Below are positions 1 through 64,000 of a stretch of 64,000 nt of DNA, in pieces (the stretch's first letter is position 1; the number at the start of each line of letters is the position of its first letter). The DNA is from an uncultured delta proteobacterium. GTDB taxonomy: Bacteria > Desulfobacterota > Binatia > UBA9968. The DNA lies in NCBI GenBank assembly GCA_963737905.1, contig CAVTUQ010000027.1, forward strand, positions 64,001-128,000. Direction: 5' to 3'. The position numbers and the translations under genes were made by a program. Below the pieces are notes generated by a model. The model ran no database searches and was not told where the DNA came from. It saw only the letters and a list, made by a program, of their open reading frames with translations.

Positions 1-157
1 GAAACTAGCGCAGTTGCCGCCCAGTGGAAAACTGAACTTATCCGGACTGCAGAACGTTCTCGATCTGCGCGTTCAATTTAATCTCACGCCGCCCATGGGG
101 AAAGATTTGGCCACGTATTACGAAGAAAGTTTTTATCGAGAGGGTTCTAGCTCTTAG
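1..157 (+). CDS. 3' end of a probable ABC transporter substrate-binding protein (partial)
   Basis: Open frame from base 2 (KLAQLPPSGKLNLSGLQNVLDLRVQFNLTPPMGKDLATYYEESFYREGSSS*) ending TAG 155-157; resembles the C-terminus of NitT/TauT-type SBPs; lies upstream of an ABC operon. Confidence 0.5.
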   Translation, partial: KLAQLPPSGKLNLSGLQNVLDLRVQFNLTPPMGKDLATYYEESFYREGSSS

Positions 158-188
158 TTACGCTCACCGACCGCAAAGGAGGAATTGC

Positions 189-1226
189 ATGAAGAATCTG
201 AAGAGACTTTCAACTTGTTTAGTTTTGGTGATGACAATCGCCGTCTGGACAAGGTCCGGCCTTGCCGCACCCATCGACGATCTTATCAAGGGTGCCCAGC
301 AAGAGGGAACCATCGAATTCTACGCCCCGTCAACGTTGACGCCCCAAGGCGCGCAGGCCCTGGCCGCGGCCTTCAACAAGAAGTACGGTCTCAACGTCAA
401 ACTGCAGTACAGTCCTTCGGGAAACATGACCCGAGATATCGGCAAAGTCGTCGGTCTGGGCGCCACGGGCGTCCCGCCGGAATGGGATTTGATGGTGGTC
501 ACAGACGCGCACCATGCGACCCTTTGGGTGAAAAAAATGCATCAGCCCTTTGACTATAAGAGTATCGGCGTCGATCCAAAAGCGATTCAGTACGACAACG
601 GCGCGGTGAGCTTCGCCAATCAGTTTGTGCTCCCTGCGTACAATAAGAAACTGGTCACTGAAAAGGACGCGCCGAAAACTTGGGAGGATCTCTTGAATCC
701 CAAATGGAAGGGTAAAATCGGCGTGTCGAGCGCGACCCATCATATGGCTCGCCTGGCCGCAGGACCCTGGGGGGAAGAGAAAGCGACCAACTTTGTCAAA
801 GCGTTGACCAAGCAGGATTTGATTCTCGGAAGATTGGGCGAAATCTACAACCGGCTACTTCTGGGTGAAATCGTTGTCGCGGTTTCGTTGACTGACAGCG
901 AAATCAAGGCGGACAAGAACAAGACGGCTCCGGTCGCGCAAGCGGAGGCCGTGTCGCCGCTAATTTCTCCCGCCTACGAGGCGGGCGTGCCTAAGAACGC
1001 CCCGCATCCTAAAGTCGCGTACCTGATGGCCGCCTATCTCACGACTCCCGAAGCGCAAAAAATCTGGGAAAAGTATGCTGGCCAAAGCTCGGCCTTGATT
1101 CCCGGAACCGCGGCCTATAAATACGCGCAGAACAAGACCGTCGTGTACATGACTCAGGACCAGGCTCAGATGGTGGATCGACTATCGAGAGAATACGGCA
1201 AGATTTTCGGTTTTAGCGGTCTATAA
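189..1226 (+). CDS. ABC transporter extracellular solute-binding protein (FbpA/thiamine-like class)
   Basis: Signal peptide, APKTWEDLLNPKWKGKI motif, strong RBS (AAGGAGG). Confidence 0.88.
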   Translation: MKNLKRLSTCLVLVMTIAVWTRSGLAAPIDDLIKGAQQEGTIEFYAPSTLTPQGAQALAAAFNKKYGLNVKLQYSPSGNMTRDIGKVVGLGATGVPPEWDLMVVTDAHHATLWVKKMHQPFDYKSIGVDPKAIQYDNGAVSFANQFVLPAYNKKLVTEKDAPKTWEDLLNPKWKGKIGVSSATHHMARLAAGPWGEEKATNFVKALTKQDLILGRLGEIYNRLLLGEIVVAVSLTDSEIKADKNKTAPVAQAEAVSPLISPAYEAGVPKNAPHPKVAYLMAAYLTTPEAQKIWEKYAGQSSALIPGTAAYKYAQNKTVVYMTQDQAQMVDRLSREYGKIFGFSGL

Positions 1227-1244
1227 AGTCCTCAGGGGGCAAAC

Positions 1245-2999
1245 ATGAAGGCTGAGACAGCTCTTGGCGCTTTCGGTCAAGTCTTTGATGCGAAGAAGGT
1301 CAACGGTGTCGGCCTGTTCGCCGGCGGATTGACGGCGCTGCTCGTCCTCATGGTCGGCGTCCCGCTGCTGATGGTGATTCTCATGAGCCTGCGCACCGGA
1401 TTCCCGGGCGAGGGGGGACCGCTCACGCTGGCTAATTTCAGCGCCGTCTACAGCTCTCCCGGAACCTACAAGGTCCTGCTCAATACGCTTTTGTTCGCCG
1501 CGGGGACGGTGGTGGTGACGATCGCTTTTGCCGTGCCGCTCGTGTGGCTTCTCATGCGCACCGATCTGCCGCTTAAAGGAACGATCTACATATTGATGAC
1601 CGTCGGCATTTTGATCCCCGTCTTCCTCCGCACCATCGCGTGGATCCTGTTGCTCAGCCCGCGCATCGGTCTGGTGAACCAGTGGGCCACTCAGTTATTC
1701 GGTCTCGACCATCCGTTGGTTAGCCTGTACAACATACCGGGGATGGCCTTCATTCAGGGCGTCTCCTTTGTGCCCGCAGCGTTCTTCATGCTGGCGGCGG
1801 CTTATCACACAATGGACCCGTCGCTCGAAGAAGCGGCCTACACTTCCGGCGTGAGTAAGTTTCAAACCTTTCTCAGGATCAACGTTCCGATCACGTGGCC
1901 CGCGATCGCCGGTGTCATGGTCTATCTTTTCATGTCCGCGATTGCCGTATTCGAAGTTCCAGCGATCATCGGTTTTCCAGCCAGGATTCTCGTGTTGAGC
2001 GCTTTGATCTTCACCTCGACCAACCCGCCCACGGGTTTGCCCGACTACGGCCTCGCCGGCGCCTACGGCGCGGTCATGTTAGTGGCGGGCCTGACGTTGG
2101 CCTATTTCTATGTGCGGCTCGTGCAACATGGCAAGAAGTATACGGTCATCACCGGGCGGGGCTACCGGCCCCGGCAGATCTCGCTGGGGCGTTGGAAGTG
2201 GGCGGCGTTGGCTTTCGTGATGCTGTACCTGTCGATGGAAGTTTTTATTCCATTTCTGGTCCTTCTTTGGGCCTCGTTGCTGCCGCATTTGCAGCTGCCC
2301 TCGGCTGAGGCCTGGGCTCAGATCTCGCTGAATAATTACGAAACGATCTTCGACTTCGTCGACGCGTTGCCGTTTATTAATACGGCGATTCTAATGTTGG
2401 CCGTGCCCACGGGAACCATGCTCCTGGCGGTGCTGGTGTCCTGGATCGTGGTCCGAACCCAGGTAAGTTTTCGCGGTTCCCTCGATACCGTCGCTTTTCT
2501 ACCTCACGCGATCCCGAGCATTTTGCTCGCCGTCGGCCTTGGCTATCTCGGTTTGGCGTATAGAAATATTTTTCCCGTTTATGGCACCATCGCGATCATC
2601 GCTATCGCCCACATGATTAGCTGGGTTGCATATGGGACCCGCACTACCAACGGCGTGATGATTCAGGTGCACCGCGAGCTGGAAGAGGCAGGGAAAGTAT
2701 CGGGCGCTTCGACCTCCCGAGTTCTTCGCCGCATCGTTCTACCTTTAGTCGCCGCCGGCATCTTCAACAGTTGGATCTGGATCAGCATGCTGTCGTATCG
2801 CGAAGTGACCATGGCCCTGGCGCTGGGCACGCGCAAAAATCTCGTGATCTCGACCATCGTGTGGCAATTTTGGGGTAATGGCTGGGTGCCGCAAGTCGCA
2901 GCTCTGGGTGTGCTGCTGGTACTTTTTGCGGTGCTGGTGGTCGGTATCTTAAAAATTGGCTTTTCGCGCTTTGGTGGTGAGTTTGGCTCGGCGCATTAA
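1245..2999 (+). CDS. ABC transporter permease (FbpB-like, duplicated domain)
   Basis: Multiple TM helices, two EAA motifs (LEEAAYTSG, LEEAGKVSG). Confidence 0.9.
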   Translation: MKAETALGAFGQVFDAKKVNGVGLFAGGLTALLVLMVGVPLLMVILMSLRTGFPGEGGPLTLANFSAVYSSPGTYKVLLNTLLFAAGTVVVTIAFAVPLVWLLMRTDLPLKGTIYILMTVGILIPVFLRTIAWILLLSPRIGLVNQWATQLFGLDHPLVSLYNIPGMAFIQGVSFVPAAFFMLAAAYHTMDPSLEEAAYTSGVSKFQTFLRINVPITWPAIAGVMVYLFMSAIAVFEVPAIIGFPARILVLSALIFTSTNPPTGLPDYGLAGAYGAVMLVAGLTLAYFYVRLVQHGKKYTVITGRGYRPRQISLGRWKWAALAFVMLYLSMEVFIPFLVLLWASLLPHLQLPSAEAWAQISLNNYETIFDFVDALPFINTAILMLAVPTGTMLLAVLVSWIVVRTQVSFRGSLDTVAFLPHAIPSILLAVGLGYLGLAYRNIFPVYGTIAIIAIAHMISWVAYGTRTTNGVMIQVHRELEEAGKVSGASTSRVLRRIVLPLVAAGIFNSWIWISMLSYREVTMALALGTRKNLVISTIVWQFWGNGWVPQVAALGVLLVLFAVLVVGILKIGFSRFGGEFGSAH

Positions 3000-3004
3000 A
3001 TTAA

Positions 3005-3037
3005 GTTTCGAGTTAAAAACTAGAAACCAGAAACTCG
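3005..3037. repeat. Short heptamer-unit palindrome (GTTTCGA / AAACTAG AAACCAG AAACTCG)
   Basis: Intergenic 7-nt periodic units in inverted arrangement; same unit as 15385-15417. Confidence 0.5.
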
Positions 3038-3060
3038 TCACCCAAAACCTGGGAAATTAG

Positions 3061-4131
3061 TTGATCAGCATTCGCGGACTCAGAAAGTGGTTCGACAGCC
3101 GGCGCGGCCGCGTGGAAGCGCTGCGCGGCATCGACCTGGAAGTGACCGAGAAAGAGTTCTGCGTTCTGCTCGGCCCCAGCGGCTGCGGCAAGACTACAAC
3201 CTTGCGCTGTGTTGCCGGTCTTGAAAGGCCCGATGCCGGGGAGCTGGAAATCGCCGGTACGGTGGCGAACTCCGCGGCGCGGGGAATCTACGTCCCCACG
3301 GAGAAACGCGATATCGGCATGGTGTTCCAGTCCTACGCGATCTGGCCGCACATGAACGTGTTTAATAATGTCGCGTTCCCCCTGATCAAAGGACGTCATA
3401 GGATCCCGAAGGGGCAAATTGCCGAGAAAGTTCGCACCGCTCTCAAGCTTGTGCAATTGGACGGGCTCGAGGATCGGCCGGCGACGGATCTGAGCGGCGG
3501 GCAACAACAGAGAGTCGCGATGGCGCGGGCGATGGTGACGGAACCAAAAATTCTTTTGATGGACGAGCCTCTGAGCAATCTCGACGCCCGGCTGCGGGAG
3601 CAGATGCGTGTGGAGCTGAAAAAGATCACCAAGGCGGTCGGTGTGACGACTCTCTACGTGACTCACGATCAGGCGGAGGCTTTGAGTCTCGGCGATAAGG
3701 TCTGCGTCATGCATGACGGCGAAATTCTTCAGATCGCGCCGCCGCACGAGGTGTACGCTCGGCCGGCGAGTCTCTTTGTGGCGCAATTCGTTGGGGAGAT
3801 GAATTTTGTCAAAGGTCACGTCACCGGCCCATCGCAGGTGGAATGTCCTCTGGGGAAATTATCGCTTTCCGTCCCCACGGGCATTTCGGTTTCAAGCCCG
3901 GTGACGTTGGCGATCCGGCCGGAACACGTCAAAGTCAACTCGGCGGATGGTTCTCCTTCAGGCTTATCGGGAAACATCGCGAGTAAAAACTATCTCGGCG
4001 ACACCGCTCTGCTGGAAGTCGAAGTTAACGGCGTAACCTTGCTTGCCAAGCTCGCCGGAGACTCGGAGCTCGCTATTGGACAACGGGCCGCGGTAGAGTT
4101 GCCTTCCCACCGTTGGCATGTGTTCCCTTAG
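3061..4131 (+). CDS. ABC transporter ATP-binding protein (FbpC/PotA-like, TOBE domain)
   Basis: Walker A GPSGCGKT, LSGGQQQR signature, Walker B ILLMDEP; TTG start. Confidence 0.92.
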   Translation: MISIRGLRKWFDSRRGRVEALRGIDLEVTEKEFCVLLGPSGCGKTTTLRCVAGLERPDAGELEIAGTVANSAARGIYVPTEKRDIGMVFQSYAIWPHMNVFNNVAFPLIKGRHRIPKGQIAEKVRTALKLVQLDGLEDRPATDLSGGQQQRVAMARAMVTEPKILLMDEPLSNLDARLREQMRVELKKITKAVGVTTLYVTHDQAEALSLGDKVCVMHDGEILQIAPPHEVYARPASLFVAQFVGEMNFVKGHVTGPSQVECPLGKLSLSVPTGISVSSPVTLAIRPEHVKVNSADGSPSGLSGNIASKNYLGDTALLEVEVNGVTLLAKLAGDSELAIGQRAAVELPSHRWHVFP

Positions 4132-4133
4132 TA

Positions 4134-4194
4134 GATGGAGTACTGGAGTGATGGAGTAATGGAATGATGCGTTTTTGAAATCCGATACTCCATT
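4134..4194. repeat. Octamer tandem repeat (NNTGGAGT x4) with partial inverted arm ATACTCCATT
   Basis: GATGGAGT ACTGGAGT GATGGAGT AATGGAAT directly after the stop codon. Confidence 0.6.
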
Positions 4195-4273
4195 TCGTCC
4201 ATCCGGCCCCCGCTTATAGCCACGTCTTATCTGCCTTGCAGTCAGTCTGACTCTGTGCAATAGACACTTCATT

Positions 4274-6348
4274 ATGAGTCCAAACACACAAAGCGAGACA
4301 TTCAAGCGTAAGCCCGTAGAAAATCTCTTGAGCGCCCGGTCGGTTGCCATCGTCGGCGCATCAACCAAGGGGCGCTGGCCTTCGGGTATCTATCGCAATC
4401 TCAAGGCCGCCAAGTTCCCGGGTAACATCTATCTGATTAACCCAAATTACACGGAGATATTTGACGATAAATGCTATCCAAACCTTGCGGCTTTGCCGGA
4501 AGTGCCGGAACATCTCCTGATGCTCATACCCACGCGGGCTGTTATCGGCACGATAGAAGAGGCAGCAAAGCTGGGCACAAAGGCTGCGACCATCTACAGC
4601 GCCGGTTTCGGCGAAGGGGACGATCCCAAGGGAAAAGAACGTGCGCAGGCCATGAAGGAGCTATGTGATCGCACCGGGTTCGTTGTCTGCGGCCCGAACT
4701 GCATGGGGTCGTTCTCGCTGCCCGAAGGGCTATGGAGCTTTCCGACTCCCGTGCCGCTTTTGAAGAAGGGACCGGTGGGTTTGATCTTTCAGAGCGGCGG
4801 TTCGCTGGGCAACTGGGTCAAAGGAGCGTCGGAGCGGGGCATTGGGTTTACCTATGCCGTATCCAGTGGCAACGAAGTCAGTCTCGACCTGGTCGACTAT
4901 TTATCGTTCCTCGTCGATGAGCCCGATACCAAGGTCATCGCTCTAATGGTCGAAGGCATCCGCCGGCCCGAGAAATTTATGGCCGTGGCCGAGCAAGCGT
5001 TGAAAAAGAACAAGCCGATTCTCGTGGTCAAGCTGGGTCGTTCGGAAATGGGCAAACGCCAGGCGATTTCCCACACCGGCTCGCTGGCGGGAGCGGATGA
5101 AGTTTTCGACGCCGTTTGTCACCGGCTCGGGTTGATTCGTGTACCGACCCTGGAAGACTTGACGGAGATGACCTTGGCATTCATGCCGGGCCGTTTCCCG
5201 CGCGGGAGCCGAGCGGCGATCGTCGTCAACTCCGGCGGCATGAAGGGGTTGCTTTGCGATCACTGTGATGAGCTCAAGACCAATCTCGCGCAGTTGAGCG
5301 ATCAGACAAAAGCGGCGGTGCGCCCGTTGATTCCCGAGGAACTGGTGGTGGAAAATCCGCTTGAATGCGGGGTCGCCGGTTTCGGCGACGAGCAGGGTTT
5401 TATCAATATCGTCAAGCTCCACGCCGAGGACGATGGCGTCGATCTGCTGGCGATTCACGGCGAGCTGCCGCGCGGGGAAAAAGAGAAGCCGCGCTGTTCA
5501 AGAATCTTGCGGCGGCCACGGACAAACCGATCCTTGCGTTCGCTCGCTCGACTTATAGCTGCACCGACGAGAGCCGCGTGTATCAAGAAGAAGCGGGCAT
5601 CCCTTTCTTGCAGGCGATCAAGCCGACATTAAGGGCACTCGCAGGTTTGGGTTTGTACGGGGAGCGCAAGAGACTTGGCGTGCCAATTTTGCCGGTGGCG
5701 ACAGGGAAGACGGAGGACCTTGACGGGGAGAAGTTCAACCAAGTCCTCCAATCCAAGGGGCTGGCGTTGCCCCGGCAAGCGCTGGTTGAAACCGCGGCGG
5801 AAGCGGCTCAGAAGGCGAAAGAGATCGGCTTCCCGGTCGCTATGAAACTCATCGCGCCGGAAGTTGTTCACAAAACCGAATCAGGCGCGGTTGTGCTTGG
5901 ATTGAACAGCGCGGAAGAAGTCGAAGCTCAGGGAAAGCGGCTGCTGTCACTGGCCAAAGGCTCCGCGAAATTGCTGTTGCAAGAAATGGTACAGGGAACG
6001 GAAATTATCTTGGGCGCCCGCACCGATCCGCAATATGGACCTTTTATGATCGTCGGGCTCGGCGGCATTTTCGTCGAGGTTCTGAAAGACGTCGCCATTC
6101 GGCTCCTGCCGGTGTCGGAGAGCGAAGCGTGGGCGATGCTCAAAGAGCTCAAAGGCTACAAGGTTCTCGAAGGGGTGCGTGGCCAACCCCCCCGCGACAT
6201 CGGGGCGTTGGTCAAAGCGATGGTGGGCTTGTCGGACATCTTTTTGAACTACCGTAATCATCTCTCGGATCTGGAATTCAACCCGATTTTGCTGCGCGCT
6301 CAGGGGCAAGGGCTCGCGGCCGTCGATGTGCGGATGATTCGGAAGTAA
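4274..6348 (+). CDS. ADP-forming acetate/acyl-CoA ligase family protein (CoA-binding + ATP-grasp), split by one apparent frameshift near 5480
   Basis: N-part: SVAIVGAS, GPNCMG, QSGG, SHTGSLAG (phospho-His); C-part in another frame: GFPVAMK, HKTESGAV, DPQYGP, GLGGIFVEVL, LEFNP; frame change in a G/A run. Confidence 0.88.
6313..6345 (+). repeat. Direct repeat copy 1 (ligase 3' end, LAAVDVRMIRK)
   Basis: 28/33 nt identical to 7211-7243. Confidence 0.75.
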
Positions 6349-6619
6349 ACGCGATCGCATACAGGAATTTCGACTGCGGGCCAACCGGGCGTTGAGCGAT
6401 AGTTTAGGCCGATTTCCGTGTAACTATCCTAAGGCAGTGGCATACCTAGATTGGAGCCGACATTTCGTCAGGTGCCGATAGCTGGGCAACACATCTCGGC
6501 ACGTGCTGCAACATTTGGAATGATCCTTATAGTTTGAAGGATTCCAGATATCGAATCGACACTGGCACATCCGTTGCTCTGACTCTTTTCCATGTTACGA
6601 AATCTGCAAGGAGTTGCCG

Positions 6620-6703
6620 ATGAGTGAACTTCTCGACGTGGCGTTACAAGCGCACGGCGGCCTCCAACGCTGGCGTGAAGCCCAAATTCAGGGGAACGAA
6701 TGA
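6620..6703 (+). pseudogene. 27-codon N-terminal fragment of a conserved hypothetical protein (AHGGLxRW motif)
   Basis: RBS AAGGAG then MSELLDVALQAHGGLQRWREAQIQGNE*. Confidence 0.5.
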
Positions 6704-6768
6704 TGAGAGCAATGTGCGCCGAGTCGTTCACGGGGTGCGGAGGTCTGAAGCATCAAAGAGGCATGAAC

Positions 6769-7134
6769 ATGTCACGGTGTATTTTCAAAAGTGTCTCGTT
6801 GCTGACATTGAGCCTAGTCATTTGCTGCGGCTTATATCTGCTATCACCATGGGTCATCGGTCAGCCTCTTTTTCCCTTTCAGGCGAATGGCAGCATGCTG
6901 GCCGGCCCTGACAGTAACACTGTCGGTTCGCGCCAGATCGCCCAACCGTTTACCAAGGACGGATACTTTCAATCTCGCCCGTCCGCCGCGTCTTACGAGG
7001 CGTCAGCCTCGACCTCGTCGACAGCGACTGCATCGAACAACTTCTTCCATCCGCAGAATCGCGACTTCGGCGTCGCAGAGACTCCATTGTTACAGCGCCC
7101 AGCCCGAAGGGTCTGCCATTTTTACGATTGTTAA
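6769..7134 (+). pseudogene. kdpC: Truncated K+-transporting ATPase subunit C fragment
   Basis: TM helix followed by LFPFQANGSML...GSRQIAQPFTKDGYFQSRPSAASY; similarity ends around 7040; no kdpA/B in the window. Confidence 0.75.
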
Positions 7135-7210
7135 CTCGGTCAGAGGAACTGCGAGAGGGTCCGGTCTTGCCCATGGCAGGTTCACCGGCGCACCCTTTAC
7201 CGAGAAGAGC

Positions 7211-7243
7211 CTCGCCGCCGTCGATGTGCGGGTCATCCGCAAG
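7211..7243 (+). repeat. Direct repeat copy 2 (LAAVDVRVIRK)
   Basis: Shares the 15-nt core GCCGTCGATGTGCGG with 6319-6333. Confidence 0.75.
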
Positions 7244-7281
7244 AGAATTTCTTTCGCAGTTTTACAGCAGCGGGCTCAGGC

Positions 7282-7917
7282 TTATCGTTCAATAACCAGT
7301 TGGTTACCGAGCTCGTCCTGATCGTCCGGCGGGCGGGGAAAGTGTTGGGCCAGAATATCACCGCAACGCTCGATGGCTTTGCAGTAGGCTTCGCACGCCT
7401 TGCCGGACTTTAAGCCGGCGGTAAGGATCTGAACCACTTCATCCCAAGTTCCAGCCGGAACTTTGTCATTGATGCCTCTGTCCGCGAGGACTTCTGCCCA
7501 ATGTTCAAACAGAGAGGCGAGAATCAATATCCCGGTATGCGCTCGGGTGTAATGCAGCCCTTGCGCAGTGAAGGCCGCCAGGCTTCTTAGGTGGACCGCC
7601 TCTGCGATTCGGCCGTTGGGAATCAAGGTCCTCTTTACAGCGGGGATAGCGCAGAATATAGATCCCAATGCCGCGCCCGCGAGGGGCCAGAGGAGTTGCG
7701 AATGGATGGATGCCCAAGGGTCTTGAAAGACGAACGACGCGAGTGTGCCCGCGACTAGCCCGACACCCATTCCGGCAATCTCAATCTCAGCATAGCGGGC
7801 ACTTGCGCCTACGAGCATGGGTACGATCTCGCCGGCCGTTCGTTGTTCGGCGGTAACCACGGCTTGGCGAATGCGTTCCTGTTCCTCTGGCGTGAAAAAA
7901 GTTTCCGCATTGATCAT
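7282..7917 (-). CDS. TPM domain-containing membrane protein
   Basis: AVVTAEQRTAGEI, GLHYTRAHTGILI, LADRGI, HFPRPPDDQDEL; start taken at MINAETFF. Confidence 0.85.
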   Translation of the reverse strand: MINAETFFTPEEQERIRQAVVTAEQRTAGEIVPMLVGASARYAEIEIAGMGVGLVAGTLASFVFQDPWASIHSQLLWPLAGAALGSIFCAIPAVKRTLIPNGRIAEAVHLRSLAAFTAQGLHYTRAHTGILILASLFEHWAEVLADRGINDKVPAGTWDEVVQILTAGLKSGKACEAYCKAIERCGDILAQHFPRPPDDQDELGNQLVIER

Positions 7918-7918
7918 C

Positions 7919-8842
7919 TTACCAACTCCCCGAAGCACCGCCGCCCCCGAAACCCCCGCCTCCACCACTGAACCCACCACCACCACCTCCGCCACCGCCA
8001 AAACCTCCTCCACCGAAACCTCCGGGAAAAGCACCCCCTCCCCAATCTCCTCGTCGAGATCTTGATCTGCCTACCCATTGATTTCCCGCAGATCCTGTAC
8101 CCAGAGCAGCGCCTATGGCTCCTAGCAGGGCTCCGACAATGAGGGCTGGGAGCAAAACTAGTCCGAGCCCTCCCGAAGCGAATAACGAAGTGACCAGCCC
8201 GGAAGCTGCTCCTCCGAAAGCGCCACCCAATAATCTGCGTCGCGTCATGCCAATAAAAAGAGCAAGCATGGCGGTGATCATGAGGATCGTTATGAGTGAC
8301 GCGCCCTGAGAACTGCCCGGAGCCGGCCGGGCTCGTTCCGGCAATTTTTCCCCTTTGGTGACTGTGAGAATCGTATCGACCCCGGCTTCAATCCCGCCCG
8401 CAAAGTCTCCGGATCGAAAGCGCGGGGTGATCACTTCCCGAATGATGCGACTGGCGATGGCATCCGGCATGACTCCTTCGAGTCCGTAGCCGACCTCAAT
8501 ACGCAGCTTTCGATCGTCACGAGCGATGAGGAGTATCGCGCCGTTATCGAAGCCTTTCTTGCCAATTTTCCAGGCCTCGGCGACGCGGATGCTAAAGTCT
8601 TCGAGACTGTCACCTTTCAGGCTGGGGATGGTTAGAACTGCGATTTGATGCCCGGTTTCTGCCTCAAAGCGGGCGAGGCGCTCTTCAAGCGCCCGTGCTT
8701 TGTCGGCGGGGATCAATCCTGCATAGTCGTTTATCCTTCCCCGCAGCGGCGGAACGTCTAATGCCAGGGCGAGTGAAAGGATTGTCGGCGCTAGCAGAGA
8801 GACAAGCCCGGCGAGATACAACCGTGCTTTGCGCAGCTTCAT
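7919..8842 (-). CDS. TPM domain protein (YgcG-like) with Gly-rich tail
   Basis: GRINDYAG, QIAVLTIPSL, DRKLRIEVGYGLEG, C-terminal GGGFSGGGGGFGGGGASGSW. Confidence 0.92.
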   Translation of the reverse strand: MKLRKARLYLAGLVSLLAPTILSLALALDVPPLRGRINDYAGLIPADKARALEERLARFEAETGHQIAVLTIPSLKGDSLEDFSIRVAEAWKIGKKGFDNGAILLIARDDRKLRIEVGYGLEGVMPDAIASRIIREVITPRFRSGDFAGGIEAGVDTILTVTKGEKLPERARPAPGSSQGASLITILMITAMLALFIGMTRRRLLGGAFGGAASGLVTSLFASGGLGLVLLPALIVGALLGAIGAALGTGSAGNQWVGRSRSRRGDWGGGAFPGGFGGGGFGGGGGGGGGFSGGGGGFGGGGASGSW

Positions 8843-8849
8843 CTGCTGC

Positions 8850-9446
8850 TTAGAATTTCACCTGCGGAGGCTTCGCTGCACCCTCGTCGGCGCTGAAAGT
8901 CTCTCGCTCTTTGAGCCCAAGCAGATATTTTGCCGTCAGGTTGGTCGGGAAGAAGCGGATCCCTTTGTTGTATTCGGCAACACTTTCGACGTAGCGTTTG
9001 CGGGCGACCGCGATGCGGTTCTCTGTTCCTTCTAATTGAGCCTGTAGATCTCGGAAATTCTGATTCGCTTTGAGTTCGGGATAGCGCTCTACCACTAACA
9101 TGAGGCGGGAAAGGGCACCGGAGAGGTTGCGTTGGGCCTCTTCGAATTTCTTGAAGGTTGCGGGATCGCTAAGAGCTTGCGCATCCAGTTTGATCGAGGT
9201 CGCTTGTGCCCTTGCCTCGATAACTTTCTGCAAAGTCTCTTGCTCAAACTGGGACGCGCCCTTTACTGTTGAGACGAGGTTGGGGATCAAGTCAGCACGG
9301 CGTTGATATTGATTCTGGACTTCAGCCCAAGCAGCTTTGACCTGTTCATCCAAACCTTGGAGTTGGTTGTAACCACAGCCGGATATGAAAAATGCGGCTA
9401 GACCCATAACTAGAAAATAGTTTCGTCCTCGCGCGATTTTGCGCAT
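8850..9446 (-). CDS. lemA: LemA family protein
   Basis: SGCGYN, QYQRRADLIPNLV, ERYPELKAN, EGTENRIAVAR. Confidence 0.95.
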   Translation of the reverse strand: MRKIARGRNYFLVMGLAAFFISGCGYNQLQGLDEQVKAAWAEVQNQYQRRADLIPNLVSTVKGASQFEQETLQKVIEARAQATSIKLDAQALSDPATFKKFEEAQRNLSGALSRLMLVVERYPELKANQNFRDLQAQLEGTENRIAVARKRYVESVAEYNKGIRFFPTNLTAKYLLGLKERETFSADEGAAKPPQVKF

Positions 9447-9581
9447 AGTTCTCTCCTTCTCGGTATATTGAGATAATCAGATCCAGACCCTTCTATCTCA
9501 AAGGGTACTGACCTTGTCAAGGAAAGGAGTTTGATGATGACTCTAGGATCCAGATGCAAGCGGTTAGAGATTATAAGACAG

Positions 9582-9610
9582 CAAGGGCCCGGCGGCGACG
9601 CGGGCCCTTG
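9582..9610 (-). terminator. GC-rich hairpin downstream of the permease gene
   Basis: CAAGGGCCCG / CGGGCCCTTG 10-bp stem; weak U-tract. Confidence 0.5.
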
Positions 9611-9649
9611 AACGGAGGCAGGTGAGTCAAAACGGTAGGACCCAATCGG

Positions 9650-10501
9650 TTATTCAACCGATCCCACTTTCGGACGCCACTTATCAAACCGCCTTTCCAC
9701 CCTCGTCAGCAGATCCATACCGATCATCCCGGTCAGCGCAAAAACGAGGACGCCGACAAAGACCTTATCGGTTTGGAAGGTGGCACCCGCCACAGTGATC
9801 ATGAAACCGATCCCGGCGGTAGCAGCATAAAGTTCTCCTACCATGACACCCACGATAGCCCGTCCAAGTCCTAACCTTAAACCGGTGAGGATGAAAGGGA
9901 TGGTCGAGGGAAGCACGACGGTCCTAAAGAGCATCCACTCGGAAGCGCCGAAACTCTTGGCGGCCGTGAGAAGGTTGTAAGGCGTCGTCTTCACCCCGTC
10001 GCGCGTATTGATCAACATCGGGAAGACTGCGCCGAGAAAGATAATACCAACCTTCGAGAGTATTCCGATCCCCAACCAGATGATGACCAATGGCAGAAGT
10101 GCGACGCGCGGGGTCGCGTTCATCGCGTTGATGAAGGGGTCGAATATGTAACTGGCTCTCTTGTACCAGCCGACCATGATCCCAAAGGGGATAGCGACAG
10201 CAGCCGAAAGAAAATAGCCCCAGAAGAGTTCGATGCCGCTAACGTAAAGGTCGTTGTAGATCTCGCCCGACGAAAAGAGCTGAACGGCCGCCTTCCAAAC
10301 GAGCGAGGGGGCGCTCATGAACATGGGATTGATCAACTGAAAGGTATTTCCGACCAGCTCCCAGACGACGAGGAAGGTGATCACCGCGGCGCTACCGAGG
10401 ATTTTCTTTTCGTGGTTCAGGTAGAACTTGTAAAGGCGAGAGGCTTCGGCAACCTTAATGTCAAAAAGCAGCTCCTGAGCGGATTCGTTTTGATCAGCCA
10501 T
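9650..10501 (-). CDS. ABC transporter permease (NitT/TauT/SsuC family)
   Basis: TM helices, AAKSFGASEW EAA-like loop, GLRLGLGRA. Confidence 0.9.
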   Translation of the reverse strand: MADQNESAQELLFDIKVAEASRLYKFYLNHEKKILGSAAVITFLVVWELVGNTFQLINPMFMSAPSLVWKAAVQLFSSGEIYNDLYVSGIELFWGYFLSAAVAIPFGIMVGWYKRASYIFDPFINAMNATPRVALLPLVIIWLGIGILSKVGIIFLGAVFPMLINTRDGVKTTPYNLLTAAKSFGASEWMLFRTVVLPSTIPFILTGLRLGLGRAIVGVMVGELYAATAGIGFMITVAGATFQTDKVFVGVLVFALTGMIGMDLLTRVERRFDKWRPKVGSVE

Positions 10502-10994
10502 GGCGTTTATCCTTTCGTGAAGTTTTTGCGACTTTTGGACTGAGTGAATCGGAGTGAGTCTCGTTATGATCGGTCGAACTGGATTCCTGGATGAGGCTTT
10601 GCAGTACCTTCACGAACGGCGGACCCGCAGACTGAAGTTCCTGCAAGTGATGCAGTGAAAGCCGCTTGAGAAACTCTTCGCCGTCGTGAGTTAGCTTTAT
10701 TAGGACTTGTCGCTTGTCGTCTGTGGACCGCAGTCGCAACAAAAAGTTCCGTTCGACGAGACGATCGATCAATTCGACGGTGCTGTGGTGCTGGAGCTGC
10801 ATTCTTTCCGCCAGCACACCGATAGTCGGCTTGAGCGCGTCGGGCAGACCCCTGACGGCCAAGAGCAATTGGTGCTGTTGCGGCTCGATTCCGGCTTGTC
10901 GCGCCGCGTTTTCGCTGAAGCGCAAAAACCGGCGGATCTGGTAGCGCAATTCGGCCATCGCTTTGTAATTCGCTTGTCGGGGGATCCGGGGCAT
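10494..10994 (-). CDS. MarR-family transcriptional regulator
   Basis: QQHQLLLAVRG, LAERMQLQHHSTVELIDRL, DKRQVLIKLT winged-helix motif. Confidence 0.88.
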   Translation of the reverse strand: MPRIPRQANYKAMAELRYQIRRFLRFSENAARQAGIEPQQHQLLLAVRGLPDALKPTIGVLAERMQLQHHSTVELIDRLVERNFLLRLRSTDDKRQVLIKLTHDGEEFLKRLSLHHLQELQSAGPPFVKVLQSLIQESSSTDHNETHSDSLSPKVAKTSRKDKRHG

Positions 10995-10996
10995 AT

Positions 10997-11028
10997 ATAT
11001 CGGTTAACGATATTATCGTGACACGACA
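10997..11028. promoter_or_regulatory. Tandem palindromic operator boxes abutting the MarR start codon
   Basis: ATATCG-GTTAA-CGATAT (10997-11013) and TCGTG-A-CACGA (11016-11026). Confidence 0.55.
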
Positions 11029-11251
11029 CATATTCCTTTAACTCTACTTTGTCAAGTTCGAATATTGGCCCGAGCGTGCCGTTCGGTGCGTGCCAGGGTG
11101 ACGCAACAAAGACGCCAGCTAGGCGGGGGTTCGCTTTTTGTTGACAGAAGGCCAAAGCGGGTTCCCACTCGCGCTAAGACCGCTGAAAAGTAAAGCTTTG
11201 TTGACTTCGGCGGATTTTTCCTTTAAAAAAAAGACTTTGGGAATGTTACCT

Positions 11252-11566
11252 ATGAAGTATGCAGTCATTAGAACAGGTGGGAAGCAGTACCGTGTCTCCG
11301 AAGGGCAGCTTGTCAAAGTCGAGAAGCTCGCGGGTGCGGTGGGTGACACGGTGACATTGGCTGATGTGTTGTTCATTGGCGGCAATGGCGAAGTCAAAAT
11401 CGGCTCGCCGTTGGTATCCAACGCTACGGTGACGGGCGAGATCGTCAGTCAGGCTAGAGCAAAGAAAATACTGGTCTTCAAAAAGAAAAGGCGCAAAAGT
11501 TATAGCCGCCAGCACGGCCACCGCCAGTATCAAACAACTCTAAAGATCACGGCAATCGAAGCCTAA
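11252..11566 (+). CDS. rplU: 50S ribosomal protein L21
   Basis: MKYAVIRTGGKQYRV...GHRQ. Confidence 0.98.
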   Translation: MKYAVIRTGGKQYRVSEGQLVKVEKLAGAVGDTVTLADVLFIGGNGEVKIGSPLVSNATVTGEIVSQARAKKILVFKKKRRKSYSRQHGHRQYQTTLKITAIEA

Positions 11567-11577
11567 AGGAGCAGTGA

Positions 11578-11832
11578 ATGGCCCATAAGAAAGCCGGGGG
11601 AAGTTCCCGTAACGGACGCGACAGCCAAGGGCAGAGACGAGGGGTTAAGGTATTCGGCGGCGAAACAGTGCGGGCCGGCAATATTATTGTTCGCCAACTG
11701 GGTACTCGTATCCACCCGGGGAAAAACGTGGGTATGGGTCGGGACTTTACGTTGTTCGCCAAGGTCGACGGAATCGTCAAGTACGATCGCCTCGACAAGG
11801 AACGCAAGCGGGTTAACGTAACGCCTGCCTAG
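11578..11832 (+). CDS. rpmA: 50S ribosomal protein L27
   Basis: [16 protein letters not shown]. Confidence 0.99.
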
Positions 11833-11851
11833 CGTGGCGTAGTGTGAATCG

Positions 11852-11878
11852 AAAAGCCCCTTACGGGGCTTTTTTTTT
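11852..11878 (+). terminator. Rho-independent terminator after rpmA
   Basis: AAAAGCCCC-TTAC-GGGGCTTTT plus long T run. Confidence 0.9.
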
Positions 11879-11915
11879 GCCCGCATAAAGGCAATGATGG
11901 GCCCGCGGGTGGCAA

Positions 11916-12956
11916 ATGAAGTTCATTGACGAAGTAAAAATCCGCGTCATCGCGGGTGACGGCGGGCGGGGCTGCGTCAGTTTCCGGCGCGAAAAATTCG
12001 TCCCTCGCGGCGGCCCCAATGGCGGCAATGGTGGAAAAGGTGGAGACGTCATTGCCTTGGCCGATCCGCAGCTTACGACGCTTCTGGACCTGCGCTACCA
12101 AAAACAGTACAAGGCGGGTCGCGGCGAGCATGGATTGGGGAAAGATCAGCACGGAAAAACGGGCGAAGACCGGATCATCAAGGTTCCCGTCGGCACCATC
12201 ATTCGAGATGCCGGAACCGGTGAACTACTGGGAGATTTAAAGGAGGCTCAGCAACAAGTTGTCGTGGCCGCCGGTGGCCGAGGGGGCAAGGGCAACGCCC
12301 ATTTCGTTTCGTCGACTCATCGAAGTCCGCGCTTCGCCCAACCCGGCGAGCCGGGGGAAGACAAGGAATTAGAAATCGAGCTCAGGTTGTTGGCCGACGT
12401 TGGTATTATCGGCCTACCTAATGCCGGAAAATCAACCTTGATCGCCGCGATTTCCGCCGTGCGACCGAAGATTGCCGACTATCCATTCACGACTCTGGTG
12501 CCCAACCTGGGTGTCGTCGGCTATGGGGATGGGAAGAGTTTTGTGGTAGCGGATATTCCCGGACTTATCGAAGGGGCGCACGAAGGCCACGGGTTGGGAG
12601 ACAAGTTTTTGCGGCATGTGACGCGGACGAGTTTGTTGATTCATTTGCTGGATGCATCGAATATCGATGAAAAAGATCCGATCGCCCAGTGGAGGACCGT
12701 CAACCGGGAGCTCGAACTGTTCGATCCGGAGCTGGGGAAAAAACCACAGCTCGTTGTGGCCAACAAAATCGACCTGCCGGCGGGAAAAAACGGAGCGGAA
12801 CTTCTGGCGAAACAATTGCCGAAGGGCTACCAGCCGCCGCACACCATTTCCGCTGCAACGATGGAGGGGGTGCGAAGGTTAGTGCAGTATCTTGGGATGA
12901 GATTGGAAGAGATCAAGAGACAAGATGAAACCGCCCATGAGGCAGCTGGATTATAA
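11916..12956 (+). CDS. obgE: GTPase Obg
   Basis: MKFIDEVKI, Gly-rich Obg fold, GLPNAGKST, DIPG, NKID. Confidence 0.98.
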   Translation: MKFIDEVKIRVIAGDGGRGCVSFRREKFVPRGGPNGGNGGKGGDVIALADPQLTTLLDLRYQKQYKAGRGEHGLGKDQHGKTGEDRIIKVPVGTIIRDAGTGELLGDLKEAQQQVVVAAGGRGGKGNAHFVSSTHRSPRFAQPGEPGEDKELEIELRLLADVGIIGLPNAGKSTLIAAISAVRPKIADYPFTTLVPNLGVVGYGDGKSFVVADIPGLIEGAHEGHGLGDKFLRHVTRTSLLIHLLDASNIDEKDPIAQWRTVNRELELFDPELGKKPQLVVANKIDLPAGKNGAELLAKQLPKGYQPPHTISAATMEGVRRLVQYLGMRLEEIKRQDETAHEAAGL

Positions 12957-14073
12957 GAAGCAGATCTTGCGCCGCGCCCGCCGCGTTATTGTCAAAATCG
13001 GGAGTCAAATCCTCTCGTCACAAAATGGGATGGAGGAGGGGCGGCTAAAGGACTTGGTGCGCGATCTCGCAGCTCTCCATGATCAAAAAAAAGACCTTAT
13101 TGTGGTGAGCTCCGGCGCGGTCTCCGCAGGAATGACGCGCCTCGGCGTCAAAGAGAGACCCAGGACCATTCCACAGAAACAGGCATTGGCCGCAGTCGGC
13201 CAGATCAAACTGATGGCGATGTACGAGCGCTATTTCTCGCGTTTCGAGAAGAATGTTGCGCAGGTGCTGTTGACCCACGAAGATCTTGCGAATCGTCAAC
13301 GCTATTTGAACGCAAAGCATACCTTTCAAATGTTGCTGGAATCGTCGATCATCCCCATCGTCAATGAGAATGACACGGTGGCGGTGGAGGAAATGAAGTT
13401 CGGGGATAACGACCATTTATCCGCTCTTGTGGCAACCCTGCTTGAAGCGGATCTGCTGGTGATTCTAAGCGACGTTCAAGGGGTTTATGACCGAGATCCT
13501 AGAGTTTATAGCGACGCTGAATGGATTGCTTTGATAACCGACATTAAAGAGACGGCGCGGAAAATCAGCGGCGAGAGCCAAAGCCCGTTTGGGACCGGCG
13601 GCATTGCGACGAAGCTGGATGCCGCGGAGAAGGCGGCGGCGGCGGGAATTCCGACCTTGATTAGCAGCGGCCTGCAAGCCGGAGCGCTTAGCCGGGTCTT
13701 TGATTCAACTGAGGAAGTGGGCACGCTGATCATTCCCGACGAGAATCGTTTGACCATTCGAAAGCACTGGATCGCCTACAATCTAAAACCCGCGGGCGAG
13801 ATCGTTGTCGATGAGGGCGCCCATGACGCTGTCGTCAGCCGGGGAAAAAGCTTGTTACCCTCCGGTTTGAAGGAAATTCGCGGTTCCTTTGGTGTGGGTG
13901 AATGTGTGCGCTGTCTTGATCCACAGGGACGAGAGTTCGCCCGCGGCTTGGTCAATTACAACGCCCAGGAGTTGAATCAGATCAAAGGATTGCATACAAG
14001 CAAGATTGACAAAGTCCTGGGCTACAAGGCTTACGACGAGATTATTCACCGGGATGATCTTGTGATTCTATAG
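12925..14073 (+). CDS. proB: Glutamate 5-kinase (alternative start 12937)
   Basis: VKIGS, SSGAV, NENDTV, GDND, C-terminal PUA domain IHRDDL. Confidence 0.97.
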   Translation: MKPPMRQLDYKKQILRRARRVIVKIGSQILSSQNGMEEGRLKDLVRDLAALHDQKKDLIVVSSGAVSAGMTRLGVKERPRTIPQKQALAAVGQIKLMAMYERYFSRFEKNVAQVLLTHEDLANRQRYLNAKHTFQMLLESSIIPIVNENDTVAVEEMKFGDNDHLSALVATLLEADLLVILSDVQGVYDRDPRVYSDAEWIALITDIKETARKISGESQSPFGTGGIATKLDAAEKAAAAGIPTLISSGLQAGALSRVFDSTEEVGTLIIPDENRLTIRKHWIAYNLKPAGEIVVDEGAHDAVVSRGKSLLPSGLKEIRGSFGVGECVRCLDPQGREFARGLVNYNAQELNQIKGLHTSKIDKVLGYKAYDEIIHRDDLVIL

Positions 14074-14076
14074 AGC

Positions 14077-15348
14077 ATGTCCATTAAGCAGGAATCCATA
14101 GAAGACGAAGCGATCCGCTTGGCTAAGCAGGCCAAGGCGGCGTCTCGGCAACTGGCGCCGATCTCTTCAGCCGAAAAAAACCGCGCCCTCCATTTGATGG
14201 CGGACCGGCTCGAGGCGCAAAGCGATTACCTCCTCGAAGAAAACAAGAAAGACCTGGACGCCGCGAAGAAAGCGGGTGCCTCCGGCGCCCTGCTCGACCG
14301 AATTGCGCTCGATCCCGGTCGGGTTTACGGGATGGCGAAAGGCCTTCGAGACGTTGCCGTCTTGCCTGATCCCGTGCGCGAGGTCGTGAAAATGTGGCGG
14401 CGGCCCAACGGGCTACAAGTCGGGAGGATGCGAATCCCGCTTGGTGTCATCGCTATCATTTACGAGGCGCGGCCGAATGTTACGGCGGACGCAGCGGCGC
14501 TGTGCCTCAAGTCCGGCAATGCCGTCATTCTCAGAGGCGGTAGCGAGGCGCATTTTTCCAATCATGCGATCGGGCAGATCTTAAGAAAGGCTTGTGCAGA
14601 GACGCGTGTGCCGCGGGAGGCGGTGCAAATTGTCCAGACTAAAGACCATGCTTTCGTCAAGCAGCTGCTCCAGCTGGAAGAATACATTGACCTGGTTATC
14701 CCGCGGGGTGGCGAAGAACTGATTCGGACCGTGGCCGGCCATTCGAAGGTGCCGGTGATTAAGCACTACAAGGGGGTATGTCACATCTACGTCGATGCCG
14801 ACGCTTCCCTGGAGATGGCGGAGCGTATTTGCATGAACGCTAAAGTGCAGCGCCCATCGGTGTGCAACGCCATGGAGACACTTCTTGTGCATGAAGCGAT
14901 AGCGGCCACATTGTTACCTTCTTTGATTGCCAAATATCAAGCCGCGGGGGTGGAAATCCGGGGGTGTGAAAAAACCTGCGCTCTGGTTGCCGGAGTTAAA
15001 AAAGCCACGGAGGCGGACTGGAACACCGAGTACCTTGATCTGATTCTCTCGATACGAGTCGTAAAAGATATGGATGAAGCCATCGATCACATTCAGCGCT
15101 ACGGCTCTGAGCATACAGAGAGTATCGTCACCACTAGTTATCAGAGCTCGAGAGATTTTATCGATCGAGTGAATTCATCCGCGGTCATGGTCAACGCTTC
15201 TACCCGGTTTAACGATGGGGGCGAATTGGGGTTGGGCGCGGAGATCGGCATCAGCACGAGCAAGATTCACGCCTTCGGGCCCATGGGATTGGAAGAGCTG
15301 ACGACGACCAAGTTTGTTGTGTTGGGGGATGGGCAGATCCGGGAATGA
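14077..15348 (+). CDS. proA: Gamma-glutamyl phosphate reductase
   Basis: PLGVIAIIYEARPNVT, CNAMETLL, NASTRFNDG, GPMGLEEL. Confidence 0.97.
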   Translation: MSIKQESIEDEAIRLAKQAKAASRQLAPISSAEKNRALHLMADRLEAQSDYLLEENKKDLDAAKKAGASGALLDRIALDPGRVYGMAKGLRDVAVLPDPVREVVKMWRRPNGLQVGRMRIPLGVIAIIYEARPNVTADAAALCLKSGNAVILRGGSEAHFSNHAIGQILRKACAETRVPREAVQIVQTKDHAFVKQLLQLEEYIDLVIPRGGEELIRTVAGHSKVPVIKHYKGVCHIYVDADASLEMAERICMNAKVQRPSVCNAMETLLVHEAIAATLLPSLIAKYQAAGVEIRGCEKTCALVAGVKKATEADWNTEYLDLILSIRVVKDMDEAIDHIQRYGSEHTESIVTTSYQSSRDFIDRVNSSAVMVNASTRFNDGGELGLGAEIGISTSKIHAFGPMGLEELTTTKFVVLGDGQIRE

Positions 15349-15384
15349 CGACTCCCCTGAGAAAAACCCACCCTCCCTTCGTCA

Positions 15385-15417
15385 GTTTCAGTTTCGAGTT
15401 TCGGGTTTCGAGTTCGA
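15385..15417. repeat. Heptamer tandem repeat GTTTCG(A/G)
   Basis: GTTTCA GTTTCGA GTTTCGG GTTTCGA GTTCGA in the proA-nadD spacer. Confidence 0.6.
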
Positions 15418-15537
15418 AAAGGGTTCGAAGATCAATCCTTCTGGTCCCGGCGGTGACGTTCTAGCCCACGCAATGTTCGTGCGCCTCGCATCTGGAAACT
15501 TTGTGAGCGGTCTGCACCGGAAACGAATCAATACCCC

Positions 15538-16200
15538 ATGAGGATCGGTCTTTTCGGCGGCACTTTCGATCCGATTCATTGGGGCCATCTTCGCAGCGCC
15601 GAAGAGGTGAGCGAAAGCTTTGATCTAGATCGTGTCCTTTTTATTCCTGCCTCGATTCCGCCTCACAAGAGAGGGCAAACGACGACGCCGGCACGGGACC
15701 GCCTGGCGATGGTTCGTTTGGCGGTGGCAAAGAATCCCCGCTTTGAGGTATCGACGGTGGAGATTGCGCGGCCCGGCGTTTCCTATTCCATCGATACGGT
15801 CCGCCATTTCGCCAAACGAAAACGCCAGGGCGATTCACTTTTTTTTATCATTGGTCTCGATGCCTTCCGGGAAATCGGCTCCTGGAAGGACTTTGCAGGG
15901 ATTTTTCCGCTTTGTGATTTTATTGTGACTTCCCGGCCTGGCAGTAAAGACAGCGATCCGCTTCGCGGCACCGGCGTTGCCGTAAAAAAACTCTTTTGTT
16001 ATGATTTTAAAGGGAGACACTATCGACACGGGAGCGGCAGCCGCGTTTTCTTTATTAAACTAACGGATATCTCTATTTCAGCATCGGATATAAGAGGGCG
16101 AGTAAAGGAAGGTAAGTCTATTCGGTACTTGGTGCCTTCGAGAGTTGAGACTTATATTAAAAAACAAGGCCTCTATCGAAATCACCGGGAGGAGCGTTAA
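15538..16200 (+). CDS. nadD: Nicotinate-nucleotide adenylyltransferase
   Basis: GGTFDPIHWGH (HxGH), PPHK, IIGLDAF, ISASDIR. Confidence 0.96.
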   Translation: MRIGLFGGTFDPIHWGHLRSAEEVSESFDLDRVLFIPASIPPHKRGQTTTPARDRLAMVRLAVAKNPRFEVSTVEIARPGVSYSIDTVRHFAKRKRQGDSLFFIIGLDAFREIGSWKDFAGIFPLCDFIVTSRPGSKDSDPLRGTGVAVKKLFCYDFKGRHYRHGSGSRVFFIKLTDISISASDIRGRVKEGKSIRYLVPSRVETYIKKQGLYRNHREER

Positions 16201-16205
16201 AGGCT

Positions 16206-16610
16206 TTGGCAGCGATTAGCTCCTGGGACAAAGTCCTTCTCCTGACGCGATTCGCCTTGGAGAAAAAGGCCCGTGATCTCGTCGTGATGGAAGTCCGCGA
16301 ACTGACTTCCATCGCAGACTATTTCATTATCTGTTCAGGGAGTTCCGATCGACAGGTTCAGAGCATTGCCCAAGGGGTCGAAGAGAATTTAAGCGAGGCC
16401 GGTCATTCCCCGCTGTCTGTGGAAGGCGCCCATCGCGGCCATTGGGTGTTAATGGATTTTTCCGACGTCATCGTGCACATTTTCTACGAACCGGTGCGCG
16501 AGTTCTACGATCTCGAAGGACTGTGGGGGCACGCACCCCGCGTTGAGCTGCCCGAGCCTTATTCAAAATTGGTCGACCAGTTTCAAGCCGCGGATCACCA
16601 GCTATCGTAA
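16206..16610 (+). CDS. rsfS: Ribosome silencing factor
   Basis: EKKARD, DYFIICSG, WVLMDFSDVIVHIF, REFYDLEGLW. Confidence 0.95.
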   Translation: MAAISSWDKVLLLTRFALEKKARDLVVMEVRELTSIADYFIICSGSSDRQVQSIAQGVEENLSEAGHSPLSVEGAHRGHWVLMDFSDVIVHIFYEPVREFYDLEGLWGHAPRVELPEPYSKLVDQFQAADHQLS

Positions 16611-16690
16611 GAGCATAGAATGGACTCAGCTTCGATTGACCTTCAGCGGGCGACCCTTCGTGCGGCAATCCCAAAGAAAAGGAAAGCCTC

Positions 16691-18235
16691 TTGAGGACAA
16701 AGCAACCCGTGATTCTAGTGATCTTGGACGGATGGGGAATCAATCCAAGAAAAGAGGGTAATGCCATTGCTCAGGCTTCGATTCCGAACATCGATAAGTT
16801 GACTCGGGAGTTTCCGGTGTCGAGTCTCTCTATGTCTGGAGTGGATGTCGGTTTGCCTGAAGGCCAAATGGGAAATTCCGAAGTCGGCCACATGATCCTC
16901 GGCGCGGGACGCATCGTCTACCAAGATCTCACGCTTATTCACAAAGACATTGATAAAGGCACTTTCTATAGCAATAGGAATCTCCTGGATGCCCTGAGAA
17001 AGACGCGGGATAAGACTGGCCGGCTTCACTTGATGGGTCTATTGGGGGATGGCGGCGTGCACAGCCATCAGCGTCACATGGAAGCATTGATTGAGATGGC
17101 GCGGCGCGAAAAGGTCGGGACCGTTTTTCTCCATCTCTTTCTGGACGGCCGGGATACTCCGCCGAACAGCGCTGAGCAGTTCGTGCTCGATCTCAACGAG
17201 AAGCTGAAGGCTTATCCGGAGGTTCGGATTGCCACGGTGAGCGGGCGATACTATGCCATGGATCGCGACAAACGATGGGACAGAACCGAGAAAGCGTACC
17301 TTTGCTTGACCGAGGGGTCCGGAAACAAAGCGAATTCGGCGTTGGAGGCGATTCGCGAAAGTTACGAGCAAAAAGTCACGGATGAGTTTGTTTTACCGAC
17401 CGTCATCAGCGGTGGGGCGCCGGAGGGCTTGATCCGTGACGGCGACGGGGTGATCTTCTTCAATTTTAGGGCCGACCGGGCGCGGCAGTTGACCCGCGCC
17501 CTGACGGAAGAGGATTTCACAGAGTTTCCGCGCAAGCGACGCGTGGTGCTTTCTGCGTTTGCAACGATGACGCAATACGACGAAACCTTCAAAGTGCCGG
17601 TCGCCTATCCGCCCAGGGAAATCAAAAAGATTCTTGGGGAACTCGCGAGTCAAGCGGGGATCCGCCAGCTACGTGTCGCGGAGACGGAAAAGTACGCGCA
17701 TGTGACGTACTTTTTTAACGGGGGCGAAGAGAGTAAATTCCCAGGTGAAGAGCGCATTCTGATCCCTTCACCCAAAGATGTCGCTACCTATGATCTGAAG
17801 CCCGAGATGAGCGCTCGCAAAGTGACGGAGGCCCTGATCGAGCAATTGCGCGAACACGATATCGGCTTGGTCGTTGCCAACTATGCGAATGCCGACATGG
17901 TGGGTCATACCGGGAACTTTGAGGCCGCGGTGAAAGCTTGCGAAGTCATCGACGAGTGCCTCGGCAGAGTGGTGGACGCTGCGATGGGCAAGAAGGGTAA
18001 AATGATCATCACGGCGGACCACGGCAACATCGAGCAGCTCATCGACTACGATACGGGCATGCCGCACACGGCCCATACCACCAACCGGGTGCCGCTGATT
18101 TTGGTCGATGAAGAGCGGAAAAAGAGCCGCCTGAACAAAGGAACCGCCATCGATGTTGCGCCCACAGTTTTACAGCTTCTCGAATTGCCTCAACCCGAGG
18201 AGATGACCGGTCACTCATTGGTCGTCGATTCCTAA
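16691..18235 (+). CDS. gpmI: 2,3-bisphosphoglycerate-independent phosphoglycerate mutase
   Basis: ILDGWG, GQMGNSEVGH, DGRDT, AETEKYAHVTYFFNGG, ITADHGN. Confidence 0.97.
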   Translation: MRTKQPVILVILDGWGINPRKEGNAIAQASIPNIDKLTREFPVSSLSMSGVDVGLPEGQMGNSEVGHMILGAGRIVYQDLTLIHKDIDKGTFYSNRNLLDALRKTRDKTGRLHLMGLLGDGGVHSHQRHMEALIEMARREKVGTVFLHLFLDGRDTPPNSAEQFVLDLNEKLKAYPEVRIATVSGRYYAMDRDKRWDRTEKAYLCLTEGSGNKANSALEAIRESYEQKVTDEFVLPTVISGGAPEGLIRDGDGVIFFNFRADRARQLTRALTEEDFTEFPRKRRVVLSAFATMTQYDETFKVPVAYPPREIKKILGELASQAGIRQLRVAETEKYAHVTYFFNGGEESKFPGEERILIPSPKDVATYDLKPEMSARKVTEALIEQLREHDIGLVVANYANADMVGHTGNFEAAVKACEVIDECLGRVVDAAMGKKGKMIITADHGNIEQLIDYDTGMPHTAHTTNRVPLILVDEERKKSRLNKGTAIDVAPTVLQLLELPQPEEMTGHSLVVDS

Positions 18236-18333
18236 CCGGGACGTGGCTGTCCTCCTCTCCGATTAGCATCCGCGTTGGCCTTTATCGCCTTCTTCTGTTT
18301 ACCTTCACTGATCTGGTAAGATCGGATGGCTCT

Positions 18334-19098
18334 ATGGATCTGGCGCTACAACCCACGCTCACAGATCGTTTTGATTGGCTGGTTGATTGGCTATATCCCC
18401 CGCGCTGCCGCGCCTGCGGCGGTAGAATTTACGGACGCGATGCTGAGTACTTGTGCGGCGAGTGTTGGCCTCAGATCCGCCTCGTTTCCCATCCATTGTG
18501 CAGCGTATGCGGCCGCCCGTTCTTCGACGCCAGCGGAGATGACCATCATTGTGCCGCCTGTTTGGCGCGACCGCCCTATTTCGTCCGCGCCCGAGCCTGG
18601 GGCTGCTATCCCAGAGACGAGATTGCCGAGCATCCACTCCGCCAGGTGGTGCAAAAGTTCAAATACGGCCGCAAAGTTTCTCTCGGTAAGCCATTGGGAC
18701 GGCTCATGGCGCAAGGTTGTCAGGAATTCTTAAAGGAGTGTCAGGCGGATTTGATTGTTCCTGTTCCTCTTCATCCTAAGCGGCTACGGTGGCGAGGATT
18801 CAATCAGTCTCTATTGCTAGCACGGCAGGTCAGTCGCTTATACAAGGTGCCCCTCGAGCCCTTTGTGTTATGCCGCGACAGAGAGACGGCTCCGCAGACT
18901 CTGCTCGCTGAAGACGACAGAAGGAAGAACGTTCGGGGCGCGTTCGCGGTGTATCCCGAGAAATCATTGAAAGAGCGAAAGGTGCTTCTGGTGGACGATG
19001 TTTATACCTCTGGTGCAACGGCGAATGAGTGCAGTCGCGCTTTGGTCCAAGGCGGGGCGACAGAGGTCTATGTAATCACGTTGGCGCGAACGGTTTAG
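18334..19098 (+). CDS. comF: ComF family protein (double zinc ribbon + PRTase)
   Basis: CxxC pairs, VPVPLH, RGFNQS, LLVDDVYTSGAT. Confidence 0.9.
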   Translation: MDLALQPTLTDRFDWLVDWLYPPRCRACGGRIYGRDAEYLCGECWPQIRLVSHPLCSVCGRPFFDASGDDHHCAACLARPPYFVRARAWGCYPRDEIAEHPLRQVVQKFKYGRKVSLGKPLGRLMAQGCQEFLKECQADLIVPVPLHPKRLRWRGFNQSLLLARQVSRLYKVPLEPFVLCRDRETAPQTLLAEDDRRKNVRGAFAVYPEKSLKERKVLLVDDVYTSGATANECSRALVQGGATEVYVITLARTV

Positions 19099-19144
19099 AC
19101 GACCGCTTGGGCCCGCGCCCCGATCGCTCTTGGGAAAATCGACA

Positions 19145-19726
19145 ATGGCTTTGGATGATCGAGCAAGATGGGATGAAAAGCACGCGGCGGAACACGCGAC
19201 GCAAAAACCCTCGAGGTTCTTGAAGGAAATATTCGAAGCCGACTCGTGGCCGCTTCCAAAAGGCCGAGCCTTAGACATCGCCACCGGAAAGGGACGTAAT
19301 GCGATCTTTTTAGCGGAGCGCGGTTTTCAAGTGGTCGGGATCGATATCTCACCGGTTGCCCTGGAAACGGCGCGCCGAATTTCCCGGGAAAAATCCCTGG
19401 CCATCGACTGGCAAGAAGCGGATTTAGAGCGTTTCGATCTTCCCCAGGGGGATTATGACCTGGTTCTGAATCTTAATTATTTGCAGCGGTCTCTGGTGCC
19501 GCAAATCAAAAAGACCCTCAAGCCCGGTGGATGGGTAATCTTTGAGACCTATTTGACCGATCAATCGAAGATCGGTCATGTAACAAGCCCTGCCTATCTC
19601 CTTCTTCACAATGAGCTGCTGGACTTCTTCCGTGATTTTCGTGTTCTTTACTATCGCGAGGGAAAATTCCCACAATCGAGCGGGAGCGAGTTTCGCGCGG
19701 GGCTGTTGGCTCAGAAGGGGAGTTAG
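19145..19726 (+). CDS. Class I SAM-dependent methyltransferase (TehB-like)
   Basis: ALDIATGKGRNA, GIDIS, LKPGG. Confidence 0.85.
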   Translation: MALDDRARWDEKHAAEHATQKPSRFLKEIFEADSWPLPKGRALDIATGKGRNAIFLAERGFQVVGIDISPVALETARRISREKSLAIDWQEADLERFDLPQGDYDLVLNLNYLQRSLVPQIKKTLKPGGWVIFETYLTDQSKIGHVTSPAYLLLHNELLDFFRDFRVLYYREGKFPQSSGSEFRAGLLAQKGS

Positions 19727-19845
19727 AACGAGCTTCGATATTGTGCGCAGATGCCCTGTCGCGTCACCGATCTTAGCGTCTAAAACAAGCCCGCTTCAAG
19801 AATAGTTTTAGGTAGCAATAAATGTCCGGTTGCATATCTATCTAA

Positions 19846-19880
19846 ATATCTATATATTGTGATGTCAAGGTATTTGAAAT
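19846..19880 (+). promoter_or_regulatory. Putative SahR-type operator boxes
   Basis: ATATC-N10-GATGT (19846-19865) and ATGTCAAGGTATTTGAAAT (19862-19880) in an AT-rich promoter overlapping the start codon. Confidence 0.5.
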
Positions 19881-20867
19881 GGATTTCGTTCGTACCCTCA
19901 AGGCCCTGGCCGATCCGATACGGCTTCGCGTGTTAGCGGCCGTGGCGGAAGAAGAGTTGACGGTGGGCGAGGTACAGGAGGTTGTGGAGTCGGTACAGTC
20001 TTCGGTTTCCCGTAATCTCGCGATTCTCCGCGATGCGGGATTCGTGCAAGACCGAAAGGAAGGGACGAATGTCTACTTTTCTGTCCGGCAAGACATGCCC
20101 GAACCGGCAGGCGAATTGTTCAAGTCGTTGCAGGCGCGCATGGCTGAGTTGCCGGAGGCCAAAGGGGACCGGGCGCGTTTAGAAGACTGCCGCCGCCGTC
20201 GGTTGCACCGTTCGCAAGGCTATTTTGAATCGGTGGCCGGTGACTGGGAGCGCATTCGCAAGAGCTATTTTGACGATCGGGTCACCTCCCTCGCCATCGA
20301 AAAGCTGCTGCCGCGCAATCTTGTCCTTGCCGATATCGGCTGCGGGACCGGGAGCTTGACGGTGGAACTGGCGCGATTCGCCGAGAAGGTCATCGGCATC
20401 GATCTCTCCCAGGAAATGTTACGGCGAGCGCGAGATATCGCCAAAGAGAGACAGCTCCGTAACGTCGAGTTCCGCCGCGGCGACGCTCTGAAGCTGCCGT
20501 TGGAAGCGCGCAGCGTTGATGCGGCATTTTGTGTCATGGTGCTGCACTTTCTACCAGATCCGCAAGAAGCCGTCGCCGAGCTTTGTCGGATCACGCGCGG
20601 CGGCGGTTCCGTGATCGTCGTCGACCTGGTCCAACACAATCAAGAATGGATGCGCGAGCAGATGGCCCATCGTTGGCTGGGCTTCGAGAGGAATTCTCTG
20701 GAAGAGTGGTTCCGCGATGCCGGAGTCACTGAAATCACCTATGAGCTGACAGGGGCCTACGCCGGGGAGAAAATGGTCCGCAACGGCAATCGCCCGGTAG
20801 AGATCTTCGTCGCCCGGGCGCACTTACCGATGGGCGAGGGGACTCAACGAACGAGAAAAGCGAACAG

Positions 20868-20871
<4 letters not shown>
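19879..20871 (+). CDS. ArsR-family regulator fused to a SAM-binding methyltransferase domain (SahR-like)
   Basis: [11 protein letters not shown]...[14 protein letters not shown]; DIGCGTG motif; ATGA overlap with metH. Confidence 0.88.
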
Positions 20872-24557
<3,686 letters not shown>

Positions 24558-24580
24558 CGAATGATTCAGTCTCAGCGCGG

Positions 24581-25567
24581 TCAAGGTACGGGAACCAGCT
24601 GATCCGTCGCTGAACGGGTATCTTCCTCCCAGAGTTGAAGTAATTTTTGACTAACCGGACCGGGCTTGCCGTCGCCGATAGGCTTACCATCCCACTGAAC
24701 CACAGGCGCAACCTTGATAGAGCTGCCGATCAACATCATTTCGGCGGCCTGCCGACCTTCACTGACCGAAACGTCCGCAAGACGGATTCCTTTGAGGTCA
24801 CCTTGTGCGACCAGACGCTCGGCGAGCTCGAGCATCCGCTGGATGGTGATTCCGGAAAGGATCGCGTCGAAGGTGGGATGGCGAAACACCCGGTCTTGCG
24901 TGACAAAGGCGACATTCATGTTGGAGCTCTCGGCGACCATGCCGCGCTGATCGATGAACACACCGTTGTCGGCGCCGTGATCCTTGGCTTCCAGCACGAC
25001 TAAAACATTGGGCAGATAATTGGTCGACTTGGTGCGCGCAAAAAGTGGCGGCTTGATGGGGATCTGACTCGTAACCACTTTGACGCCTTCGGTGTAATAG
25101 CTTGGCGGGTAGAATTCTTGTTTGAAGACGATGACGTAAAAGCTGCTGCCGATGCATTCCGCCGGCCCTAGGGCAAAGCCCCCGGGTCCCGCCGATAACC
25201 AGTAACGAACCGACCCGTCGCGCTTGCCGCTGGCGGCGGCGGTGTCCAAGATAATTTGTCGGAGCTCTTCTCTCGAGAACGGAAGCGCAATGCGCGCCAG
25301 CTCCGCGGAACGAAGCAATCGATCCAGGTGAGGATCTAATTGATAGAGCATCCCGTGGGTCAAGGTGGCGGTATCGAAGACAGCATGGCCCCGATGAACC
25401 ATATGATCATCTAGGGGCAAAACCATCAGCGCGGGATCCGTGACAATACCGCCGAGAACGCTGGAATACATCGAGTAAAAGTTAACCGCTTTGGAATGGA
25501 CGACTTGCCGGAGGTGAGCGATGGCCTCATCCGTCACGAAGATCCGTGTTTTCTTCGGGCTCGACAT
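24581..25567 (-). CDS. PLP-dependent class IV aminotransferase (D-amino-acid transaminase / ADC lyase, plant-like subtype)
   Basis: DDHMVHRGHAVFDT, HLDRL, KSTNYLPN (PLP Lys), ILSGIT, GDGKPGP. Confidence 0.88.
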   Translation of the reverse strand: MSSPKKTRIFVTDEAIAHLRQVVHSKAVNFYSMYSSVLGGIVTDPALMVLPLDDHMVHRGHAVFDTATLTHGMLYQLDPHLDRLLRSAELARIALPFSREELRQIILDTAAASGKRDGSVRYWLSAGPGGFALGPAECIGSSFYVIVFKQEFYPPSYYTEGVKVVTSQIPIKPPLFARTKSTNYLPNVLVVLEAKDHGADNGVFIDQRGMVAESSNMNVAFVTQDRVFRHPTFDAILSGITIQRMLELAERLVAQGDLKGIRLADVSVSEGRQAAEMMLIGSSIKVAPVVQWDGKPIGDGKPGPVSQKLLQLWEEDTRSATDQLVPVP

Positions 25568-25618
25568 GCAGGGAGTGGGAGATCACATCAGAAAGACGAA
25601 TGATGGCGAGAAACAAAA

Positions 25619-26068
25619 TTAGCTGTCGAGTTCGGGTTTCGGAAGCGCAACAAAAGGAACGCCCTCTTCTGCAAGCTCAGCTGTTTCCTTAGGAGTTGCC
25701 GTGCCGTGGATGGGGCGTTCTTCCGCCTTACCGTGATGAATCTCCCGCGCCTCTTCGGCAAAGCGAGAACCTACGTCTTCAAAATTTTGCTTGATGTAAT
25801 GATGCACCTGGAGCAGCATTTCTTTAAACTCAGCGGGTGAGGGTGGTGTCGGAGGCGTCGCCGCCGGCTGCTCGAGCTTTTTCGGCGGAGCCGGCTGTTC
25901 TTTCTTCACATGGACGGCGCAGGCATGAGGCATCTTTTCTACTCGCTTGCTGCCGCATGTCGGGCAAGAAATCAGCTTTTTTTCGGCCTGTTTCTGGAAG
26001 TCTTCGAAGCTCGGAAACCAGCCTTCAAATTGATGCTTTTTCTTGCAGATAAGGTTGTAGACGACCAT
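25619..26068 (-). CDS. DUF1178 family protein
   Basis: YNLICKKKHQFEGWF, CPTCGS, FEDVGSRFAEEAREIH. Confidence 0.88.
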   Translation of the reverse strand: MVVYNLICKKKHQFEGWFPSFEDFQKQAEKKLISCPTCGSKRVEKMPHACAVHVKKEQPAPPKKLEQPAATPPTPPSPAEFKEMLLQVHHYIKQNFEDVGSRFAEEAREIHHGKAEERPIHGTATPKETAELAEEGVPFVALPKPELDS

Positions 26069-26239
26069 ACGATCCTGCAAGGTATGAATAATTTTGTTTT
26101 GGTAGGTTGTCAAGGGAGTAGGGATCTTGCGGGCAGCGGCCGAACAACGATATCCAGGACCGCAAACCGTGCTATGGCGGATTTATCTGTGTTTCCGGTA
26201 GTTTGACGAGGCGCGACGGCGTGCTAAGATCGCTTATCG

Positions 26240-27400
26240 ATGAGCCATGAATTTGCCATAAAGATCGTGCGCAAGGTTTGTGCGGTTCCACGCGAGACCT
26301 GGGATGCTCTGTTGGGCTCTGGATCGCCCTTTATGAAATGGGACTGGTTGGACAGCTTCGAGCAAACCGGTTGCGTCAACGAAGAGACCGGCTGGCTGCC
26401 GCACCATTTGGTAGTTGAGAAGGGCGGCAAGATTGTCGCTGTCTGCCCGTTGTATCTCAAACTGCACAGCATGGGAGAATTTATTTTTGACTGGGAATGG
26501 GCGGAGGCGGCCCACCGCGTCGGTATCCAATACTATCCCAAGATGTTGGTGGGCGTGCCGTTCACGCCCGTCACCGGCCCGCGCTTTCTCACGGCGCAGG
26601 ATGAAGACCGGAAGTCTCTGATCCGCCTCATGGGTCAAGCGCTCGCAAAGGTGGCCGCGGACAACAAGATATCTTCAGTTCATGTGAACTTTTGCTTGGT
26701 CGAGGAGAGGGAGGCTCTGGAAGAGGTCGGGTTTTTTGCCAGAGCCGGTCTTCAATTTCACTGGCAGAATCAGAATTTTCACACATTCGACGACTATCTA
26801 GGTAGTTTCCGCAGTGATCGTCGTAATAAAATTAAACGGGAGCGACGGGAAGTCGCTCAACGAGGAATCACCATCCGGGCCTTCGAAGGGGACGATCTCA
26901 CGCGAACCCAAATGCGCACTATGTTTCGCCTCTACAAAGGCCATGTCGATCGCCACTACTACGGCCGCCAATATCTCACGGCGGAGTTTTTTGATGAGAT
27001 TCACCGCCGGTTTGCGACGCATGTTTGTCTGATGCTGGCGGAGCGAGATGGAAAAGTCATCGCCGGGACGTTCAACGTGCGTGACGACACCGCGATGTAT
27101 GGCCGCTATTGGGGCGCCTTCGAAGAGCAACCTTTTTTGCATTTCAACGTCTGCTATTATTCCGCCATCGAACATTGCGTACGGTTGGGCTTGGAGCGTT
27201 TCGAAGCCGGCGCCGGCGGCAGCTTCAAGCAGCTTCGGGGACTGGACCCGGCACCGACTGGCAGCGTCCACTACATCGTCGAGGGAAAGTTCCGGCGCGC
27301 GGTGGAGCGATTCCTACAACAGGAACGGGAGCTGATCCGTCAGAAGCAGGACATGCTGCTGGACGGAAGCCAGCTAAAACGCACCATTCAGGAACCCTAG
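26240..27400 (+). CDS. GNAT/FemAB-like protein (DUF482 family)
   Basis: PLYLKLHSMGEFIFDWEWA, YYPK, VPFTPVTG, YGRYWG, LHFNVCYY, FEAGAGG. Confidence 0.9.
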   Translation: MSHEFAIKIVRKVCAVPRETWDALLGSGSPFMKWDWLDSFEQTGCVNEETGWLPHHLVVEKGGKIVAVCPLYLKLHSMGEFIFDWEWAEAAHRVGIQYYPKMLVGVPFTPVTGPRFLTAQDEDRKSLIRLMGQALAKVAADNKISSVHVNFCLVEEREALEEVGFFARAGLQFHWQNQNFHTFDDYLGSFRSDRRNKIKRERREVAQRGITIRAFEGDDLTRTQMRTMFRLYKGHVDRHYYGRQYLTAEFFDEIHRRFATHVCLMLAERDGKVIAGTFNVRDDTAMYGRYWGAFEEQPFLHFNVCYYSAIEHCVRLGLERFEAGAGGSFKQLRGLDPAPTGSVHYIVEGKFRRAVERFLQQERELIRQKQDMLLDGSQLKRTIQEP

Positions 27401-27408
27401 CCCCGGAT

Positions 27409-27484
27409 GTTCAAGGTTCAACGTTCCAGGTTCAATGTTTCAATTCGTTTCGGACTTTGAACATTGAACTTTGAACCTTGAACT
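27409..27484. repeat. Palindrome of GTTCAAN heptamer tandems (copy 1)
   Basis: GTTCAAG GTTCAAC GTTCCAG GTTCAAT ... TTGAACA TTGAACT TTGAACC TTGAACT. Confidence 0.85.
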
Positions 27485-27615
27485 CAAAACCCCACACTCA
27501 CTACGGAGGGCTCGTTCCTCCAGTGTTGTCACGAGTGAATAAGCTCTTGCAGCGCTTGCCCCATTCCTTGACAGCTTCATAGCTTTCTTCTAACGTCGCC
27601 TGCGGAGTCAAAGTC

Positions 27616-28392
27616 GTGAAACCCGCCGTGAAGAACGTTGTCGAGCCGGTGATCTTTTTCGCCGTGCTCTTGATTCTGTGGGAGATCTTGGTCGAGCTGA
27701 TCAAAGTTCCCTCTTTTATCTTGCCGCCGCCGGGAGACTTGTGGACGTCCTTCATAAAGAAGCTGCCGATCCTGGGCAATCACTCCCTGATTACATTCGT
27801 CGAAGCGGTGGGTGGATTTACTCTCTCTTTGGTTCTCGGGGTGACATTCGCCATTGCCGTGGTCTACTCGCGCCATCTCCAGAATACGCTTTACCCTCTC
27901 ATCGTCATTCTCTACGCCATGCCGAAGAGCGCCTTTGCGCCGCTCATGGTAATCTGGGTGGGTTACGGGCTTACTTCCAAGATTGCGATTGCTTTCCTGG
28001 TGGCCTTCTTTCCTATCGTCGTGAATACCGTCGTGGGACTTAAGGAAGTGGAGCCAGAGCTTCTGGACTTGGCGCGAATCAACCGCGGATCGCAGTTCGA
28101 TATCTTCAAAAAGATTCGGCTCCCTAATTCGATACCCTTCATGTTCGCCGGGATCAAAGTCGCGATCGTTCTTTCCGTCACGGGCGCCATCGTGGCGGAA
28201 TTTGTTGCCGCCAACGAAGGGCTGGGCTATCTGGTGCTGCAGGCGAACTATAGCCTGGATACGGCCTTTGCCCTGGTGGTCCTGCTTATTTTGGCCGTTC
28301 TGTCATTAGGTCTTTTTTGGTTGGTCGAGATCGTGCAAAGAAAAATCGCTCCCTGGAGCGCTGAAGTTCGTCAAGTAGAAGGCTCGTTCTAA
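27616..28392 (+). CDS. ABC transporter permease (NitT/TauT family)
   Basis: TM helices, FFPIVVNT, GAIVAEF, GLGYL. Confidence 0.9.
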   Translation: MKPAVKNVVEPVIFFAVLLILWEILVELIKVPSFILPPPGDLWTSFIKKLPILGNHSLITFVEAVGGFTLSLVLGVTFAIAVVYSRHLQNTLYPLIVILYAMPKSAFAPLMVIWVGYGLTSKIAIAFLVAFFPIVVNTVVGLKEVEPELLDLARINRGSQFDIFKKIRLPNSIPFMFAGIKVAIVLSVTGAIVAEFVAANEGLGYLVLQANYSLDTAFALVVLLILAVLSLGLFWLVEIVQRKIAPWSAEVRQVEGSF

Positions 28393-28406
28393 AAATATTA
28401 CGGAGG

Positions 28407-29435
28407 ATGATGATGGCATTACTGAAGAAGCATTTTTCCCTCTGGTCTCCGGCGATCATGGCAGCCGTAGTCGTTGCGCTGATTTCTTTTACTTCCGCTG
28501 GTTCCAACGCCGCCGAGACCAAATCCGGTACCATCCGTCTTGATTTTATCATCGGGGGAAAACATGCCCCCTGGTTCGTGGCCCTGGAAAAGGGCTTTTA
28601 CGCAAAACGAGGCCTGACAGCGACGATTCAGGCGGGCAGTGGGTCTGCGGACACAGTGCGGGCCATCGCCGCGGGACTCGCCGACTTCGGATTCGCAGAC
28701 ATCTCGACTGCGATTGTGGCTCGATCGCGCGGAACGCCAGTGCAGATAGTGGCACAGTTCGGATATGTTCCCGCGACCATCATGTGGCGCGAGGATACGG
28801 CGATCAAAAAGCTGAAAGATCTGGAAGGCAAGTCTTGGGCGATCAGTCCGGGGCAGGCGCAGTGGTACTTGATGCCGGCCTACTGCCGGATCAACAAGAT
28901 CGATTTCAAATCCATCAAGATCCAAGAAACCGCGGCGCCGATTCAACCTGCGGCGCTCGTGGCGAAGAAGACTGATTTTATCGTCATGTACCGCGCCTCA
29001 AACGATGAGGTGGCGGAGTTGGCAGCCACCAAACAAGGAATGAAATTGAACAGGATCTTCATGAAAGACACGGGGCTCGATATCTATGGTACCGGCTTGA
29101 TTGTGAAAGATGAGGACGTCAAGCTGCGCCCGCAGTTGGTCCAGGCGTATGTTGAAGGGACGATGGAGGGACTTCGCTATACGCGAGATCATCAGGAAGA
29201 AGCCCTGCAGATCTTGCTCAAACGCAAACCCGAGCTGGACCTGGCTTTGACGACCCTGCAGCTTAAGAATGCGCTCTACGAGGTGTTCATTCCGCCGGAG
29301 TCCGTGCAGTCAGGCCTGGGCTTCATGAAACCAAATATTATGGATAAAACGGTTCGCATTACCAACGAGTATTTCGATATGGGGCGAAAGGTGACGGCGG
29401 CGGAGGTTTTTACCAACCGATTCGTCAAGCCGTAA
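28407..29435 (+). CDS. ABC substrate-binding protein (NMT1/THI5-like)
   Basis: Signal peptide, HAPWFVALEKGFY, GSGSADT, KDLEGK. Confidence 0.88.
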   Translation: MMMALLKKHFSLWSPAIMAAVVVALISFTSAGSNAAETKSGTIRLDFIIGGKHAPWFVALEKGFYAKRGLTATIQAGSGSADTVRAIAAGLADFGFADISTAIVARSRGTPVQIVAQFGYVPATIMWREDTAIKKLKDLEGKSWAISPGQAQWYLMPAYCRINKIDFKSIKIQETAAPIQPAALVAKKTDFIVMYRASNDEVAELAATKQGMKLNRIFMKDTGLDIYGTGLIVKDEDVKLRPQLVQAYVEGTMEGLRYTRDHQEEALQILLKRKPELDLALTTLQLKNALYEVFIPPESVQSGLGFMKPNIMDKTVRITNEYFDMGRKVTAAEVFTNRFVKP

Positions 29436-29465
29436 ACCGAAAGAGAAGAGTTCCGAGACCTCGAC

Positions 29466-30257
29466 GTGCCGCTCATCGCGCTTCAGAACGTTTCAAGAGT
29501 CTTTACGAGCGACACGAAGACCGTTCCTGCCCTCGAAAAAGTGTCCTTTGAGATCCAGACAGGCGATTTTGTTTCCCTGGTGGGTCCCAGCGGTTGCGGC
29601 AAGAGCACGCTGCTCAAAATCGTTTCAGGGCTGCTTCCGGCTTCCTCCGGAAGCGTTGCCGTAAGTGACAACCCGGTGGATGGGCCGCTGGAAAATGTCG
29701 GCATGGTCTTTCAATCGCCGGTCCTCTTAAAGTGGCGGCCGGTTTTGGGCAACGTTCTTTTACCGGTGGAATTTGCGAAATTGGACGTTTCGAGCCATGT
29801 CGAACGTGCTCGCTCGTTACTCAAGTTGGTCGGCCTGGCGGGGTTCGAAGAGATGTATCCCCATCAGCTTTCCGGCGGCATGCAGCAGCGAGTTTCCCTT
29901 TGCCGCGCTTTGGTGACGGACCCGCAACTGCTCCTCATGGATGAGCCTTTCGGAGCGCTCGACGCCATGACGCGCGACGAGTTGGACATCGAGTTGCTGC
30001 GAATCTGGCAAGAGAGAAAGAAGACCGTCCTCTTCGTGACCCACAGTATTCAGGAAGCGGTGTTTCTCTCAGACCACGTCATCGTGATGTCATCCCGGCC
30101 GGGCAGGCTTTTGGCGCAGATCTCGATCAAATTGCCACGGCCGAGAACGATGGAGATGATGAGCACAACGCAATTTGGTGAATATTCCTTCAAAATACGC
30201 AGCCTGCTTCAAGGGGTCGATGGTATTCCTGCCGCTGTGCCGGGTTCCACCGCGTGA
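29466..30257 (+). CDS. ABC ATP-binding protein (NitT/TauT)
   Basis: GPSGCGKST, LSGGMQQR, MDEPFGALDA. Confidence 0.93.
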   Translation: MPLIALQNVSRVFTSDTKTVPALEKVSFEIQTGDFVSLVGPSGCGKSTLLKIVSGLLPASSGSVAVSDNPVDGPLENVGMVFQSPVLLKWRPVLGNVLLPVEFAKLDVSSHVERARSLLKLVGLAGFEEMYPHQLSGGMQQRVSLCRALVTDPQLLLMDEPFGALDAMTRDELDIELLRIWQERKKTVLFVTHSIQEAVFLSDHVIVMSSRPGRLLAQISIKLPRPRTMEMMSTTQFGEYSFKIRSLLQGVDGIPAAVPGSTA

Positions 30258-30334
30258 ATTTGTTTCCTTCGCGGGCTATAATACGGGCAATTTCAATTTC
30301 CATTCACTAAGACTCGCAAACATTCACCTTTCGC

Positions 30335-31379
30335 ATGGCACTATCCAGAGAAATGACCTACGCCAAGGCAGGCGTAAATATCGCAGCAGGCGATGAACTG
30401 GTGCGCCGCATCGGTCGGATCGCGTCGAGAACCAAGCGATCGGGAGTGCTTGCAGGTGTCGGAGGATTCAGCGCGCTCTTCGATCTAAAAGGGCGAGGCT
30501 TTCGCCAGCCGGTGCTGGTTTCTTCCACCGACGGCGTTGGAACCAAACTCAAAGTGGCATTCATGATGAAGAAACACGATACCGTTGGCATTGATCTTGT
30601 GGCCATGGGCGTGAATGATATCATCACTCAAAGCGCCGAGCCGCTTTTTTTCTTGGACTACTTTGTTTGCGGCAGGCTTGACGTCGATGTCGCTGAAGCT
30701 AGTCATCGAGGGCATTGCGGCGGGCTGTCGTCAGGCAGGCTGTGTATTGATCGGGGGCGAGACTGCTGAGCATCCCGGTGATTTTCCCGGCGGTGAATAT
30801 GATCTGGCTGGTTTTGTAGTTGGAGTCGTCGAAAGGAAGAATATTCTTAACCCCAAGTCGATTGTGCCGGGAGATGTTCTGATCGGGCTTCCGTCCAGTG
30901 GTCTTCATAGCAACGGTTATTCGTTGGCGCGAAAGGTCTTGCTTGAGGCGGGTCGGCTGAAACTGCATCAACGGATGCCCGAGCTAGGGAGGAGTTTGGG
31001 GGAGGAGTTGTTGGAGCCGACACGGATTTACGTGAAGATGACTCGGGATCTGTTCGCAAAACATTCGATCAAAGGCGCAGCCCATATCACGGGCGGAGGT
31101 ATCCCGGGCAACCTGCCGAGGATTTTGCCTGAGGGCCGTCGAGCCTGGATCAGCCGGCAACGTTGGCCCGTTCCGCCGGTGTTCGATTTGATCCAAAAGA
31201 TCGGCCGCGTTTCACGAGACGAGATGGACCGGACCTTCAATAACGGCCTGGGCATGATCCTGGTTGTCGGCAGGCAGCAGGTGGACGGTGTTATCTCGAT
31301 GCTTAAGAAAATGCGCGAGCGGCACTTTATAGTTGGAGAGATCAAAAAAGGCAGCCGGGGGGTTACTTTTGTTTCCTGA
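30335..31379 (+). CDS. purM: Phosphoribosylformylglycinamidine cyclo-ligase, one apparent frameshift near 30700
   Basis: [23 protein letters not shown] in frame 1; [33 protein letters not shown] in frame 2. Confidence 0.95.
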
Positions 31380-31389
31380 GGGACAAGCC

Positions 31390-32052
31390 ATGCGAAGACC
31401 AGCTCCCATCGGGGTATTGATTTCCGGCAGCGGCACCAATCTTCAATCCATCATCGATGCCATCGAGGCGAAAGAGCTGGACGCGAAAATCCAGGTCGTG
31501 CTCAGCAACCGCGCCGATGCCTACGGTCTCGTGCGAGCCAAAAAACACGGGATTCCAATCGAGGTTCTGGATCACAAGAGGTTTCCTAGCCGAGAGGCTT
31601 TTGATCAGGCGGTGGTCGATATTTTGCGGGACCACGAAGTGGAACTGGTTGTGCTTGCTGGTTTTATGCGGCTCCTGTCCCCCGTATTCGTGGGCGCTTA
31701 TTCCAACCGCATCATGAACATTCACCCGGCAGTGCTTCCCGCGTTTCCCGGACTTCATGCGCAGAAAAAAGCCGTGGAGCACGGCGTGCGATTTTCCGGC
31801 TGTACGGTTCACTTTGTCAACGAAGAGTGCGATGAGGGTCCCATCATCATTCAAGCCGTGGTACCGGTGTTTGCGGAGGATACGGAGGAGTCCCTTGCCT
31901 CTCGCATCCTGGAGCAAGAACATCGTATCTATCCCCGCGCGATCCAACTTTACAGTGAGGGCCGATTACGCATCGAAGGGCGAAAGGTCTTTGTCGAAGG
32001 TATCGCCAGGGAAGAAAACCAGGTGCTTGTCCTGCCGCCGTTAAAGAGATGA
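31390..32052 (+). CDS. purN: Phosphoribosylglycinamide formyltransferase
   Basis: LISGSGTNLQ, LAGFMR, NIHP, GCTVHFV, EHRIYP. Confidence 0.96.
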   Translation: MRRPAPIGVLISGSGTNLQSIIDAIEAKELDAKIQVVLSNRADAYGLVRAKKHGIPIEVLDHKRFPSREAFDQAVVDILRDHEVELVVLAGFMRLLSPVFVGAYSNRIMNIHPAVLPAFPGLHAQKKAVEHGVRFSGCTVHFVNEECDEGPIIIQAVVPVFAEDTEESLASRILEQEHRIYPRAIQLYSEGRLRIEGRKVFVEGIAREENQVLVLPPLKR

Positions 32053-33030
32053 AGAAAACCAAGCCGGTGCTTATGTTTCTCATGAAGCTCCTGGTCAGCA
32101 CCGGGCTGATCGTCTTTTTTCTCACGCAGATTCATATCGAGCGGTTCCTTGGAACGTTGCTGTCAGCCAGGTTTTCCTACATTGCGCTAGCGCTGGTTGT
32201 CTATCTTCTCTCCCAGATCTTAAGCGCCGGGAGATGGATGGTTTTAGCCCGTCCTCTGGGCTTCGAGGAACCGTTCGGAGAGATCGTTGTTTATTATCTC
32301 ATCGGGATGTTTTTCAATTTATTTGCGCCGGGAACCGTGGGCGGGGATGTCAGCCGCGTTTACTATCTGGCGCGCAATGACAAAACTCATGGGGAAAAGG
32401 GGGGCTGGGCGGTCTCGACCGTTCCCGCCGCCGTTTCCGTGTTCATGGATCGCGCCGTGGGAATGACCGCGCTTGTCTGGCTCGGTGCCATTGGACTTGT
32501 AATGTTCCCCGAGTATCCTGTGCCGGCGCCCATACGCTCCCTGACCTTTGCCCTCGCCGTAGGATTGGTTGTCGCCGCGGCTCTCGTGCCCTTGTTTCGG
32601 CGCTTTCTTCCGGAGGACGGTCATCCGGTCGTGGTGAAATTGAGATTTGCCTTGAGAGCCTATCGCACCCAGCGGAGCGTTATTCCCAAGGCGATCGTCT
32701 TTTCGTTTCTCCTGCATTTGATTCAGGCCTGGATCCATATGCTATTGGGATGGGCTACTTCAGATCGACATTCCTTTTTCTTACTGTATTATCCTTTATC
32801 CGTTGGTTGGCACATTTGCGGCAATTCCGATCAGTCTCAACGGCATCGGCCTGCGCGAGGGGGGATACCTTTTCTTGCTCGGTCTTATCGGGATCAATGC
32901 CGAGAAGGGTGTCGCGTTCGGGTTGCTGCTGTTTCTGATTGTTGCCGTTGATAGCTTGATCGGCGGCCTTTTGTTCTTAATGAAGAAGAGTTCTAAACCG
33001 GTCGATGATGTTTTAGCGAAGTCAATTTAG
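32049..33030 (+). CDS. Lysylphosphatidylglycerol synthase TM / flippase-like membrane protein, frameshift near 32760
   Basis: RW, FFNLFAPGTVGGD; IPISLNGIGLREG lies in a second frame. Confidence 0.82.
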
Positions 33031-34379
33031 CTCAGATAGCCACGGAATAGAGTGGCGAGACCTAAAAACGAAAGAAAGCCGAAGGCATCCGTGAGACCGG
33101 TTACGATGATACCGGCTCCCATAGCCGGATCGAACTTTAATGCCTTCAAGAGCAGCGGAATGACTGCACCGGAAAAACCCGCCATCAAGCCGAGATTGAG
33201 AATCATTGCGCTGGCAAGAACCAATCCGAGATAAGGATTGCCTTTCCAGAGAAAGGCGGCTACGGCTATCACCCCACCGGCGGCAAGGGCGATACAGATA
33301 TTGACCAGGACTTGCTTAACGACGGCCTTCCAGGCAGAAGAAAATTCGAGCTCACCCAGCGCAATCGCGCGAATGATAACCGTGGCCGTCTGAGTGGCGC
33401 CGTTCCCGCCGACGCCGGCGATGACGGGCATGAAGGTGACCAGAGCGATGATCTCGTGCAGGGTCCCTTCGAATAAACCCACCACGGAGGCCGCTAGCGT
33501 TGCCGTCATCAAATTCAAAATGGTCCAGGGCAACCGCATTTTTACCGAGCGGGAGACGGGTGTGAAGACACGATCCTCTTCCGCCAACCCCGCCATCTTG
33601 TACATGTCTTCGGTGGCCTCTTTGTCGATAATGTCGATGACATCATCAACCGTAATAATCCCTTCCAACCGTCCGGATTCATCAACAATGGGCAAGGCGA
33701 GCAACTCGTATTTTGAGACCAAGCGCGCGGCTTCTTCCTGATCCATCATGACGTTGGCTCTTATAGGATCGGCGATCATCATGTCGCCCAGAATGCGATT
33801 CGGTGGCGCCACCACCAAATTGCGCAAGGGGACCACGCCTACCAGCTTGCCGGATTCGTCAACCACATAGAGATAGAAGAAGGTTTCCAATTCGCCGCGC
33901 TGGCGGATCTTATCAATGGCGCCCTGGGCGGTCGTGTTCGGCAGGAAGGTCATGAAATCCGTGGTCATGATGCGCCCGACGCTTCCTTCCGGATAGCTGA
34001 TCAACTCGCGGACTTCAGCGCGGCGCTTTGGGTCCAAAAGCGCGATAATTCGTTCTCGCCGCTCCTCGGGAAGACTGTCGATGAACGTCACCGCGTCGTC
34101 CGGATCCGCCCGGGCGATCATCCGGCTCACCTTGTCATCGTCGAGCAGCGCGAGGATGTCGGGGAGCAGTTCAGGAGGGAGTTCTTTGAGCGCTTTGTCG
34201 GCGCGGCGCGCCGAAAGAAGGATATCGAAAAGCTGCCTGACTTCCGGCGGCTCTAGGTCTTTGAACAACAAGGCGATATCAGCGGGATGGCGCTGGCCAA
34301 TAAATCTCAAGACACGGTCCGGCGTAGCGGTGCGGAGCATCTCCCGTACGGTGTCATGATCGATGGGGGCGGGCTTCAT
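33027..34379 (-). CDS. mgtE: Magnesium transporter
   Basis: HPADIA, CBS pair, RLPW, GGNGATQ, DPAMGAG...TDAFG. Confidence 0.95.
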   Translation of the reverse strand: MKPAPIDHDTVREMLRTATPDRVLRFIGQRHPADIALLFKDLEPPEVRQLFDILLSARRADKALKELPPELLPDILALLDDDKVSRMIARADPDDAVTFIDSLPEERRERIIALLDPKRRAEVRELISYPEGSVGRIMTTDFMTFLPNTTAQGAIDKIRQRGELETFFYLYVVDESGKLVGVVPLRNLVVAPPNRILGDMMIADPIRANVMMDQEEAARLVSKYELLALPIVDESGRLEGIITVDDVIDIIDKEATEDMYKMAGLAEEDRVFTPVSRSVKMRLPWTILNLMTATLAASVVGLFEGTLHEIIALVTFMPVIAGVGGNGATQTATVIIRAIALGELEFSSAWKAVVKQVLVNICIALAAGGVIAVAAFLWKGNPYLGLVLASAMILNLGLMAGFSGAVIPLLLKALKFDPAMGAGIIVTGLTDAFGFLSFLGLATLFRGYLS

Positions 34380-34527
34380 GCTGTGGTCTCGGGAATCAAG
34401 CTGGTTCTTTCATAACCATTGGTATACGGATTTGCAAATTTATTATGACGATAGGCCGCTTAAAAGCACAGGGGAAATTTGCTATCTTGCCTTGGCGTGG
34501 ACGCCTAGAGAGGGAGAAGAAAAACCG

Positions 34528-35967
34528 ATGGCGCAGAGCCGAAGTTCATGGGTCCTCTTGCACGGTACAACGATCGTATCGTTGCTGTTGGGCGCCCTTT
34601 GGGTCATGGGTTTCGGAATACGATGGGCAGAGGCGGCCAGTCTCGCGGCCTTGGATAATCGTCCGCCGTCATTCTCGGCCATTGCAAAGAAAACCATGCC
34701 GGTGGTCGTCAACATCTCGACGACGGCCCAACACTCATCCCGCAGCGGCTCCAGTGATCCTATCGACGAGTTTTTTTTGCGATTTTTTGGGGACGCGCAG
34801 CCACGGGAAAATAGCCAACGCAGTCTGGGCTCCGGTATTCTTATAAGTAAAGACGGGGAGATTCTTACCAGCTATCACGTGGTACGAAATGCCGATGCGA
34901 TCAAAGTGAAACTGGCGGATCAAACGGAGTATGAAGCGCGACTGATCGGGAAGGACGACCGGACCGATCTGGCCCTCATCAAGATCGGAAAATCCGGCGG
35001 TAATCTGCCGTTCGCACGGCTCGGCAGCTCCAGCCAGTTAGATGTCGGCGACTGGGTCATGGCCATCGGCAACCCCTTCGGTTTGGAACACACGGTGACT
35101 GCCGGCATTGTCAGTGCCAAAGGCAGGGTGATTGGCGCCGGCCCCTATGATAACTTCATCCAAACCGACGCGTCGATCAATCCGGGCAATAGCGGAGGTC
35201 CACTGATCAATGCTTCCGGTGAGGTTATCGGAGTGAATAGCGCTATCTTCAGCCAGACAGGAGGCAATGTCGGCATCGGGTTCGCGATTCCTATCGACCT
35301 GGCGAAAAAGGTTATCGATCAGCTAAAAAAGAACGGCCGGGTCGTGCGCGGCTGGCTGGGCATCCGTGCCCAGGACGTCTCACCGCAGCTTGCCGCATCG
35401 TTAGGGCTCACACGGAATCCGGCAGAAATGGCGGTGATTACGGAGGTAGGAGAAGGCAGTCCCGCGGCGGACGCCGGTATTAAACCCGGGGATGTGATCC
35501 TGGAGTTTAACAGCAAGCCGGTTCCCAAGAGCCAAGATTTTCCATCTTTGATTGCGGATACGCCGCCGGGACAGAAAGTAACGTTGAAAATTCTTCGTGA
35601 CAAGAAGGAACAGATCGTTTCGGTAAAGATCGGGGAATTGCCCGACGAGGGTGACGCTGTTCAAAAGGCAGAGACCAGGGATCCGGAAATCGGAGTTCGG
35701 GTCCAGCGCATTACCCCGGAGGCCGCGCGCCGCTTGGGCCTGAGCTCGACCAAGGGCGTATTGATCGTAGAAGTTCAACCCGGGAGCCCCGCGGATCAGG
35801 TGGGACTAGAACCCGCTGATGTCATCCGCGAAGTCAACCAGCGGCCGGTCAATAATATTAATGATTTCGAACGTGCTGTCCGTCAAGGAAGGCGTGGAGA
35901 GCGAACCCTGCTGCTTGTGCAGCGAGGGGACAACGCTGTATTCTTTGCGCTCAAGCGTAAAAGTTAG
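34528..35967 (+). CDS. degP: HtrA/DegP (Do) serine endopeptidase with two PDZ domains
   Basis: SLGSG, TSYHVV, TDLAL, QTDASINPGNSGGP. Confidence 0.92.
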   Translation: MAQSRSSWVLLHGTTIVSLLLGALWVMGFGIRWAEAASLAALDNRPPSFSAIAKKTMPVVVNISTTAQHSSRSGSSDPIDEFFLRFFGDAQPRENSQRSLGSGILISKDGEILTSYHVVRNADAIKVKLADQTEYEARLIGKDDRTDLALIKIGKSGGNLPFARLGSSSQLDVGDWVMAIGNPFGLEHTVTAGIVSAKGRVIGAGPYDNFIQTDASINPGNSGGPLINASGEVIGVNSAIFSQTGGNVGIGFAIPIDLAKKVIDQLKKNGRVVRGWLGIRAQDVSPQLAASLGLTRNPAEMAVITEVGEGSPAADAGIKPGDVILEFNSKPVPKSQDFPSLIADTPPGQKVTLKILRDKKEQIVSVKIGELPDEGDAVQKAETRDPEIGVRVQRITPEAARRLGLSSTKGVLIVEVQPGSPADQVGLEPADVIREVNQRPVNNINDFERAVRQGRRGERTLLLVQRGDNAVFFALKRKS

Positions 35968-35975
35968 GAGGACCT

Positions 35976-36173
35976 ATGTTTGGACTCGGGCTTCAAGAAC
36001 TGTTGGTGATTCTTGTGATTGCGCTGGTCATATTCGGACCGAGTAAACTTCCACAGATCGGCAGTGGTCTGGGCAAGGCGATTCGAGACTTCAAAAAAGG
36101 CGTGACCGGCGGCGACGACGAGGACCCAGGTAACGAGGCTAAGAAAGAGAGTCCCAAAGACTTGCCACGTTAG
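35976..36173 (+). CDS. tatA: Twin-arginine translocase subunit A
   Basis: MFGLG..ELLVILVIALVIFGPSKLP, GKAIRDFKK. Confidence 0.93.
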   Translation: MFGLGLQELLVILVIALVIFGPSKLPQIGSGLGKAIRDFKKGVTGGDDEDPGNEAKKESPKDLPR

Positions 36174-36264
36174 GGTTCGCCGGACCACTTGCCGCCAACG
36201 AAGCCAGCTGGCTTCGGAGCCCGCGCTCCGCTTGAGAGCACTAGCACTGTTCTATGGGGCTGCT

Positions 36265-36924
36265 CTATAGTTCGCGCGTGGAATAGAAGCCGTTTTTTTG
36301 TTTTGTGCCGAGGAGAACCGTGTAGAGCGAGGTCTTGGAAAGTTTGTAAACCTTCTCCACGGTAAGGTCGGTCATTTCGATAAATGGTTTGAGCCTGAGA
36401 TCGGTTCGCCAACCTAGCCAGCGGGTGATGGGATCCAACGCCTGGGTGAATGATCCCAGCAGCGGAAAATCGCTGGTGAAGTGATTGACGATTACGATTC
36501 TTCCCCCGGGTTTACACACCCGCTTCGCCTCTTCGATCATTCGAATAGGATCGGGCACCACGGTGACGACGTGGAAGGCCATGACGTAATCAAAGCTATT
36601 TTCGGGAAACTCCAGGTCGAGCGCATTCATCTCGATGACTTTCAAATGCGACCAACCGTTCTCGCGAATTTTTCGACGCGCCCGGGCCAACATGTCGGGC
36701 GCCAGGTCGATGCCCGTGATCTCACAATGGGTTGGATAGGCGGGAAACGACGTGCCGGTTCCGGCACCGACTTCTAAAACTTTTGCGCCGCAGGGGATCT
36801 CAAGATCCTCGATAACGCGTTCCAGTCGGGAGTAAAAGATCTTACCGAAGACTTTGTCGTAAAGTGGAGCGAAGTCCGAGTACAAGCGACTTTCGTGTGC
36901 CTCAATATCACCCATGATCCCCAC
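36265..36924 (-). CDS. Class I methyltransferase, phospholipid N-methyltransferase (PmtA)-like
   Basis: APLYDKVFG, VLEVGAGTG, VVTVVPDP, IVIVNHF, LGWRTD. Confidence 0.8.
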   Translation of the reverse strand: MGIMGDIEAHESRLYSDFAPLYDKVFGKIFYSRLERVIEDLEIPCGAKVLEVGAGTGTSFPAYPTHCEITGIDLAPDMLARARRKIRENGWSHLKVIEMNALDLEFPENSFDYVMAFHVVTVVPDPIRMIEEAKRVCKPGGRIVIVNHFTSDFPLLGSFTQALDPITRWLGWRTDLRLKPFIEMTDLTVEKVYKLSKTSLYTVLLGTKQKNGFYSTREL

Positions 36925-36938
36925 TCCCCCCCCGCGCT

Positions 36939-37133
36939 TCAGGCATCCCGAATGTCCCTACTCTGCTTTTTGTAGAAAATCGAGATATCTCGCTTGCGAA
37001 ACCTCCACTGCTTACCTTTTTTGAAGGCCGGCAGAATGTTTTTGCGGGCGAATTCATTCACAGTGTCTGGGCTCAAATCCAGTATTACAGCAACTTGCCT
37101 GCTGTTCAATAGTTCCTCTTCTCTTTCCGTCAT
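36939..37133 (-). CDS. Small excisionase-type HTH (HTH_17/MerR-like) DNA-binding protein
   Basis: LLNSRQVAVILDLSPDTV...LPAFKKGKQWRF; G-rich RBS. Confidence 0.85.
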   Translation of the reverse strand: MTEREEELLNSRQVAVILDLSPDTVNEFARKNILPAFKKGKQWRFRKRDISIFYKKQSRDIRDA

Positions 37134-37315
37134 TTGGAACCCCCCTCTCTGAGGATGGTCGTCAGTCGTCAAAAAGTTTTTGTTATCTAACAAGTTCACC
37201 AGAGGCTGTCAAGGCAAATACGCAACCGGCATGGTTTATTCTGGTAATTGCACTCGTGAAAAAATGCTGCGCCTGGCCTTGCCGGGACGCAGCCGCCATC
37301 AAGCTATCACTCCTG

Positions 37316-39313
37316 TCACCGAGCGTGGGGGTCGGCAAAGACCCGAATCGGAAGAATCATCATGTCGAGTCCGGCGAATTGAAGCTTTTGCTGCAACGTG
37401 GCTGGCGTGTGATTATGGAGAAACCGGCTGATTGCATTTTCCTCCTGAAAAACGAGCTTGCCGGAAAAAAAGACTGATCTTGGAAAATCCTGGACGACAG
37501 CGGTGCAAAGCTCTTCCAGCTCCGCCATGAGATCAACGCCCAAGGAGTAGCGATATTCGGCGTACCAACCGAGGCAATTGGCGAACTCGACGAAACTCTT
37601 GAGATCTTCTTCTTTGGCTCGCCGAAGATTTTCGATTTCCCTCTGCCCTTTGAACTGTCCAGAATCGATGACGCCAACCGAAATGAAAACGACATTCTTA
37701 AAGTGATTCGGAAACAACCTCGGAATGGTGAGCAACGCGTGAACCGCGACGCCATCAAAATCGCGCACGATGATTGCAGCGGTAGGGGCCGTTGGGCTCT
37801 TTGGCGGAACGGGCTCTTTGAGATTCGGATGAAAAGGAATGGTTAGAAGCGTGTCGTCGAGGCGCTTGAGCGCGCGCCGCACCCGAGCGTAGTGAGAGTG
37901 GACAAAGATGCAAAGCGAGATAAAACAGAAAGTCACAAGCAAAGTAACCCATCCGCCCTCTGCGAATTTGATCGTGACGGTGACGGCTAGGATCGTTCCC
38001 GTCAGGAGCAAGCCAACTCCATTGACGCAAAACTTTCGCAGCCAAACGGTCTCGGTTCTTCTCACCTCCCACCAGTGCCTGCACATGCCGAGCTGGGAAA
38101 GGGTGAAAGTTAGGAAAACATTGATGCTGTACATCACCACCAAGAGATTCACCCGGCCCTGCGTGTAGAGAAGGAAACTCAGGGAGGTGAGTCCCATGAA
38201 CCAAATACCGTCCCGTGTGACCAACTGGTCGCTCAGGAGAGAGAAGCGGTGCGGCGCCCAAGAATCCAACGCCATATTGGAGAGCACACGCGGGCCATCG
38301 ATAAAACCGGCCTGCGCCGCCACCAGCAATATTGCCGCTACGGCGACAAGTGTGGAAATGACCAGCGTGGCGGCCAGCGAACTTCCGCTACCCAAAATGC
38401 CGCCGTAGATTTTATCAAGCAGGCTGGCGTTCAAAGTCCTGCCGGGCTCGTGGACGACTTGGTGCAACAGGTAGCAAAGTAAAATCCCGCTGGCGGTAAA
38501 CGCGAGAGAAACCGCCATGTAGAGCATGGTTCTTTTTCCGGTCTCCGCCCGCGGTTCACGCAAGATCTGGAGGCCGTTACTAACCGCTTCGATGCCGGTG
38601 TAAGTGCCGCCACCCAGACTGTAAGCGTGGAGGAGTATCGCCAAGGTTGCCCAGATCCCGATACCACGCACGTCGCCCAGAGATTCCTGCAAGGAACTGG
38701 AAACGACGGTTGGAAGTTCGCCGATCCGTGTTCCCACCCCCAAGGTGATGGCGACCCCGTGGGTGAGCACAAACAAAAGAAAGATCGGCAAAAGAAACTG
38801 GATGGACTCCTTGGTACCGCGCAGATTGAGAAAGATCAGCCCCAGGATAAAGAAGACTTCGGTGAATAGTTTTAGGCCCTGCAGCGATGACGGGAGAAAG
38901 CTGAAAAGCGCGTCGGCGCCGCTGGCCACGGAGATGGTGATCGTCAGCATGTAGTCGACGACGAGAGCCGAACCCGAAACCAAGCCGGCCTTTTCCCCGA
39001 GAAGCTTCGTCGCGACTAAGTAGCCCCCGCCGCCCGTTGGGAACAGTTCAATAATCTGCGAATAACTAGCCGAGATAACGAAGACCGTAGTGGCCATCAT
39101 AATGGCCAGCGGCAAAGCCAGGAGGGAATGCTGTCCCAGTGCCAAGTAGGCTTCCTCAGGACCGTAGGCCGAGGAACTCAAACCATCGGCGCCCAGCCCT
39201 ACCCAGGCCAGGAACGCAATAAGCGAGATCTGATGAAAAACCTTAGGATCGAGAGGATCTTTCGGTTTGCCGAGCAGGAAGTCCTTAAACGAAGCGAAGC
39301 CGTTGCTGCCCAC
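37316..39313 (-). CDS. APC-family permease, KimA/YdaO-like K+ transporter (probable GTG start)
   Basis: GADGLSSSAYGPEE, GGGGYLVA, YTGIEAVSNG, GFIDGPRV; soluble C-terminal domain. Confidence 0.82.
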   Translation of the reverse strand: MGSNGFASFKDFLLGKPKDPLDPKVFHQISLIAFLAWVGLGADGLSSSAYGPEEAYLALGQHSLLALPLAIMMATTVFVISASYSQIIELFPTGGGGYLVATKLLGEKAGLVSGSALVVDYMLTITISVASGADALFSFLPSSLQGLKLFTEVFFILGLIFLNLRGTKESIQFLLPIFLLFVLTHGVAITLGVGTRIGELPTVVSSSLQESLGDVRGIGIWATLAILLHAYSLGGGTYTGIEAVSNGLQILREPRAETGKRTMLYMAVSLAFTASGILLCYLLHQVVHEPGRTLNASLLDKIYGGILGSGSSLAATLVISTLVAVAAILLVAAQAGFIDGPRVLSNMALDSWAPHRFSLLSDQLVTRDGIWFMGLTSLSFLLYTQGRVNLLVVMYSINVFLTFTLSQLGMCRHWWEVRRTETVWLRKFCVNGVGLLLTGTILAVTVTIKFAEGGWVTLLVTFCFISLCIFVHSHYARVRRALKRLDDTLLTIPFHPNLKEPVPPKSPTAPTAAIIVRDFDGVAVHALLTIPRLFPNHFKNVVFISVGVIDSGQFKGQREIENLRRAKEEDLKSFVEFANCLGWYAEYRYSLGVDLMAELEELCTAVVQDFPRSVFFSGKLVFQEENAISRFLHNHTPATLQQKLQFAGLDMMILPIRVFADPHAR

Positions 39314-39536
39314 GGTGTTTCCCCGCCCTGATCCATACCAGAGTTTCCGTGCCAGGAGAACCATGCCACAAGACACGTTAGTCACGGCGCGCTGGACGAA
39401 AGTGGATGGATGAATTCGTGAGATCCGTTTCAACGCAAAGCTGGCTTGCGCCTTTACCGGAGTTCCTTTAGCATAAATTCCGTCGATACAACGGTGGTGC
39501 CAAAGCAGACAGAATCCGATCGCTTTCACCCTTTCT

Positions 39537-42500
39537 ATGCGAAAAATTCTCAAGTTCTTCGGCGTCTTTCTTTTCACGCTGGCGCTCTTAGTCATCGTCG
39601 CCTCGATTGCGTTCTACCATTTGATCCGCACCGGCGACTTGCGCCGGTTTTTGGTTAGTGAAATCGAGGCCAAAACCGAGTTCAAAGTGCAGCTCGGCGA
39701 GGCGGACTTGGCGATAGGGCGAATCCTGGGAGTCGGGTTTAGTGACTTCGCGCTTTCCGAATCCGACGCAACGCGACCCGTTATCACTGCCCAGCGGATT
39801 ACCGCCCGGGTAGCCTTGATGCCACTGTTTGAGCGGAAGCTGATTCTTTATGGAGTGCGTTTGTACAAGCCCACCGCTCGTTTGGTGCGCGACAAGGAGG
39901 GGCGGATTCCGCTGCTCGAAAAATTGCGCAACCTGCCCTTCTTGACTAAAGAAGCAACCCAATTGGGTCTCGATCTACAGGCGATCGGCATCCAACACGG
40001 CGAGGTTGACTTTGAAGATCAACAACCTGAGAAAGGACCGCGAACCACGCGGTTTCGCGATATTGATCTCCAGGTCCAACGGATTCGCGGTCAAAGGTTG
40101 CTGGACTTTGTCAAACAAGTCGCAAATCTAAAACGACCGCAGCCGCAGGGAGCGGCGCTGGATTTCGACCTAAAGAGCGAGGTTGGAACAGATAACGAGA
40201 ATACCACCTTGCGAACGAAGGGAAGGATGGTGTTCCCCGAAGAGACTCTAGAATTCCGCAAAGCATGGTGGACCCTGGATATGCAGCTCAACAACCTGTC
40301 TGCCGAACTCGTGCGGCAGTACGGCGTCGTTCAATGGCCGGTGAAAACCGTGAGGGGTGTTTTTGCGCCACGATTTCACATCGAAGGTAGCCCGGCGGAT
40401 CGAGTCCGACTCGCGAGGCGCTCTGCCATTTAAACAGCTCGTCATCGATGCCCCGGATCTTTTTACTGCGCCGCTCTCGCCCGGGGACGGGCAAGCGGAG
40501 GTTGATATCGATTGGCAACCCCAGCGGCTCGGCATTGCTCTTTTTGATTTTCGTTCAAAGGATCTAAAATTCACGGTGAAGGGGGAGACGCGGCTGAACG
40601 CCGCCAATGACACTCAGGTTCAATTGAATCTCTCGGCGCCTTGGCTGCCTCTCGTTGTGTTGCGCAAGTATCTCCCGCTAAAGACGATGGGTTCGCCGCC
40701 ACTGGAAAGATTCACGGAGGGGCTGCAGGAAGGCGAGCTGCAACTGAAAAATCTCGGAATCAACGGGACTCTCGGTGAACTTCGAAATGCAGGCGCAGAG
40801 CGCGGCTCGAGGGCGGGTTTGGTTTGAGGGTGAGTTGCGTAACGTCGGTTGGAAACTGAACGCAGACCATGATCTCCCCATTCAAGGGGCACAGGGCCTG
40901 ATCCGCCTCGAAAAGGGCGTATTTACCTTTACGGAACTAAAGGGAAATTACGGTCAATCACGCTTCACCGACGTCGACGGCACCTACCAGCTGGCGCCGG
41001 AGAGCAAGGGAAATCTAGACATCCGTGCCGTTGGCGAGTTGGATCTAGCGGAATTGCGTGAGCAAATGAAGCTCGGAATGTTGCCTTCTCAGGTGGCTTC
41101 GTCGCTGGAAGAGTTGGGAGGTAAGGGACGAATCGACCTCAGTCTGCAGCGATCGGGCGACTCGGCACCTCAATTTGAGGGAAAGGTCACATTGGACAAC
41201 GCCCGTTTGCGCTTCGATGACGATTTCTCTCACGGAAATCAAGAGGAGATCTCGCCTGGTCTCGCCGCCGAGATTCGTACGGAAAAGCTGAGCGCGCTGC
41301 TGTCCAATTCCCCCGTGCAGCATCAGTTGTCGCTGGGCAATTACGCCTCGGACGGACGGCGCCTTCGACCTCCGGGTCGAATCAACGGGCGTCAGAGCTG
41401 GAACCGTCAGCCGTCTGCTCCTTTCCACGGGATCTTTTGACGACCCGGGTATGGTCAGCGGTTCGGTCCGCTACTATGGCGCACTGGGAGGAAAAGGAGA
41501 TCGGAAGTTCACCGGCAACTTGGATCTTTTCGGCGTCAAGCTTGATCATAAACCCTTTTTGCAACCGCTTCGAGAGCTCAGCGGTCGCGTGAGCTTCGAT
41601 GAAACGGGTATCGACTTTCGGAATTTGAAAGGACTGCTGGTCGGGTTTCCCGTGGAATTCGGTGGGCGATGGCGCTACACGCAAGAGCCGCAGTTGGTTT
41701 TTAGCCTTGCTGCTCCGACGTTGGATGTCGGCTACCTGCTGACTCAGATCGATCCCGAATCCGCTGAGTGGTACGAGACCCTCACAGCGCAAGGCAAAGT
41801 TAACCTCGCCAAGGGTCGAATGAGGGGTTGGGAATTCACTGAGTTGAAGACCGATCTTGACCTCGATCGCCGCGTGTGGAAGCTAGAGAACGTTGCCGCT
41901 AGCTCGGCGGGGGGTGTGGTGCAGGGGGTCGCCACCATCGCAGACAAACCCGATACGGTCAGGTTTGCGCTGACGCCCAAGATCCAGGGCGCCTCGGTTC
42001 AAGGCATGCTGAATTGGTTTGAAGCGAGCCAAGCCGAGGTGACGGGCAAGGTCAACATGACCGGTAACCTGGAATCGGTGGGAAAAGATGGCCCGGAGCG
42101 GAAACGAAATTTGAACGGAGCATTGGGTTTGCGCATAGAGGATGGGACGATTCACCGGCTGCGCTTGGTGGTGCAAATATTGAATCTCTTGGATCTGTCC
42201 CGATGGTTCAGCTCTGAAACTGCCTGATCTTAACAAAGAGGGTATTCGTTTCCGCACGATTTCAGGTGACTTTACCGTGCAGCAGGGCGTGTTTTCTAAC
42301 GCAGAACCTGATTGTCGATAGCGATGATTTGCGCATGACCGGCGGCGGCAAGATCGACATCGCGAATGATAAAATTGAGTTTCGTCCTTGCGGTGCGTCC
42401 TTTCGCCGGAATCGACACGGTGATCAATTACATCCCTTTGATCGGTCGAGGCATCGCGGCCATCAAAAATTCTTTTTTGGTTGCAAGCTTCAATATCAGG

Positions 42501-42686
42501 GGTCCGATCGAAGAGCCCACTATCACTCCAGCGCCGCTGGGCACGATGTCGGAATGGGTTTTCGGCGTTCTTGGAATTCCGAAGCATATTATTGGGTGGG
42601 GAGGAGGATGGAAAAAAAGAGGAACCTCAAAACAGCCCGCCAAAGGAGTCTCACAAGGACGACAAGCTCCTCCAACGACGAAATGA
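39537..42686 (+). CDS. AsmA-like (DUF3971/AsmA_2) envelope protein, broken by several apparent indels
   Basis: N-terminal anchor; consecutive overlapping beta-rich ORFs 39537-40433, 40357-40827, 40775-41440, 41451-42227, 42266/42366-42686; C-terminal IPLIG...FNIRGPIEEP motif. Confidence 0.75.
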
Positions 42687-42932
42687 AAGCCCAACTGCAG
42701 CTCTACACGAGAAAAGATTGCTGCCTCTGCGAGGAGATGAAATCAACCCTTAGCCGGGTCGGCGGGCCGGGTTCCGTTTGCGCTCGAAGAAATCGATGTC
42801 GATACGTCGCCCGCGTTACAGGGAAAATATGGCAACGACGTCCCGGTGTTGTTCATCAATGGTCGCAAGGCATTCAAGCATCGGTTGACGGCTAGGGAAT
42901 TGGAGAAGAGGTTAAAGCGCCAAGGAAGTTAA
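42683..42932 (+). CDS. Glutaredoxin-like protein (DUF836), frameshift near 42765
   Basis: LYTRKDCCLCEEM, then EEIDVD...YGNDVPVLFING in another frame. Confidence 0.8.
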
Positions 42933-43005
42933 ATTACTTACAACCTGGCTTCCGTTACTTGATAAGATAGGGAGTTCGCTATGGCCCGCAAATTGTTTGC
43001 CGGCG

Positions 43006-44829
43006 TCAATCTTTTTCTTCTTGCCGCCGTCTGGGACGATCGGATTGCTTGAGGATTTTTTTTCGCAGGCGAATCGACTCCGGCGTCACTTCCACTAACT
43101 CGTCGTCGGCGATCCATTCGATCCCCTCTTCCAGCCCCATCTCCCGGTGCGGTGAGATGATGATATTCTCATCGCGGCCCGCGGCACGAATATTGGTCAG
43201 CTTTTTTTCACGACAAATGTTGACGTTGAGATCGACATCGCGAGAATACTCCCCCACGACCATCCCTTCGTAAACCCGGTCGCCGGGCGAAATGAAAATT
43301 ATGCCACGTTCTTGCAAGTGAAAAATGGCGTAGGGCGTTGCGACGCCTTCACGATCGGCAACCATTGCGCCGTTGCTCCGGGCTTGGATGGCGCCGTGCC
43401 ATGGCGCCCACCCGTCAAAGAGCGCGTTCATGATGCCCGTTCCGCGCGTGTCCGTCAGGAACCGGGAGCGAAAACCGATGAGCCCGCGTGACGGGACCGA
43501 GAACTCCAGGCGTACTCGGCTCGACCCGGGGTGGATCATCTTCGTCATCTTTCCTTTGCGCATTGCCAACAGCTGTGAGACGACACCGATAAAGTCTTCT
43601 GGAACATCTATGACCAACAACTCCACGGGTTCGTGGAGCGTGCCGTTGACCTCGCGAGTGACAACGGTGGGCTTGGACACCTGCAGCTCGTAGCCCTCGC
43701 GACGCATGGTCTCGATGATGATCGCGAGCTGAAATTCGCCGCGGCCGGTGACCTGGAAGGAGTCCGGTTGCTCGGTATCGACGATACGGAGGCTGACGTT
43801 CTTTTTCTGCTCGTAAAAGAGTCGTTCTCTGAGCTTGCGCGAGGTCACGAATTCGCCCTCGCGCCCCGACCAGGGCGAATTGTTCGCGCTGAAAACCATT
43901 GCGATGGTGGGCTCGTCGATGCGCAGGGCAGGAAGCGGCTTAGGATTCTCGCGGTCGGCGATGGTGTCGCCGATGCCGATGTCCTCAATGCCGGCGACAG
44001 CGACGATGTCGCCGGCCTCCGCGGAGGCCAGTTCAATACGCTTTAAACCCCGCCAACCATAAATTTGGGTTATCTTTACAGGTTGTTGCGTGCCGTCAAC
44101 GCGGCAGAGAGTGTATGTGCCGGTGGCCAAGCCGCCATTTTTGACGCGCCCGATGGCGAGGCGCCCGACGTAGTCGTTGTAATCGAGGTTGTTGGCTTGA
44201 AACTGGGTCGGTGCGGCGGGGTCCACCACAGGCCCCGGCAAGGTCTCGACGATCAGATCGAAAAGCGGCTTCAGATTGCCGGCCGGTTGGGTCAAATGGC
44301 GGGTAGCGGTTCCCGCGCGGGCATTGGAGTAAACCACAGGGAAATCCAGCTGGTCTTCGGTGGCGTCGAGGTCGATGAACAAGTCGTAGATCTCGTCCAG
44401 GACTTCGGCGACGCGGGCGTCGGGGCGGTCGATTTTATTGATGCAAACGATGGGCGGCAGTTTGGCCTCCAGAGCTTTTTTCAACACGAAACGGGTTTGC
44501 GGTAGCGGCCCTTCGGAAGCATCCACGAGTAACATTACGCCGTCGACCATAGCCAGGGTGCGCTCGACCTCCCCGCCAAAATCGGCGTGGCCAGGCGTGT
44601 CTACAATATTGATCTTAACTCTGCCGTAATGGATGGTCGTGTTTTTCGCCATAATCGTGATGCCTCGTTCGCGTTCCAGTTCCATGGAGTCCATCACGCG
44701 CTCGGCCACTTGTTCATTGGCCCGGAAGATACCGCTTTGGTGCAGCATGGCATCGACCAGAGTCGTCTTGCCGTGGTCGACGTGGGCGATGATCGCGATA
44801 TTGCGGATATCATCGCGTCGGCTTGTCAT
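43006..44829 (-). CDS. typA: Translational GTPase TypA/BipA
   Basis: [47 protein letters not shown]. Confidence 0.98.
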
Positions 44830-44915
44830 TAACGATGTCATGCATCTGTTATTAGGGAGCATTTCACCGTTGTCAAGTTGTGGTTTATCTGCCTGTAGAG
44901 TAAATTTATAGGTTA

Positions 44916-46655
44916 ATGGGTCGACTTAAGACCTACCTATGGCGCTATTGGCGGCGTTATCTGGTGGGCGGAATTTGCTTGTTCGGTACCGCCACCTTGG
45001 TCATGTGGATCCCGTGGTGGATCCGGGATGCCATCCGCATCATCGAGAATGGCGGATCGATTGCGGACGCCAGGTTTTACGCCGCGCTGATCGGAGGGGC
45101 GGCGCTGATACAGGGAGTCGTGCGGACATTTTCTCGCGCCCTGATCTTCAATGCCGGGCGTGACGTCGAATACGATCTACGCAACGATCTGTTTGCACAT
45201 CTACAAAAGCTGCCGCTGTCGTTCTATCACTCCCAAAGAACCGGAGACTTGATGTCTCGGGTGATCAACGATATCTCCGCTGTCCGGGTGATGCTTGGTC
45301 CCGGCATCCTGAATTTCGTCAATGCGCCGGTTTACCTCGTGTACGCCGTCGTTTTGATGCTTTCGATGGACGTTCGCCTGACATTGGCGGCTTTGGCGCC
45401 CTTCCCGCTGTTGATATTTGCGGTGGCGAAGTTCCGCGGCAGCATCCTGAAAAGTTCCCTGGAGGTGCAGCAGCAGATGTCAGCCCTTAGCAGCCACGTG
45501 CAGGAAAACTTGAGCGGTATGCACGTCGTAAAGGCCTATACGCAGGAGGGGTTTCAAACCCGCCAGTTTGTCGCGCTGAACGATGACTTTCAGGCTAAGA
45601 GCCTGGAGTTGGCCAAAATGCGCGGCATCATTACTCCGATCATGCAAGGCTTCAATGCCCTGACGGTCTTGATCGTCCTCTGGTATGGCGGCGTTCGAGT
45701 CATTCGTGGCGACTTGCTCGTCGCCGACATCGTCGCCTTTGTCGCTTACCTCAACGTGCTGGCGTGGCCCACAGCGGCGTTCGGCTGGATGCTTTCACTG
45801 GTCGAGCGAGGTCGCGCCGCAATGAAGCGTCTCGAGGAAATCTTGAAAACCGCGCCCGAGATCGCCAGTCCTCAAGACCCGCTGCCGATCCGCGGCTTGA
45901 AAGAGGCCATCGAATTCCGCAACGTCTCGTTTGCCTATAGCCGGCAACACAACGGTCATGCCGCCGTCGAGAACATCAATTTCTCACTTCCCGTCGGCCG
46001 ATCGGTTGGACTCGTCGGCCGGATTGGATCGGGAAAAACCACTGTGGCGCAGTTGGTGCCGCGGCTATTCGATGTCTCCTCGGGCGCAATTCTCATGGAC
46101 GGACAGGATATCCGAAAGCTTTCCCTGCGCGAGCTTCGCAAAACCCTGGGTTATGTTTCCCAAGACCCATTTCTCTTTTCGACCTCCCTGCGGCGCAATT
46201 TGGCCTTTGGCCGGGACGAAGTCTCCGATGAAGAATTGGCGCGGGCCGTGGGGATCGCCAAGCTGGATCGTGATTTGGCGATCTTTCCCCAGGGGATGGA
46301 GACCATCGTCGGTGAACGCGGCGTGACCCTCTCCGGGGGGCAAAAACAGAGGGCCACACTGGCGCGTGCGCTGGTCATGGATCCACCGGTGCTCATTCTC
46401 GATGATTGTCTTTCCAGTGTCGACGCGCAAACCGAAGCCGAGATTTTGCAGGGACTCAGGGCGATTCTCAAGGAGAAGACCTGCCTCATCATTTCGCACC
46501 GGATCTCAGCGGTAAAAGAGGCGGACGAGATTTTGGTCCTGGACGAGGGGAAGATTATCGAGCGGGGCACTCACGAGGAGCTGGTCAATCGCGGCGGCGT
46601 TTATGCCGACCTGTATCAACAGCAGCAGCTGAGCGAGGAGTTGGAGCAGATCTAG
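44916..46655 (+). CDS. ABC exporter fused permease/ATPase (MdlA-like)
   Basis: [24 protein letters not shown] (degenerate site). Confidence 0.9.
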
Positions 46656-48473
46656 ATGGCCGAACCGTCTCAGCAAGAAGAGATCCTCGGCAAAGCCTAC
46701 GATATCCGGCTGATCAGGCGGCTGTGGAAGTTTATAGTCCCTTACAAGCGTCTGTTCTGGATAGCGATGCTGCTTTTGCCCCTTCAACAGGCCTTCGGCC
46801 TGGCGCAGCCCTATCTGATGAAGGTCGGCATCGATCAGTATATCGCCGGTCGAGATCTCAAGGGACTCCAAGGTGTGGGGCTACTTTTTCTCGGTGCCGT
46901 GGTGGGGGAGACTGTCGTTTTGTTTTTCCACTATTACCTCTCCATGCTCGTGGCGCAGCGCTGCCTGGCTGATCTGCGCGTCGCCGTCTTCTCCCACGTC
47001 CAGCAGCTCCCGATGAGTTATTTCGATCGCAACCCCGTGGGCCGGCTGGTGACGCGCATGACCACGGACGTCGATGTTTTGCAGGAGATGTTCTCTTCCG
47101 GTGTCATGACCCTGATCTCGGATTTCGTGATGGTGTTTTGGATCATCGGTATCATGTTCTATCTTCACGTGGAGTTGGCTTTGGTTTCCCTGGCACTGAT
47201 CCCGCCGATGGCAGTGGCGATCAATTTCTTTCGGGTCAAGGCGCGCACGACCTATCGCCAAATCCGCGAACGGATCGCGCGGATTAACGCCTATCTGGCG
47301 GAGGCGATCTCGGGCATGGGAGTGATTCAGCTCTTCGCCCGGGAGGAGAAAAGTTATCGCGAGTTCGACAAGCTCAACTCGGACCATCGGGAAGCGTACC
47401 ACCTTTCAAATCTCTATGAAGCGTCGCTCTACTCAATGGTCGAAGCCGCGGGTTCGGTAAGTGTGGCGCTGCTGCTCTGGTACGGCGGCGGGGAGGTTCT
47501 CCACGCCGTTATCGGTATCGGCACGTTGGTTGCCTTCAAAGAGTACATCAACCGTTTTTTTGTGCCGCTGCGTGATTTCAGCCAGAAATATGCGGTGATG
47601 CAGTCCGCGATGTCTTCGGCGGAGCGCATCTTCCAGCTTCTCGATACGCCGGTGACGATCGAGAGTTCCAAGAACGCGCTGATTCCGAAACCGTTCCGCG
47701 GCGAAGTCGTCTTCGACAACGTCTGGTTTTACTACAAACCGGACGATCCGGTGCTCAAAGGCGTGTCGTTCCGAATCGAGCCGGGAGAGAAAGTAGCGGT
47801 GGTCGGGGCCACGGGCGCCGGCAAGACAACCACCATCAAGCTGCTCAACCGCTTCTATGACATCCAAAAGGGCTCCATCAAAGTCAGCGGCGTGGACGTG
47901 CGCGAGTGGGACTTGCAGGCGCTGCGCCAGCACATCGGGGTGGTTTTGCAGGATGTCTTTCTCTTTTCGGGAGACGTGCGTGCCAACCTGTCCCTTGGAG
48001 ACCGCTCGGTTTCGATGGACAGGATTGAAAAGGCGGCCCAATTTGCCAACGCGGATCGTTTTATTCAATGCCTTCCGGGCACGTTTGACGCTCAAGTGCG
48101 GGAGCGCGGCAGCAATTTTTCCGCCGGCCAACGGCAACTGTTGTCGTTGGCGCGAGTGCTGGTATTTCAGCCTGAGATTCTAGTCATGGATGAGGCGACT
48201 TCGAGCGTGGACACGGAAACCGAGCTGCTGATTCAAGACGCTCTGGATAAGGTTATGAAAGATCGGACGTGCCTCGTCATAGCGCATCGTCTTTCGACCA
48301 TTCGCAACGCGGATCGCATTATCGTTTTGCATCACGGCGAAGTCCGGGAGGTGGGTTCACACGCGGAGCTGATGGAGCGCCGGGGCATCTATTATCGTCT
48401 CTATCAGCTTCAGTACGAGCGCGAAGAGTTAAAACTTGCGACCTATGATGCGGCGGCCAAGATCCATGACTGA
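46656..48473 (+). CDS. ABC exporter fused permease/ATPase (MdlB-like)
   Basis: TMD, GATGAGKT, FSAGQRQL, MDEATSSVD. Confidence 0.9.
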   Translation: MAEPSQQEEILGKAYDIRLIRRLWKFIVPYKRLFWIAMLLLPLQQAFGLAQPYLMKVGIDQYIAGRDLKGLQGVGLLFLGAVVGETVVLFFHYYLSMLVAQRCLADLRVAVFSHVQQLPMSYFDRNPVGRLVTRMTTDVDVLQEMFSSGVMTLISDFVMVFWIIGIMFYLHVELALVSLALIPPMAVAINFFRVKARTTYRQIRERIARINAYLAEAISGMGVIQLFAREEKSYREFDKLNSDHREAYHLSNLYEASLYSMVEAAGSVSVALLLWYGGGEVLHAVIGIGTLVAFKEYINRFFVPLRDFSQKYAVMQSAMSSAERIFQLLDTPVTIESSKNALIPKPFRGEVVFDNVWFYYKPDDPVLKGVSFRIEPGEKVAVVGATGAGKTTTIKLLNRFYDIQKGSIKVSGVDVREWDLQALRQHIGVVLQDVFLFSGDVRANLSLGDRSVSMDRIEKAAQFANADRFIQCLPGTFDAQVRERGSNFSAGQRQLLSLARVLVFQPEILVMDEATSSVDTETELLIQDALDKVMKDRTCLVIAHRLSTIRNADRIIVLHHGEVREVGSHAELMERRGIYYRLYQLQYEREELKLATYDAAAKIHD

Positions 48474-49651
48474 TCGAAGCAGAATTTGGCCAAAGTTGAC
48501 CTCATCATACCATCGACTCGAAATAAATCTTCATAAGATTCTGTGGCTTATAGCTATGCTCGGCGTTTTGGGTTCCGTGATTTCAGGCTGTTCTCCGTTT
48601 TACGTCATCCGCGCCGCCTATGAAGAAGGGAAAATTCTATGGCGGCGGGAACCTATCCCCGAGTACCTCGAAAAGCCGGAGCTGGCGGCGGATACTCAGG
48701 ACAAGTTGAAGCTGGTCTTGGCTGTTCGTGAGTACGCGCGGGATGTTCTCAAGCTCAATGTCGGTGGCAGCTATTCCAGCTATTCCTATGTCGATCGCCC
48801 GGACCTGACTTATATTCTTACCGCAGCGCCGCGGACTGAACTGCGGCCCTACACGTGGTGGTTCCTGATCATCGGTCGCGTTCCTTACAAAGGATACTTT
48901 TCCAAGGAGGACGCTGCTGCCGCAGCCAAAGAGCTTGAAGACGCTGGCTACGATACCAACATACGAACGTCCGCCGCCTTCAGTACGCTCGGATGGTTCG
49001 ATGACCCGCTGCTCTCCCACCTGTTGCGCTACGACAAAGTTACCTTGGCGGAAGTCGTCTTTCATGAGCTGTTTCACAACACGTTGTACGTCAAGGGCGC
49101 CGGCGCGTTTAATGAAAGCGTCGCGAATTTCGTCGGCGGGCGCTCGGCCATCGATTTTTTCCGCGACCGCTTTGGCGCGGAGAGCCCAGAACACAAACGA
49201 GCCATCCGCGCCTGGGAGGAAGAGCTGGAGTTTTCGGCATTTATCGCAAAGCTTGCCGCATCCCTCGACGAGCTCTATGCGAAGGACATTCCCGAGGAAG
49301 ACAAGCTTCGTCTTCGTCAAGGAGTTTTCGCTCGCGCCAAAGAGGAATGGTCGGAATGGATCGCCAACCATCCGACACATCGGTTCCGACATTTTGCTGC
49401 AACAGCCGCTCAACAATGCTGTGATTATTCAATCCATGCTCTACCTTAAGGATCTTAAATTGTTCGAGGCGCTGTACGAGGCGGAAGGCAAAAATCTCGT
49501 TCAAACCATCGATTCGATTCGCGAGGCCGTGGCGAAAGGCGGTGAACCGTTTGAGGCGGTTCAGAGCCTGCTTAACAACCGCGTTCCTCGCGCGGAAGAG
49601 TTTAAGGTTCAATGTTCAAGGTTCAACGTACGAGACCGCTTGTCTCGTTGA
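48466..49651 (+). CDS. Putative Zn aminopeptidase lipoprotein (DUF2265-like), frameshift near 49395
   Basis: ISGC lipobox, VPYKGYF, STLGWFDDP, FHELFH, FNES; PLNNA continues in a second frame. Confidence 0.82.
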
Positions 49652-49675
49652 ACTTTGAACCTTGAACTTTGAACT
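49600..49675. repeat. Palindrome of GTTCAAN heptamer tandems (copy 2)
   Basis: GTTTAAG GTTCAAT GTTCAAG GTTCAAC - inner stem ACGAGAC/GTCTCGT - TTGAACT TTGAACC TTGAACT TTGAACT. Confidence 0.88.
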
Positions 49676-49676
49676 T

Positions 49677-50552
49677 CTATATCAGTGCGCCGCCTGTCGC
49701 CTCTTTGAAACGCCGGATGGCATCGATGTGGTCCGCAGGAGTTTTAAGCCCCGCTTTCATCGTGTTGACGGTCAAGTGAGTCGCCCCGAGTTTTTTCCAC
49801 TGGGCGATCTCCTTGACCCACGTCTCGGCCGGTCCTTGGCTAATGGAAAGTCGTCCTTCAATGCCTATGCTCTTGGGATCGCGTCCCGCTTCCCGCGCGT
49901 ACGAATGAACCTTTCCGATCGCTTCCCGGCACGTTTCGTCAGGCCTCAGCTGCGGAAACCACCCGTCGCCGAGCCGGGCCAGACGGCGCAATGCACGATC
50001 GTCGGTCCCGCCGAACCAGATTGGAATGGGCTGCTGAATCGGCAACGGGTTCAAACCTGCGTCGGTGATTTTGTGCCACTCGCCTTCAAAGCTGACGAGC
50101 TCTTGAGTCCAGAGCTTGCGCATGACTTCAACTTGTTCTTCGGAACGCCGGCCGCGATTTTTGAAGTTCTCGCCGAGCGCTTCATATTCGACCGGATTCC
50201 AGCCGATGCCGATTCCCAACCGCAGACGGCCGCCGCTTAAAACATCCAAAGCTGCGGCCTGTTTTGCCACCAGCACAGTTTGCCTCTGCGGCAGGATGAT
50301 CACACCGGTGACCAGCTCAATTGTTCTGGTAAGGCCGGCCAGATACCCAAAAAGGACGAGTGGCTCATGGAACATGCTCTGGTGCGTATATGGGGGTCGC
50401 CAGCCGGGACGGCTCTCAAGGTTGGCGCCGATCACATGGTCGTAGGCGAGAATGTGTTGATAGCCCAACTGTTCGGCCGCTTGCGCGAAATCTCGAATCA
50501 CTATTGGGTCAGCGCCGATTTCGGTCTGGGGGAAAACGACTCCAAAACGCAT
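49677..50552 (-). CDS. LLM-class, probably F420-dependent oxidoreductase
   Basis: AQAAEQLGY, DHV, ILPQR, AALDVLSGGRLRLGIGIGWN, PIWFGG. Confidence 0.88.
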   Translation of the reverse strand: MRFGVVFPQTEIGADPIVIRDFAQAAEQLGYQHILAYDHVIGANLESRPGWRPPYTHQSMFHEPLVLFGYLAGLTRTIELVTGVIILPQRQTVLVAKQAAALDVLSGGRLRLGIGIGWNPVEYEALGENFKNRGRRSEEQVEVMRKLWTQELVSFEGEWHKITDAGLNPLPIQQPIPIWFGGTDDRALRRLARLGDGWFPQLRPDETCREAIGKVHSYAREAGRDPKSIGIEGRLSISQGPAETWVKEIAQWKKLGATHLTVNTMKAGLKTPADHIDAIRRFKEATGGALI

Positions 50553-50703
50553 ATTTCACTCCTTGTTTTTGCCCTGAAAAACTCTCTAGCTTGACCCTTG
50601 ATTTTTGTAAAGAGCGTACGCAAATTCTATCCGTCGTATTCGCAAAAGGCGAACTTGACTTCGCTCTTTTAAACCGTAGGATACGACTAAAGGGGGATAG
50701 TGT

Positions 50704-51585
50704 ATGAATGCTGTTCGTACCACGATCCTATTAGCTGTTCTCACCGCTCTGCTGGTCTGGATCGGCGACATGCTCGGCGGCCGTCAAGGCGCCATCATAG
50801 CGTTGCTTCTGGCAGGAGGGATGAATTTCTTCAGTTATTGGTTCAGCGACAAGATCGTCATCAAGATGTACGGCGGTCAAGAGGTAAGCGCGCAGGATGA
50901 TCCCGAACTCTATGGATTGGTTCAGGATTTGACGCAGCGGGCCGGACTGCCGATGCCCAAAGTTTACGTTCTGCCTCAGGATACACCCAATGCCTTTGCG
51001 ACGGGGCGTAATCCGGAGCATGCGGCGGTTGCGGTCACCGACGGAATCCGCCGGATCCTCAACAAAAGGGAACTTGCTGGCGTCTTGGGTCACGAATTAT
51101 CGCACGTGAAGCACCGCGATATTCTTGTGAGCACCATCGCGGCGACCCTGGCGGGCGCGATCGGCTATCTGGCGCAAATGGCGCAGTGGGCGATGATCTT
51201 CGGCGGCAGTCGCGACCGCGACGAAGAGGGCGGCAGCAACATTTTTGGGCTTATCATCATGATGATCGTCGCGCCGATTGCGGCTATGCTGATTCAAATG
51301 GCTGTGTCTCGCTCTAGGGAATATGGGGCCGACGAGGGCGGCGCAAAGGTGACCGGGGACCCCTTGGCGCTGGCCAGCGCACTAAAGAAACTCCACATGG
51401 GCGCCCAGAGCATTCCGCTAGAAGCAAGCAACGCCACAGCCAATGCGACGGCGCATATGTTCATCGTCAATCCACTTACCGGCCGCGGCTTGGCGTCGCT
51501 GTTCAGCACCCATCCGCCCATGGAAGAACGGATCGCGCGCTTGGAGGCAATGGCAGGAAAAATGGGCTATGCCCGCGCGTCCTAA
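50704..51585 (+). CDS. htpX: Zinc metalloprotease HtpX
   Basis: [16 protein letters not shown] (HExxH), [15 protein letters not shown]. Confidence 0.95.
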
Positions 51586-51591
51586 AAGCAA

Positions 51592-52257
51592 CTAAGCAAC
51601 CATAATCGGCGACAGTAGTTTCTCTTCCAACCACGCCGAGAGGTCGTTGAGACTTCTCGGCGAGATCTCATGTCCCATCTCATAGTCGCGGTAAGTGAGC
51701 GGCACGCGCAGAGCGCGGAGTTTTTCCACCGAGTCCCGCGCCCGCTGTACCTCAATCAGTGGGTCCTGCGTTCCATGGTGTACCAGTGTCGGTAGCGATT
51801 GAACACCTTCTTTGATGGAAAGCAGTGGAACGAGTTCATTGGGCAGCCAAGAGCTCAGGACCACTAGGCCGGCAAAACGCTCTGGGTTTGACAGGGCGAG
51901 GCTGTAGGCCATCACCCCGCCTTGACTGAAGCCCAGGACCACAAGTTTCTTGGCATCGATGGGATGGCGTTTCAGGCACGCATCAAGGAATTGTTGCAGC
52001 TTCTCTCTCGATGAGAGGATGGCGCCGACATCCGGCGGGCCGCCCATGCTCATGGGATACCAGGCGTAGCCGACTGCTCCCGGGCCGATGGGAGTTTCCA
52101 ACGGTCCCTGCGGGCAGATCATCAGGAATTTGCCGTTGCAAAGATAGGGAGCAAGTCCCAGCAAATCGAGGGCGTTGGCGCCCCGACCGTGCAACGTCAG
52201 TATCGTCGGGTGCGGCCCAGGTCCGATGGGTTCATAGATGGTATGGATTAAATTCAC
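51592..52257 (-). CDS. Phospholipase/carboxylesterase (alpha/beta hydrolase)
   Basis: LHGRG, GFSQG nucleophile motif, HGTQDP, MGH. Confidence 0.88.
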   Translation of the reverse strand: MNLIHTIYEPIGPGPHPTILTLHGRGANALDLLGLAPYLCNGKFLMICPQGPLETPIGPGAVGYAWYPMSMGGPPDVGAILSSREKLQQFLDACLKRHPIDAKKLVVLGFSQGGVMAYSLALSNPERFAGLVVLSSWLPNELVPLLSIKEGVQSLPTLVHHGTQDPLIEVQRARDSVEKLRALRVPLTYRDYEMGHEISPRSLNDLSAWLEEKLLSPIMVA

Positions 52258-52362
52258 GCGTGATCTCCTTCATTATGGTTTATTTAGCAACGAAGAAAAT
52301 CCGAACCTATAGACGGAATAAACCTCATCGGAGTGGGCTCGAAGCTAATCCGCGCTGACTGT

Positions 52363-54138
52363 TCAGTCCGGATAAGCTGAGTTCTTCCATACCATTGAAC
52401 ACTGTAGAACTTTGAACCCATTCCCCGAACAGCTCGCTTCCACCTTTACATCTTTAAGCCGCTCCAAGCTTTTCAGTCCGAGTCTGATGGGTATGACGAC
52501 AGCGGCCAAAGTCAGAGCTAGCACGCCAAGGAGAGATGGCGCAATAACCCATAACTCCGGCACAGTCGATCGACCGGGACTCAATCCTCGCATCGCGAGA
52601 AGGTAGATGGGCCAGGCTTCGATCATTACAGCAGCGCCGATAAAGGCGATGCTAACGATCATACAGATGGCTCCGCCGAAGCTGGTCGGTATTTCCGCCG
52701 CATGGTCGAAGGTGAATTTTGGATAAAGCGCACCCACGCCGACGCAAATGGCCGCGATCCCGAACGTCATCAGGAAAACGGTCGCCAGGGAAAGGATCAT
52801 CATCCACGAGGGAACCCGCAACAGCAGGTTGCTCAGAAACACGAGCAGTTCTCCGAGAATCAACAACGGAATGAGATTGAGCCAGAGTTTGCTCCAGAGC
52901 AAGGTGCGGAGCGAGATCGGCGCGGTTTGCAGGATCCAGAAAGCCTTTCCTTCGAGACTGACGGCGGGAAAGGCGAAGCGCATGGCAACCGCACTCAACA
53001 CGAAACCGGCCAAGCCCAAGTTCGCAAAGGAGACCACGGTTTTCAGGGTCGCGGTCGGCAGCGGAGAGCGATCCAGGGGAAGAACCTTGAAGTTATAGAG
53101 ATAGACGACAATCAAGGCGAGGAGCAAGAAAAGCTGTGACCATTGGGTGCTGTCACGGAGAAAGGTTTTGATGTCCTTCACCATCACTGCCCCGAGCACA
53201 GACGGAAAAGGACGCATAAGCCAATTCAACCCTCTTTCGAAAATCGGGTATGTGCGGCGTCCTTGCTTCGATTCCTGGGCCTTGGACCAGCCGGTTAAAT
53301 AGACGGCGCCCGAGACCCAAGAGGTGACCAGCGGGAAAAACAGCGCGTAGCTCGCCAGGAGAGCGTAAAAGAAGCCCTGATCCGTGGGTTTTTTAAAGAG
53401 AGGGGCGGCGAGAACTTCGGCTGACCAGCTGCTGGGCAGAAACGGGGACGCCGGTGTTTCCATGGCGGAAAGAAACTGCAGGAAGTGGCCGAAGCTTTCG
53501 GGTTGAACCAATCGCTCCGGTTGGGAGAAGCGGAACAGAAAGTAGATGATGATAAATGAAAACAGACCGATGAAGAAAAGGATATCACGGATTCGCTTCG
53601 CCGGAAGGCAATACACGAGCAAATGCGTGATTAGTACGCCGACAGACGCAGGAATGATCAAGAAAAGGGGCAGTACGACCATTACCCAAAGAGAGAACAG
53701 AATTCCGCTGCCAAAGACCGTGCCGTAGGCTGCAAAGATAGGCAAACTAAAGAAAAGCACCATCCAGGAAGAATTCAAAGTCGTGGCGATCAAACGCGAG
53801 TAGAAGAAGGGACCGGTTTGAACCGGGGTGGATCGGACGAGATCCAAATCGCGCGCGAGAAAGAAGGTCGACAGCGCCGTGATGAGGTTGCTGAAAAGCA
53901 GCATGGATAGAAAAGTCAGCAGGATGATCAACAAAAGTTGATAGGCCAAGCTTGGTCCCAGATCGTAAACCGATTGAAAGTAGAGCAACACGCGACGCAC
54001 GACATAATAGATGCCGTACCAAAAGGCCGTGGCCAGGGCGACGAGCAACCAGCGGCGACTCCAAGCCGCGTTCCCGCGGAAGAACCCATTCTTCCAAGAA
54101 AGCCACATTGGGGAAAGGAGGATGGCGATCGAGCTCAT
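52363..54138 (-). CDS. ABC-2 type exporter membrane subunit (putative)
   Basis: About 14 TM segments, KDIKTFLRD, SLEGKAFWIL, co-transcribed with an ABC ATPase. Confidence 0.8.
   Translation of the reverse strand: MSSIAILLSPMWLSWKNGFFRGNAAWSRRWLLVALATAFWYGIYYVVRRVLLYFQSVYDLGPSLAYQLLLIILLTFLSMLLFSNLITALSTFFLARDLDLVRSTPVQTGPFFYSRLIATTLNSSWMVLFFSLPIFAAYGTVFGSGILFSLWVMVVLPLFLIIPASVGVLITHLLVYCLPAKRIRDILFFIGLFSFIIIYFLFRFSQPERLVQPESFGHFLQFLSAMETPASPFLPSSWSAEVLAAPLFKKPTDQGFFYALLASYALFFPLVTSWVSGAVYLTGWSKAQESKQGRRTYPIFERGLNWLMRPFPSVLGAVMVKDIKTFLRDSTQWSQLFLLLALIVVYLYNFKVLPLDRSPLPTATLKTVVSFANLGLAGFVLSAVAMRFAFPAVSLEGKAFWILQTAPISLRTLLWSKLWLNLIPLLILGELLVFLSNLLLRVPSWMMILSLATVFLMTFGIAAICVGVGALYPKFTFDHAAEIPTSFGGAICMIVSIAFIGAAVMIEAWPIYLLAMRGLSPGRSTVPELWVIAPSLLGVLALTLAAVVIPIRLGLKSLERLKDVKVEASCSGNGFKVLQCSMVWKNSAYPD
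52393..52418. repeat. Degenerate half copy of the GTTCAAN element
   Basis: CATTGAAC ACTG TAGAACT TTGAACC inside the permease 3' tail. Confidence 0.45.
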
Positions 54139-54144
54139 GATCGG

Positions 54145-54894
54145 CTATTCGGACGGAACCTCGTCTGCCGCGTTGTCTTGGGTCAATTCGAGAAAGACGC
54201 TTTCCAAGTTTCCTTGTTTGGTTTGGGCCTGGGCGTATAAATCCGCCATCGTGCCGCAGGCGATGAGCCGGCCTCTTTGAATGATGCCGATTCTATGGCA
54301 AACCTCCTCGGCGATGCCGATGCTGTGGGTCGAGAGAAATACCGTCGTGCCCTGCTGAGAGAGAGAACGAAAGAGATCTTTCAACTTGCGCGCCCCTTTG
54401 GGATCCATGCCCACCATGGGTTCGTCCACTACCAGTATCCGTGGCTCGTGTATCAGCGACGCGCAGACGACGAGCCGTTGCTTCATGCCGTGAGAGTAGC
54501 TCTCCACCAGTTCGTCCTTCCAGCGGACCAGCTCGAAGTGCTCCAGCAGTTCGAGAATACGCCGTTCAAGATGGACGGAATCGACGCGATGGAGCTTCCC
54601 GACGAACTCCAGGAATTCGAGCCCGCTCAGCTTCTCATAAATGAAAGGGCGGTCCGGGATGAAACCGGAGATTGCTTTGGCTGCTTGCGGTTGCCGTTCC
54701 ACGTCGTAGCCGCCCAGGAAAACCTGGCCGGCGGTGGGCTTGAGTATCCCCATCATGACGCGAATGGTCGTCGTCTTACCCGCGCCATTGGGTCCGAGAA
54801 AGCCAAAGATTTCGCCCGCTTGAACTTCCAAACTCAGCGAATCCACGGCCGCGAGTCGGTCGTAGTGTTTGGCGAGGTTCACCAGTTTGATCAT
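54145..54894 (-). CDS. ABC-2 type ATP-binding protein
   Basis: GPNGAGKTT, YSHGMKQR, VDEP. Confidence 0.92.
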   Translation of the reverse strand: MIKLVNLAKHYDRLAAVDSLSLEVQAGEIFGFLGPNGAGKTTTIRVMMGILKPTAGQVFLGGYDVERQPQAAKAISGFIPDRPFIYEKLSGLEFLEFVGKLHRVDSVHLERRILELLEHFELVRWKDELVESYSHGMKQRLVVCASLIHEPRILVVDEPMVGMDPKGARKLKDLFRSLSQQGTTVFLSTHSIGIAEEVCHRIGIIQRGRLIACGTMADLYAQAQTKQGNLESVFLELTQDNAADEVPSE

Positions 54895-54896
54895 GT

Positions 54897-56363
54897 TTAC
54901 GAGGCCTCGATGACCGAGATTTTCAAGTTGCCGATGAGCTGCAGGATATCTATTTGCCGATCGATCTCGCCTTCGAGAAACTTGATGTGAGTGGCATCTG
55001 CAGGAAACTGATTCAGCACGGAATCAACGGATATCCATTCGCCGATCCAGACTTCGGACCAGGCATGATAGTAAAAGGCACCGCGCAGATAGACCACGCC
55101 GACCACGGTCTTCGCGGGAATTCCAGCCGCCCTGGCAAGAGCGTTGAAGAGAACCGTGTGTTCATTGCAGTCGCCTTTCTTCATTTGCAGGACTTCCAAC
55201 GCATTGGGAATACTGACCGTGGGCTCTTTGGCGATTTCTTTGTAGACCCAATTTTTGATTCTGAGCGCCGCTTTGCGCGCATTCTTTTCTCCCCGAACAA
55301 TCTCCGCCGCCAGTCGCCGAATCTTTGGGTGGTCGCTTTGCAAAAACACAGTCGGTTGGATGAAAGGATCCAGCAGCCTTTGCCGCACCGGCAGTTCGAC
55401 GACGGCCAGGTGGGTAATGTCTTCACGCCTGATCTCCAACTGATCTTGGTTCAGTTTCTGGCGGCCGATGTTCATGAGTGGAAAGTTTGAGAGGTGGATC
55501 CCGCTGAGCTTCAATCTGATCCGATTCTTCCTTTCGGGAGAAGGGATAGGCCTATCCGGTGTGATGGATGTCTGAGTGATCAGATCAAGAGAAACCGACT
55601 TCGTAGAAGAAAGACTCTGAGCCTCCAGAGGGCTCTGTCGTACCAAAGAAAAACCCGCCGGGGTTTCCTCCTTTAGGGTTCTGCCCGCGCCGTCGAGCCA
55701 CGAGATGACGGAGATACCGTTGAAACGTTGACGAATCCGCATGGCTGGTTCGATTCGTTCGCCGATGCGAACCTGTTCCCGCCCCTCGATCACTACCGTC
55801 GTCACTTGTTGGGAAAGCGTGGCTGGATCGAAAGTGGAAAAATGATGTTCCTTTCCCGGTTCCAGCTGCTGCGTTGCAACGTAGGGTTTGAGGGCGGCCA
55901 GAAGGTAAGGCGGTTGGGTGAGCGCGACTTCCCGTGTCGTAATGTGGCCGCCGGATTCCACTGTTAGAATGAGTTTCCCCGGCGCCACGCGGCCGCGGGC
56001 GTGGAATTTAACGTCATTCGCTTGCAGCAGAAAGTTGAATTTTTCGAGTGTCCACTCCTCGTCCACATCCATATCCAGATCGGTTGTCGCGTTCTGGGTC
56101 GTGCCCAAGAGCTGCAATCGCAATAACGAACGGTCCTGGATCTGATATCCGTTGGTTTTGGGTGTGATGGTCTGGGTGGCGTGACCGATTTTCTCGCCGT
56201 GGTAGAAGACGCCCCACGATTCCTGTATTCGTTCGGTGAGGGTTTCCGTACCGCGGAGCGTGATGGGTGGAGGCGGGGCCAAAAGCTGGCGCTTGAGTAG
56301 CAAAACATTCATCAAGCACCAGAAAAGCACGATGGCGACGCCAATGGAGCGCTTAACAAGCAT
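54897..56363 (-). CDS. Membrane-anchored transglutaminase-like domain protein
   Basis: N-terminal TM; catalytic triad GDCNEH (Cys), YHAWSEV (His), WISVD (Asp). Confidence 0.88.
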   Translation of the reverse strand: MLVKRSIGVAIVLFWCLMNVLLLKRQLLAPPPPITLRGTETLTERIQESWGVFYHGEKIGHATQTITPKTNGYQIQDRSLLRLQLLGTTQNATTDLDMDVDEEWTLEKFNFLLQANDVKFHARGRVAPGKLILTVESGGHITTREVALTQPPYLLAALKPYVATQQLEPGKEHHFSTFDPATLSQQVTTVVIEGREQVRIGERIEPAMRIRQRFNGISVISWLDGAGRTLKEETPAGFSLVRQSPLEAQSLSSTKSVSLDLITQTSITPDRPIPSPERKNRIRLKLSGIHLSNFPLMNIGRQKLNQDQLEIRREDITHLAVVELPVRQRLLDPFIQPTVFLQSDHPKIRRLAAEIVRGEKNARKAALRIKNWVYKEIAKEPTVSIPNALEVLQMKKGDCNEHTVLFNALARAAGIPAKTVVGVVYLRGAFYYHAWSEVWIGEWISVDSVLNQFPADATHIKFLEGEIDRQIDILQLIGNLKISVIEAS

Positions 56364-56404
56364 GCTGTGACCCATTATGCTAAATGCAAAGAGCCACCAA
56401 TTCA

Positions 56405-56899
56405 ATGTCAAAAATGCGATCGACCGCGGAAGCGTCCGCTGCAGAGACAAAATTCGCCGTGGACAGGATGCTCGGGAAGCTGGCTAAATGGCTGCGTGTT
56501 ATAGGTTACGATGTAATTTATGGTCAGCATTTGTCCGGCTATGGTCTCATTCGCGCCGCACGCGCTGAGAATCGCTTGATTCTCACCAGAGATCGCGGAC
56601 TCCAAAAAAAACAACCGCCGGATTTCCTTTTCATTGAGAGCAACCATTACCGCGAGCAGGTACGCCAGGTGATGCGAGCCTGCGGCCTCAGACCCTTGGA
56701 CCGTGCCTTTACGCGTTGTCTCGAATGCAACATCGTCCTTGAGCCTCGGTCGAAAGCAGCCGTCGAAAACACCGTTCCACCCTACGTCTTCGCGACGCAG
56801 AAGAATTTTTCCTGGTGTCCGAAATGCCGCCGGATTTACTGGCCCGCAACCCACCATCAAAGCATGCTGGAAGAGCTGAAGAATCTTGAGTCTGGTTAA
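56405..56899 (+). CDS. Mut7-C RNase (PIN-like + Zn ribbon) protein
   Basis: DRMLGKLAKWLRVIGYD, ILTRD, RCLECN, CPKCRRIYW.ATH. Confidence 0.9.
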   Translation: MSKMRSTAEASAAETKFAVDRMLGKLAKWLRVIGYDVIYGQHLSGYGLIRAARAENRLILTRDRGLQKKQPPDFLFIESNHYREQVRQVMRACGLRPLDRAFTRCLECNIVLEPRSKAAVENTVPPYVFATQKNFSWCPKCRRIYWPATHHQSMLEELKNLESG

Positions 56900-57097
56900 G
56901 GCTGTCGGCCCATAGCGTCCTCTCGGCAGGTTCTCGCCTCCAGTCAGTTGCAGAACCTAGAATTCGGCTGGCTCGTGTGCTAGATAAGAAAGACGTTTCT
57001 TCCACCGCAACCCTTATAAAATCGCGATGACCCGTGGGCGTGGAGCCTGTAAAAGGTTAAAATAAGAGCCTAGCAGGTAGCTTAAGACAAAGTTCCT

Positions 57098-57173
57098 TCC
57101 CCGGTAGCTCAGTCGGTAGAGCAGTTGGCTGTTAACCAATTGGTCGGGGGTTCGAGTCCCTCCCGGGGAGCCA
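57098..57173 (+). tRNA. tRNA-Asn (GTT)
   Basis: 76 nt, acceptor TCCCCGG/CCGGGGA, D-arm AGCTCAGTCGGTAGAGC, anticodon GTT 57131-57133, GTTCGAGTC T-loop, encoded CCA. Confidence 0.98.
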
Positions 57174-57365
57174 GATTTCAGAAAGGCCACTTTTCAATCG
57201 AGAAGTGGCCTTTTGCTTTTGGTAGGCAGAGTTCGTAAGTGCAAGTATGTCAAAGGGTTTTCGGTAGTTAGGAATCAGGGTGCCGTCTTTCCAAAGGCAG
57301 TTCGAGAGTACAAAATCGAGGATACGTCGCTTCTCCTTCATTTCTTGTTTTTCGTAAAGCTTGAG
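57132..57365 (-). pseudogene. C-terminal remnant of a large serine recombinase (integrase) running into the tRNA antisense strand
   Basis: LYEKQEMKEKRRILDFVLSNCLWKDGTLIPNYRKPFDILA...WLPGRDSNP resembles C-termini of tRNA-targeting recombinase-family proteins; catalytic domain absent. Confidence 0.7.
57182..57220 (+). terminator. Terminator hairpin after tRNA-Asn (inside the element)
   Basis: AAAGGCCACTT / AAGTGGCCTTT stem followed by T-rich tract. Confidence 0.75.
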
Positions 57366-57549
57366 CCCCGACCTTCTAAGCCGCTTCGAGCAAGTTGCAC
57401 GCGAGCAGCTCAAGCAGGTCGTGACCAACAGGGTCTCTCAGTTTTTCATCGTGGATTCTTACAAAGTCGAGGGCAAGGATCCGCTCGTGGACCGTACCCG
57501 GTCGCAATTCGGGTTGAGTTTATTTTATCCCTTGGATAACAAGGTATCC

Positions 57550-57614
57550 TTGTTAAATTAGAAGATTAATAAACTCTCGATTTGCGCAGGTTTAATAATC
57601 TGCTAATTTAACAA
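57550..57614. promoter_or_regulatory. Long inverted repeat, probable AbiEi autoregulatory operator
   Basis: 25-nt arms 57550-57574 and 57590-57614, 23/25 complementary, ending 2 nt before the abiEi ATG. Confidence 0.8.
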
Positions 57615-57616
57615 AC

Positions 57617-58414
57617 ATGGCTAGTTCTACAGGCAGCAAAATAAACCAGCTCCTCAAGGCATGGCCGTCCGGCACGGTGGCGGTGTTGCCCTGGCTCGAA
57701 AAACAGGGCGTCTATCAACAGCTCGTCCACGAATACGAAAAAACTTCCTGGGTACGCACGATAGGCCGCGGCGCCTATGCCAGGGCAGGCGATAAGGTCG
57801 AATGGACGGGCGGTTTGTATGCCATACAAGAGCAAATGGGTCTTCCCATACATGCGGGCGGAAAAACCGCTCTTCAAATACAGGGATATGCCCATTTCCT
57901 TGCGATGGGAAAAGGCGCAACAGTATCGCTCTTCGGACCTCCCGATATGAAACTGCCCGCGTGGTTCAAGCATTATCGCTGGGATATCAAAGTCCGCTAC
58001 ACCGCGACAAATCTTTTTGCCGGGCAAGTCGATCAGGGGCTCACCAAAAAGGACATGGGGCCGTATTCGATCAAAGTATCCGCACCCGAGCGCGCCATGA
58101 TGGAAGTTTTGTATGGAGTTCCACTAGTCGAGTCCTTTGAGGAGGCGAAATTACTAATGGAGGGGCTTACCACATTACGCCCCCGAGTTGTGCAGAGCTT
58201 GTTAGAAAAATGTGCCTCGGTCAAGGTCAAGCGGCTATTCATGCTTCTTGCCGAAAGCTGCAAACATGCCTGGGTAAGAAAAATCGACCTGACGAACGTG
58301 GACTTCGGAAAAGGAAAACGCGCCCTGGTTAAGGGAGGACGCTTCGATCCCAAATACCAAATCACCGTTCCGAATATAGCACCCGCGGGCTCTGCTCCTG
58401 GAGCGCGCTCTTGA
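57617..58414 (+). CDS. abiEi: Type IV TA antitoxin AbiEi (transcriptional regulator)
   Basis: SKINQLL, HAGGKTAL, SAPERAMME, LTTLRP, SVKVKRLF. Confidence 0.9.
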   Translation: MASSTGSKINQLLKAWPSGTVAVLPWLEKQGVYQQLVHEYEKTSWVRTIGRGAYARAGDKVEWTGGLYAIQEQMGLPIHAGGKTALQIQGYAHFLAMGKGATVSLFGPPDMKLPAWFKHYRWDIKVRYTATNLFAGQVDQGLTKKDMGPYSIKVSAPERAMMEVLYGVPLVESFEEAKLLMEGLTTLRPRVVQSLLEKCASVKVKRLFMLLAESCKHAWVRKIDLTNVDFGKGKRALVKGGRFDPKYQITVPNIAPAGSAPGARS

Positions 58415-59331
58415 AGGACAGCCCGTTCTTCAAACAAGCCGAATTGATGTTGAAAACAATACCGCACGTCGCTGCGGAAAACTGTTTTGCATTGAAAGGC
58501 GGCACGGCGATCAATCTGTTTGTGCGGGACATGCCGCGATTATCGGTGGACATCGATCTGGCATATCTGCCGGTGGATGAACCGCGCGAAACGGCACTGA
58601 AAAAGAGCAGTGAAGCCCTCGGCCGCATTGCGTCCGCAATCAAGAAAGCGATTGCGGGTACGAGGGTTCAGGAAAGTCGAGCTCGTGAACCAGATCATGT
58701 GATAAGGCTTATCGTCTCGACAGGGACGACGCGAATCAAAATCGAGCCGAACGAAGTCATTCGAGGAGCGGTCTTTCCGTCAGTGGTGCGTGAGTTAAGC
58801 CGGCACGCGGAGGATCTTTTCGAGCTTTCGGTGAGCGCTCTCTCTCTTTCGCTGGCTGATCTTTATGGCGGTAAACTCTGTGCTGCGCTGGACCGCCAGC
58901 ACCCACGGGATTTGTTCGACGTGAAGATTCTCCTGGACAACGAGGGCATCACAGACGAGATCCGCAGGGCCTTTGTCGTCTATCTCGCGAGCCACGATCG
59001 ACCGATCCATGAACTGCTTGATCCCAAACGGAAAGACGTGCGGCGGATCTATGAGAACGAGTTTGCCGGTATGCCGATTGAGGAGATCGCTTACAAAGAC
59101 CTGATCGCGGCTAGGGAGACGCTTATTGAGACGTTGAAGAAGGAATTGACTGATGGCGAAAAGACATTTCTTGTTTCGATAAAGTCGGGCGAACCAAACT
59201 GGAGCGTGATGGGCATCGAAGGTATTGAGAAACTTCCGGCGCTTCAGTGGAAACTGGTCAACATTCAGAAAATAGGGGCAAAGAAACGTACCGAATTACT
59301 GGCCAAACTTAAAAGAACGCTCGGATTGTAG
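58411..59331 (+). CDS. abiEii: Type IV TA toxin AbiEii/AbiGii nucleotidyltransferase
   Basis: FALKGGTAINLF...RLSVDIDL NTase motif, GGKLCAALDRQHPRDLFD; 4-nt overlap with the antitoxin. Confidence 0.92.
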   Translation: MKDSPFFKQAELMLKTIPHVAAENCFALKGGTAINLFVRDMPRLSVDIDLAYLPVDEPRETALKKSSEALGRIASAIKKAIAGTRVQESRAREPDHVIRLIVSTGTTRIKIEPNEVIRGAVFPSVVRELSRHAEDLFELSVSALSLSLADLYGGKLCAALDRQHPRDLFDVKILLDNEGITDEIRRAFVVYLASHDRPIHELLDPKRKDVRRIYENEFAGMPIEEIAYKDLIAARETLIETLKKELTDGEKTFLVSIKSGEPNWSVMGIEGIEKLPALQWKLVNIQKIGAKKRTELLAKLKRTLGL

Positions 59332-59402
59332 TGCGGCCGAACCAGTCAAAATCAATCGCCGGCACGTGATAGTCAAAGCAGAAATCAACTCGCGACAATC
59401 GC

Positions 59403-59786
59403 TCAGGTCCGTGGGGGAGCAAAACCTACAGAGTGAGCCCATTTCAAGAACTTATCGTGAAGTAGGGGAGCCGACTCCTTCCAGAGTCCTTGACTCGGGA
59501 ATGTCACAAAGAAGGAAGGTTCGTTAAATTCGCCACATTCGACTTTGAAGTTTTCGCTGGTCAGCAACAGGGGATATCCAGAGCCCGTCCCATGCGGACG
59601 CAAGAGGAAATCGACGCCGCCCAAACTAATAGGCGTACCGTCACGTATCCCGAGTTGCCTCATGTTTTCCCGAGTCTGGATTAGCTGGCCGAAATCGAGA
59701 TCTTTTCTCCGCTCTTGATGCAGGTAATAAGCGCACTGCAACGTGTCAATCCCGTGGAGTAGTAACTTATGAGAGCCTGTATCCAT
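59403..59786 (-). pseudogene. Truncated N-terminus of a replication initiation factor (Rep_trans-like)
   Basis: LLLHGIDTLQCAY, HGTGSGYP, PSFFVTF.S.GLW; stops before the expected catalytic RxD region. Confidence 0.55.
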
Positions 59787-59823
59787 GTTTGATTCTCAAA
59801 CCGTCTGCTTACGGCCTGCCCGA

Positions 59824-60294
59824 CTATTTGCCCGGTCGGGTGCGCGTGCGGCGTTGTTTCGCCGCCCGCGCACCGCGCTCAGCGATCCGGGGCTGAAGTG
59901 AGCCTAATGATGCTGGCTTGGAACGGGCATTATCCTCTTGTTTACGAGGCGCTTTTCCTTCTTCTGATTCTTCTATCTCACCCGTCTCTGTCTCCATTTC
60001 CTTGAGGTACTTGTTCACGAGGTCGTCATACCGTTTCCTATCACCCAACACCTCGTCCGGACCCGTCTCCTCCTCCCCTGAGTAGGGGTTGCTGGGGAAT
60101 CCTTCAGCCACATCTTCCAAAGCTGTAGCAAGCAAATCCCCGATAATCTCCGTCTTTGTTTTCTTCGGAAACATTTCACAAAGAGCCGAGATTTTCGCAG
60201 TCACGTGCAGCGGAAGCCTAATCGACATTTGTTTAGGAGTGAGCCGAGTATTGTCCGGCGCGGTCCACACTTTGAGGAGATCTTTAGTTGGCAT
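59824..60294 (-). CDS. Small ribbon-helix-helix-like protein of the element
   Basis: WTAPDNTRLT.KQMSIRLPLHVTAKISALCEMFP.KTKTEIIGDLLATAL (beta strand + two helices); RBS GAAGG. Confidence 0.65.
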   Translation of the reverse strand: MPTKDLLKVWTAPDNTRLTPKQMSIRLPLHVTAKISALCEMFPKKTKTEIIGDLLATALEDVAEGFPSNPYSGEEETGPDEVLGDRKRYDDLVNKYLKEMETETGEIEESEEGKAPRKQEDNARSKPASLGSLQPRIAERGARAAKQRRTRTRPGK

Positions 60295-60312
60295 ATTTGT
60301 TCACCTTCCGCT

Positions 60313-60329
60313 AAATGTCATATCGACAT
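60313..60329. promoter_or_regulatory. Palindrome upstream of the RHH-like gene
   Basis: AATGTC-ATATC-GACATT with further AATGTC/AATGTT half sites up to ~60353. Confidence 0.4.
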
Positions 60330-60356
60330 TCGTAATTAATGTCAAGTGAATGTTAC

Positions 60357-60460
60357 AGGCCGGAAAAAAAATATTGATCCCGGATGCAACACGGCTGTAT
60401 TGTCCCTTTTTATGGCGCTAGGCTTCCTACAGCTGCGCCGGTTAACGGTCGGCGTTTAAA
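60357..60460 (+). other. Degenerate attC-like hairpin 1
   Basis: CCGG...GGCTGTA pairs with TACAGCT...CCGG; right end CCGGTTAAC-GGTCGGC-GTTTAAA shortly before the next ATG. Confidence 0.35.
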
Positions 60461-60486
60461 GACCAAACAGGGGGCATAGACAACTA

Positions 60487-61677
60487 ATGCCATTACTCGA
60501 TCTGTGGAATGAATCTCCAGATCAGTTGAAGGACAAGCAGATCCAACAACTGATCGCTTTTGCGGGTGCGGGAAAGCTCATCGATGGAAGCAAGTGTTGT
60601 GAAGAATTCCGATCTTTTCTCGCAACTGTGCCGTCAGCAAATCTCACTGGGTATGCAGACCAGTGTCTCAGCCATTCTTTTCCCGATTCAGGGTTAGCAC
60701 TCCAAGATGTCGTCAACGAGGTTGGGTCGAGAATTGGTGCGGATGTTGAGCACGGTCGTTATCGAGGTACTTCAAAGCATTTGGGCTTCGACGGATGGTG
60801 GACATTCCCCAATCGGCATTCGATCATTGTTGAGGTAAAAACGACAGATGCATACCGAATAGATCTGAATACAATTGCTGCTTATCGCAAAGGATTGATT
60901 GAAGAAAGTAGCATTTCAGAATCATCTTCTTCCATGCTCCTGATCGTAGGACGTCAAGATACAGGAGATATGGAAGCACAAATTCGCGGATCTCGTTATG
61001 CTTGGGACATTCGCATAATAAGCGTCGATGCTTTACTTCGCCTAATGGCCATAAAGGAAGAGGTCGAAGATCCTCAAATCATTCAGCGTATACACAGCAT
61101 TCTTATTCCCAGAGAATTTACGCGCCTCGACGAAATCGCAGACGTTTTGTTTTCTGCTGCGGAAGACATTAAGCAGGAGACAGTCGAAGCAGCAGAAGGA
61201 GAAGAGGAAGTTACAGATACAAACAAGACGAAGCAGCCAAAATTCACCCCGGTAGCATTCCACGATGCTTGTATGGCAAGGGTTCAATCTGTTCTCGGTG
61301 AAACACTAGTCAAGCGCTCTCGGGCCAACTATTCATCTCCGGATAAATCTATCGTTGTCAATTGCGCTGTCTCGAAGGAACACAATCCAGAAACCAATCC
61401 AAACTACTGGTTCGCATTCCACCCTCATCAAAGGGAATCCTTGCAAAGTAGCTCGAAGTCATACGTTGTGTTTGGTTGCGGAAGCAGTAAGCGCATTTTA
61501 TTAATCCCATTCTCAGATTTTCAGTCATGGCTTAACGGTATGTGGATCACACAAAGAGAAGATTCGTACTATTGGCATGTCGTAATTTATAGAGCAGGCG
61601 AAAAGTACTCCCTTCACAGGAAGAAAGGGGAGAAGAATATTGATGTAACGAAATACCTACTGCCAGAAAATGTATAA
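60487..61677 (+). CDS. Hypothetical protein with PD-(D/E)xK (Mrr-like) restriction endonuclease motif
   Basis: GFDGWW...IIVEVKTT, acidic linker, second C-terminal domain (AVSKEH, YWFAFHPHQ). Confidence 0.65.
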   Translation: MPLLDLWNESPDQLKDKQIQQLIAFAGAGKLIDGSKCCEEFRSFLATVPSANLTGYADQCLSHSFPDSGLALQDVVNEVGSRIGADVEHGRYRGTSKHLGFDGWWTFPNRHSIIVEVKTTDAYRIDLNTIAAYRKGLIEESSISESSSSMLLIVGRQDTGDMEAQIRGSRYAWDIRIISVDALLRLMAIKEEVEDPQIIQRIHSILIPREFTRLDEIADVLFSAAEDIKQETVEAAEGEEEVTDTNKTKQPKFTPVAFHDACMARVQSVLGETLVKRSRANYSSPDKSIVVNCAVSKEHNPETNPNYWFAFHPHQRESLQSSSKSYVVFGCGSSKRILLIPFSDFQSWLNGMWITQREDSYYWHVVIYRAGEKYSLHRKKGEKNIDVTKYLLPENV

Positions 61678-61687
61678 TAAAAACGCA

Positions 61688-61738
61688 ACGTAACAGCTCG
61701 ACGAAAGACCGGCGGCCGGTATGTCGGAGTTGTTTACC
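61688..61738 (+). other. Imperfect hairpin, attC-like 2
   Basis: GTAACAGCTCGAC..ACCGGC G GCCGGT..GTCGGAGTTGTTTAC bulged stem just after the stop codon. Confidence 0.4.
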
Positions 61739-61775
61739 TGCTGTACGAAGTGCGGAGATTGACAGAGGAGAAAAT

Positions 61776-62453
61776 ATGGCTGAACAGAAAAAGAGTTTTC
61801 CTATGCTGCCCATTGCCCACTGGTGGGCTTTGCGAAAGAAGTTCAAGCAGAGCATACCTGGGGTTGTAACAGATAATTATCTTGCCACAGTACTCGAAAT
61901 GGGAGTCAACTCTGCACGTGCGAACGTTCTGCCATACTTAAAGAGTCTTGGAATCATTGACGATGAGGGGAAAACGGTCGATAGGGCAAGGCAGTGGAGG
62001 GACGATGAGCACTACGCTGAGGTCTGTAAAGCAATGGTCAAAGAGGTCTATCCAAAGGACCTATTAGAGGCGGTTCCAAATCCGGATCACGAGCGCACTA
62101 AGGCCGAGCGTTGGTTCGCTAATCACACCGGTGCAGGAGATAATGCTGTAAAACGCATGGCAGCTCTCTACGCTGTAATGGTTAAAGCGGACACATCCCA
62201 TCAGCCTGACCAAGAAAAGGCTCGAACTCGAAATAGGGACAAAGAACCAGCGAAGACCAAGCCGAGCAAGAACGCTACCAGTACCGTTCCTCCTGTAGAA
62301 TCCGGTACTCAACGAGATTCAACCAACCTGTCACGACAACAAGCGCCAGGAATCAACATTAACCTAGAAATTCACATCTCAGCTGATGCCACCTCCGACC
62401 AGATAGATCAGATCTTCGAAAGCATGGCAAAACACATCTATAGGCATTCCTGA
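61776..62453 (+). CDS. DUF5343-like protein
   Basis: IPGVVTDNYL, LPYLKSLGIIDDEG, low-complexity linker, C-terminal ININLEIHI...IDQIFESMAKHI. Confidence 0.75.
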   Translation: MAEQKKSFPMLPIAHWWALRKKFKQSIPGVVTDNYLATVLEMGVNSARANVLPYLKSLGIIDDEGKTVDRARQWRDDEHYAEVCKAMVKEVYPKDLLEAVPNPDHERTKAERWFANHTGAGDNAVKRMAALYAVMVKADTSHQPDQEKARTRNRDKEPAKTKPSKNATSTVPPVESGTQRDSTNLSRQQAPGININLEIHISADATSDQIDQIFESMAKHIYRHS

Positions 62454-62457
62454 ATAA

Positions 62458-62976
62458 ATGTCTGCAAATGGTCGATATGCACTAGAGCTTGCCAAGAGGC
62501 TGAAAGCGGAGGCACCAAAAACGTTTGTTCCTCCCTCAGAAGGCACCAGACCCACAAATGAATTCATTCTTCCGCACGCCCTTGTACGTAAGACAAGGGG
62601 TTATATCGAAAGGGTCGTATTTCAAATAAACGGTTCCTACGAAAAGGGTTGGTTCGATGGTTGCGCGGTCATGATGCGTCGCCTGATCGAAACGTTGATA
62701 ATCGAATGTTTCGAGAAATATACAATTGCTGACAAGATCAAGAATCCGAAAACCGGAGACTTCCTCGCTTTAGGGGATCTCATCGAAAAAATGATTCAAG
62801 AGACAAGCTGGAACCTTGGAAGAAACACAAAACAGGCGTTACCCCGACTTAAGAATATCGGCGACCAGTCTGCACACAGCCGAAGATATAACGCACACCG
62901 CGAGGACATCGATAAGATATCTCATGATTTTCGAGTGGTTTGCCAGGAGCTCATCTACATTGCTGCTCTGAAATAG
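62458..62976 (+). CDS. DUF4145-like HEPN domain protein
   Basis: All-helical; DGCAVMMRRLIETLI and RLKNIGDQSAH (HEPN-type motif). Confidence 0.72.
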   Translation: MSANGRYALELAKRLKAEAPKTFVPPSEGTRPTNEFILPHALVRKTRGYIERVVFQINGSYEKGWFDGCAVMMRRLIETLIIECFEKYTIADKIKNPKTGDFLALGDLIEKMIQETSWNLGRNTKQALPRLKNIGDQSAHSRRYNAHREDIDKISHDFRVVCQELIYIAALK

Positions 62977-62978
62977 GC

Positions 62979-63108
62979 AACTAACCGGCGCCGGCTACTC
63001 CGCCAGATAGAGGGATTAAACCTCGAGTCTTCAGGTCTTATCACGCACATCGCGCTGCTGAATCTCCCAAATTCTTTTTTAACCGCCCGGTAGCTCGCGG
63101 GATTAGTA
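62979..63108 (+). other. Long imperfect inverted repeat, attC-like 3
   Basis: ACTAACCGGCGCCGGCTAC ... GTAGCTCGCGGGATTAGT beginning just after the stop codon. Confidence 0.4.
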
Positions 63109-63147
63109 CCGCCAATTCACTTTCCACTCACTTCTTGATCGTATTTT

Positions 63148-63178
63148 GCACCCCCCGTGTTACTGAAAACGGGGGGCT
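63148..63178 (-). other. Putative rolling-circle nick site (dso/oriT) hairpin
   Basis: Minus strand GCCCCCCGT-TTTCAGTAAC-ACGGGGGGTGC: C6/G6 stem with TAAC in the loop. Confidence 0.5.
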
Positions 63179-63188
63179 TGGGCGTAGT

Positions 63189-63404
63189 CTAATGAAATGT
63201 CAATCTATGTTGGAGAGGAAAATCGAATCCCGACTCCGGATCACAAGTCTCACAAAAGATGAGGTATCCATGGCCCTTTGGGTGCAGGCACAAAGTGACG
63301 GTGTGACCATTGGCGACGTGCCGCTTAATGAATTCACCGAACGACTCCAACACGAAATCTAACTCGCGGTTTCTTTTGTCATGCTTAACTTTTATCTGAC
63401 TCAT
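63189..63404 (-). CDS. Small Cys/His-containing hypothetical protein
   Basis: 71 aa, AAAGGA RBS, CLHPKGH...CETC motif; ATGA overlap with the reconstructed integrase tail. Confidence 0.55.
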   Translation of the reverse strand: MSQIKVKHDKRNRELDFVLESFGEFIKRHVANGHTVTLCLHPKGHGYLIFCETCDPESGFDFPLQHRLTFH

Positions 63405-63511
63405 AAGGGCTTTCCTTTCATTCTGTCGTACTTCGCTGCGGAATTTGTGATGAAGGGAAGATGCACTTCCCAGTGCCCAATATTGGCAGGTCTGGGGAGC
63501 CAGTTTAGACG

Positions 63512-63552
63512 AGAAAGCCCTTCGGCAATATGTCGAAGGGCTTTCTGTATTT
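63512..63552 (+). terminator. Terminator just outside attR (likely the original tRNA-Asn terminator)
   Basis: Perfect 13-bp stem AGAAAGCCCTTCG / CGAAGGGCTTTCT, 8 nt after the duplicated tRNA end. Confidence 0.8.
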
Positions 63553-63802
63553 TGGAACTACAGTTAATCGCTCGCTAGACCAAGACGGTGTCTTACCGTC
63601 TAGATTAGCCTTGCCATTCTCCCAAATAGCTGTTGTCACAACGCTGTCACCCAAGCGTTTCGGGTCGCATTCAGCTTAAAACCTATCCGATCAGTTCAAT
63701 CCTGGGGTGAAATCATGCAGTAAGCTGTTGAACAGTTGCGTGTGCCAGGACTATGATACCTGCTAAAATCTCCATTATTACAAGCGTGTGAGGAGGTGAT
63801 CC

Positions 63803-64000
63803 ATGGTTACCACGGCACAATACAAGAGTGGCGAAATCATCATCTGTGAAAACGACCAGGGTGAGACAGCGTATGTCATCGAGAGTGGTCGAGTTGAAGT
63901 GACCAAGGACCTGCAAGGCAAAAACATTCACCTTACGTACCTTTACCCGGGCGAAACCTTCGGCGAAATGAGCATGATAGACGACAAGCCACGTAGTGCA
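63803..64000 (+). CDS. Cyclic nucleotide-binding (Crp-type) domain protein, partial
   Basis: RBS AGGAGG; YVIESGRVEV...GETFGEMSMIDDKPRSA phosphate-binding cassette. Confidence 0.88.
   Translation, partial: MVTTAQYKSGEIIICENDQGETAYVIESGRVEVTKDLQGKNIHLTYLYPGETFGEMSMIDDKPRSA

Follow-up and report, generated by a model that had tools for sequence, protein, structure and literature searches.

A relic large serine recombinase island at a tRNA-Asn gene, with a probable attP crossover in the last codons of the integrase gene

Serine integrases are prized as tools for genome engineering, and most descriptions have them targeting protein-coding genes. Serine recombinases acting at tRNA genes have been called rare, the examples given being phiRSM1 at tRNA-Ser and Mycobacterium AICEs at tRNA-Leu (PMC3218068); the phiRSM enzyme is resolvase-like going by the title of the reference cited there, and the passage on phiRSM1 and the AICEs makes no mention of an ORF overlapping the crossover (PMC3218068). 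In Myxococcus phage Mx8 attP lies inside the gene for Int (IntP), and integration leaves behind a recombinant gene whose 3' end is new (PMC6070905, PMC4383910). The SSV-type archaeal 'suicidal' integrases also have the recombination site inside the integrase ORF (PMC7253208, PMC4383910), and in the integration-dependent immunity of mycobacteriophage BPs the att site is inside a gene whose product is remodelled by integration (PMC4557955).

Here we describe a locus in a 64,000-nucleotide stretch of DNA from an uncultured delta proteobacterium (the window). It is quite probable that the segment 57175-63493 is a dead, decayed defence island (E1) of a large serine recombinase (LSR), located at a tRNA-Asn gene and with its crossover in the last codons of the integrase gene, such that the exchange of the integrase tail is likely a by-product. 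The target, a tRNA-Asn(gtt) gene identified with ARAGORN (57098-57173, + strand), is syntenic in same-family genomes together with the left flank, and these genomes depart from the window immediately past ...GGGGAGCCA. The final 9 nt of the tRNA gene are part of a 10-bp core, GGGGAGCCAG, which occurs exactly twice in the window (0.06 expected by chance; two or more copies in 0 of 100 shuffles), at 57165-57174 (attL), where the minus strand reads C-TGG-CTC-CCC, or W-L-P, and at 63494-63503 (attR of E1). No third copy is present downstream through to the contig end. This direct repeat provides the short identity core expected at the ends of an LSR element, and GC content is 45-51% within the 6.3-kb island and 53-58% in the flanks. 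The attR assignment combines the 10-bp repeat with an adjoining recombinase remnant (stump 2), and the right flank of the window is without synteny to relatives. Comparison with same-family genomes identified no empty site, no reads joining across E1 were seen, and dyad symmetry in the rebuilt attP is not significant (best 11/22; shuffle mean 11.1).

Within the island, adjacent genes at 57617-58414 and 58411-59331 (both +) overlap by 4 nt and encode an AbiEi antitoxin/regulator (Pfam PF11459 1.6e-50, PF17194 3.1e-29; PADLOC AbiEi 3e-88) and an AbiEii nucleotidyltransferase toxin (Pfam PF08843 8.5e-37; PADLOC AbiEii 6.1e-115), as in AbiE type IV toxin-antitoxin (abortive infection) systems. Three ORFs (59403-59786, -; 59824-60294, -; 60487-61677, +) are without family assignment, having zero matches in Pfam, PADLOC, NCBIfam, and PHROGs. 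Further rightwards are genes for a DUF5343 protein (61776-62453, +; Pfam 2.1e-9) matching the candidate defence family PDC-M34A (PADLOC, 9.1e-14), a DUF4145 protein (62458-62976, +; Pfam 4.5e-5, barely above the cut-off), and, facing inward from the island's far end, a small 71-aa Cys/His protein (63189-63404, -).

A minus-strand ORF at 57132-57428 (98 aa) terminates ...SGLSEIWLPGRDSNPRPIG*, and its homology to recombinases is limited to the last 76 codons (stump 1; 57132-57359, -), the final 10 of which are tRNA antisense. Translation thus bears out the original prediction that this stump reads W-L-P through the core, with tRNA antisense encoding its final residues. The ORF matches a 533-aa relative, P0001, with an E value of 4.5e-42 and 90% identity over 84% of its 98 residues, corresponding to P0001 residues 452-533. 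DNA homology to a related locus (L001) begins at 57359, and the remainder of the gene, ~450 codons, has been deleted at 57359/57360. The resolvase catalytic domain with its catalytic serine and the recombinase and zinc-ribbon domains are all absent from stump 1, and the window carries a fragment of an LSR gene and no member protein. The assembly contains no intact LSR of this family, its sole P0001 match being the stump. With only 76 codons surviving and no other LSR of the family in the assembly, E1 is immobile, and the integrase gene is a relic, as had been proposed.

Directly to the right of the second core is stump 2 (63505-63654, -), the frameshifted remains of another LSR, one of a shorter-linker subfamily. 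It matches stump 1 with tblastn E values of 0.005-0.009 and the end of the L022 LSR gene at 46 of 59 nt with one gap, and the second core is also the core of this older stump. Stump 2, the tRNA terminator embedded in the LSR tail, and the missing intact LSR had all been overlooked.

Judging from its full-length relatives, the recombinase is an LSR of the A118/phiC31 type belonging to a large, multi-phylum family, and not the lambda-type (tyrosine) integrase originally supposed. The 533-aa relatives carry resolvase, recombinase, and zinc-ribbon domains (PF00239, PF07508, and PF13408), and full-length relatives share an invariant R24-V25-S26; P0001 has matches to phrog_95 'integrase' (2.8e-81) and to the A118 integrase structures 4kis and 6dnw, and the PF07508/PF13408 part matches A118 integrase residues 242-344. 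Two scans yielded at least 527 and at least 569 confirmed stretches, with record titles covering many phyla. Membership of the Ccr or XisF groups was rejected, as matches to the CcrA, CcrB, CcrC, and XisF NCBIfam models are sub-threshold and all equivalog scores are far below the cut-offs.

The in-frame overlap of the LSR ORF with the tRNA end is a family-wide trait. A tRNA-antisense C-terminus of the WLPG-x-DSN type is present in 17 of 22 fetched full-length proteins, and an antisense tRNA is predicted at the end of the LSR ORF at 57 of 80 loci from genomes and 47 of 75 from metagenomes, with T-loop antisense but no called tRNA at a further 15 and 19, respectively. At 100 of the 104 loci where a tRNA lies at the end of the gene, an in-frame tryptophan codon, TGG, is the antisense of the tRNA CCA, and the frame is fixed relative to CCA across at least eight tRNA species and many phyla. 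An att site in the recombinase's own 3' end is therefore more widespread than the original prediction envisaged. The DNA immediately upstream of TGG is conserved among relatives. The crossover is delimited by the window core, CTGGCTCCCC, and by the tandem junctions of L037 (TGGCTCC) and L022 (TGGCTCCC), with identity blocks of 7-8 bp at the latter two.

The last 25 codons of the LSR gene also contain, in antisense, a covarying predicted intrinsic terminator for the tRNA. In the window this is a hairpin with a 15-pair stem (57181-57214, +) lying within LSR codons KATS...KSGLS and followed by a T tract, GCTTTTGG, the sequence signature of a Rho-independent terminator; stump 2 has its own tRNA-sense hairpin at 63512-63546 (+), and of all terminator-like sites in 56900-63800 the strongest two adjoin the two cores. 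Across the family, terminator-like sites are found in 32 of 99 tails versus 45 of 1485 control windows, and the LSR-sense strand carries them in only 2 of 100. The tails passing the scan are nearly all at tRNA-Asn, -Glu, and -Ala targets, with none of 26 at tRNA-Gln. In an alignment of 25 sequences hand-picked from the window and 65 distinct tRNA-Asn loci and scored on the window's own fold, both of which favour the result, 94.4% of stem cells are paired and compensatory substitutions affect 13 of 15 pairs, equalled in 0 of 500 shuffles. The stem is followed by a mean of 8.2 T residues in 10 nt. Because G-U-type cells outnumber A-C-type cells by 43 to 3, selection on the fold acts on the tRNA-sense strand.

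The anatomy of the region, the in-frame overlap across the family, the covariation of the terminator, and the diversity of tails are directly observed; that the LSR catalysed the insertion, where exactly the crossover falls, and in what order events took place are deductions. E1, with its AbiE toxin-antitoxin pair, PDC-M34A-like gene, and several unknowns between two 10-bp cores, would have been inserted by an A118/phiC31-type LSR. The attP crossover would lie within the last LSR codons, the tryptophan TGG being the antisense of the tRNA CCA, and would be limited to the final 7 nt of the tRNA, TGGCTCC. Because the crossover falls within these codons, integration would necessarily swap the C-terminal tail: the LSR gene would be closed by tRNA antisense in the integrated form, and by whatever the other arm of the element encodes in the free or tandem form. 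The ~25 codons preceding the crossover would be dual-use, with an intrinsic terminator on the opposite strand that replaces the tRNA's own terminator, displaced by the insertion. Since an older LSR stump lies to the right of the second core, E1 presumably arrived by tandem accretion, coming to lie between the tRNA and an element already present. LSRs are held to recombine attP with attB only, so insertion beside an existing element, at an attL-like target, needs explaining.

Joining the two cores to rebuild attP places a putative P arm (63404-63493, -) after stump 1. Translation of the minus strand of 63502-63401 gives WLPRPANIGHWEVHLPFITNSAAKYDRMKGKPL*, verifying the predicted 30-residue alternative tail, the TGA of which overlaps the ATG of the 71-aa ORF as ATGA. 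From this layout a functional switch was deduced, in which the LSR would work differently in its excised and integrated forms and only the excised circle would link int and the 71-aa protein, as a directionality or replication factor, in one operon. We consider this improbable. The geometry does exist, in the rebuilt attP and the integrated form, and the 71-aa gene is conserved, within the element, co-oriented with the LSR gene, and linked to it by the ATGA overlap in the rebuilt circle; Mx8 Int is a precedent for an integrase changed by integration (PMC6070905), and the LSR directionality factors described so far are small proteins of varied structure (PMC12286644). The 71-aa ORF is a genuine conserved gene, though rare, with three homologues of 69-79% identity, every one 71 aa in length, eight clusters among 1.84 billion representatives, and conserved residues H29, G33, H34, C51, C54, D55, P56, and H66. 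The co-occurrence with a cognate LSR in related elements that is expected of a directionality factor is not seen: relatives of the protein are absent from 160 LSR loci (each holding up to 10 kb upstream) and from all five whole genomes bearing LSR relatives (68-84% identical to P0001 in the best tblastn segment; four of the five are among the nearest matches listed). Searches of 400 further genomes from the same phylum as the window and viral and metagenome scans also lack relatives of the 71-aa protein, and the P-arm DNA has none in the 160 LSR loci or in these wider searches. A role as the integrase's partner is thus unsupported, although the protein, being a genuine conserved gene product, may yet be a directionality factor.

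The tails speak against the switch as well. An open extension of 30 codons ending on ATGA has a chance probability of ~0.07 (a rough estimate, 0.95^30 x 1/3) and is not by itself beyond chance. tRNA-coded tails are 2-22 residues long, with three or fewer in 20 of 100, and non-tRNA tails range from 1 to more than 100 residues, are mutually unrelated, and lack conservation (P0034, P0035, P0016, L019, L022, L030, L037, L063, L156, L160, L194, and L206). Such comparisons speak against a conserved tail in the integrated-form LSR, and with it against the conserved second isoform that had been proposed. Nor is a coupled small ORF conserved, an ORF start abutting the stop at only 4 of 18 non-tRNA junctions, none related to the 71-aa protein. 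The broader proposal that tail exchange across the clade has an inbuilt role in controlling direction, comparable to that of Mx8 Int, supplemented in this element by a 71-aa directionality factor made from the circle alone, seems unlikely too; if true, the multi-phylum clade would pack C-terminal codons, the attP crossover, and an antisense tRNA terminator into ~100 bp. The original interpretation therefore holds for the tail exchange and the relic status of the element and lacks support for the switch; the swapping of tails and the link through ATGA are most likely by-products of the geometry.

It is also quite unlikely that 57175-63493 is not a single element, the second core belonging only to stump 2 and the interior being a patchwork of deletions and later insertions. 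The 71-aa ORF and 'P arm' would then never have been part of stump 1's element and the rebuilt attP would be fictitious. Rearrangement has happened, given the ~450 LSR codons lost at 57359/57360, the right flank has no synteny to relatives, and no cargo gene recurs beside LSR relatives except a distant AbiEii in L140. However, two co-oriented LSR 3' ends, each abutting an identical core, are what tandem site-specific insertion yields, L037 and L022 show the identical layout, and the low GC is unbroken across the interval. That the LSR merely sits at the island edge, with a tyrosine integrase encoded elsewhere targeting the tRNA, is extremely improbable: such targeting is classically a tyrosine-integrase trait (PMC4383910) and tRNA-Asn 3' halves in L013, L021, L026, and L071 suggest that other integrases have acted at the anticodon loop, but the fixed frame relative to CCA, the identity blocks of 7-10 bp, short as is typical of serine recombinases, and the conservation just 5' of TGG all point to the LSR.

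The window's own copy is a dead relic, of value just as a pointer to the family. The family's target, the universal CCA terminus of tRNA genes, is available in nearly every bacterium. The arrangement illustrates how an element can enter the extreme end of a tRNA gene and leave that gene unharmed, by means of a predicted replacement terminator carried antisense in the integrase gene. The LSR tail is a compact example of dual coding, one in which covariation can be measured. The arrangement also accounts for integrase ORFs annotated as running into tRNA genes, a point of use to island-finding software, as is the shortness, only 7-10 bp, of the repeats that bound such islands.

Mx8 Int is the closest analogue in geometry, and a crossover within the integrase ORF with a new 3' end on integration is seen here in the LSR family too. 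Int is a tyrosine recombinase, so the LSR here is no member of its group. The Mx8 target reportedly overlaps a tRNA-Asp gene, and Int is said to lose a long C-terminal segment on integration, whereas only the residues after W-L-P change in the LSR. Altered activity was proven by experiment for Mx8, whereas the LSR tails are unconserved. The SSV-type enzymes are also tyrosine recombinases, and integration splits their gene in two rather than swapping a short tail. In BPs the remodelled gene is reportedly a repressor from which a degradation tag is removed; the gene remodelled at the present locus is that of the integrase, and neither repressor nor tag is evident. With A118, TP901-1, phiC31, Bxb1, Ccr, and XisF the family shares the PF00239, PF07508, and PF13408 domain set and a short core, with sequence matches to the A118 and TP901-1 integrase structures. 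It differs from the large serine integrases in its tRNA-end target, in an ORF that extends across the crossover, and in the predicted antisense tRNA terminator within its coding tail.

A tRNA-Asn(gtt) gene is predicted at 57098–57173 (+), and its final 9 nt plus one further base constitute the 10-mer core GGGGAGCCAG. Within the window this sequence is present at 57165–57174 and 63494–63503 and nowhere else, compared with a chance expectation of 0.06, and none of 100 shuffles gave two copies; no further copies are found downstream as far as the contig end. The 6.3 kb between the cores (island E1; 57175–63493) have a GC content of 45–51%, in contrast to 53–58% in the flanks. A minus-strand ORF (57132–57428) has the C-terminus ...KSGLSEIWLPGRDSNPRPIG*, such that the core encodes W-L-P and the final ten residues are antisense to the tRNA. 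With attP rebuilt, the minus-strand translation of 63502–63401 is WLPRPANIGHWEVHLPFITNSAAKYDRMKGKPL*, and the TGA of this frame overlaps the ATG of a 71-aa ORF (63189–63404). The original prediction is therefore right to the base in its description of the core, the stump ending, the attP frame, and the TGA/ATG overlap. Dyad symmetry in rebuilt attP, attL, and attR reaches at best 11/22, compared with a shuffle mean of 11.1.

When the stump was searched against longer proteins only, 52 of 150 candidates proved to be relatives, and the top match had an E value of 4.5e-42 and 90% identity. Most are 520–560 aa long with Resolvase, Recombinase, and zinc-ribbon domains, so stump 1 (57132–57359, minus strand) is the C-terminal end of a large serine recombinase (LSR). 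The 533-aa full-length relative P0001 matches phrog_95 ('integrase') and the integrase structures of A118 and TP901-1; its scores against the Ccr and XisF models fall far short of the cut-offs. At the DNA level, homology with the closest genomic relative begins at 57359, which leaves 76 codons in place and about 450 missing; in the 6.7-Mb assembly (87% complete) P0001 matches this stump only. The LSR copy in the window is a dead relic, bearing out the earlier view that the integrase is mostly deleted.

Extension of the LSR reading frame into a tRNA gene is a family trait. Seventeen of the 22 full-length proteins fetched share the tail type WLPG-x-DSN..., and scans of genomes and metagenomes confirmed at least 527 and at least 569 relatives, respectively, from each of which 80 loci were kept, the genome record titles coming from many phyla. 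The ORF ends in a predicted antisense tRNA at 57 of the 80 genome loci and at 47 of the 75 metagenome loci with an aligned C-terminus, and a T-loop antisense without a called tRNA is present at a further 15 genome and 19 metagenome loci. Non-tRNA tails account for five genome and six metagenome loci; the remainder are contig ends, plus one genome locus with an unaligned C-terminus. tRNA-Asn predominates among the targets, which also include Gln (ctg and ttg), Glu, Ser, Ala, Arg, and Asp. The search for full-length recombinases at tRNA genes thus bears out the recurrence of the overlap, with an in-frame Trp codon antisense to CCA in 100 of 104 loci. An annotation artefact extending the ORF into the tRNA was considered and rejected, as the frames of relatives from many phyla contain no earlier stop. 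An LSR of this kind is found at tRNA-Gln on three proviral contigs of 21–45 kb, and some family members therefore belong to phages.

Several loci depart from the simple arrangement. At L013, L021, L026, L071, L138, and L139 what follows directly after the LSR stop is only the 3′ part of a tRNA-Asn, whose break lies within or close to the anticodon loop; at L071 a complete tRNA-Asn is located 8.7 kb beyond this part, and at L026, one of the 57 genome loci, the tRNA-Asn fragment is followed by a tRNA-Cys. These broken loci suggest that the anticodon loop served as an insertion site for other elements, which separated the tRNA from the LSR island. At L148 (9913–10795) the LSR frame remains open for ~290 more residues past W-Y-P, and the extension (...FEVTDGNPNGDPDAGN...) resembles by motif a type I CRISPR Cas7/Csd2 protein. 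This points to an LSR element that adjoins a cas gene or shares its reading frame in a fusion.

The point of crossover can be narrowed by comparison with L037, which carries two LSR 3′ ends: the one farther from the tRNA, 7.7 kb upstream of the other, has sequence in common with it up to TGGCTCC and diverges thereafter. The shared block is CTGGCTCCCC in the window (LSR sense) and TGGCTCCC in L022. If the position is the same family-wide, crossover would occur within TGGCTCC, which corresponds to the final 7 nt of the tRNA.

Directly to the right of the second core is another minus-strand ORF (63505–63654) that reads ...VVPKYRKPFDILPKGFLV*. This sequence resembles stump 1 (tblastn E 0.005–0.009 against the whole genome), and its DNA matches the LSR end in L022 at 46 of 59 nt with one gap, where the LSR reads ...EYRRPFDIFVKGPSCSEWLPGEDSN and abuts a tRNA. 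From these two similarities, stump 2 is a frameshifted remnant of an LSR of a shorter-linker subfamily, still next to its core. The order tRNA-core-E1-core-stump 2 is the expected product of successive insertions at the tRNA end, and tandem layouts are present in L037 and L022 too. At L022 (11237–11525, minus strand) the tRNA gene next to the LSR stump is split by a group I intron (Rfam RF00028, 83.5 bits, 11282–11497), and this tRNA is not called by ARAGORN.

The two strongest terminator-like sites in 56900–63800 each begin a few bases past a core and are oriented in the tRNA sense (+): one at 57181–57214 inside the stump 1 coding sequence, and one at 63512–63546 inside stump 2, at the ...KPFDIL... 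codons. Of 99 distinct tails, 32 have a terminator-like site in the first 75 nt after the tRNA, compared with 45 of 1485 control windows inside the LSR body; on the LSR-sense strand such sites number two in 100. The positives are distributed unevenly by target (tRNA-Asn 29/65, Glu 2/2, Ala 1/1, Gln 0/26). Covariation was scored in an ungapped alignment of the window and 24 of the 65 distinct tRNA-Asn loci, which we chose for closeness or a visible hairpin, using a stem structure derived from the window. In this selected 25-row alignment 94.4% of cells in the 15-pair stem are paired and 13 of the 15 pairs have changes on both sides; none of 500 shuffles reached even one of these measures, and slid controls pair in 43–64% of cells. 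G-U-type cells number 43 and A-C-type cells three; the tRNA-sense strand reaches 94.4% pairing and the LSR-sense strand 83.7%; and the 10 nt that follow the stem contain 8.2 T on average. Because of the G-U/A-C asymmetry and the strand difference in pairing, it is in the tRNA-sense transcript that the hairpin fold appears to be selected. In our reading the element supplies, at 57181–57224 (+), a predicted replacement terminator for the tRNA, antisense within the last 25 codons of the LSR (...QKKKATS..KSGLS). In a genome of the same family (L133; G410:C33) an LSR-type terminator GGCCACTTTTCGAACGAGAGGTGGCC with a T run is located directly after a tRNA-Asn, ~75 nt past it, and the contig ends about 800 nt beyond; a related element probably occupies the same tRNA-Asn site there.

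The open tail in attP and its coupling to the 71-aa ORF had been proposed to act as a regulatory switch, a reading that, at the level of sequence, comparison does not support. The tRNA-coded tails extend 2–22 residues after the Trp (median 12), and 20 of 100 have three or fewer. The non-tRNA tails, representing free attP forms or tandem junctions, are mutually unrelated; they comprise one residue past WLP in proteins P0034 and P0035 and 22 in P0016, about 3 to 28 at L019, L030, L022, L156, L160, L194, and L206, over 60 at L063, and 30 both at the L037 junction and in the rebuilt attP of the window. At four of 18 non-tRNA junctions (L027, L044, L156, L160) the stop lies only a few bases from the start of an ORF of 40 aa or more, and none of the four is related to the 71-aa protein. 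These junctions show neither a conserved open tail nor a conserved coupled small ORF.

The 71-aa ORF does have homologues: three proteins, also of 71 aa, are 69–79% identical with conservative substitutions, and a profile search of 1.84 billion representatives returned eight clusters. Residues H29, G33-H34, C51, C54, D55-P56, and H66 are common to the clusters, and from the homologues and these shared residues the ORF is a genuine small gene of rare occurrence, in which the conserved positions resemble a metal site. No relatives were found in 160 LSR loci covering at most 10 kb upstream, in five whole genomes with LSRs 68–84% identical to P0001 (four being among the nearest listed), or in the viral and metagenome scans. 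Among 401 genomes of the window's phylum the only one with a relative is the window's own assembly, the 400 others being negative, and in the phylum of genome G433 two of 401 have matches, both weak and within frames of 818 and 847 aa.

An exact-core search for attR upstream of intact relatives gave just chance-like 8–10-mers within coding regions (L166, L140, L179, L183), the exceptions being the tandem junctions of L037 and L022; in most cases the island is probably longer than the 10-kb flanks. The proviral contigs L082–L084 have a single core copy apiece, with the opposite end off the contig. Eight soil-metagenome sequencing runs, with no RNA run listed among them, contain 5–13% of the sampled words of the region; in four of these, there is no joint across 57174–63504, only fragments, with 59400–63490 uncovered. 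In one contig of X6 eight letters matching the tRNA ...TCCCTCCC are joined directly to the core and stump-2-like sequence, which fits a lone stump-2-type element at a tRNA-Asn, a match too short to count as evidence.

The island cargo includes abiEi and abiEii genes with clear family matches and a DUF5343 gene matching the candidate defence family PDC-M34A; three island ORFs have no family matches in Pfam, PADLOC, NCBIfam, or PHROGs. Inverted repeats TTAAATTAGAAGATTAATAAAC ... GTTTAATAATCTGCTAATTTAAC upstream of abiEi (57538–57612) are probably the AbiEi autoregulatory operator. The tRNA-Asn and the two genes to its left are syntenic in genomes of the same family, which part from the window sequence right after ...GGGGAGCCA; the genes that come after tRNA-Asn in relatives are on other contigs of the window's own assembly. 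DNA to the right of the array is not syntenic with relatives. The 288-aa gene there (63803–64000, continuing to C27:128666) has what we take from its sequence pattern to be a cyclic-nucleotide-binding-like start. In 30 relatives the locus lacks an orthologue of this right-flank gene (63803–64669), so foreign or rearranged DNA may extend beyond the array as well.

One account describes insertion into tRNA genes by serine recombinases as rare, with phiRSM1 at tRNA-Ser and eight Mycobacterium AICEs at tRNA-Leu as its examples (PMC3218068). A literature search returned no described LSR with an ORF spanning attP or the crossover at a tRNA end, and the supplementary tables of TIGER/Islander and Integrase-On-Demand may list serine integrases with tRNA targets; in the main texts searched, no antisense terminator in an integrase gene is described. 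The arrangement itself is real, and it indicates an interesting design shared across the family. In phage Mx8, attP lies inside the integrase gene and integration makes a new 3′ end, according to a review (PMC6070905), and in PMC4383910 the Mx8 and SSV integrases are said to 'extend across attP'. Those integrases are tyrosine recombinases, whereas the family represented in the window is that of the large serine recombinases.
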